A DNA stretch of 64,000 bases, taken from assembly GCF_032062105.1 (NCBI RefSeq), contig NW_026928915.1:124001-188000 (forward strand). Direction: 5' to 3'. The notes below the pieces were generated by a model. It was given only the letters and a program-made list of their open reading frames with translations. It was not told where the DNA came from and made no database searches. The position numbers were made by a program, and so were the translations under genes. Source of the stretch: Saccostrea cucullata. Taxonomy: Eukaryota. Shown here piece after piece: positions 1 to 64,000 of the stretch. How positions within the stretch are numbered: the stretch's first letter is position 1; each line of letters opens with the position of its first letter.

Positions 1-327
1 TAAAGAAGATTGGTTTATCTAAGATGCGTGCAATTTTCTGAAGTGAGTGCAATTTTTTTCACATAAAAATAAGATTTTAGTCCATGCAAAGAAAAACCAC
101 CCAAGGATAGCTGGACTGTAAAAAATCGTATTTATAAAAACAATGGGACTTGTTCAGACCCCTTGTTGATAGGCTGCTGATTTTTTTTTTTGTTGGAATT
201 TTTTATTTGTTTAAATATTTAAATGTATTTTAAATTGAAAAGTTGCATGATTTAGATAAAACAATTTTGGCAAGTATAAACCCTCCACAATCTAACCTTA
301 TCTTAGTTTTACGTATGCACACTTTCT

Positions 328-680
328 AAAACAAGGTAAATTATTGACAAACAAGTTGATGAAACAAGTATATTAGCAGTCTCGATTAAAGTAATAATTT
401 CATAAGTTTTCTGGTCGATATATAATGGCCTTGTCAGCAAATTCAATTTATCATTGAGTCAAATGATGACTGACGTTTTTTCATACTTATTGTTAGTCCT
501 TATTTACACATTGAATTGACGACGGATTTCCCGTTATTTCCCGATCATGACAAGGAGCACACGGCGGGTGTGATCTGATCCTACCTCTGATGTTTCGAAA
601 GGTCCGTGTTTTCTTTGCTCATATTTTGTATAATTATATGAACTTTTGAGCTTGAATACTATATCCATATATTTCATTTT
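328..680 (+). mobile_element. Penelope-like (Naiad-type) retroelement 3' fragment, degraded
   Basis: Matches the RT-thumb/3' segment of the longer copy at 9763-11160 (acaaacaagttgatgaaacaa...ggtcgata...gagtcaaatg..gactgacgttttt...cacacggcgggtgtga...cctctgatgttt). Ends approximate. Confidence 0.75.
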
Positions 681-691
681 ACTTTATGATA

Positions 692-1522
692 CTGTAAACC
701 AAGTATTATACGCGTGCGATAAATATCAGCGAGTTCCGCGAGTAACCTCTGCTCGCGGATATTTATCGTCGCGAACCAGTTGTTCATTATATTCCCATAT
801 CATGATTTATTTAGAGTTATTTACCCTTTTTCAATACCGATCCCGACGGTTCAACAAGTAATCACGGAAGAACTTTACTGTTAGTGTACAAGAAGCAGTT
901 GAAATTTAATTACAAACATCCAGAAAAAATAAAAACGAATGGCAAATCTAAAACTATTTGTCTAAAATGAATAAGATGTCAATAATAATTTCAGCTTGTG
1001 TTATTATTGTTCATTTATTGTTCCAGACGAGTCAGATATAGCGTGGTTAATTACGGCTAATTATGGCCCAGTCCTGCTCTGTCCAAACCATTTATAATAA
1101 TTGCCCCTTGGCTATGTAGATCTTAGAAAGCGTCGATTACCCATTTAGTATGAGGCACTTTTACAATTGAGAGTTTTAAATCAATTTTAATCTCCTAGAT
1201 TTTTTTTCTCCGATTTTCGTTTAAGCGTTGTGAAAATGCGTATGAAGTATACTCATGGTAAACATTTTACCCATGCACTTTAGGGGCGGATATAAGATTT
1301 TAAATGGACGCAATGCACAGAATGTCTTGAATAATGCGTAAGCAGACCTCACGCTACCATTTTACTTAGTTTATGGGCGGATATAAAATATTAATTTGAT
1401 TCAAAAATACCCGTGGAAATAAAAAAACGTGACCACTCGTTCGCGGAAATAAATCGTCGCGGATTAGTTCTCTAGCAGTCAGTCGCGAATAAAAAATGAC
1501 GCGTATAATAATTGGTTTACAG
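692..1522. mobile_element. Non-autonomous TIR element (MITE), Tc1/mariner-like TA TSD
   Basis: TIR CTGTAAACCAA(G/T)TATTATACGCGT at both ends, flanked by TA at 690-691 and 1523-1524; CG-rich subterminal repeats; no transposase. Confidence 0.8.
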
Positions 1523-3958
1523 TATGCGTTGAAACGCTTATCTACATCATTTCTTATTTTAAAATGTGACCTTCTGAGAAAATAAAGCAAAAACTTGATT
1601 CAGTTTCCAAAAAAAGTACACTTAAAGGATAAAAATATATTCATCTTTGGGGGAAGCCACACTTACAATAAAGTGCCTTGACCTAATTATGAGGACTCTA
1701 GAGCATATCGGTACTGTTTGCTGCCCACATCCTTCATAACACAGACAGCCAAGTAGACATACCGTGGTTTTCTGCCACAAAAAGAAAGTCTCTGACTTCA
1801 AGGGTATACATGTAACCACAACATATGCATCAGAAAGAAGTTTTTGTGAATATATCTTGTGTTATTTAAAATACATTCTTTTATCCTAACTTTATACATA
1901 TTATACAATGAATAAACCGGAATCTAAAGCAAGAGTGTTTCAAACCGCCTCATGCTGCAATGTTGAGATTTTAAAAAAATTGATGATGTGAAGTTTTAGT
2001 CATGAATATAAACGTCGTCTTGAATATAAAAATCAAATCAATGCATTATATAGATTTTATAGATTTTAATTGATTTAGCAAAAACTTTAAGTATATAACA
2101 GGTTCATTTGAGTTCTCATTGACCTTTGAAAACTTCTTTAAATGAATATGCCAATTTAAAAACCCGTGAACTCAAGTGCTTGAATTACTTCAAAATTGAT
2201 TCATCTTGTGTATTGGATATAAAATCAGTACCAATGTATGCAAACAATTTGTAGGGGGAAAACTTCTTGTGTCCTCATAGTTTTTATTTAGTGCTGCTAA
2301 TATAATCCTATAGTGGTTTTCTTTTTTGTGAAACCGTTAGCGAGTGTGAAGAAAGAGCTTTGTGTTAATGTACTACTCTCATAGTTACATGCATGCAGGT
2401 ACTTTGTCCAACATGATGTTTCCCTCTTATGAAAAGGAAGGAAAATGCTTCATTCTTATAACTAAAATAAAATTGTCCTCATCATTCAGCGCGCACTTGC
2501 ATGTTTGAAGCCCATTTTCTGCATGTGTTCACATGTTGATTAAAGAAATTAATGATTAAGATGCCGTTATCAAGGGAAATACCCTTGAAAGAATTGCAGC
2601 TTGAATCAAATGAAGATTTTAAAGGTTTACCGAGTATTTACGCTTATTAAAGATAAAAAAGAAAATGCATTGCATTGGAATACTACTTCCAAAACGTCCC
2701 GTAAAACATATTTACATAGCTCTTCACGATAATAAGAGTTTACCCACGGAACTCATTAAAAAAGAGTTAGAATGTTTTTTCTATTAATTCTAATGTCAAC
2801 TGAATTGAATAATTAGGAAGTAATAATTGAAGGTAAATTATTTTAAAGGAATCCTTTTAGCAAGTTATGCAATCTTGAAATCCAAGTCAACACAATAAAA
2901 ACTGCAGACATTTATACGAATAGATGGCTCTAAGGAACTCTTGAGAGAATCAGTTTGTAGAAAGCTTTATGAATGTTTGGCGACAAAATCGGTGAACGAT
3001 AAATGTGGACCGGTGCACGAATCTTTAATTAATCTGCGGTCTTATCTTCAAATCCGATCGCACGATGTCAAATTACATATTAATTTAATTTCATTAATGA
3101 TCAGTCAAAGACTATCAGTTCTTAAGATCTGTACTCCCCATTTAACACCATTTGTTTGAAAAAAATTTAAAGCTGACAGTAATATATGATGATCAGAAAG
3201 CATATGAATAATTATGCAATTTCATTTTAATATTGCTATTTAATTCTTCATATGTTGATGCCTTCGCTAAGAATTTTGCTAAAGGAACTCGTAGGATCGT
3301 AGAGTACAAATAAAAGAAACCACACCCAAAGAAGAAAATATTGAAAATGTGACTTGTTTCAAGAGAAATATTTTTTAAAATTCATTTTAAAGTATAAACA
3401 CCCTGACAAAATGCAAAAAGGAAACGGTTAAGTACGCAGCTATATATATATATATATTTAGAATCCTTTGTTATTGCACTTCTCGCTTCAGCGAAAGAAA
3501 TCTGAATATTGAATGGTAAAAATTATCTTTAAAAATTGATTTTATATGATTAAAGAGAAATTATATCGATTGGTTCACAAGAAGAGATAAACAATTAATA
3601 AATATTTGGTGTACTTTTTTCAGGATATGTTAGGATAACGGAAAGTCGGGAGATTTGACACTTTAAAGATAGAACATGAAATATATCCCTCTTCAAACAA
3701 CGCCACGTTATCTCAAAAGTGCGGTAATATGACCTTCGATTGTATGAAAGGTAAATGAGGTGCAAATTTCCTGCAGTTATTGTAAAGGTAAAGAACAATG
3801 TATTGAAGTGCAGTACATCATAAGAAGAATAAAGTGATGCTAACCGTAGTTATCTCTGCACCATTACCAATCAAAACATAAAAAGATAGAACAACATTAG
3901 ACGATTTAATGATTTAACAGAATGAGGTAATGGGAAGTTTAAACTGTTCAACAAGCTT

Positions 3959-5179
3959 TTACAATCGATGATGTCTATCCGGAACATCTCGCAGAAAAAT
4001 CAACTTTTTAAATCGTTTTTGGGCTTTCAATTTCATTTTTAAGTGCTGGTCCGTATTATCTTCTGGTTCTTTTAAGACATTTTTAAATGGCTCCAGTCGC
4101 ACCATAGGAGTAACATTCTGTCCTTGTTCACGACGGGGTAACTTCCCCACCTTTTTCTTGTCAAAAATCAACAGCTCATCATTCGGAGTTTGGTGTTCCG
4201 GAATGGCCACGAGCTGGGATTGCAGGTTGAGGACATTTCTTGGCGACTGTTTGGGGGGTGGGGAAGGCAGTGTTCGTTCACTCTTTGCCGATCTCTTTTG
4301 GGACGCCACGTCATTTTCAGGAATATCTGCGAGATCTGGTTTGTTTATCTGCATACGTTTGGCACGATTCGGTCTTCTTTTGAAAGCCTCCACATTCGCT
4401 TTATTTAAGTCTAAGCTATCACTATCAGTGTCTGAATTTTCAGAGTCTTGTTCTTTATCTGAACTTTCTATCGGTGGTAATGTTGGCAAAGTACTAAAGT
4501 CTTTAGGGATTTTAGGAGTTGGCGATTCATTGTTGGCACTTTTACTAAGGTTCCTAGAAGACTTTCTATTCCCTGCACCAGGTAGCGGCCGACCGGTAGG
4601 AGAGGGCGTGTGATTATGAATATTATCCATTTCTATGTATCTCAATGTGTCCTCCTTATTTCCCTTATTTCTTATACTAAAATCCACTATATCATATAAA
4701 TCTGAAGCACTCACAAAACTGATTTTCACTTGATGGGACTTTTTGTTATACCGTTCTGGTAGAGAAGGCAGGGATAGTCTTGAGGCTGATTTTGGCTTGT
4801 CTCTCCGAGGTTTGTTTGACTTTGACTTGGCATTCTTGCCTATGAGTTCATCAAATGATGCTGGTCTTCTATCCTTGTTTTTGGTTAGAGGTATCTTTGG
4901 AATATGTTTCGCTCTTACGTATAAGGGTGAATCACTGGATAACATCCCTTCAACACTATTTTTGGTGTTGGTCATCTTACGCATGCGCTCTGTATAAGCT
5001 AACATAGACTCCTTTAGGCCTCTTTCGCGATTTATCATTCTAGACAAAGAAACATCGAACTCTTTTTCATAATGTAAAAGTCGTCGATCATATTCCTGCT
5101 TCAGACGGGAGATCTGGGACGCTGCACGGTTTTCTGTTTGAAAAATTCCTGAACTACTTGAACTAGATGAAGAAGACAT
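3959..5179 (-). CDS. Uncharacterised 406-aa protein, single coding exon, largely low-complexity (S/P/K/R-rich) with a likely N-terminal coiled-coil
   Basis: 1221-nt open frame in AT-rich DNA. Strong acceptor (tctttcatttcag) opens the exon at 5294, 115 nt before the ATG. No domain recognised. Confidence 0.8.
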   Translation of the reverse strand: MSSSSSSSSSGIFQTENRAASQISRLKQEYDRRLLHYEKEFDVSLSRMINRERGLKESMLAYTERMRKMTNTKNSVEGMLSSDSPLYVRAKHIPKIPLTKNKDRRPASFDELIGKNAKSKSNKPRRDKPKSASRLSLPSLPERYNKKSHQVKISFVSASDLYDIVDFSIRNKGNKEDTLRYIEMDNIHNHTPSPTGRPLPGAGNRKSSRNLSKSANNESPTPKIPKDFSTLPTLPPIESSDKEQDSENSDTDSDSLDLNKANVEAFKRRPNRAKRMQINKPDLADIPENDVASQKRSAKSERTLPSPPPKQSPRNVLNLQSQLVAIPEHQTPNDELLIFDKKKVGKLPRREQGQNVTPMVRLEPFKNVLKEPEDNTDQHLKMKLKAQKRFKKLIFLRDVPDRHHRL

Positions 5180-7671
5180 TTTCTAGTAGAAAACTAAAAT
5201 TCAAGTGATTTCCAACTCCATTTTCCTGCTCACGTCTGTTGTGAATTTAATGTTTTGATGATGATAAGATCTTTAAACAAGACGACAGTCTAATCTGAAA
5301 TGAAAGAATGAATATTTCTGTTTAAGCTTAAAGGTAACAATGGGCAGGTTTGATTATCTAAGATAAATAGAGATCACGAAATATTTCTATTCAGAGATTA
5401 CAAAACTTGGTATTCTATTTCTTGAATTTTAAATAATACTTTATTAACTACAAGGTCGCATCAAAACCTTTGTTAGATACACGTCTGGCTGATGAAGTAT
5501 ATTTCTATGTTTATATAACGTAATACTTGACTGGGGGCCTTAACAATGATACTGTGTTTTCTGATCAACTAAGTAGACCTTGAACGTAATTGACTGATTG
5601 TCAGAAAATTACGATGTTGAAAGGAACAGCATTAAGACCTCTTTGCAGACTTGTAACCTTTTAGTTTATCTAGGTCCTCTGTTTTGAATCTTGATTAACT
5701 AAGCTGAATAATATACTCTATCTGAATGGGTATTCAATAATTCATTGCAACATAGTTATGCAAGGATGAAATTCAATCCTGCATGGATATGCAGTTTCTG
5801 GCGATTTAATGCTTTCTTAAGACTAACTATCCTTGGGGTATACTCTTCAAATCATACAGTTTCAGTTGTCAGAATGAAAGCACACGGGTACTTTTATTAA
5901 TGCTGCACACCAAAGATGAAAGTCAGACATATATTTTAAGTTACGATTATTTGTAAGGTACGAGCCAAGAATACCGAGATTTTTCACGGTACCAAAGAAA
6001 AAGCAACAAAATGTGCAAAGAAATATTTCGAAAAATTAGAGCAGGAGTATCAGATGAAAATTTTATATGGCAATGAATATGAAACAGATGCGTTTTGTGA
6101 AGCAATTAAAATTTAAATAAGATAACACGATTCTTTACTTTAAAAGATCAAAGCAAAGAAAAACAAGAGTCGATAGACATGTTTGAAATAAAGAATGGAT
6201 TTTTGCATACATGTCACCCAATTCAGAAAGGGCTCAATGTGGTCCACTTTTCTTTTAAAGTGAGATGTTTTATTTTCCTAAAAGCAGTAAATGCCCTCGA
6301 TCATTAAAACACAATCTTCTAAAAGCCCTCATATGTGTCAAGTAGATACTTGAGTTTTGTAGTGTTTGAAATTTATAAATTTCAAGACAAATCAGGCATT
6401 GATTTCAAGTCTTGGAGATATATTCTTATGATGTCTTGTACAATTGTCATTTGATTTAATGGTCAACAGACTTCAAAGAAGGAATTTCTCAGCGAATATC
6501 TCTCCACACCTGTGGACCAGGTAGAATATTACGAAATTCGGGAATTATTTTAAAATCCCTTTTATATTTCAGTTCCTTACATAATGTCCGAAAGCTCATC
6601 AATAAGACCTATAGACTTTAAAAAACCTTTGGTTACATATGTCCAAGTTGATATCCCCTGAAACTTTTTAAATGGCTCGAGGTAAAAAATTTTCATACAT
6701 TTTTAAACATATTTGTCTTTCATTCTGTTGAGGAAATTATTTCAGATTTACCCCATTAGAGACCATAAAATTTAAAAATCTCTTCTCGCCTTATTTATAC
6801 GATTGTTATATTTTGCTAGGTTTCAGAATGGGGAAATAGTACTCAAGAATTTTAGAAATAAAACCAAAGTTTGATACGTGTGTCCTTCAACATTTATGTA
6901 TTGATTTCGGCATTCTATACAATAATTGATTGTCTCTGGTTACTTTCAATTCTCCAAATGTAATTTATAATGAAAGGTACCCAACTTTTTGGGTTTAAAT
7001 CATGTTTGCAGCCCGATCAAAGTAAATAAAAGTTGCAATTCTTTAAGTTAGGAAAACTAACATTAAATGGGGAATTTAAACCATGTGCAAATAAAACAGG
7101 TTTAAATTTTTTTTAGCGAATAAACAGAAAGGGATATGTTTACAAACATAGAAGAATATACTTTAATGTTTTTTTTTCACGTGCTTGGTCAGAACCGTAA
7201 ATACTGACAATTTCACTTTGTGACCAAGATTTAGTATGGGAGGGAAAAAAACAACAACATACAAACGATGTACATAGTGTGAAGGTTTATCATGATCATA
7301 CCAACGCAGATACTCAAAGTAACAAAAACAGGTGATTTAACTTTTTATATACAAGTCCGTATCTAAACTTTGGATTAAATCTACATTTCGCTGCTCATAT
7401 TTCCCAAATATTAGTTAAGCATTACTGAATCGCCTGTTTATTTTAAAAAATTCTCGAATCGTCTAAATTAAGAAAGTAATAATGAAATGAAGTCCTCAAA
7501 ACTGCTGTACGAATCATTGATTCACAAGGTTGTGGGATTTTGATTTTACAAAAAAGAAAAATCTTTGAAATGAAAAGCAAATGTATTAAGGAAGAGATTT
7601 TTAAACACTATGTACGGAGAATATTGAGTTCATGGAGGGGAAATAAATTATCAGAAGGGTTAATTATATGC

Positions 7672-7674
<3 letters not shown>

Positions 7675-7736
<62 letters not shown>
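7675..7736. repeat. (TA)31 microsatellite
   Basis: Direct read. Confidence 0.97.
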
Positions 7737-7739
<3 letters not shown>

Positions 7740-8340
7740 GATTTTAAAAAGAAACTATGCCCGATATCAAATTAAGTTACTTAAGTGTATCTGAATCTAT
7801 CACCGAGCCTTTGTAAATCGGTACGCTCGTGTAAGAAAGAACAAAGATTTCATCAGGTGTCTACATTAAAATCTTCAACACGAAGTTGGCGACGATTTGT
7901 CAAAGTCTGAGTATTAATATCACGAAAATCGCTCTTAAAAACTTACCTTTCTGTAAGATAGAAAAAATCTCCAAGTAAACGCTACACAGAAGAGAACATT
8001 TAAAACTCTTCTGTACATATAAAGAGAGAAAATATCGACACAAACTCTTAATTATCCCAAAGACTATTTGTGCATTGTCAAGACCCTCGACTGTGTCTTT
8101 AAAAAATACATTTAAAGAGCCGGTGATTGTATACACAACAGATTTGGGAGATAAATACCTTTAGATAATGGCATGCTCCCACTTCTGCCATCCAAAGATC
8201 TCGGGTAACTAGAATATTCAAATCGAGTGCGCCGCGCTCTCCGATCTAACTCTGGGTATCGACCCGCCATAAGCAATCCACCGATAGAGAGATATACATG
8301 TATTCATTTAATACCTACATGTAAGGCTTCTAAAATATTG

Positions 8341-8347
8341 ACTTACG
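8341..8347 (-). other. Candidate splice donor (C|GTAAGT) ending a 5'UTR exon of the 406-aa gene
   Basis: Consensus donor upstream of the acceptor at 5295-5296; the pairing is inferred only. Confidence 0.35.
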
Positions 8348-9129
8348 TTTCCTTAGACTAACCGAGCTGAATTTAAGTCTACTGGGCTGTTATGATGCGG
8401 GTTTAAGGCTTCATTGCTTCTGACATTCTGAACATATTCTTTGTAACCGGGGATGTTAATAATTCGAATGATTGAAATATCGCTTGATTTTTTTTTGAAA
8501 ATCAATGTCAGTTTTTTTCCCCCTTTTCATTCGTAGTTAATTTGAAGTCATTGCCTTTTCCAATTTATCAAAGTCCTTGTTTATGATCCAAAATTGATCG
8601 TATTTCAACGTAGACTAAAAGGTTTTTATTGAAATTGCAAGTGAGAAAATACGCAAAGGGCCCGAAATTTACACATTAAAGCAAACGAAACATGTACAAT
8701 TTAGCCTTAGCAGCATCGCGGCAATTTCAGTTTAACACTTTCATGTAAGTTATATAGAGTTACAAGTAAAAAACTTCGTTGGAATGGGAATGACTTTACT
8801 TGAATGTGTTACAAAGATATTAAAGTATTGTCCATATTGTTCTGTATGACCTGGAGTACCCATGTGACTTAGCAACTTTAAATTAGACAATTAAGAAATA
8901 ATGAAGTCGACCCCATTTAAGCAATTTATGTTTATTTATGCGTATAGAAAATAAGGAGAATAACACAGATAGTTAGAAGTAAGGGCACTCATAGTGTTCA
9001 TTTTTAATTGCAGAGCAATTATGGGGCATTTCTTTTTGTGTGCATCTGAACAGAGATAATCAAAATTATGGATGTCTTTGTAAAATAAAAATCACAATCA
9101 TTTATTCATCTTTTTATCTAATTTTCACA

Positions 9130-9762
9130 ATAGAAATCGGGACACAGAGCGAACCCAAACCTTCAGAACATCAGAGGTTGGAACAAGTGACATCCAACTG
9201 TCGACAGTTCACATCCGATGATCGCTCCTTTTCATGATCGGAGAAAACGGAATAATCCTCAGACAATTCATTGTGAAAATAATGGCATAAAAACAATATG
9301 AAAACTTCAGTAAACATTTGACTTAATGACGAATAATATTATTGACCAAGATATTGTATCGACCATATATAAAATCTGAAAAACGATGACTTTAAACGAG
9401 ATTTTAATATCCTTGTTTTACCAACTTGTCAATAGCTTGCCTCGTTTTAGAAGTAGTTCTTATTTAGAGCAGTTTCTTCTGTATCTAATCAAATGGGAGA
9501 AAAAACCCTTTGCAGGTGGTAAGGATGAATATCTACAGAAACAAGGGAAGTGGATGCTAAAAAAGTTAGTCATTACATTTATCTTGGAGTAATGTTATGT
9601 GTCTATTAACGTCTCTTTCTAGTAATGTATCCAAATGTATGTGTGAAAGAGATGTGTCAGACTCTGTTGTCTGTTTCACTTCAAGCTCAATGTGACATAT
9701 TGCGTCTACAAATGAGAGTAACTATTGTTTACGGATAAAACTTCGTCTATATATCCAAGAAG
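9130..9762 (-). mobile_element. Penelope-like (Naiad-type) fragment, older and more degraded, head-to-tail with the next copy
   Basis: Degenerate version of 9763-10460, from the YIDD region to the 3' motif. Confidence 0.65.
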
Positions 9763-11160
9763 GACATGGAGATAACGAACAGTATTCAATATGGAAGTCC
9801 ATAAAACAATACAGAATAGGAGCAGAGCAAACACGGACCTCCGAAACATCAGAGGTGGGATCAGGTGCCATGGAGGAGTGAGCATCCCCTGCTGACCGGT
9901 GACACCCGCCGTGTGATCGTTGTCATGATCGTGAAATAACGGAAAAATCCGTCGTCAATTCAGTGTATAAATAATGGACTAACAATTGGTATGAAAAACG
10001 TCAGTCAGCATTTGACTCAATGATAAGTTTTATTTGCTGACAAGGTCATTGTATCGACCATAGAACTTACGAAATGATGACTTTAAATGAGACTGCTGAT
10101 ATTATTGTTTCATCAGCTTGCTTGTCAATAACTTACCTCGTTCTAGAAATTGTTCGTACGTAGAGCATGCTCTTGCGTATCGAATCAACTGAGATAGATA
10201 CACTCCGTATGCAGGTGATGAAGATATATTGCTGCATAAGTAAGGGAAGTTGACGATAGAAAAGTTAAAGTCGTCACGTTTATCATATAACTTGGTTGTT
10301 AGGTTACCATTAACGTCTTACAAGTAAAATATCCAAGTATGAAAAAGATGTGTCAGAGTCTGTGGTATCTTTTATCTCAAGCTCTCCTGGATATATCGTA
10401 TCGACGTAGGAATGGAAATTACCATTGTTAATTGACAATACGTCGTCGATATATCTGAAGGTTGAGTTGAATGCCACAGCAAGTGTTTTCTTCTTTTCAC
10501 GCATAAGATTTTGCATAAATTCTGCTTCATATGAATAAAAAAATAATGAGAAGTTGAAAATCACAAGTTTTTCTTCTTATGTATTACTTAAGGTTTTGAA
10601 TTAATTCTGCTTTATATGAATACTAAAGTAGCTTTGTTGAAATTGTTGGAAGACTTAGCCTTCTAGAACTACAGAGATTTTGTCGATCAAAACTCAAACA
10701 TTTTTTAATATCAACTTTGGAGTTCTGTGTATACAATAAAAATGTTTTTTTTACAAAATGATTTTGCAAATGACCAATGGCACGATAAGAAAATTAACGC
10801 GTTTCATTTTTACATTTAAAAAAGCTGTCATTGAAGACATAAACTCTGGACTTTTAATTTAGGGTATTTATGGTGGGAATAGTAACTTATAGTGTCGACA
10901 ACTCATACGTTTTGATGTTATTGATTTTGGTAAAATTTTATTTCAAATTTTCTTAAATTTCCGTGGAATTTTTAAAGTTTCCACGTCTGATTAACATCAC
11001 TTCTCAAATATATTTTGTACAGATATTCTGACGTTTCTCCTTCATTGGTGTGTAATTATTCAAATAAGGATTAAAGAAAGAGGCCTGGTAGAACATTTAC
11101 TGGAACCCGTTAGGCTAGTTATCTTTGTTTGTGAGAATGTTTGTGAAGTGCAGAGGTATT
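9763..11160 (-). mobile_element. Penelope-like retroelement, disrupted RT (Naiad-type organisation inferred)
   Basis: Across frameshifts reads GSSKCSTRPLS...VNQTW...NIKTYELSTL...FNSTFRYIDDVLSINN...YPGELEIKDTT...SYLD...LTTKLYDKRDDFNFSIVNFPYLCSNI...PAYGVYLSQLIRYARACS...MLTDVFHTNC*. Stop at 9979-9981 directly after the thumb, with no C-terminal GIY-YIG; about 200-nt 3' tail follows. Confidence 0.85.
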
Positions 11161-11844
11161 TTTAAAAAAAATCAGTTTTGCGTGTAAATTAAAAATTCGA
11201 TTAAAAAAAATATTTAACTTAAATACCTGTACTTTTTGATGACTCGCGATTGTTAAGTTTCGGGGACATGGGTATTTAATTGGATGTATATTTGTGGTTC
11301 GTCACCTCTGCCTGAATCAAATTAATGCACTTAAATTCCATTTATTTGGAATCGCACTTTAACACTCTCATCTCTATTTAAGACAGGTTCTAACTATGTC
11401 AAAAGAAGTACAGAATATTATTTAATTCTTACTGCGCTTACAGGTATTTATTTTTCCCAGTATTTTAAAGATAGAATAACTGCCTAAATTTACAGGGTGG
11501 TCCCACGATTTAAAGCAAGGGTCGCAAAAATTAAGATAAAAATATTTTGAAAAAAAAGCAAAACAAATGCATTTTTTTTCATATGGTTTCTAAATCTGTA
11601 TATAAATTAAAATAAATGAATACATACATCTACACTATTTTTTCTGCAAAAAGTCTATATCCGTATATATAACTGTAAAGTGTCGGTACTTTCTTCTCAC
11701 TCAAACTACTTTGACATTTTCAGAGTAGCCAAATCAACTTTTTGAGTATGATTGGTGGTGCTTCGAACATGTGCGAAACGGTTTTGACCCCCCCCCCCCC
11801 ATCCCCTCTTGGGCCAATTGGGGTTTTAAAAAAACTGGTACCTT

Positions 11845-12185
11845 AATCTCCTCTTACATGTTTCAAAATAGTACAATCACATTTAAAATGTCATTGGGAG
11901 TGCTCTCTACATTTGCAGTAAGGTTTTGGAATTTCCATTTTCTCCTTCCGGGGATGTATTGGTTTTAAAAACGTTCTCCTACAAAAATCTGCTTTCGTGA
12001 AGTCCTCTGACATTGTTTGTAGTAACAAAATCATCTTTTGGAATGTGATTAGGGGTGTTCTCTACATATGCAAAAATATCCTTTTTTACCCTCCAGAACT
12101 GTTTGTGGTAAAAAAGATGTCTTTTCCCCCTACAAAACCTGTTTCTCTGAATTCCTCTGACATTTTTTTGCAGAAGTCAAATATT
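11845..12185. repeat. Diverged ~150-bp tandem repeat, 2+ units
   Basis: Motifs tctctacat, cctacaaaa and cctctgacatt each recur at 150-156-nt spacing. Confidence 0.5.
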
Positions 12186-13696
12186 TTGTTGTTTTTTTTA
12201 AATCTAGTTCCTTTAAGTCGTTTTACAACTTCAAATTAGCCCAATTATATTTCGGAAGAAGCAGTTTATATCCTGTGGTTGTGCATTTAAGTTTTGAAAC
12301 TACTTTCATCCTTGGACTGATTTGGGTTAAAATCAACCTTATTTGTATATGATTGTTGTTCTTCCCTTGTTATCAAAATGTGAAGATGGGTGCATTTAGA
12401 ATCAAACTTCTATGTGCAAATATTACTGTTGGATGATTCTGGTACACATATACATTGCTGTGAATGGACCTCTGTTATATTCTATAATCCGTTTTCATAT
12501 TACTATACAAAAAAAATTGGTATTTCTTATGCAAAATTTGCAAATGACAAATATTTGTCATGTACAAATGGTCCAGTATCAAAATTTATGTAAAAAACCT
12601 TATCCGAAGGCACAGAGATTTTTTTTTAAATACTAAGTATTGACAATAAAGAGAAAAAAGATAATTTTATCTTGGGTGAATGCCGAATAATTTATTCTCT
12701 GAATAAGAACTAATTCCATACATATTACATCAGGTTTTTAAATTTAGTGCCACACAAAATCTTTCCTTTGTAAAGCCTACTCAATAATTTCAGTTTATTT
12801 ATACATGAAAGCAATAAGACAACCCTTCTCAGCTATACAAATGTCATGGAAAACAAACAATCTCATTGATATGTAGCTCTTATTTATTAGGGAGAACGAA
12901 ATTGTCAATTTTATGTATTACACTGTGAGCAAGATTTTAACACATACTCTTTCACCTGCGGAAGCTTATCAAAATCTAATAGTTTCTCACCACTGAATAT
13001 AAAATGACAGAAAATCCATCACGTAAACTCGTTTAATTCGAAAAACTTGGTGACGATGAATGACATACGCCCTCTTTCAAAAAGTAAGGTGCCTATTAAC
13101 TCCACAGATTTCCACTTTTATATAGATGGTACGTGTATATTTGGCACAACATTTACATTTTCATTTGTGACCCTAAAGAGGCAAGAATTGAAGCTTTGTT
13201 TTCTTACAATGACAACTAAGATTACCTTCTCAACTTTGTTGTCCAGGATTTGGAAAGTCCTTCGTAAAAGTTTTAGACGTTGGGTTTTAAGTAGGAAACA
13301 AACATGGGTGGTTTGGATTCGGAATTTGTTCGTAAAAGTTCAGAAAGAGACAAAATTGATTGACAGAAAGGCGGACACGATTTGCAAAGCACTAATAGGA
13401 AATGAAATATTATTTGATATCACATTCTGTTTGACATATAAACTTGATATCCTCTCAAGATTAAATATAATTGTATAAAAGATTTCTTCTTTCGTGAAGT
13501 GCTCTTCTCTCACCAAAGTACAAGGACCTCCAGACAGCAACGTTCTCCAACCCATGAAAGAGACCCTTTTTTAGGGAGCCTTATATTTGTGGACGATATT
13601 TTGGTTTTCCTCAAAAGAGGTCACAAAATTCCAAGATAAGACTAAAGTGACTTGTATATTTCTTTGTCCCAAAAGTCAGTCTGTTATCTAACAAAT

Positions 13697-15085
13697 ATGA
13701 GGCTTCATTTACAAACCTTTGTGTTGTTTTTAATATGCTGTTTTGCCTTTTCAGGGGCGCTAAGAAGGTAACATTTGATCATAGCGTATGTATTTTTACA
13801 CAATAACTGTTGCAATCTTTAAGGTCCTTTATTATGTCAAGTGTCATCGGGGTATTGTTTTTTGTGTTCTATCTGTTAAAGCCAGTCTTGATTGACACCG
13901 TAGCTATTTTGAAACATGCTGTTTCATTGTTGATAAAATTTTGAGATCAAACGAAATACGGTTATACAGAGAATATTTCTTTTTATGGTTATTACGGTAA
14001 ATGCGATATTTTGTATGGTTATTACGATAAATACGATAGTCATTTTTTGTGACTGAAATTCAATTGAAATGAAACGAAACTTGTAAGAAAGGCCTTCACA
14101 TATTTTTCAATATGAAATAAAGTATATATCCCAAATACATGTTGTTCTATTTTGTTTATTTTATGTTGATTTTTCCTACAAATAAAAGAGCTGTAATTGT
14201 TTGGTTTTATTAAAGAAAACCTTTTCATTTTTAATGTGGCAACCCTACTACTTGCCATGTAAGTCGAGGGACCTCTGCTTTCCACAGAGTCCTACAACTT
14301 ACTTGTAAATGGCAATGACGTGTTTTTTTTTTTCATTTTGTAATGTAAAAAGACAGTTTGGCAGTATTCAATGCCAGTACTTTGGTTCAGTTCTTTCTGA
14401 AACATAATGTATTTGTTTATTCTTGAACGCTTGAATGTATTTTGCAGAAAATGGGGAGTTGTGGCCCAATCTTGACGCTTGTACGTCAAATGTTTCAAAC
14501 ATTTTATTGATATGTTTTTTTCAATATCGATACGAATTTTTGTTTGAAGGAAGAGAGAATGGTGTAGACCAGTAGATACTGAGTCACAATGCATGCTTGG
14601 TATCTTGGGTAGCTCTTGTCACATGAAGGATGACATGTGTTGTTGTCCACCTATTTTTCCAGGTATGTTACAAAAAAGGACACAGGATATAGGTATTTAC
14701 TGTACGTTTCTATCTTTCTGAGGAACAGAATTAAAAAAAAAAATAAGAACGTTACAAATACTACTATACTATAATTATCAATATATATTCAATAAAAGTA
14801 GTTTTTATATTGCTTTATAATTTTTTTTAATTATAATTTATGCACAACGTTTCATTAGTGTAAATAAGAGAAAATAAGCTATTTCTAAGTCAAGATTTAT
14901 CAGAGAACGTTTGCTGTTAATCTAAATGAGATATTTAACTTCTCCTTTTATCAGGTAAGAGAGAGGCGGGTCACTGTGCTATGGTGTGGGACTGGGTGTG
15001 TCCCCCTAACTGTGAGATGGTGAGGGACTGTCGGACTAGGTGTAACATGCCTGGGGAGTACTGTTGTTGGTGTGCCTCATCTTAA
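13697..15085 (+). CDS. Secreted dual Cys-rich peptide precursor 1 (104 aa, 3 exons)
   Basis: Exons 13697-13767, 14550-14662, 14955-15085; GT-AG introns, phases 2 and 1. Translation MRLHLQTFVLFLICCFAFSGALRRKR-EWCRPVDTESQCMLGILGSSCHMKDDMCCCPPIFP-GKR-EAGHCAMVWDWVCPPNCEMVRDCRTRCNMPGEYCCWCASS*. AATAAA at 15091. Same exon structure as the neighbouring paralogue. Confidence 0.88.
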
Positions 15086-16185
15086 CAACGAATAAAAATA
15101 TTGTCATAAAACTGTTCTTTTGGATCTCTTTAACTCATTTCTGTTTTATCATGATGCTTGTTTGTTTTTTAAAAAGATATATCATGCATTGCTACAGATG
15201 TATTTTCAATCCTTAGTATATTTTTTGTCTGTCTGCATTGTTTTAAAATGCTTTAGGTCTAAAAATCAGTGAGTATTAAACAATTAAAGTATATTAGATG
15301 AGAAGTTGTAAAAGATGATGTTGCTTTAGGTTATATGGCCATTTTTGTCCATGTTTTAACCTTCGTGTTCCTTAACAGTGTCTTTGACCTTGGCTATTCT
15401 CAAATGTAACGCTAATAAAATAGAGACTGTAAAATTTGTTGAAAACCATGCATGCCTCGTTGAAAAAGATCAAAATATATAACAAACTTACTGAAATCTC
15501 AATTAAATCAAATCATGCAAACATGTTCATCAAAGCGGCCTTCTCTAATTGAAATAAGAAAAGTCCTACCGCTTTCTAAGAAAATGCTTAAAATTAGAAG
15601 CATTTCAAGGAGCATAAGGTGTCATCAAAACAAACCTTGGTATGTAACGTCCTAATGAAACAGAGGAAGAGAAATAACCACTTGTTGTATATGGTCTTCT
15701 AGCTATATTTATTACAAGTTAGTTATGTCTCTTCCATTTGTAATATTTATTTTCATTTCAGTCCATGACTCTTTCTCTTTTTTTTTTGAAATATAAAGTA
15801 TTTCTTAAAAATGAAATAAATATGATAATAATTGTATCCACTTCATATCATGCTGCTTGAATTTTAAATTTACTCTTGACGCCATTTTTAATTTCATATC
15901 ATGACAGAAAATTCATTCCAAAAGTTTTGTGTACTATTTAAGATATAAACATACAATTAAGATTTTTTTTTTTTAGATTTATCTGATTTTTCCTCGATCT
16001 ATTGGTATGATCCCTGCTTTATTTTATTGATAGTCTAATCAATTCTTAGATTCTTATTTATGTGTTTTTAACAACATATAATCAAAAAATTACCACTCCT
16101 TCTGCAGAGAGATTTGTCTAGTTAGAATTAGGCCAAGTTCCTAAAGTCGCCTGTAATCTCTATACGTGGACTGATTTCACAAAAA

Positions 16186-17375
16186 ATGAAGCCTGTTCAA
16201 ATTCTGATTCTTTTGGCTTTTGTTGTCGTGGCTCATTCAGCTCGTTGGTAAGATATATTAATCTTTCTTTTTTAAAAGCATTTGAAATTAATTTATTTTT
16301 TAAAAAATCTCAAGGATGACAGAATGGACATGCAGATTCCCCTTAATTCAATTCTTTTAATAATTTGAATAAAGAAATTATTTTGCTTTACCTGAAAAAA
16401 AGAACCAATAATATTAATATTGAATTGTTTTATTGCTTGAAACATCTTAAATAAGCTACAGCATTACATATACCTTTAGTAAGGCATGCATTTATTTTCA
16501 GGACTCGTGAAGACTGTCATTATGCAGAAACAGAAGAGGCTTGTAAATCTGTTTACCTTGGTTACCGATGTCATTTTTCTGTAGATGATAACAGATGTTG
16601 CTGCCCACGTATATTTCCAGGTACAAAAGTTAATTAAACTAGAGTTTTAATTAATTAAAAAATGATTAGACCTTACGGACCGATAGTTAAATGAAAGTAC
16701 ATGTACATTCAAATTCTTACGAAAGAAAAAAATAATATATCTGTAAACGAAGTAGAGTGTATCGCTCGAATACGTTACTTATTATGTTATATATTATCAT
16801 TGAGTTCTGTTTTAAGTTTATATTGATAGGATTGCAAAACTTTCTATGAAAGCAATTTCAATTTTTATCTAGCTGCACTTAATGCACATAACAAAATTTT
16901 TTTGTAGAAAATTGTTTAGTTTATTAGTTCTATACTTACTTATATATTAGAAACGCACTAAAGTAACCATATTTTGACTACATTCTGCTTGTGTTCAGGA
17001 AATTAATTTCACCAAACTGCTTTATTCTTTGAGCGTTTTCTGTGCTGGTAGTAATACTCGAAGTTTTTATTTTTGGAAATTTCGAAACCACCAACACTTT
17101 GGTTGAGAAAATTGCTACACAAATTACTCTTAGCCAATGGTAGCAAAGTTTCGGACCATATCACTATTAAGATTTTCAGTTTGACCAGGGTCACTTAATA
17201 AACTTTGCAACTGTAAATTCTTTAATGTAATAATGTACATTTTGTGTCCTACTAAGTTACATTTTTAACAGGTAAAAGAACATTCCCTTGCTTTGGGAAA
17301 GACGAAAGCCATTGTCATTTACCTTGTCATATGACAGAGGATGGGACCTGCTGTTGGTGTCCACTGGTTGGTTAA
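16186..17375 (+). CDS. Secreted dual Cys-rich peptide precursor 2 (94 aa, 3 exons)
   Basis: Exons 16186-16247, 16502-16620, 17272-17375; GT-AG introns, phases 2 and 1. Translation MKPVQILILLAFVVVAHSARWTREDCHYAETEEACKSVYLGYRCHFSVDDNRCCCPRIFP-GKR-TFPCFGKDESHCHLPCHMTEDGTCCWCPLVG*. Confidence 0.88.
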
Positions 17376-17484
17376 AATATGTCACGTGGTCTGCATTTGC
17401 ATTCGACATAATTTTCACTTTATAAATAGTTACAACCATTTTTATGTGGTTTTAATTTATATGTATGAAATTCACAGCAGTTGG

Positions 17485-17800
17485 GATATAATGACCTCGT
17501 CAGCAAATACATTTTATCATTGAGTCAAATGCTGACTGACATTTTTCATACCAATTGTTAGTCCATTATTTATACACTGAATTGACGCCGGACCGATCTT
17601 TCCGTTATTTCCCGATCGTGACAAAGAACACACGGCGGGTGTGACCGGTCGGCAAGGAATGCTCACTCCTCCATGGCACTTGATCCCACCTCTGATGTTT
17701 TGGAGGTCCAAAAAAAAAGAGGTTTGCTCTGCTCCTAATTTGTATTGTTTTATGGACTTTGATATTGAATACTGTTCGTTATCTCAATATATTTCATTGC
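17485..17800 (+). mobile_element. Penelope-like 3' fragment
   Basis: Well-preserved copy of the ORF end and 3' tail (gagtcaaatgctgactgac...ggcgggtgtgaccggtcggcaaggaatgctcactcctccatggcac...). Confidence 0.8.
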
Positions 17801-18529
17801 AATAGGTTAAACTTACTAGTATATTTTTTTGTTACGGACTCGATATAATACCACGATCGTTGTGCCGTAGAAGACATATCCACTTAGTGGCTTTAAATTC
17901 CAACGGAAAATTATTGCATGTTCATTGAGCATAAAAAGTATGCAAATTTGATACAGGACCAGATATGAGATATGAACTGAGTATTGTAGCCCACCCACTT
18001 TATCAGTTGATTGAAAGCTAGGTATAAGCCCCTGATGGTAGGACAAAGATGGTGATATATTGAAATTGGTTTATATCCTCGAATTTTTTTTTTTACATAT
18101 CGACTTCTCGAAAGTAAACTCTTTGCCAGTCTAATTGAAATTACTCCTTTCATCTCGCTCTTCTTTAATCTATAGTGGATTGATCTTTTCACGAGAGACA
18201 AATAGATAAACGAAGAGCAAGATAAAAGCTCTACTATTAAGTAGATTGATTCTTTGCATTGTTATAATGAGCAGGTAGCCTATCAAGGATTGAAATTCAT
18301 GCCCCCTCGGTCTTATTTGGGCCCAGGGTAGGAATCAGATGATAAAGTTCGGTTTACAATGTACTTTTGATAATAATATTAATTACTGAACATTTAAGAA
18401 GCATAATGTACAGTGTATACAGGTACCTAAAGCTCTGTTCCAAAAGCGGAGGATGATGTATAAGTTGATCATAAATCGAAAATGCGATGTATCTTTATCT
18501 TCCGGAAACAAATTTAAATTTATAAAGAT

Positions 18530-19060
18530 AACTTAAAAATCAAAGAGATATTGATCATATCCGATATAAGAAGCTTATAATACGCAGATAACCTTCAAGG
18601 CCTTTGGACCTATTGTTTTAAATAGAAGCTCTCATGCATATGAAGTTAATAGCTCTCAGTTGATTGATAGAGCAAGAGCATGTTCTATAGTACAATTACT
18701 AGTATTAAAAAAAACGAGATACATGTAGACTGTTGAAAAAAGTTAATGATAAAGGGTATAAAAAATTAGCTTATGTCAACATTTCAGAAATTCTATGGTC
18801 GATACAAAGGCCTTGATTGAAAATATACTCAGTCGTTAGGTCCAATGTTGACTGACGTTCTCAAACGTATTCTTAGGCCATTATTTTCACACAGAATTTT
18901 CTACGGAGTTTTGTGTGTAACCGATCATACAAGGCACAAGGCGGGTATGACCACTCGGCAAAGGATGTCTATTACTCTTTGTCGCCTGATTCCTCCTCTG
19001 TTTTCAAAAGTTCGTAATGCTTATAGTTTGCATTGTTTAAATAGACTTTTGAGGATAATA
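18530..19060 (+). mobile_element. Penelope-like fragment, heavily degraded
   Basis: Remnants ctcagttgatt..gcaagagcatg, ttctatggtcgataca, ggcgggtatgacc. Confidence 0.6.
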
Positions 19061-19824
19061 ACTACTAGTATTAGTTTCTCTTATTTGTTCCGTATTTCGA
19101 AAATTTATTAGAAAAAGACGACAACTGTAACCTTATAACAAAACTAACGAGGAACGTACAATATACACATCATCTGGATACTAGTATGTTGAATGTGTCT
19201 CCCAATACGCGAGTTTCGAGATTGTAACTCTCCTGCGATAGAGGCGCAAAAAGTATCCATTTCAGTATGGAGGTGGGACAGTTTGTTTATGTATACAAAC
19301 GCGCATAAATAAATGAACGATGTTTATGGCTTTTAAAATTTAATTAATGTTATAGAAAGATAAAATGTTAAGCAGTGATGCGTTTTATGATTTTATCAAG
19401 CTCAATTGTGTATATTTACATATCTACTTTCAATTATAGGGTACTTGAAAACGAAATAAACGTCGTGGTCTTTATAAAAAGTAAAAGATTTTCTAGATTG
19501 TACAAACATTGAATTCTCTAAAAAGTAAGTGTTCTTTTGAAGTTATGATAAGGTAAAAAATCCATGTGTCATTTAGATTGCCGACATGTAATGATCAGAT
19601 TCATGTTTACCGTATTTATTAGAGGTCCATATATCTCTTCCCTCGTCTGAAAAGTCTCACATCCTCTGAATTGTCTTTTTTGTTCCGATGTTTTGCTTTA
19701 AAAAATGACACCTTTACTTTAATTCGGTTATTCTCAAGTTGAACAGTGCATCTTTACAATTATAGTTAGATGAACCAGTATATCGATGATGCGATATATC
19801 CAATAATAAATATCTGTCCCACCT

Positions 19825-20960
19825 GTTTGTTTACGCGACAACCAAACTTCCCTCCTCAACGAAAGAGCGCACCAAGGGAGATAATCTCGAAACTTGCGTA
19901 TTGATTCGATACGCAAGAACATGCTCTACGTACAATCAATTTCTAAAACGAGGCAACTATTCACAAACATGATGAAATAATATCAACAGTCTCGTTTAAG
20001 GGGGCCGACTATAGTTTCCATTGCGCAATATTTCGCGCATCATGGTAAAATGAAGCGTATTTACTGTTTTAATGCAACTTTTTTCGCTTAATTATTAAAA
20101 TTAAACAAAATTAAGAAATTATAGGTATAAAAATGTAATTACAATTTGATATAACTGATTTTTTAACCGATTTTGCAATTGATAGGTAGGTTAACGTCGT
20201 TGCAGTGTGTTTTTGACGTTATGATAATCTGTAGCTCTTAAAGAAAGGGATAATAAAAATATCATTAAAGAAAAAGTAAAAAACAGATGCTCTTGAAATT
20301 CAAAATATAGAAATTTGAGAATATCTCCAATATTTTTATTATGTTTTCATGTGAATCCATGGTGTATGTCATATTTTGTATTATACTCTATAAAAATAGT
20401 AAAATTTGCTAATTTTTTGCATTTTGAGATCCCCCCTCTGGTAACAAGACGGTAGAATTTTGTGTTTCTTACATATATTGCATAATATAGTATTATTCAT
20501 CAAATATTATAGTTTGAACAAAATGTCTATTGTAGTATTTGTATAATTTGCTTTAAAGTGCTAAAAATTGGCATTTTCCTATATAATCCTATAGTAAATG
20601 TACCTGTATTTTGAGACGGTCCCTCAAAAATACCTGGACGATAGATTTCCCCCAAACTTTGCATGTACACTGAAGTTAATGTTAGTTATTTATGATATAA
20701 AAATGAAGAGTTTTGCTATTGTAGTTTTCATATAATAAAACTATAGTCGGCCCCCTTAAATCTACATTTCTTAAGTTCTTGGTCGATACAATGATATGTC
20801 AGCAAATACAGTTTATGAAAAATCGAATGCTGACTGGCATTTACACACAGAATTGTCTACGAATGTTTTCATATGACCGATCAGAACAAGGAGCACATGA
20901 CAATAGTGATCGGTCGGCATTTGATGCCTTCTTCTCCATGTCACCTAATCTCAACTCTAA
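19825..20960 (+). mobile_element. Penelope-like fragment split by a MITE insertion
   Basis: Element sequence cagtctcgtTTAA | atctacatttcttaagttcttggtcgataca resumes after the insert at 20000-20755. Confidence 0.7.
20000..20755. mobile_element. Kolobok-like non-autonomous element, TTAA TSD
   Basis: Perfect 18-bp TIR GGGGGCCGACTATAGTTT; TTAA at 19996-19999 and 20756-20759. Purine-purine 5' terminus fits Kolobok rather than piggyBac. Confidence 0.85.
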
Positions 20961-21381
20961 TGATTTTATATTTACATGCTTTCTCCGAAACAATTTTGTT
21001 TCGAAGTTGTTTACTGTTCCTTATCTCCACATCAGACTGCAAAGTTCCAAAACTACGTGGCATGCGTTTAAATATCTGTATTTGCATTTTTTTGTGAATA
21101 TTTGGATTTAAATTAACTTTATGAAAAGCTTTTCATTTTAGAGAGTGTAAACAAACAAAAAAAAAAAAAAAAAATTCGGTTCTTCAATATACGAAGAGTC
21201 GATATTGTCACAACGTTTCCTTAGTGCAAGGCATAATGACTTATCTAAAATTAGTAAAATGAAAACGCAAGGCAAATATTTCACGATCAGTTTATTCTGT
21301 TGATAAAGTGAGTTAACATTAATTTGTTATGTAAACTTAACTTTATTGAGACGTGTTAACAACAAAAAAACTGCACCTTAA

Positions 21382-21815
21382 AGCTGAACACGATAGCAGC
21401 AGGAATAAGTCCGCCATATTCACTTGGTTTCTCGCTATATCTGAAGACCCTTCTTTAAAGCCGCTCACTTAGTCACTTTTCAGTATAATGGGTAGACACC
21501 GGTGTAGACAAATATATGTTCGAAAATAACTGTGTACTTTTTCTAATGCAGGGGAGAAAAGGAAGAAACTTGCAACTGTTGCACAGGGCCGTGCATTATA
21601 TAAACGAACGCAGATGTACATAACTGCAATTGAATGAAAACAAGGGTAATGTAAGATAGCCTTCACGAACACGTGTCGCCATTACACGCCGATACCCGTG
21701 ACAATGAAGAAATCTGGTATAACGTATAACGAATGCGAAAGGTAAACCCTGATACTAATATTGTGGATAGTATGATCGAAAATGGCGTTAGCCTACTTAC
21801 GAATCGTGTTCAGCT
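21382..21815. mobile_element. Kolobok-like MITE, TTAA TSD
   Basis: 13-bp TIR AGCTGAACACGAT; TTAA at 21378-21381 and 21816-21819. Confidence 0.8.
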
Positions 21816-22707
21816 TTAAAACATCATTTTACAAGTACATAAATATACATTCATATTTGGTAAATTATATTCATAAGCTTAATCACAGTAAGCTTTAACA
21901 ATGTTTACCGAATAGAAAAAAAAATAATTGTGCTTTTCGTTTTTAAAAGTTTGCTTTGCTAAAAGAAAGAGGAGGAGAGAGCCCGAAGTCTCTGAATTCC
22001 GAGGAAGAATTTTCTTGAAAATGAATTTAAAATAATTTTAAAAATTCTCTCAAAAAACCTTTTGTTCGTTACTTAATGTTGCCGTATAATGACAAAATGC
22101 TTTCTATGATGTTCGAAAATCGACCGCTCTGCAATCAATCTTATTTATATTTACAACTTTTTAACACTTAAATCAAATTAGGCTTATTGTGAAATTTGGA
22201 ATGGAAATTTAAATATATTGTATGCAGTCAAACATTCATTTTACTTAATAAACATACGTTAAATTAAAAGAAAAAAGATTTTTGATATCGTTATACTTTC
22301 ACCAATATAACCTATGCATTGTGCAATGGAAAAATTTATCAAAATACATGTATAAAAAAGAATAATTCTCTGAAAATTTTAATTATTGTGTATAAATGGT
22401 GCTTCTATCAACAATTTGATAGTTGCTTTTTCATTTTAAAAATTATTTTTTGGCGAAAAAAATTAGTAAAGTTTCAGTGAAGTTTTGCATAATATCAATT
22501 GTCACTTTAACAAAATTCATTCTATGTAAATAATTTCTTAAGACAGCTAATATGGAATTCAGCTGGACGTATTTTTGGTGAATAATTAAATGTTGCATTA
22601 TCTAAAAAAAAAAAAAAAAAAAAAAACTACTTAATTCATCATTTAAATCCATACAAGATGACCCAAAACTTATTCGTATCGAAACCGTTTTTCTCTTTCA
22701 TGGAAAT

Positions 22708-24478
22708 TTACTTAGGTAAGTTGGGATCAAATTCAAATTGTTTTCCTTGGCCTTGCAAGACAACTCCATTTACTGAAATTGAAAATAGGTTAAATCAGTG
22801 GATCTGAAGATAATTAAATAAAACATCCAAACAATCTTACTTTTACTAAATAAAATAAATAAATGAACAAATGCATAAATAAATGCATATTTATTGTATT
22901 CAGTACATTCCAAAGATGGTGCTTTATAGATTTTTTTTGTTTTTGTTTTAAAATACTTGCCTAATTCGGGCACAGAGTCAACGACTCTATCTCCATTAGT
23001 GGCAGTAAGTCGAATGAGGAAAGGCGCCTTGACAGGTCTCTCAATAGGATCCACACCAAATGTCCAGAATCCATCATGGGTGTGAGCAAGGGTGGCCCAA
23101 TTTTGCCACTTCGGTTGAAAGAATTCTACTTTCGTGGCAGGAATTCTACAAAGATTTTGGACAGTTAATTAATGATAAAAAAGATACCCTTTTTTATTTG
23201 AAATGAAGAAAACCTAGAAATGATCTATTTATTAAAAATCATTATGTAACAATTAAAATTTTAAGAATGTACCGAAAGTATTTCTAAATCCTTCCATGTA
23301 GTAATTGTCTCGTCCTTTTATTATATTTTTTTTTATACTTGCCTTGCATTTCTGACTTGAAGCTTGATGTAATAAGGACTGCTCCCTTGAAATTTGTACT
23401 CTAGTGTTGAGTTTCCTACAGGACATTGTATGGCCTGCATTTCCATTCCTAACAACCCATCCACATTCTCAGGTAATGCAGGTACCCCTAAATCAAAGAA
23501 GAAAGAAACCTTGTCTACTGCATATAGAAACCTTTAGATATAAAAAAAAAATCGAGAAAAAAATCTGAATTAAAATTTACCTACCAGGCATACAGTTGGG
23601 ACAAAAATCCTTGACAAAAACTGTAAATGTTCCATCGATCGGCAAGCCTCCATTATATTTACCTGACATGTTTACCTGCAAAATAAAGTTATAAGGTAAA
23701 ATACCAAAACTGAAATTCGTGTTTTAATTGAGCTCGTGATTTTATATTCCGTAAAAAGTTATCTTTCATGAAAAAAAATCTTAAAATACTGGTAAGTTTT
23801 GATTTTTACATATTTACCCAGCATGCTTAAAATATGCACAAAATGGACGAGTTAAGATCACAAAACAGGCAAATTCGGGTAATACATGAAAAGGCATGGT
23901 TTCTTTAAAAAAAAAAAAAAAGTTGCTCAGCAAAACATACCCTATAGCAGACGCCACATCCATATCCACTGTAAAACTGACCAGCGTTGATGGCTATCGT
24001 CCTATCGATGTTCTGTGCAACGGGGGGCATGCTTGGAGGATCGTAGCTACACGTCCCTCCGTGGGTAGCTTCATAAAACATTCCCTGTCCAAAAATGAAA
24101 AAGAAAATGACAGAATTTTTGATTTAATGATTTATCTTCGTCCGACACCTGTAACGTCTACATTCTGAAAACTACAGAATGTAAAGAATTACTTATTGCT
24201 CGTCGTTTTAAAAACAAAATGAGATCAATATTTTTTGAGAATACAGAAAAGGTCCAAAAACTTGAAGCAGTACGAAACATAATAGCCCCCCTCCCCCCAG
24301 CTGAAAGAAATTTCAAAAATGTAGAGGAAATGAACAACTACCTTAAGATTGAAAAGGGTTTTCATTCTACTATACTCACATTTCCTTGATATTTGTATCG
24401 ATAGAGATCTAGAACATCCCTGTTTGTTGTTTGAGCCTGCACTATTCCAAACACGAGAAAAAATATGGCTACAGCCAT
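22708..24478 (-). CDS. Expansin-like protein A (EXLX1/YoaJ-type: DPBB + CBM63-like domain), 242 aa, 6 exons
   Basis: Exons 24478-24380, 24084-23941, 23675-23585, 23487-23343, 23145-22961, 22772-22708. MAVAIFFLVFGIVQAQTTNRDVLDLYRYKYQGNGMFYEATHGGTCSY...IAINAGQFYSGYGCGVCYRV...VFVKDFCPNCMPGVPALPE...QAIQCPVG...FQGSSPYYIKLQVRNARIP...HDGFW...IRLTATNGDRVVD...QFEFDPNLPK*. Exons 2-6 have the same lengths as gene B; introns 4 and 5 use GC donors. Confidence 0.88.
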
Positions 24479-24550
24479 CGTGAAAACAGAAATAATAAAC
24501 AAGGCGTATTTTCCGTGAGATTTTCATCACTGTTTAGCCTGTTTTATTGT

Positions 24551-24557
24551 TTTTATA
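24551..24557 (-). promoter_or_regulatory. TATA box candidate, expansin-like A
   Basis: TATAAAA about 73 nt upstream of the ATG, similar spacing to the TATA of gene B. Confidence 0.5.
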
Positions 24558-25159
24558 TAGATTAACAATTTGTTTCAAGCACGACTTGTCAGCAACAGTC
24601 GAAAGAACGCAAAGATGTCAGTCCCCTGCAAACACGAAGATGGCGGACACAATAAAAATGTCATGGTCACAGTACAGGTGTCTTCTTTCTTTGTACATGG
24701 AGTTTATAAATAATCTCAATTGGAAGAACGATCAATTATCGAGATATATTTAGATGAAAATTAAAAAAGAACGTTGAACCCCTGTTTATTTACAAAGAAA
24801 TCTCAAAACATAATGATTATTTGTAAACAATTCTATGTAGAAAAAATAAAAGTGTATCTATTAATATATCACAATTTCGGTACGTTTAATTGTACGGCTC
24901 ATTATTTTTATTCTACTTTAGAGGAACTTTGATATTGCAAGTGGAAATTCAACTTATTCTCATAGTTACCTTTCTAAACAGAAATTCTTTAAAATAGATT
25001 TAAATATTCTCAATATATTTCCGACAATCAAATGAATTTTAATTAACATTCCTATGGTTCCTTACTACATAGAACCCCTTAGTTTGATAAGAAGGTAATT
25101 CTACCAAGTCTCTTTCTGCATTTCTCTACTTTACTGCAATGAGGGAAAAACTTTATAAG

Positions 25160-25520
25160 ACAAGATGTGTTTGTGAAACACTATGCGCCCGGCAGCAACA
25201 AAATTCGAAAAAGCTATTTTTAGCATATAGGTCACAGTCAAGGTCACATAATCATAGTTCTTTGTGTCATTTGAAAGCACTTAATTAGTGGAGTATGCAT
25301 ACCAAATATGAAGTCTCTATCTCCTATGGTTCGAAAGTTATGGCGAAGTTCGAAAAAGCTATTTTTAGCATATAGGATACAGTCAAGGTTAAAAGGTCAT
25401 TGACCTTGTTGTCAGTTGAAAGTGCTTTTAAATTAGTGGAGTATGCATACCAAAGATGAAGTCTCTATCTCTCACGGTTCAAAGTTATGGCGAAAGTTCG
25501 CAAAACAATATACGCCCTGA
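25160..25520. mobile_element. HINE-like (Helentron-associated) element with ~145-bp internal tandem repeat
   Basis: Two units of ttcgaaaaagctatttttagcatatagg...agtggagtatgcataccaaa...gaagtctctatctc; same family at 62990-63280. Confidence 0.6.
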
Positions 25521-25789
25521 ATATTGGTGTACATCAGGTGTGGATACTTAAACACGCCATGGAACTTTTAAGAACCATAATAAAATTTGAAATCACATAA
25601 TTTTTACAAAACCTTACGATTTTCATCACTTCACACAATTATTTGCAAGACCGTTTATTAAAAACATTCTGATTGTGTATACAAATCTTCGAAGTTGATA
25701 ATTAAATGATGCCCGAGTTCCTGATTGACATTACTGAGTATCAATATACCAGTAGTTTTTGGAGTTTAAGCCCTCCTACAATATGTCAA

Positions 25790-26120
25790 AATTTCGCTGT
25801 TTAGGCCATTATTTACTGAACGAACTATCTACATATAATTTCATTTTCCCCGATCAGGACAAAGGACAGACGGTTGGTTTGAGCGGTCGACAGAGGTTGT
25901 CCACTCCTTTATCCCACCTCTGATGTGTTTAGATGTCCATGTTTGCTCATCTCCTGATTTGTATTTTTATTGGAATATTGAGCATAGTTACTCCCTATCA
26001 TCTTTATATTTCATTACAAACTCCATTGTCTACAGATTTTTATGTTTGCCTGATCATGACAAAAAGTACTGTGTTACCGGTCTAGAGGGGATGTTTACTC
26101 CTCTATGTCTTCCAGTCCCA
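25790..26120 (+). mobile_element. Two degraded Penelope-like 3' tails
   Basis: cccgatcaggacaaagg...cccacctctgatg, followed by cctgatcatgacaaaaag...ggggatgtttactcctct. Confidence 0.5.
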
Positions 26121-26364
26121 TCTCTCTCTTTCTCTCTCTAACAATTAATATAACTATGTACTATCGAGATATATTCAAAACATGAATTCACTCTGTATTA
26201 TAGTGGATAAAATGATGTAGAAAAAATGAAGCTTCTATTCCAATTTATTATAACTATTTGATCATCCAAGAATAGAGTATTCATTTATAAAGCACCACAT
26301 ACATAATTCAAATTTTAAACACTTTTTATGAAACAAGATGACTGGATTTACAGTGGATGTAATG

Positions 26365-28728
26365 TTAATGAGGTAAGGAGGAATCCAGGCTGAATTGTAC
26401 TCCGTCTCCATGTATAACAGCGTCGTTTGCTGAAAATATAAGACATTTCGTGTCAGCAAGCTATATGGAAAATACTAGCATGTAAAATAAAAAGATGCTT
26501 TCGAAATCGTATATCTTTAAAATACATGTATGTTTAAAACGCTAAAAAAAAAAAGACTTGGTTCAACTTGGATCCCTCTTTTAAAAAATATAAATGAACA
26601 TAAAAGGTAAAAGCAACTTTAAAAAAAATTAACATTACAAATCCAAAAGCTGATAAAATAATACATGTATTTTATAAATTAATGATTCTTTTTATTTAAT
26701 CTGTTTATCAATAAAAAATTGGAATGGGTCAAAGGAGCACCATTTTCTTGATATTTACCCAGTCTGGGGATGTGGTCCACCACGGTTTCTCCATTGGCTG
26801 CGGTCAGGCGTACTCTAATTGGAGTGACCACTGGTTTATCAATATGGTCATTGCCGAATATCCAGAATCCGTCTGAAGTGTGACGTAAAGCTGACCATCT
26901 TTGAGACTTTAGTTGATACATCTCCACTTTGGTAGCCGGGATTCTGTCACAAGATCATATTTTTCCTTAATAAAGCTTTGGTGAAATTATGTTTCTATAT
27001 AATTTAAGTTAGGGATTGATCTTATATACGAAAGAGTTTGAAAGAAATATGTCAGCATTGTTGTAATTTTTGACTGATTATGTTTTTAGTTAATTTTGAT
27101 CAAGCTATCATTTTTCTATCTCACCTTGCATTTCGTATTTGTAATTTCAGATACCAGTTATTACTGCCTTGGAATTTGTATTCGATTTTGGTGTTTCCGA
27201 CTGGACACTGGATGGCCTGAATTTGGATCTTCCATCTTCCGTCTCCATTCTCAGCCAAGTCCAAAGAGCCTTATAGCAAAGTAAAGTACTGTTGCATAAT
27301 TTTATAAGGGTACTAGTAACTAATATTTTCAATTCAATCAATGAATTGACTATTTAAAAGGATTGAGTGGTTTTTTTTTTAAAATTAATTATCTGAGAGT
27401 AAAGAGACTTTGATTAAACACTACTCGGAATCAATGCCCATACTAATTCAGGGTTGTTATAAAATAATGTAATTAGCAATGTAATTCATGAATATAAATT
27501 TTTCTGGTTTAGTAATAAATGTCATGAATGTGGAGTTAAAAATTTTGTATCGGTACATGTAAATGTAAATCAATTGTAGTAATCCAGAGGAAGAATATCT
27601 CTGTCTCTACAGTAGCTTTCTCATTAATAAAGTGGTCAGCCAAAGATAAACTGGACACCTCTGTACCCTTTAAGATAAGAACTGACCGGCGTGACATTCC
27701 GGACAGAGGTCCTTGACGTAGACGGTAAAGGTTCCAGTTATTGGGTCATTGCCAGCTCCCTGGCCAGTTCCATGAACCTTGAAAAGATGCAATTTAATTT
27801 AAAATTTTTTTCCCCTTAAAATGTCAATCAATCCGAAAAGAATTTTTAACGTAACAAACAATAGTTAATGGAATGAAACACGTTGAAAATTCACATAAAA
27901 TAGAACAAAAAGGTAAGGCTACTTAGTCTTAACTACGGACATTTGCAAAATCTATGTTAATTGCTTGAAACAAAAAAATAATTTTTTCTCCACTATAGAA
28001 AACAACTAATGCAGCCTGTTTGGTACTCACTCTGAAACACATTCCACATGACAGAGATCCATAGAACTGGGGAGCATTCAGGGCCACCAACTTGTCTAGT
28101 TTACTGGCCACGGGGGGCATACTGGGTGGGGGGTAGCTACAGGTACCACCTGTTCCAGCCCCGTAGTAGGTACCCTAAAATAATAAAGTGGCAAAGTTGT
28201 TTAAAAACACAATTCAAAATAAATATAAACTTGTTTTCCATACCCATAAAATCATTTTTAAGAGTCAAATAAAGGTACCGAAAAGTTTTCGCAATTGTTT
28301 ATTACACGAGTCGAAATTTGCAGTTGCAGTGTACAAATTATAGACACGTGGAGCAGTGTCTTCTAGTTCCATGGAATAAAAAAAAAAATTCTGAACTTAA
28401 GAGTTAACTAAGTCTGTTGGTTGACACTAATTAACCCGATAAGAAAAAGTTTTTGCGTCTGTTTCATCCTCCGGTTTTTACAAATTGTTAACCACTAACT
28501 TTTCTTAAAATAATTAAATTTTTACCATCTCAAATCAGTTAAAATGTTAGCATTGATATTTACACAAAACTTTAAAAATACAGTGAAAACAACATTTTTT
28601 CAAATAAATAATACAATTACATAGATGATACTTACATCGCCGCTATATTTCTGGTGATACAAGTTGAGAATCCCTTGGTGTGCTCCCTCTAGTAAACCAA
28701 AGACAGAAAACAGAATCAGTAAAGTCAT
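26365..28728 (-). CDS. Expansin-like protein B (EXLX1/YoaJ-type), 240 aa, 6 exons
   Basis: Exons 28728-28636, 28174-28031, 27777-27687, 27269-27125, 26943-26759, 26429-26365; all GT-AG and in phase. MTLLILFSVFGLLEGAHQGILNLYHQKYSGDGTYYGAGTGGTCSY...VALNAPQFYGSLSCGMCFRV...VYVKDLCPECHAGSLDLAENGDGRW...QCPVG...GSNNWYLKLQIRNARIP...SDGFW...VRLTAANGETVVD...VQFSLDSSLPH*. Canonical expansin motifs. AATAAA on the minus strand near 26243-26248. Confidence 0.93.
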
Positions 28729-28810
28729 GGTCTACCAATAACCTACAGGACTTTTATCGTTCTCTACAGCCCTTAGGCAGGAATTTATCGTACCAGGTAT
28801 AAAGAGGGGC

Positions 28811-28818
28811 TATTTATA
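28811..28818 (-). promoter_or_regulatory. TATA box candidate, expansin-like B (short form)
   Basis: TATAAATA 83 nt upstream of the ATG. Confidence 0.55.
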
Positions 28819-29189
28819 TTACCACATACCATTAGAGACACCCTACGTGCCGGTGTTGACCGGATCTGTGATTCAGAAATAAGATGTATACTAAACGTCT
28901 CGTTCATCAAAATGTATCCTGGTACTTTGACTATGTTTTTTTTTTTTAACTGAACTATCATTTTTCATTCATGTTCATGTAACGCCATTTTCTATCAAAT
29001 CTGTCATATTTCTCTCAAATATGTGAAGCACCAAATTAACAAAAATTAAAATAATTGATATCTTCGCATAATAGTATATAAACCACTTAACGAGTTGAAT
29101 AAATAAAATCTCCAAATTGCAGAAGTTCTACTTATGCTTTAATTAATTTCAAACTAATGAACAGTGATTGAGCTAAAAAATATAAAAAC

Positions 29190-29540
29190 AATATAATTCT
29201 ATAAAACAAGCCTAAAATACAAGGCCTTAAGAAATTCCAGAGTTAGGGTCAGGTGTCTTGAAGGAGTGAACATCTCCTGTAGACGGTCATGCACGCCATG
29301 AAACCCTATGTGTATTGATTTGGTTGACGGAATATTCCGCATTCAGATTTAGTATAAAAACAAAGGCCTATCAATTTGAATAAATACAGGCTTGTCAAAA
29401 TACGAACAAATTACAAATTTTAATATTACTTACAAGGTCATTTTAATGACTGCAGAATTTAAGAAACGCTGAATTTGAACGAGGTTGTTGAATTTCCTGA
29501 CCTTTGCATTAACTTTTCTGTTAGTTATCTGTTTCAATTA
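29190..29540 (-). mobile_element. Penelope-like 3' fragment, degraded
   Basis: Reverse complement of the shared 3' motif (tcaggtgtcttgaaggagtgaacatctcctgtagacggtcatgcacgcc). Confidence 0.55.
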
Positions 29541-30169
29541 AAAAAAAGTTCGTTGTATAAATTGTAGAAAAGTTGTATGTTTCGATGTATTTACTTTTGG
29601 AAAATTTGGTTGATTTTTAATTAGAATAAAGGTCCTTTAGAGTTTTTGAAAAATGCCACTTCTAGAATATGCTTAGTGAACAAGTTTCTCCTTTATATAT
29701 CAGTTAATAGTTAGGTGTAAATGCAACTTTCTTATCTGTCTTTAATTCAATTTAAGATATGTGGAATTGTTTTGAAGAAAGGTGTAATATAACTGAAGAT
29801 ATATGCAAATACTTAAAATTAAAGATTAAGAAAAATTGATAAAAGATGAAATCAATTGAATTGAAGCTAGGTTAAATTGAAATGTACCTATCTTTAAATC
29901 ATTTGTAGAAATGTTTCATTATCAATTGTGCCTACCTGGTGTAAAGATATACTTTAAATTCACACCCAACTGTAATTGAATTTGGAGAAGCCAGTAAAAG
30001 CGTCCCCTATTAAAACCGTCCCAGTCAAAGCGTCCCTTGATTTTGGTCAAAACACCACTTATAGAACTTTACAGTAAAATGATGTTACAAAACCACCCCC
30101 AAATATTGGCGAGAGAGTCTCCTTATAGAATTTTACAGTAAAATGATGTTACAAAACCGCCCTCAATAC

Positions 30170-30490
30170 CAGCAGTTTCGTCATAATTTCGCAAGTTCTT
30201 TGGTCGATTCAATAACCTTGTCAGCAAATACTATTTATCAAACGTTTTTCTTACTAATTGTTTGGGCATTAAAGACACACTGAATTGTCGACGGATTTTT
30301 CCGTTAAGTCAAGATCGTGACAAGGAACACACGCCGGATGTGACCGGTTAGCAGGGGATGCTCACTCCTCCATGGTACCTGATACCACCTCTGATGTTTT
30401 GGAGGTCTGAGTTTGCTCTGCTCCAAATTTGTATTGTTTAATGGACTTTTGAGCTTGAATACTGTTCGCGATCTCCATATATTTTATTGA
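30170..30490 (+). mobile_element. Penelope-like 3' fragment
   Basis: tttcgcaagttctttggtcgat...gtgaccggttagcaggggatgctcactcctccatggtacctga...cctctgatgttttggaggtc. Confidence 0.8.
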
Positions 30491-30586
30491 AATTAATCGT
30501 AAAAACTATGCATGTAAACGTTTTATGGTTGGAGTAAATCTTAAATCATCTACGTAGGTTTTCCAAAGTAATTTTATTACACCTAC

Positions 30587-33460
30587 CTGTAAGTGCTTCA
30601 GTAGTAGGCGGTTGTGTTGGCACTGCTGTTGAGGGTCGTTTTGTTGGTGCTACAGTTAAAGGTTGTTGTGTTGGTGCTGCGGTCGAAGGTTGCTGTGTTG
30701 GTGCTGCAGTTGAAGGTTGCTGTGTTGGTGCTGCAGTTGAATGTTGCTGAGTTGTTGGTGCTGCAGTTGAGGGTTGTTGTGTTGGTGCTGCAGTTGAGGG
30801 TTGTTGTGTTGGTGCTGCAGTTGAAGGTTGTTGAGTTGTTGGTGCTGCAGTTGAGGGTTGTTGAGTTGGTGCTGCAGTCGAAGGTTGCTGTGTTGGGGCC
30901 GCTGTCGAAGGTTGCTGTGTTGGTGCTTTGGTGGTTGGTGTTGGCATTGAAGTTGAAGGTCTGGGTGTCAGAGTTTGGCCATTTCTATTAATAGTACACG
31001 TTCCAGTTGGCATAGGAAGAGTATCAAAGTCAACTTGAAACCTCAGATTTATTTCATTTTGCCTCGCAGGCCATCTGCTTTTTAACTTATACCATAGCCC
31101 GTTTGTCTGTTGATCTTCAATATCCATTGTCCAATCCTATAACAAACATAATTCTTTAAGTTAAAATCAATCTACTTTTATAAAATTTGATTTCTAGTTA
31201 CCCAGAGTTAGTGCGGATAGTATGATAGAAATTGAGATAGTCTAGTTATCAAGTAAATGAATACACTTCTGATACCGTCATGTCAGAAGTTTCTTTGTCA
31301 AATTCCAATATGATATTATAGGAGTTAAGAACTGGGTTAATCTGGAATGTACAGATTCCGGTCATTCTATAGCGATTTCCAACACTCCAATGTTGTCCCT
31401 CTACGGATATCGGTATGACGTCAGGAAATGATCTTGATATTGCTGTTGTAGATGATCGTGGTCCTGACGTTGCAGTGGGTTGTTGTGTAACTGACGTGGT
31501 ACTTGCTTGTGGTGACGCTGACGCATGCGTAGTGGGTGATTGTGTTGTTGTAGATGGTGGTGTTATGTTACTGATGCATCTTCCCTTCGGAAACCTCTTC
31601 TTGCTACCTCTGTATGTCAAAATGAATTCTGCTTTAAGCATCGTGTTGGAATATGGATATTTGCTTGATAATTCATATGCCCGTCCCTTATTTAGTATTT
31701 TGTCGATGTTCATGATCCATATCTGTTTGAAAAAAATTAAAAAGATAAGCTTTATTGACTATATATGTTAAAAATGCCATTTTTGAACATTTATTTCAGA
31801 ATTTGACGGAGTGAATCCTGTCACTGTCACAAACTTTTGTTCCGAATAGACAAGGATTGTTCAGAATGATTGGGTATTAACAGAAATGAAAACAAATTCA
31901 TCATACATCTAGCCCTATATGGCCCTTTATACAGAGAGCAGCTGAAACATCACTGTTTAGAGTAATCATTCGTCACTGGTGTAGACGGAGGATGCTGTAT
32001 CACTCATGGCGAAAAACAGACACTTTGTGCTTCAGAGTAAGATAACAAAAAATTTACAACAGTTGCGCAGGTCAGTGCAGTATACAAACAAAAATATGCG
32101 TAACTGCAATAAAATTTAATCAATTGTAATGCTAGATAACCAGCAGGAACATGGGTCGCCATTCCACGCCAATACTCGTGACAATAAAGCAGCCAAGTGT
32201 AACGGATGCGAAGAGTATACACCGGTGCTGATATTATAGATAGTAAATAGTAATATCAAAAATATGTAAAATGACGTAAGTCTATTCATATACTAGTCGT
32301 GTTCAGCTTAATTTTCTTTGTGTATGTTAGGATGCACGTAGTTTAGTAGTTTTCTAAAGAGTTCAGCTGCAAATTGATTTATAATGGTTGAGTGATGAAA
32401 AGAGGAGTATGCATATCCTGAGGCTAGCTAAAGAGCTTTACAACATATAAAGATCACATTTGTCATGGATCATTGTATGCTTATTTTTTTTTCTTTTTAA
32501 TAAGTAGAAAAGAGATGAAATTTGCGAATTGATTAAAAAATATCCTACCTGAAGATTTCTAGTAGGTTTGTTAAAGATGAGGTCTATTTTAATTTCTCCC
32601 GCGTCTCTGGATTCGTTCAGTTCGAACACGCACCATCCTTTCATTTTCCGTGCAGTCCTTGTATCTCCCCAAACATTCCCATTCTTTACGGGTACCTCGT
32701 ACATTGCACTCACACCCACCCATAAAGCCGTTAGTATTGATAAAATATACCTGGATTAGAAGGAAATTTCTCATTTGAGTTACTAAGCATGAAGAAATTT
32801 CAAATTAATAAAATGCACTTCATTGTTAGCTGGTAGTTAATTCATGATACTGGTTGGTGACTTGGTTCCTCTTGCTTGGAATTTGACAAAAGTTCGTTTA
32901 GTTTATATTCAAAAAGGAAAATCTGAGATAGGGTGGATATAGTAAATGGTGATGGGAGTTTAAAAAAAACGTAAATATTTTGAATAGGAGCTGCTATTTT
33001 ACAAATCAAAAGTTAAATTAAAGAAAAAAGGATTTTACCTAAAGGCTTATACGACAGGACAACGATAAAAACTTAACATCGAAGTCTTACGCATGAAACT
33101 GTTCCAAGTGTATAATCGTTTTCTTTAAAAAAAAAATCTCAGTTTAAAAAATTTAGTGACCTGTCTACAGTAGATTTGCTGTCTGTGACAATTTTTATAA
33201 AATGCAAGATATGTATTGCAATCGAATTTTCATGACAGTACTGTCAGAAACTTGCATGTTCCAAGCCAAAATCTGAAGTTGGCACACCTATCAATTTTAC
33301 TGATTTTTTTAATATAAAAATTAGCTATAAAAATTAGGTACACTGTATTACATACTCTTTGTTAATCAAAAATTTCAGTAAAATTGGTAGATATAGGATT
33401 CCTATGCTTAAGTTTAGAAAAAAATATGCATAAGATATTATCAAGCAAAACTTACTTCAT
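30587..33460 (-). CDS. Secreted protein N-terminal part: signal peptide, two CBM2-like beta domains and Thr/Pro-rich linkers; probably spliced onto expansin-like B
   Basis: Exons 33460-33456 (ATG AA), 32750-32549, 31722-31276, 31136-30587, in phase (2,0,0), ending in a phase-1 donor G|GTAGGT. Signal MKYILSILTALWVGVSA. Two ~100-aa repeats share P(V/I)..W..M.G.C.F.(L/I)N..I.L.F.K.T..W.M.I..G..Y.L.S..P..F..P.G.C and have a phase-0 intron at the same position. The CBM2-like label rests on motif resemblance to the N-terminal module of molluscan GH9 cellulases and is unverified. Confidence 0.8.
30590..30925 (-). repeat. Coding minisatellite, about 12 units of 27/30 bp, (T)TQQPSTAAP
   Basis: Direct read of DNA and translation. 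Confidence 0.92.
31940..32308. mobile_element. Degenerate copy of the 21382-21815 MITE family, intronic
   Basis: Right end tcgtgttcagc+TTAA and shared internal motifs (ggtgtagac; gttgc(a/g)cagg..gtgca.tata.aaac); left end eroded. Confidence 0.55.
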
Positions 33461-33554
33461 TATGTCTTTTACTAGTGTTTCTCTTCGATTCTCCTTTTCA
33501 GTTTGCTTTTTTCTCCTGTGCTTACTTTTTGATGGTCAGTTTCAAGAGAACCTC

Positions 33555-33562
33555 TATTTATA
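33555..33562 (-). promoter_or_regulatory. TATA box candidate for the CBM2-like unit
   Basis: TATAAATA 95 nt upstream of the ATG at 33460. Confidence 0.55.
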
Positions 33563-34239
33563 TCCTTTAAGAAGTTTTCTTTGGGTCATCAAAATAAGGT
33601 TATGCCGTATCTTTATTTAAATCTCAAGTCCAGTCTTTTATTTTTGTTTGGGTAAAAAGTTTCAATGCAATTCGTGCGTTAACGTTGTGATTCAAGGGTA
33701 CGGTCAGTTTGTTTGAAATGTATACATGTGTTTATTTGGATAAGTTATTAGTTGTCCTAAATTGCTGCATGAAAAATTTAATAGAAACAAAGATGGAATT
33801 GAAAAAAAAGGAATTTACAAATGAATTGGAATATTGAGCTTTCATTTATATATGAACACATGATTTGAGAGATATCCTAAGTATTATCATGTAACAAAGC
33901 ATTTATATGACGATTTCTGGATTTTGTTAATGCATGGTATACTACGCATGCAATAGCCGGGTTTTCAACATACAGGTGTATGTATTATCGTCCGCTAATT
34001 ATTTATCAATTATTTTTCATTGATCTTAAACCAAAATCACTTACACTTATGATTACAAGAGTTTATATTTTTTGAAAGAGTTTAATTTAATTTTTGATTG
34101 GTTTATTTAAAAAAAAAAACAGTGTCGGAATGCCATTGTTTTCAATAGGTTGCCATTTAAGTAAGGAGGAATTTTATTTTTGATTTAAATATTTGTCATA
34201 TTTTACCACAGAGATTAACATATAATTTATATTTGAATA

Positions 34240-34810
34240 ATCTACTAGATAAAGACGTTAATGGTAACCTAACAATAAAGCTTTAAGATAAACGGGATGA
34301 CTTCAACTTTCCATCGTCAACTCTTTCTTATATACAGCAACATTAGCCAACATAACCTTATCAACCACATATGGGTTTTTTGTCTTCCATTTGTTAAGAT
34401 ATAACGCAAGGGAATGCTCGAATATGAACAAAGTTTAAAGAAGCATGCTATTAACAAACAAGTAGATGAAAAGACTGTCTCAACCGTCTCGTTCAAAGTC
34501 AGCATATCCCAAGTTCTATGGTCGGTACAATGATCTTGTTTGCAAGAACAACCTGTCACCATCTCGAATGCTGACTGACTTATGCCATTATTAACACACT
34601 GAATTGTCTACCGATTTTTCCATTTTTCCCAAAAAGACAAAGAGCATATGACGGGTTTGAAAGGAAGACAAGGTATGCATACTCTTCCATGGCACCTGAT
34701 CCCACATCTAATGTATTTATACGTCCTTGTTTGCTCTGCTCCTGATTTATACTGTTTTTAAATGAACTTTCGAACATTATTCCTATTTGATATTCTCGCA
34801 TTTCATATCT
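34240..34810 (+). mobile_element. Penelope-like RT-thumb and 3' fragment
   Basis: Reads DVNGNLTIKL*DKRDDFNFSIVN, followed by the conserved tail. Confidence 0.8.
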
Positions 34811-35822
34811 AAGTCATTACACTCGGATACTCAGTATATTATTTGCTAATTGTTGTAACTGTCTTCACATACAGTGCACATACAATGATTTTTTTTTTAA
34901 ATACATTTTCAGCTTTATCTATTCGTTTTTCAACTAATACATGTAACCAACATCATTATCATGTATTACCAAGGTAGACCTGGTTAATTTTACTGTCATA
35001 TTAGGATTAAAAATATATATTTTAGCATGCTTTATAATAGTCTTGTTTAATCTTTTTACATCCATGTAGATGTCAGTATCAGCTGATAAATCATCCCAAT
35101 CCACAGTGTTCGTTATCTCAATATAAATCGTAATTGTCTAGATTTAATAACCAATTTCGCGTTTGAATGAATGAGAATTACATTCGCATATATATAAATA
35201 AGAAAGTGACAGCATATACCATGGTCCAGGAAACACTATCGCCTACGCTTTTTTCCATAATATTACTATCATTAATTGTGATAACATTAAGAATTGTAGG
35301 ATATTCTTTAAGTTTGTTCGATTGATTAGGTCATAATATACATTGTGATTCTATTTATAAGATAATCAGGTGATTATTGTTGGGTCAGTAAATTTGCATT
35401 GAAATCAGTATAGTATACGTCTATACGATAAAACCACAATGTTAATTGCTAAAAATGTTTAATATGAATTCCAAAATACGAATTTTATTTTGGAAAGTTT
35501 TTTTTCGGGGAAAATCCCTTTTAAAAAAAAACAGTCTCAATGGAATCTTTTGGCAAAGATGTATTAGCATGTAAAAAGTAAACATGGCGGGAAATTATGA
35601 AGTTATTGAAAAAGTCGAAAAATTACCTCTTGTCATTGACACACATGCATGAACAATGTATCAACCATTATTAACCATTTGAAGAAGTATTAACTTCTTT
35701 AAGCTCCTTGTATGAATCATGGACATATTGACTCAGAGATTTGTGAATCATTTACTTGTTTACAGCTGAACCCTTGCTAATGAATTGGTAAATATCAACA
35801 ATCGTTAAATATGTCGTAATTA

Positions 35823-36700
35823 CGACGGGTGATCAAAAAGTTCGCGAACTATCTCTATATCTAGAAAACCACAATTCAGATTAGAATAAAATTTTGTACA
35901 TACATAGCCATACACAAGTTCTATAAACAGCATTTTTTCTCCTTGTTTGTGACAATATGAAAATGACGTCACTATGTAGGTCACTTGTGACGAAAAATGG
36001 TTGTCTCAGTCGTACTCGTTCAACAAAGGACTATACAATTTATTGAATATCTTAGAAATCCCTTCACAGTAGCATATAATAATTTGTACACAGTTTATTA
36101 AGACAAAGGACTTTCTAAAAATTCAGTGAATTATTGGATTGGTCGTTTTAGTGAAGGAATGCAGATGGTTAAAAATGATACTTGTTATGTTGTCCATTGA
36201 AAGTAAGTTTGAAAGGAGATGTGTTTTTAATAAAGCAATTTGCTATCAGAGACCTCCAATTTACTTTAGATTTTAAACATATCAGATATGATAAAAAGGA
36301 GTCACCCATTCTCTATCCACCTGGAATAAACGTCTCTCCCGAGACAGAAATTTTGGGTTTTAATGGTCGCCATGCTTATTTTTGGAAAGGATATTCTTAT
36401 CCAAGAATTCTGTTACCGCGATTTGACCATTTCTGACAAATGAACAGCTTTTGCTATAAAAATTAACTTACATGGAAAGAAATACAAAACTCAGAAAAAT
36501 CTTTCAGCATTTGTGACAGAACGCTACGGAGGAAGTCACGTGACCGCCTATATCATGTGATTTGCGCATGAGCAGAACGGTGGTTGATGTACATTAAAAT
36601 CGGAGAGGACTAATTTAAAATATAATCAGTACTGAAACCAAATATTGTTTATTTTATGGAAGTTATTGAATTAGTTCGCGAACTTTTTGATCACCCCTCG
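35823..36700 (+). mobile_element. Internally deleted mariner element with a transposase HTH remnant
   Basis: 29-bp TIR CGA(C/G)GGGTGATCAAAAAGTTCGCGAACTA, TA TSD at 35821-22 and 36701-02. From ATG 35997: ...QQRTIQFIEYLRNPFTVAYNNLYTVY*DKGLSKNSVNYWIGRFSEG, resembling the mariner N-terminal HTH. Confidence 0.85.
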
Positions 36701-59437: not shown

Positions 59438-62400
59438 TGTTTTAACAGTTCATTAACCTTCATGAAACCAAAACAGAGAACAGGTCAATGTCCTTCTAAA
59501 TCACAGCTCTGAATGAATTGCTTTTTATAACAGTTTGTGTGTTGTCTTGTTGTTAGCCGAAGATTGGACGATCAGAAAGATTCAGACCCACTCCAAAGAA
59601 AAAAAAGTTTATTTCTACCTAAGAGCACACGTTTATCGATATACGTGTCCAGGCTGTTCTCAATGGAAGAGTTTACAAGTGCAACCTTTTTTCAAAGTAG
59701 GAAATTTATACTTGGATTTTCCAACTTTACAGCTGGAAATTCCAGCTTCAAAATTATTTTTTTCAAACTTTAAAGTGGACTTTTTAACTTTCCAATTTCC
59801 ATCGGGTGTGCATATGCTGTGGTTTTCTGCATGGTCCATAAATGCATCCATTTATTTTCGATTAGAAAGCTACATGTATATATCTGCAGCAAGTTGCAAG
59901 CATGCGTACATGTAAGCTGTGTACCTTTTTTATTAAATTCTAGTATTCCTTGGCGTTAAGATTCCTGGTCAAGCCTAAAAATGCGTTATGAGATGCATTG
60001 CACATCTGTATTTTTTTTTGTTTTGTTTACAATTTAATAAGACACTTTTTAAGTACAAAGGGTTTATTCGTTTAATAATATTGCTTTATGTAAAATACTG
60101 TATAAAGTACTGGTCATTTGTGATCCTGTGATAGTGTTATGTATGTTTCATAAATTAAAAGAATTAAGGGGGAAAAAAGTCTTGTATATATTATAAGGAT
60201 ATTGCATTGCCATTTTAAATACGTGTACATGTATAAATACATGTTTGTACGTATCATTGTAAAAAATAAAATCATAAATGTTACTTACAAAAAAAAATAA
60301 TTATAATAAATTTTTCGTTGAAAAAGACTCCATGCACACAATGTAGTTTTTACAAAATACGATATCAAGTTTATCTTTTTGGCAAAACCATCGATGAAAC
60401 CAAAAAGCAGGTCTTTTAAATGACGAGTTCATGAAGCCTTGCGATACTAGGAATACCAGTAGTTTTCGAGACCTTAAACTCCGTCAGCTGTAAACTACCG
60501 TCCATGAAAATAATTGCCTTTTCTACAACAGAAACAATTTTTTTTTTTTTTTACATTTCCCAAGAACATGTTGTAAAGCTGATAGAATTATGTAGGGATT
60601 CTTGTTCGTAAGTTAAAATATATCAAATAAATATGTTTTTCCAATAATCTACAGATTTGTTGTTTTTTGCTTATCATTATACATGACTACTTAACCACAT
60701 CTAAAAATATTAAAGAAAAAATATACGAAGTACGCAAAGACCTCTATATTCCATGAGGCATTTGTTACGTATACGGGGTACCCCCCCCCCCCCCCAAATA
60801 AGAAGGGTGCCCCGTATATGGAATAAGTGTCTGTACCTATTTCCTAAGAAAATAGAAATTCGGGATAGCCAGTCGATCCGTTTTAGTTACAGTGTCTAGT
60901 ATTTATCTTAATTTTGCTCTATCATCTGATAGACCGTATGTGGTAATATTTTTAAGGGAAACGAAATTTCTTTTTCTTTTGAAATAGAAATGACCATCAC
61001 ATAATTGACAACAGTGAGAGAAAAAGAGGTCAAATGACAGAAAACAATAATATTAGGCTTCCAATCTTTGGTTACAAAAATCTTTGCTAAAATAAAAGGG
61101 GTGAACACTTCAGACACATTGCAAATAAGAAAAATTGATATCACGTGTTTAAAGTTAACCAATGAAAAATCCCAATCAAGTCACGTGTTTAAATATATCA
61201 GCACTTACCAGGTTGTGTATAGGTCGTAAAATTGACCCCGAGACTTTACATTCATAGATTCTGAATAAAACATTTTCGTCACCGTTCTTTCCCTCCTTCA
61301 AAAAAAATAATTTTACCATCACTATTTTACAAAGTGATTAAATATATACAATTTGTAAAGAGATGTAGAGTCTATGTATTATATGTTAATTTGAAACCTA
61401 CTCACTACATAGAAACTTTCAGATAATTGTCTTTTTTGGGAGGGGGTCATGTTTGTTAAGAGAAATTAAGTTCTGATGGCCCGAAACTATTATTTATTTA
61501 ATACTAAAATCTCCTTGAATTTAAATAAAGGTTAATACATGATAGGGTTATAACTGAAAGATAAAAATGATACCAGTATAGTGGTTTATGACTAGTCTGA
61601 CCAATTTCAGTTGAAATGTTTTTCTAGTATTTGATGGTCATGATTCTTTTCACTTTCAATTCTGCTATGTAGATTATCTCTAAGAAACAGGTAGCCAGTG
61701 GACTGTTTTGTAAAACTATGCTTTTTCACTTGTTTTAAAAATAATTTCCTTATCATGATATTATTATCTACTTTTTCAAATATTCTCTGTCTGCATGTAT
61801 TTTTCCCTTTCATTTCAAATAATGAAAAAAGAAAATTTTAATTCTAATTTTAAGTTCAGTCCTTAAACTCTGATATGTAAGCTTTGTGCCCCCTAACAAG
61901 TTGGATCCAAGTCAAAACTTGTCAGAAGAAGCCAAATTTTGAGCTTGCTTTTAATTTCTCTACAAAATCATACAACATTTCTTTGACAAATATTTGGGTG
62001 ACAAAGTCCAATGTTTATGAGTATGATTTTCTTTAAACAATTATTTGAACAATTCTGGAACGCAAAAAAATTAAAATAGAATTCCAAAAAAAGAAAAATT
62101 AATATGAAACAATAAGGTCTATAGACAAGAGGAACTTTTTTTCCAATCCATGCTTACATTGGCGTTTCTTAAAATCATCCAGTCTCGAGAGTCTAAGGTG
62201 CCCGCCATCATTAATCAGAAAAAAACTGACTATTATTGGCAACTCTGAGTGCCATTACTGACTGTTTAGAGCTGGCTGTTGGATACTTGAAAATTAATTG
62301 CAAGCATTCTACAAAATGGATAAAAAATGAGTTTAGCATAACAAAGCGGAAATTTAGAAACGTTTCCAATATTAAAAATTGCTAGTACACGTATTTGAGT

Positions 62401-62989
62401 AATATAATGCAGCAAAGTTTAATGATTAATACCTGAATAAATATTTGATATAAGGTTACATGAAAGATGAAAAAGGTGTTTCAGAAATGTTCAAAGTATA
62501 TTAAGGTATAGGAAACATACTCTGTTATCTAATAATTTTTTTTTTGGTCTCACAATAAAATCCAATCAAAATACTACGGAACGTGTCATAATTACCATCA
62601 GTTTCTTCGGACAAATCTATAAAAAAAAAAAAGACGAGGTGAAATACTACTTTAGTTGGTATATTTCTATAACTAAATGTTTTAAAGCAAAAAGTCAATT
62701 AATTCTGGATTATGGGCACAACGTACATTCAATCGTGATCATACTTTTTACTGATATACATGTAGCATTGACATTCATTTATTAGTGATGTTTTTTTTAC
62801 CTTTTAAAATGTCCTTTATACAGAATTTAAGTTTGAAGTAAACATATTTCTCACTTTGTGGTCTGCATATCATCTATCAAGAATTTAAAAAAAGACAACT
62901 TTTTTCTATGCAAAGATCTCTCAGTATCAAATTTTCTTCAAACAATTACAAACTTACCCATTTGGGCCACAAAAATGCAGACGTTTTGT

Positions 62990-63280
62990 TATTCTTCATG
63001 CAAAATCGAAACTTGCACACCAAATATGAAGTTTATATCTTTCATGGTTCAAAAGTTATGGAGAAGGTTAAAGTTTGCAGAAAAAAGCTATTTTTGGCAA
63101 TAGGTCACAGTCAAGGTCACAAGGTCATTGACTTTGGTGTCATTTGAAAGAGCTTCATTAGTGGAGTATGCATATTAAGTATGAAGTCTCTATCTTTCAT
63201 GGTTCAAAAGTTATTGCGAAGGTTAAAGTTTGCAGACAAACAGACAAACAAACAAACAGACAGACAGGACAAAAACAATA
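62990..63280. mobile_element. HINE-like fragment, same family as 25160-25520
   Basis: Tandem atgaagt(c/t)t(c/a)tatctttcatggttcaaaagttat units and an (acag/acaa)n tract. Confidence 0.65.
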
Positions 63281-64000
63281 AAAATTCTCATAATCTCCAT
63301 TGCGCATCAGTAACAAACTTGATTTTCCTGTGCATTGAATTCACCAGAGCATTTATCTTTTTCATAGGATTATTATTCAACCCTTCCGACGGTAGTCTTA
63401 ATGGCTAAGAGTAGCTATATTATTCCAAAACCAACAAATCCCCCGCCCAATGAATCCCACGAATTTTCGATTTAGGATAGAATATACAGAATCCAGCTGG
63501 TTTGGTACACGTGAATGTTTGTAAAAAAAAATCTTAACAAACACTAGCTACATTTTTCCAGTGTAAACATGCTAGAAACATTACGCATACGACGCGTACG
63601 TGCGCGTTTGAGAGTAAATTCGACGTAAAGTTGCCAAGTTCCCGGTCCAAATTAGAGTAGAGAGTTTCTATCAATTTTAGGGTGAAAAAATGAGTATGAT
63701 TGTCTGCTGTATAAATATCAGTTTCAATGATAATACCTATACAATAACCGAGGTGGCATGATGAATAGCCCTATCTTGATGCGACGTTGTTACGCGCCAA
63801 CGTCACCGTCATGGTTGGTTGGAAACATTTTAAGTTAATCTCTGACAACTGAAAAAAACCTTTTTTTTTTGAAAACTTTAAAACAAACTGCACAGCAACA
63901 TCTTAATTGTTGCCTTTTTATTCACTTACGCAATTCGATTACTTGGAACCAGTGTACCTTCCGTCAGCCATACCATAAAAAAAATTTTTGTAGAAAAGTT

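Follow-up and report, generated by a model that had tools for sequence, protein, structure and literature searches.

A conserved pair of oyster genes encoding candidate two-peptide, cysteine-rich secreted precursors

Introduction

Precursors of the vasopressin type combine a hormone of 9 amino acids containing two cysteines with a neurophysin of about 90 amino acids containing 14 cysteines. In the precursor of this type from the Pacific oyster Crassostrea gigas, the hormone is directly followed by Gly-Lys-Arg (GKR) (PMC8557429). The CCWamide precursors carry a Cys-rich, sometimes amidated peptide in the last exon, with the framework C-C-CC-C-C-C-C and an aromatic-amide end, while the peptide upstream of it is not conserved; their introns are in phase 1 and then phase 2, and a basic codon is split (PMC8557429). 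Cragi-GSWN and Cragi-CCCGS are orphan, mollusc-restricted Cys-rich precursors of C. gigas with low expression in the ganglion, and Cragi-GSWN contains a potentially amidated Cys-rich peptide together with a second Cys-rich peptide (PMC8398477). The CRP-I peptides of Mytilus are encoded by four exons and share the array C(X3-6)C(X1-7)CC(X3-4)C(X3-5)C, with several such arrays per precursor and predicted amidation in some members; they have a hypervariable mature region and show positive selection and massive presence/absence variation (PMC10138031).

Here, we describe two adjacent genes of the oyster Saccostrea cucullata, found in a window of 64,000 nucleotides (positions 124,001 to 188,000 of contig NW_026928915.1, assembly GCF_032062105.1), which encode small secreted cysteine-rich precursors of about 95 to 105 amino acids each. 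Oysters are of major importance in aquaculture and as reef builders, and the cataloging of their peptide signaling repertoire is still under way.

Gene models and annotation

Both genes consist of three exons, and their models were reread by hand and by script. The four introns are all of the GT..AG type, with phases 2 and then 1 in each gene, and the exons, splice sites, and phases read exactly as in the preliminary description. The features, in window coordinates, are as follows.

13634..13640, forward strand: AGATAAG, a GATA-type motif 63 nt 5' of the gene 1 ATG, invariant in the five-oyster alignment
13697..13767, forward strand: gene 1 exon 1, with the ATG, the signal peptide, the first part of RRKR, and a phase-2 GT donor; identical to the N terminus of XP_062617518.1
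14550..14662, forward strand: gene 1 exon 2, with the remainder of RRKR, peptide I (35 amino acids, 6 Cys, ending CCC-P-P-I-F-P), and base 1 of the Gly codon
14955..15085, forward strand: gene 1 exon 3, with Gly bases 2 and 3, Lys-Arg, peptide II (40 amino acids, 8 Cys, ending CCWC-ASS), and the TAA stop at 15083-15085
15091..15096, forward strand: gene 1 AATAAA polyadenylation signal, 6 nt past the stop
16131..16138, forward strand: GGCCAAGT, 55 nt 5' of the gene 2 ATG, invariant in the five-oyster alignment
16186..16247, forward strand: gene 2 exon 1, with the ATG, the signal peptide, and a phase-2 donor (tg|gtaag) that is the same in all six species
16502..16620, forward strand: gene 2 exon 2, which completes a Trp, followed by Thr-Arg (an R-x-x-R site), peptide I (37 amino acids, 6 Cys, ending CCC-P-R-I-F-P), and base 1 of the Gly codon
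17272..17375, forward strand: gene 2 exon 3, which completes the Gly, followed by Lys-Arg, peptide II (6 Cys, ending CCWC-PLV), a C-terminal Gly (17370-17372), and TAA

The upstream motifs come from an alignment of the 220 nt before the ATG in five species. An AATAAA signal lies 6 to 115 nt past the stop in all five species compared. Neither gene appears in the open reading frame track, because plain open reading frames across these exons reach only 34 to 46 amino acids. A scan of the locus for bacterial promoters and terminators, a type of scan that is irrelevant to an animal gene, gave signal at the level of shuffled sequence.

The spliced product of gene 1 is, letter for letter, the RefSeq "uncharacterized protein" XP_062617518.1 of S. 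cucullata. The allele on haplotig C19695 is identical to XP_062586783.1, and between alleles there are six synonymous and two nonsynonymous changes over the 600 coding bases. The annotations of Saccostrea echinata, C. gigas, Crassostrea angulata, Crassostrea virginica, and Ostrea edulis all include orthologues of gene 1, that of C. gigas under the misleading automatic name "Tie-1 receptor." Gene 2 adjoins gene 1 in each of these five further genomes, and the syntenic pair is thus kept in all six oysters examined. The splice junctions rest on the RefSeq models and on cross-species conservation: exon boundaries and phases of both genes are conserved in the five other oysters, the exception being gene 2 exon 3 of C. 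virginica, and the signal exon, splice sites, and phases of gene 2 are likewise kept across the five.

Neither the called genes of the five other oysters nor the protein collections searched include gene 2, and a protein search with the open frame around its exon 2 returned no match. Profile searches with full-length gene 1 matched oyster orthologues only, and an exhaustive profile search with both exon 2 peptides recovered nothing beyond the gene 1 cluster except a single, spurious match to a repeat protein. Transcript-sized contigs were searched for the exact orthologous proteins, and none carries them. The absence of gene 2 from every annotation searched suggests that its expression is low or very restricted. 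It also marks an annotation gap: the lists searched lack a gene whose conservation equals that of any neuropeptide gene.

Conservation and selection

Across all pairs, pN was 0 to 0.22 against a pS of 0.27 to 1.2; between genera pS was mostly 0.5 to 1.2, and synonymous sites are saturated at that distance. Within Saccostrea, the dN/dS comparison proposed in the preliminary description gave a ratio of about 0 to 0.09 (omega, 0 to 0.085) for S. cucullata versus S. echinata, which indicates strong purifying selection. The protein encoded by gene 2 exon 2 is 100% identical between these two species, with eight synonymous differences. Both genes are under strong purifying selection and are not fast diverging. 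The strong divergence of the residues between the cysteines noted earlier applies to the paralogues, whose peptides I share 49% identity, but not to the orthologues, which are strongly conserved. In a tree, the paralogue clades stand apart with 100/100 support.

Purifying selection and synteny together exclude a pseudogene or a chance open reading frame. Genes 1 and 2 are shown to be real, anciently duplicated genes that are so far known only from Ostreidae.

Peptide frameworks and predicted processing

Exon 1 of both genes encodes, by inspection, M-K/R followed by a hydrophobic core of 12 to 15 residues with small residues near its end; 70% of exon 1 residues are hydrophobic, and a predicted signal peptide is kept in all six species. 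Peptide I of both genes has the framework C-x8-C-x8-C-x6/8-CCC-P-x-I-F-P and is followed by Gly-Lys-Arg, and peptide II of both ends in CC-W-C, so that the arrangements are C-C-C-CCC for peptide I and C-C-C-(C-C-)CC-x-C for peptide II. Rereading bore out these Cys frameworks. The I-F-P that had been described as fixed is so in the S. cucullata pair, but gene 1 orthologues read I-F/Y-P. Every peptide has an even number of cysteines, and each half should therefore be able to fold independently. An invariant His follows the third Cys of peptide I, and C-H, H-C-H, and C-H-M clusters are conserved, with H-C-H-L-P-C-H-M in peptide II of gene 2. The net charge of the four S. cucullata peptides is -2 to -3; across the peptides computed, it is -1 to -4, with a pI of 4.3 to 6.3. 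What had been called neutral to anionic is thus anionic by computed charge in four of four S. cucullata peptides.

Between the two peptides, the Gly codon is split by the phase-1 intron 2, with Lys-Arg lying wholly in the last exon. Eleven of the 12 gene copies carry this GKR unchanged, and the spellings GGT, GGG, GGA, and GGC all occur for its Gly codon. RRKR before peptide I of gene 1 is invariant in five species, as is the Cys frame, and the GKR of both genes and the RRKR of gene 1 are thus present as first reported and conserved across species. In gene 2, R-W-T-R or K-W-R-R directly precedes the Glu of peptide I. Exon 3 of gene 2 in C. virginica is aberrant and may lack GKR or lack peptide II. 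Exons of a copper type II monooxygenase (PHM/DBH family) are present in the S. cucullata genome. The fulicin precursor of C. gigas contains repeated ...FLGKR units, and amidated ...EFL-NH2 was found by mass spectrometry, which indicates that oysters use GKR for amidation (PMC8398477).

A further observation, overlooked in the preliminary description, concerns the C terminus of gene 2, which ends in PLVG, PLVGK, PLG, or PIGK immediately before the stop. Gly or Gly-Lys is present there in all species and is a second predicted amidation signal.

The invariance of GKR, the basic site before peptide I, and the C-terminal Gly or Gly-Lys of gene 2 argue for processing into two peptides, as read from the sequence. 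In such a scheme, removal of the signal peptide would be followed by cleavage after the conserved basic site by an enzyme of the furin or prohormone convertase type. A cut after RRKR in gene 1, or after R-W-T-R or K-W-R-R in gene 2, would leave peptide I beginning with Glu. A second cut at Gly-Lys-Arg, trimming by a carboxypeptidase, and the action of peptidylglycine amidating monooxygenase would then release peptide I as a chain of 35 or 37 amino acids with three disulfides and a Pro-amide end. Peptide II, with six or eight cysteines and with CCWC and a short tail at its end, would come free as a folded peptide of its own, and that of gene 2 may also be amidated via its C-terminal Gly or Gly-Lys.

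Family, fold, and literature searches

Full-length protein work was carried out with the gene 1 database proteins, and searches with the spliced models took one exon at a time. No Pfam family was matched at E values of up to 10 by the exon peptides or the full-length gene 1 orthologues, and no PDB sequence was better than an E value of 0.4. The full-length AlphaFold model was poor (pLDDT, 59.8), with the GKR linker as its least confident stretch, and that of peptide I was moderate (pLDDT, 74.5), with a predicted strand-helix-strand-strand order. The peptide I model gave no convincing fold match (Foldseek E value above 7, VIA-align Z score at most 2.8, and nothing in the Atlas). Language-model neighbors were toxin or defensin clusters with a best score of 0.77, which is below the noise level of the tool. 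Literature text searched for the accessions, the peptide motifs, and oyster "Tie-1" contained nothing on the gene pair. The expectation that these frameworks match no characterized family thus held in Pfam, PDB sequences, fold searches, and the text of papers. The Pfam families of defensins, big defensins, knottins, and conotoxins were rejected for want of a profile match and given the net charge of the peptides.

The neuropeptide survey of the C. gigas visceral ganglion does not list the precursor, and its supplements are without the motifs, the Cragi-GSWN and Cragi-CCCGS sequences being given there as images (PMC8398477). Absence from so thorough a survey makes neuronal expression doubtful.

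Proposed role and alternatives

On balance, we favor the view that the two genes form an Ostreidae-restricted, prohormone-like family with two disulfide-rich peptides per precursor and a conserved endogenous signaling role. The preliminary description left toxin-like, signaling, inhibitor, and defense roles side by side. Signaling is more likely than defense or a toxin role given the strong purifying selection, the single-copy synteny, and the anionic charge, and it is the single-copy state, the synteny, and the constraint that disfavor the toxin and antimicrobial options. The peptides may signal through a specific receptor, as a hormone, a neuropeptide, or a paracrine factor, and peptide II might serve as an additional ligand or as a carrier packaged together with peptide I. 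More tentatively, the pair could represent an oyster-specific hormone system that predates the split of Ostrea, Crassostrea, and Saccostrea, in which two paralogous precursors each yield two folded peptides, three of the four being amidated, that act on receptors or as ligand plus carrier.

The precursor might instead remain uncleaved as a single secreted chain of about 80 amino acids that acts, for instance, in binding or inhibition or as part of a matrix or cement, with GKR as a surface linker between two disulfide-rich modules. The two halves show joint conservation in all species, the Gnomon models and all searches handle gene 1 as one protein, one possible splice form of C. virginica gene 2 would fuse the halves without GKR, and a dibasic site can stay uncut when it lies within a compact, disulfide-rich protein. 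We nevertheless consider an uncleaved chain unlikely: the residue preceding Lys-Arg stays Gly while its codon takes four synonymous forms, gene 2 keeps a second, C-terminal Gly or Gly-Lys, and basic sites are conserved before peptide I, features that amidation and convertases need and for which there is no obvious structural reason. The even number of cysteines in each half also speaks against it. Cleavage could, on the other hand, leave the chains together, either as a disulfide-linked heterodimer, as in insulin, or with peptide II as a noncovalent carrier or chaperone, as with neurophysin. The layout does mirror that of vasopressin-type precursors such as that of C. gigas (PMC8557429), and the two halves are always co-encoded; however, even cysteine counts permit independent folding, neither half resembles neurophysin or insulin, and C. 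virginica gene 2, if the canonical acceptor is used, keeps peptide I without peptide II, so that we regard lasting association as very unlikely.

Other readings concern function. The products could be antimicrobial, antipredator, or antifouling effectors secreted by epithelia or hemocytes, as other Cys-rich peptides of bivalves are. The precursors are small, secreted, Cys-rich, and multipeptide in layout, and the toxin and defensin language-model neighbors, at scores below noise, and the invariant GATA-type motif upstream of gene 1 point the same way. In many animals, genes of the gut and of blood cells are under the control of GATA factors. A defense or toxin role is distinctly unlikely all the same, as every peptide is anionic, no defensin, knottin, or toxin family in Pfam was matched, and single-copy, syntenic genes under strong purifying selection are the opposite of mussel CRP-I (PMC10138031). 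The conserved C-H, H-C-H, and C-H-M clusters could also suggest Cys/His/Met-rich secreted peptides that handle Cu or Zn in metal-accumulating oysters. This is hardly credible, however, since the signal peptide and even cysteine counts point to oxidized disulfides, there is no similarity to metallothioneins, and the amidation and convertase signals would be left unexplained.

If the precursor is uncleaved, gene 1 and gene 2 would encode ordinary small orphan secreted proteins. Under the favored signaling role, a C-C-C-CCC framework with a predicted Pro-amide end that has no match in Pfam, solved structures, or the literature searched, together with strong constraint across oyster genera and textbook amidation signals, makes the gene pair a well-defined candidate for a hormone or secreted regulator specific to the oyster lineage.

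Comparison with known systems

The oyster pair resembles vasopressin/oxytocin-type precursors in its order of signal peptide, disulfide peptide with an amide donor, Gly-Lys-Arg, and Cys-rich C-terminal polypeptide. In contrast to that type, peptide I has 35 to 37 amino acids and six cysteines and the C-terminal part 30 to 45 amino acids and six to eight cysteines; neither sequence nor Pfam comparison shows any similarity, and the pair is known here only from oysters. The neurophysin family was rejected, as no Pfam match was found after GKR at E values of up to 10.

With the Mytilus CRP-I peptides, the pair shares the character of bivalve secreted Cys-rich peptides and a dibasic site (PMC10138031). 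CRP-I was rejected because the arrays differ and the oyster genes have three exons, are single copy, have an omega of 0 to 0.09 in Saccostrea, and are syntenic in six species. Cragi-GSWN and Cragi-CCCGS are likewise secreted mollusc precursors with one or more Cys-rich peptides; the oyster pair is without the defining GSWN or CCCGS motifs and is set apart from them by motifs rather than by alignment.

Like the CCWamide or agatoxin-like precursors, those of the oyster pair are short and encoded by three exons, with the signal in exon 1, a Cys-rich, sometimes amidated peptide in the last exon, and a processing site at the last junction. The oyster pair differs in having intron phases 2 and then 1, a split Gly codon, and an upstream peptide that is the best conserved part. 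CCWamide was rejected on framework, C terminus, and phases, all of which differ from the C. virginica, Lottia, and Platynereis sequences (PMC8557429), and oysters carry a separate, true CCWamide gene.

Gene structure and conservation of the pair

We read window positions 13500 to 17600, where the region of the gene pair is free of Ns, and translated the proposed exons. The features needed here are as follows.

Gene 1, + strand: exons 13697-13767, 14550-14662, and 14955-15085 (translated)
Gene 2, + strand: exons 16186-16247, 16502-16620, and 17272-17375 (translated)
3959-5179, - strand: single-exon ORF of 406 aa with abundant Ser, Lys, and Pro, the S. cucullata copy of a gene of 406 to 410 aa

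Translation bore out all that the preliminary description had said of the structure of both genes. The hydrophobic signal peptide comes from exon 1, a six-cysteine peptide I (C-x8-C-x8-C-x6/8-CCC-P-x-I-F-P) from exon 2, and a Cys-rich peptide II with CC-W-C at its end and eight (gene 1) or six (gene 2) cysteines from exon 3. Every intron is bounded by GT..AG, the phase order is 2, 1 in each gene, and intron 2 splits a Gly codon directly after I-F-P, with Lys-Arg next. An improved alignment pairs the six cysteines of gene 2 peptide II with the final six of its gene 1 counterpart (C-x5/7-C-x3-C-x6/7-CC-W-C). The pair is indeed absent from the ORF track, where plain ORFs across these exons reach just 34 to 46 aa. 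We are nearly certain that both are genuine genes, conserved and functional, and their products very probably enter the secretory pathway.

Two short upstream motifs are unchanged in five oyster species, while the DNA around both is poorly conserved: AGATAAG, a GATA-type motif 63 nt 5' of the gene 1 ATG (window 13634-13640), and GGCCAAGT, 55 nt 5' of the gene 2 ATG (window 16131-16138).

Gene 2 was found immediately 3' of gene 1 in all five orthologous loci (S. echinata, Crassostrea gigas, C. angulata, C. virginica, and Ostrea edulis). Genes of 241 to 245 aa lie downstream in each, and the gene of 406 to 410 aa, upstream of the pair on the other strand, is syntenic in all six oysters; no Pfam match is on record for its orthologues. 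Gene 2 was compared exon by exon: the tg|gtaag donor of its signal exon is retained across the loci, as are the boundaries and phases of exons 2 and 3. Gene 2 was not among the called genes of these five loci, an exon-2 profile search of a representative protein library gave no second cluster for it, and no protein of 33 to 105 aa in a collection of 5.8 billion shared at least three 5-mers with its peptide I. Gene 2 is thus conserved yet unannotated in the collections searched.

Exon 3 of C. virginica gene 2 (L015:13300-13445, in the C. virginica locus) is aberrant, with the ancestral acceptor and GKR position degraded and a TAA in the Cys frame. One acceptor restores G-K-R, followed by eight residues and a stop, so that peptide II would be lost; with another, which lies 5 nt farther 3', the chain would be fused, with five cysteines and no GKR. 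The CCWC..G-K-stop frame remains open.

Elsewhere in the window, two ORFs without introns lie in tandem (44651-46861, 736 aa, and 50914-53130, 738 aa). They are clearly paralogous, each has an F-box-like N terminus, and both appear leucine-rich-repeat-like by eye.

Annotation and genomic copies

An exhaustive profile search with both exon-2 peptides recovered one real protein cluster, comprising RefSeq XP_062617518.1, identical to the spliced gene 1 of the preliminary description, XP_062586783.1 (the haplotig allele), and XP_061174763.1 (S. echinata), all three named "uncharacterized." The automatic name "Tie-1 receptor" on the C. gigas gene 1 orthologue is an annotation artifact, because no Pfam domain was found in the gene 1 orthologous proteins; the C. 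gigas locus itself (L013:10001-11160) encodes no kinase, EGF, or other Pfam domain.

Across the S. cucullata assembly (1.17 Gb, 23,869 contigs), exon 2 matched the window pair and, besides it, only one other pair, on contig C19695. This other pair is an allelic haplotig, 98.2% identical across 7 kb, with six synonymous and two nonsynonymous differences in 600 coding bases. Between its genes lies a 5.8-kb insertion (G000:C19695:26073-31900; insertion point at window position ~15937) that carries a 458-aa reverse transcriptase/RNase H-like, retrotransposon-like ORF. The spacer of the pair is also ~4.4 kb longer in C. angulata than in C. gigas.

The only further match from a profile search of the genome was a decayed remnant of gene 1 peptide I, 22 residues long. 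This remnant occurs at G000:C5964:11320-11385 and G000:C13029:29777-29842, spans the first 22 residues with the first Cys changed to Ser and without the CCC part, and adjoins a helicase-like ORF on the opposite strand. A mobile element probably brought it there as a pseudo-exon.

Selection and age of the duplication

Selection was measured by Nei-Gojobori counts per exon for all species pairs. Synonymous differences per site were 0.27 to 1.2 overall, mostly 0.5 to 1.2 and at or near saturation between genera, and nonsynonymous differences were 0.00 to 0.22. For S. cucullata versus S. echinata, omega was 0.085 and 0.022 in gene 1 and 0.00 and 0.014 in gene 2, the dN/dS comparison across orthologues that had been proposed. 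Eight synonymous changes separate the gene 2 peptide I exons of these two species, yet the encoded protein is the same; their flanking noncoding DNA is only about 70% identical. Both genes are under strong constraint. In the peptide I tree, the gene 1 and gene 2 clades separate with 100/100 support; the duplication is therefore older than the split of the sampled genera.

Predicted processing and function

Eleven of the 12 gene copies carry G-K-R. The Gly codon that intron 2 splits may be GGT, GGG, GGA, or GGC, so it is the amino acid that is under selection. The RRKR previously noted before gene 1 peptide I is invariant among gene 1 orthologues, and A-R-W-T-R or A-K-W-R-R precedes the same Glu in gene 2; since basic sites stand directly before Glu in both, each mature peptide I would begin with Glu. 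The gene 2 C terminus, on which the preliminary description was silent, reads PLVG-stop in Saccostrea, PLVGK-stop in C. gigas and C. angulata, PLG-stop in Ostrea, and PIGK-stop in the C. virginica frame. Such a conserved terminal Gly or Gly-Lys is the classical amide donor (PAM, carboxypeptidase E). The Cys count is even in every peptide, and all peptides compute as anionic, in line with the charge first reported.

Several of these conserved features agree with cleavage by a convertase and with amidation. GKR serves as an amidation site in oysters: ...FLGKR recurs in the C. gigas fulicin precursor, and mass spectrometry has revealed amidated ...EFL-NH2 peptides (PMC8398477 supplement). GKR also directly follows the hormone in the oyster vasopressin-type precursor (PMC8557429 supplement). 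Copper type II monooxygenase exons were found in the S. cucullata genome, a weak point because this family also includes DBH-like enzymes. Judged from sequence, a precursor that would release two peptides, with an amidated product, is the best reading and a reasonably probable one.

The strong constraint, the synteny of the genes as single copies, and the acidic charge lead us tentatively to favor a signaling role over defense. A classical ganglionic neuropeptide is argued against, since the family was not found in a C. gigas ganglion neuropeptide survey, supplements included (PMC8398477), and gene 2 was missed by every annotation searched. Expression may be low or limited to particular cells or stages.

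Comparison with known families

The proposed lack of resemblance to characterized families held: neither exon peptides nor full-length orthologues matched a Pfam family, and a search of PDB sequences gave no match. Peptide I modeled alone (pLDDT 74.5) has a strand-helix-strand-strand topology with no convincing structural neighbors; the full-length model was poor. The peptide motifs and accession numbers of the pair were not found in the literature searched.

The name and three-exon layout of CCWamide/agatoxin-like peptides made them a serious candidate, but they differ from the pair in their framework, in their W-amide end, in having a nonconserved upstream peptide, and in the order of their intron phases (1, then 2), and oysters possess their own CCWamide gene besides the pair. 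Mussel CRP-I also differs, its mature regions being hypervariable, with presence/absence variation (PMC10138031), whereas the oyster pair is strongly constrained. The closest analogy in logic is to hormone-GKR-neurophysin precursors, although the oyster pair lacks the neurophysin domain.

What the first reader, a model, noticed from the sequence alone, without database searches (positions are those of the whole stretch)
26365..33460. Predicted modular expansin (CBM2-like x2, mucin stalk, expansin) built through a dual-use exon
Seen: the CBM2-like unit's stalk exon ends at 30587 in a phase-1 donor (ACA G|GTAGGT). The signal-peptide codons of expansin B (ctgattctgttttctgtctttggtttacTAG|AG GGA GCA CAC) also read as branch point, pyrimidine tract and acceptor. 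Splicing to 28688 is in frame and removes almost exactly the signal peptide, giving a 628-aa protein. Both ATGs have their own TATAAATA and signal peptide, and B's signal resembles that of paralogue A, so the short form also looks real. Established: CBM-linker-expansin architectures occur in fungal swollenin (CBM1) and some bacterial CBM2-expansins. Inference: one animal locus makes both a free expansin and a polysaccharide-tethered form from alternative promoters, possibly for loosening algal or plant cell walls in digestion.
Basis: partly seen in the sequence, partly recalled or inferred. Interest (0 to 1): 0.82.

Follow-up and report, generated by a model that had tools for sequence, protein, structure and literature searches.

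The report
Cellulase-derived CBM gene beside oyster expansins
In the hooded oyster, the front half of a cellulase gene (secretion signal, two cellulose-binding modules and a mucin-like linker) was copied long ago to a spot just upstream of two expansin genes; a splice joining it to the first expansin fits the reading frame, but nothing found here shows that the splice is used.

Summary

The genome is Saccostrea cucullata. The "CBM2-like x2 + stalk" unit is a truncated copy of the 5' part of a GH9 cellulase gene. Its paralogue on contig C18808 runs from the same stalk exon into a full GH9 domain. Homology to that parent ends right after ACAGGT. The modules are divergent CBM2 by profile and fold comparison. 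The copy is old (dS 0.39) and constrained (dN/dS 0.29).

Expansins B and A are real two-domain expansin-like genes with their own promoters.

No evidence supports the fusion:
- RefSeq models the locus as a stand-alone 397-aa "mucin-2-like" protein that reads through the donor to the stop at 30546. AATAAA follows 58 nt later.
- No protein combining this module with an expansin domain turned up in either database search.
- The other haplotype has 26.9 kb of repeats between the two genes.
- No RNA run was listed, so the splice is untested.

My odds: separate genes about 0.6, a real fusion isoform about 0.2. The scan's note s1-722173 already flagged the expansins on this same window.

The parts
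33555..33562 (-). TATAAATA box of the CBM-unit gene, about 100 nt before its ATG
   Evidence: Read directly. The region 33700-33423 is 76% identical to the promoter and exon 1 of the GH9 paralogue on C18808.
33456..33460 (-). Exon 1 of the CBM-unit gene: ATGAA, donor GTAAGT
   Evidence: The RefSeq model of the C18808 paralogue (P0001, starting MKYS...) uses the same 5-nt coding exon. RefSeq models of this locus omit it and start at Met18.
32549..32750 (-). Exon 2: rest of the signal peptide and first half of CBM2-like module 1
   Evidence: Splice junction NLQ|IWIM is confirmed by spliced database proteins P0001, P0009 and P0025.
31276..31722 (-). Exon 3: second half of module 1, a Ser/Thr linker and the first half of module 2
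   Evidence: Only 8 relatives among 1.84 billion representatives, and those with a named domain carry GH9.
30587..31136 (-). Exon 4: second half of module 2 and a roughly 150-aa stalk of PTQQPSTAA-type repeats, ending in the phase-1 donor ACAG|GTAGGT
   Evidence: Homology to the GH9 parent runs to ACAGGT and stops there.
30546..30586 (-). Read-through tail (GRCNKITLENLRR, then stop) used in the RefSeq model
   Evidence: The haplotig has the same tail with an in-frame 3-nt insertion.
30483..30488 (-). AATAAA 58 nt after the read-through stop
   Evidence: It lies at the edge of the interspersed repeat.
30180..30496 (-). SINE-like interspersed repeat directly after the truncated gene
   Evidence: More than 7,500 first-look candidates in the genome, about 80% identity.
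29382..29743 (.). Breakpoint interval: the allelic contig C19695 carries 26.9 kb of nested repeats here
28811..28818 (-). TATAAATA box of expansin B
   Evidence: The promoter is 96% identical between haplotypes.
28636..28728 (-). Expansin B exon 1, holding the signal peptide and the acceptor-like AG at 28690-28689
   Evidence: The 5'UTR and signal-peptide codons show no difference between haplotypes over 99 nt.
26365..28174 (-). Expansin B exons 2-6 (28174-28031, 27777-27687, 27269-27125, 26943-26759, 26429-26365)
   Evidence: For exon 2 the best solved-structure match is the Clavibacter expansin (E 0.11). Exon 5 matches Pfam Expansin_C (E 0.03) and Phl p 2 (E 0.027). Its model's 11 best Foldseek matches are all expansins or expansin domain-2 allergens.
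22708..24487 (-). Expansin A, a tandem paralogue with six exons, 57-64% identical to B in exons 2-5

Best explanation
Three separate genes lie head to tail on the minus strand of a Saccostrea cucullata contig. The first (33460-30546) is an old partial duplicate of a GH9 endoglucanase gene. It kept the promoter, signal peptide, two divergent CBM2 modules and the O-glycosylation-type linker, and it lost the catalytic domain exactly at the linker/GH9 boundary. It most likely makes a secreted, non-catalytic, mucin-like polysaccharide-binding protein. Its last exon reads through the GTAGGT site for 13 more codons to the stop at 30546 and is polyadenylated after the AATAAA at 30488. Expansins B and A are transcribed from their own TATA promoters and secreted through their own signal peptides. 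Shown here: the origin, the architecture, the fold, the purifying selection and the annotation. Inferred: the 3' end of the transcript, secretion, and binding to cellulose or chitin.
For: 1. Origin. The paralogue on C18808 is 76-90% identical across exons 2-4, and its exon 4 runs from the same stalk into the GH9 N-terminus. All further GH9 exons follow it. P0003 and P0009 show the full signal-CBM-CBM-stalk-GH9 architecture.
2. Truncation. The window and its haplotig hold no GH9 remnant. Homology ends right after ACAGGT.
3. Fold. CBM2 is supported.
4. Constraint. dN/dS is 0.29 at dS 0.39 against the parent, the roughly 400-codon frame is intact, and the branch is no longer than the parent's.
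5. Annotation. RefSeq XP_062617521.1 equals exons 2-4 plus the read-through tail exactly, and XP_062586785.1 does the same on the haplotig.
6. 3' end. AATAAA lies 58 nt after that stop.
7. No fusion on record. None appeared among the relatives of 249-791 aa, nor among the 8 representatives.
8. Distance. The haplotig separates the unit from expansin B by about 29 kb of repeats.
9. Expansin B stands alone. It has its own conserved promoter, 5'UTR and signal peptide, and all its exons are intact at 93-100% aa identity in both haplotypes.
Against: No RNA data could be laid on the locus, so the 3' end is only modelled. The RefSeq models miss the 5-nt first coding exon, which suggests weak transcript support and perhaps an ab initio 3' end. 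CAG|GTAGGT is a near-consensus donor only 40 nt before the stop. A 150-aa linker with nothing attached is an odd end for a protein, yet it has stayed open. The acceptor-like site in B is in frame, removes almost exactly the signal peptide, and sits in a 99-nt stretch without any difference between haplotypes. CBM2-CBM2-expansin is a known working architecture in bacteria (bioRxiv 10.1101/637728).
Confidence: 0.6

Rival explanations
1. One reading: transcripts from the upstream promoter skip the weak terminal signals and splice 30587 to 28688 inside expansin B's first exon. This yields a 628-aa secreted CBM2-CBM2-stalk-expansin alongside the free 240-aa expansin made from B's own promoter.
For: The frame and length are correct. 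The donor is strong, and its last four bases arose at the truncation point. The acceptor tract has 75% pyrimidines, no AG in the last 20 nt and a branch-like CTGAT. Donor and acceptor are kept in both haplotypes. The 5'UTR and signal-peptide codons of B are invariant over 99 nt. The linker has been kept open over dS 0.39. The architecture works in bacteria and fungi (bioRxiv 10.1101/637728).
Against: No RNA or protein record exists. RefSeq models the genes apart. A stop and AATAAA follow the donor closely. Four equally good acceptor-like sites lie upstream of 28688. On the other haplotype the intron would be about 29 kb of repeats. Paralogue A shows that signal-peptide codons mimic acceptors without any upstream partner. 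Read-through chimeras usually join to exon 2 of the downstream gene (general knowledge), and that join would be out of frame here.
Confidence: 0.2
2. The stalk exon's donor is used but joins a cryptic acceptor in the 1.9-kb spacer (for example 29811, 29172 or 29085). This gives a short alternative C-terminus and an end before expansin B's promoter.
For: Four acceptor-like sites with 70-80% pyrimidines, plus several ATTAAA signals, lie in the spacer. The donor is strong.
Against: None of these sites has any support. The spacer downstream of 29743 is not shared with the other haplotype, so such an exon would be allele-specific.
Confidence: 0.1
3. The CBM unit is a transcriptionally dead or decaying gene fragment, and the open frame is a leftover.
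For: It is a truncated duplicate followed by a transposon-like repeat. RefSeq found no first exon. The haplotig shows no promoter or exon 1 within 3 kb. No transcript-derived protein was found.
Against: dN/dS of 0.29 over dS 0.39 and an unbroken frame of about 400 codons are not expected from neutral decay. I estimate roughly ten nonsense changes would be expected at that divergence (inference). The promoter, TATA box, exon 1 and all splice sites are intact in the window.
Confidence: 0.1

Closest known systems
Molluscan GH9 endoglucanases with N-terminal CBM2 (here S. cucullata C18808/XP_062584516.1, S. echinata LOC133182894 = P0009, and P0003; the Corbicula japonica cellulase CBM2 was shown to bind crystalline cellulose, as cited in PMC11805347)
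   Same: Same promoter and exon 1, same signal peptide, same two modules split by introns at the same positions, same repeat linker. The module region is 83-88% identical.
   Different: The catalytic GH9 domain is absent. The copy ends 13 codons after the linker.
Bacterial CBM2-expansin and CBM2-CBM2-expansin fusions, and fungal swollenin (CBM1-linker-expansin-like)
   Same: If the splice were used, the domain order would be the same: binding module(s), linker, two-domain expansin (bioRxiv 10.1101/637728).
   Different: Those are single open reading frames. Here the parts are two genes with separate promoters, and the join is hypothetical. The CBM2 is of animal GH9 origin and was not co-inherited with the expansin.
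Plant-parasitic nematode secreted CBM2 proteins (cellulose-binding proteins) and Gr-EXPB1 (CBM2 plus expansin-like domain); cited from my own knowledge, not checked here
   Same: Animal-encoded, secreted, non-catalytic CBM2 proteins acting on foreign cell walls.
   Different: Different lineage and origin. Single module and no mucin-like stalk. The nematode domain order is described as reversed relative to canonical expansins (bioRxiv 10.1101/637728).
Bivalve expansin-like genes
   Same: Expansin genes are annotated in several marine bivalves (bioRxiv 10.1101/637728). B and A show a two-domain layout by exon-wise matches.
   Different: That preprint left contamination open. Here the genes carry five introns each, sit between animal genes and occur on both haplotypes, so they are oyster genes.
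Transcription-induced chimeras (conjoined genes)
   Same: Same-strand neighbours 1.9 kb apart with a usable donor upstream.
   Different: Such chimeras normally join to the downstream gene's second exon (general knowledge). Here only an acceptor inside exon 1 keeps the frame.

Membership tests
CBM family 2 (Pfam CBM_2, PF00553) | Sequence match to the family profile | tested here: inconclusive
   Pfam finds no CBM_2 in the exons, in P0025 or in oyster GH9 proteins, nor in six frames of the genome. A profile of the oyster modules matches Pfam-CBM_2-positive modules from the same position of other invertebrate GH9 enzymes: hhalign probability 80%, E 1.4e-5, 71 columns.
CBM family 2 (Pfam CBM_2, PF00553) | Beta-sandwich fold of about 100 residues like solved CBM2 domains | tested here: met
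   The model has pLDDT 89.5 and nine strands. The best matches are 6qfs, 3ndy, 1exg, 1xbd, 2cwr and the binding domain of 6bt9, with Z 7.3-9.2 over 85-95 residues. Z values of this size are only moderately specific.
CBM family 2 (Pfam CBM_2, PF00553) | Conserved surface aromatics and a disulfide pair; binding to cellulose or chitin | not testable with these tools
   W12, W54, Y68, C25 and C101 are invariant in 9 modules. Their placement on one face and actual binding were not tested.
GH9 endoglucanase | Glyco_hydro_9 catalytic domain | tested here: not met
   No PF00759 match on the window contig or its haplotig. tblastn with the S. echinata GH9 domain finds nothing better than E 1. The gene is derived from a GH9 gene but is not one.
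Expansin (two-domain, D1 DPBB + D2 CBM63) | C-terminal domain 2 (Expansin_C / CBM63) | tested here: met
   Exon 5 matches Pfam Expansin_C at E 0.03, below the cut-off. A profile of 4 copies has Phl p 2 as its best solved match, E 0.027. The Atlas's nearest clusters carry Expansin_C. The model of exon 5 (pLDDT 76) has 11 best matches that are all expansins or group-2/3 allergens. Each test is weak, but all agree.
Expansin (two-domain, D1 DPBB + D2 CBM63) | N-terminal domain 1 (double-psi beta-barrel) with conserved Cys pattern and Asp motif | tested here: inconclusive
For exon 2 the best solved matches are bacterial expansins at residues 8-50, but at E 0.11 and 0.87. There was no Pfam hit on single exons.
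CBM-linker-expansin fusion proteins (swollenin-like, bacterial CBM2-expansin) | Binding module and expansin in one polypeptide | not testable with these tools
   No RNA run was listed. No fusion protein is on record. The annotated products are separate. Absence from annotation is not proof.

The most novel reading that the evidence does not exclude
An oyster has assembled, by partial duplication of a cellulase gene next to an expansin gene, a nascent modular expansin (CBM2-CBM2-mucin stalk-expansin). The fused form would be made by splicing into the expansin's signal-peptide codons, while the free expansin is still made from its own promoter. That would be an animal re-invention of the bacterial CBM2-expansin and fungal swollenin design, caught at the two-gene stage and polymorphic for a 27-kb insertion in the would-be intron.
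Probability: 0.2. Interest if true: 0.75.

Novelty: new member of a known kind. Interest (0 to 1): 0.42.

Why it matters
Animal expansins and animal CBM-only proteins are hardly studied, and bivalve expansins have even been suspected of being contamination. This locus shows intron-rich, haplotype-confirmed oyster expansins. It also shows a constrained, secreted CBM2-mucin protein derived from a cellulase. Such a protein fits the published idea that bivalves use CBMs in mucus to hold plant or algal particles (PMC11805347). If the proposed splice were real, it would be a clear example of domain shuffling in progress and of convergent design of cell-wall-loosening proteins. One RT-PCR would decide it.

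Tried and rejected
- Word search with the last 74 aa of the stalk plus tail found nothing in the 41-130 aa range.
- Word search with expansin A's 132-aa open frame found nothing in the 73-231 aa range. Both blanks say nothing about longer proteins, so RefSeq's model of expansin B could not be retrieved.
- The look-up of encoding contigs had no record for P0025.
- Pfam on single exons was blank except for exon B5. Six-frame scans of the genome with CBM_2 and Expansin_C were blank, and the Expansin_C scan rang nowhere, so it is uninformative.
- A position weight matrix built from only 13 local acceptors ranked the 28688 site 60th of 102. I discard it as overfitted and use pyrimidine content and the AG-exclusion rule instead.
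- I looked for GH9 remnants downstream, to test whether the donor is the parent's own exon-4 donor left by an internal deletion. None was found, and the tail scores no better than shuffles against the parent.
- The tree could not place the duplication before or after the S. cucullata / S. echinata split (trichotomy).
- The spliced (joined) protein models of expansin B and of the 628-aa fusion were not sent to any search, fold or look-up tool, by the operators' rule. Exons were searched one by one by reference, and only frame and length arithmetic was done locally.


Full report
**Observation.** I read the minus strand of 26000-34000 and rebuilt the models.
- The upstream gene has four exons: 33460-33456, 32750-32549, 31722-31276 and 31136-30587.
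- They encode a signal peptide, two modules of about 100 aa each split by an intron at the same place, a Ser/Thr linker and a stalk of about 150 aa made of PTQQPSTAA-type repeats.
- Exon 4 ends ACAG|GTAGGT in phase 1.
- Expansin B has six exons from 28728 to 26365.
- The AG at 28690-28689 inside its signal-peptide codons follows a 75% pyrimidine tract.
- Joining 30587 to 28688 gives codon G|AG, and 1204 + 683 nt make 628 codons.
- TATAAATA boxes lie at 33562-33555 and 28818-28811.

All statements of fact in the finding are therefore correct.

**What the upstream unit is.** A search of the window's own genome with exon 3 found a near-identical copy on contig C19695, an 81% copy on C18808 and distant copies on C77.
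- On C18808 the homologous exon 4 does not stop after the stalk. It runs on into a GH9 N-terminus (...ILFYEAQ...DLTGGWYD).
- All further Glyco_hydro_9 exons follow on that contig.
- An exhaustive HMMER search with exon 3 returned only 8 proteins from 1.84 billion representatives. Those with any named domain carry GH9, including an 806-aa signal-CBM-CBM-stalk-GH9 protein.
- The word search named the organism, Saccostrea cucullata, and gave the S. echinata orthologue of the C18808 gene (782 aa, full GH9).
- The window and its haplotig contain no GH9 remnant.
- Local alignment shows that homology with the parent runs through the parental codons ACA GGT (Thr-Gly) and ends immediately after them. 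The GT of the "donor" is therefore inherited, and only the following AGGT is new.
- About 90 nt further on, a SINE-like repeat with thousands of genomic copies begins.

The unit is thus a 5' partial duplicate of a GH9 cellulase gene, cut exactly at the linker/catalytic-domain boundary.

**Is it CBM2?** Pfam does not see CBM_2 in the oyster modules.
- A profile of nine oyster modules matches the Pfam-CBM_2-positive modules that occupy the same position in other invertebrate GH9 enzymes: hhalign probability 80%, E 1.4e-5.
- An AlphaFold model of module 1 (pLDDT 89.5, nine strands) has CBM2-type cellulose-, xylan- and chitin-binding domains as its best matches. Foldseek's first is 6qfs. VIA-align gives Z 7.3-9.2 for 6bt9, 6qfs, 3ndy, 1xbd, 2cwr and 1exg.
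- Two Cys and three aromatic positions are invariant.

"CBM2-like" is supported as a divergent CBM2. Binding itself is inferred.

**Is it a living gene?** Against the C18808 parent, dS is 0.39 and dN/dS is 0.29. Between the two haplotypes there are 7 nonsynonymous and 4 synonymous differences.
- The frame of about 400 codons is unbroken.
- The promoter, TATA box, 5-nt first coding exon and all splice sites are in place.
- In a protein tree the truncated copy, the S. cucullata GH9 gene and the S. echinata GH9 gene form an unresolved trichotomy. The truncated copy's branch is no longer than the parent's.

This indicates an old duplicate that has stayed under purifying selection, not a decaying fragment.

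**The expansins.** The joined protein could not be searched, so each exon was tested alone.
- Exon 5 matches Pfam Expansin_C at E 0.03.
- A four-copy profile of exon 5 has the domain-2 allergen Phl p 2 as its best solved match, at E 0.027.
- The Atlas's nearest clusters carry Expansin_C.
- A model of exon 5 alone has 11 best Foldseek matches that are all expansins or their domain-2 relatives: the Clavibacter, Xanthomonas and Bacillus expansins, Phl p 1/2/3 and Zea m 1.
- For exon 2 the best solved matches are bacterial expansins at the expected N-terminal position, but weakly.
- B and A each have five introns, their own TATA box and related signal peptides.
- Both are intact on the second haplotype at 93-100% aa identity for B, although the introns differ by 8-22%.

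These are real oyster genes, not contamination, which the literature had left open (bioRxiv 10.1101/637728). The scan's own note s1-722173 had already flagged them on this window.

**The fusion.** Nothing found here supports it, and several points weigh against it.
- RefSeq protein XP_062617521.1 ("mucin-2-like", 397 aa) equals exons 2-4 of this window plus the read-through tail ending at the stop at 30546. XP_062586785.1 does the same on C19695.
- These models lack the 5-nt first exon, whereas the parent's model has it. Transcript support was probably thin, and I give the models modest weight.
- AATAAA lies 58 nt after that stop.
- No protein with this module and an expansin domain appears among relatives of 249-791 aa or among the 8 representatives.
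- C19695 is collinear with window 18036-33250 and is evidently the other haplotype. It carries 26.9 kb of nested repeats without long open frames between window positions 29382 and 29743. There the two genes lie about 29 kb apart.
- Four other acceptor-like sites of equal pyrimidine content lie before 28688.
- Paralogue A's signal-peptide codons also mimic an acceptor, in another phase.

Points in favour of the fusion:
- The donor is near-consensus and was created at the truncation point.
- The acceptor is in frame and removes 13 of the roughly 15 signal-peptide residues.
- Both sites are kept in both haplotypes.
- B's 5'UTR plus signal-peptide codons form a 99-nt stretch with no difference between haplotypes. 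Runs of 92-126 nt also occur in exons 2 and 4, and promoter-proximal function would explain it equally well.
- A long linker with nothing attached has stayed open.

No RNA run was listed for the locus, and short-fragment searches were blank. The question stays experimentally open.

**Verdict.** The sequence observation is confirmed, and the domain calls are largely right. The unit's origin as a cellulase front end is new information. The "dual-use exon" is a paper possibility that I rate at about 0.2. The most likely state (about 0.6) is three separate genes: a secreted CBM2-CBM2-mucin protein and two free expansins. Smaller odds go to a cryptic terminal exon in the spacer (0.1) and to a silent fragment (0.1).

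Noticed in passing
window 44651-46861 and 50914-53130 (+): Two intronless paralogous genes of 736 and 738 aa with an N-terminal F-box and leucine-rich repeats (Pfam F-box-like E 7e-11 and 9e-11).
   Followed up: partly
window 30180-30496: SINE-like interspersed repeat with more than 7,500 first-look candidates in the genome at about 80% identity. It abuts the truncated gene and supplies the AATAAA at 30488.
   Followed up: partly
G000:C19695:46896-73823 (L015, L016, L007): A block of 26.9 kb of nested tandem-like repeats (units 1-2.4 kb, 73-92% alike, no open frame over 131 aa). It is present in one haplotype and replaced by 361 bp in the window (29382-29743). Contig C7658 repeats part of it.
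   Followed up: partly
G000:C19695:77574-80633 (L010): Upstream of window position 33250 the haplotig shares no sequence with the window for 3 kb. Exon 1 and the promoter of the CBM gene were not found on that haplotype.
   Followed up: partly
window 28688-28786: The 5'UTR and signal-peptide codons of expansin B are identical over 99 nt between haplotypes that differ by 5-20% in the surrounding sequence.
   Followed up: yes
window 33456-33460; G000:C18808:257304-264221: Likely annotation flaws in RefSeq. XP_062617521.1 and XP_062586785.1 start at Met18 and so lack the signal peptide encoded partly by a 5-nt first coding exon. XP_062584516.1 ends at 452 aa although all GH9 exons follow on the contig.
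   Followed up: partly
G000:C18808:249213-253473 and G000:C77:101590-108752: Further GH9 genes, some with distant copies of the same CBM-like modules. C18808 has a second GH9 gene downstream with an exon-1-like sequence 77% identical to the window's.
   Followed up: no
window 3959-5179 (-): A 406-aa open frame rich in Ser, Lys and Pro with no Pfam match.
   Followed up: no
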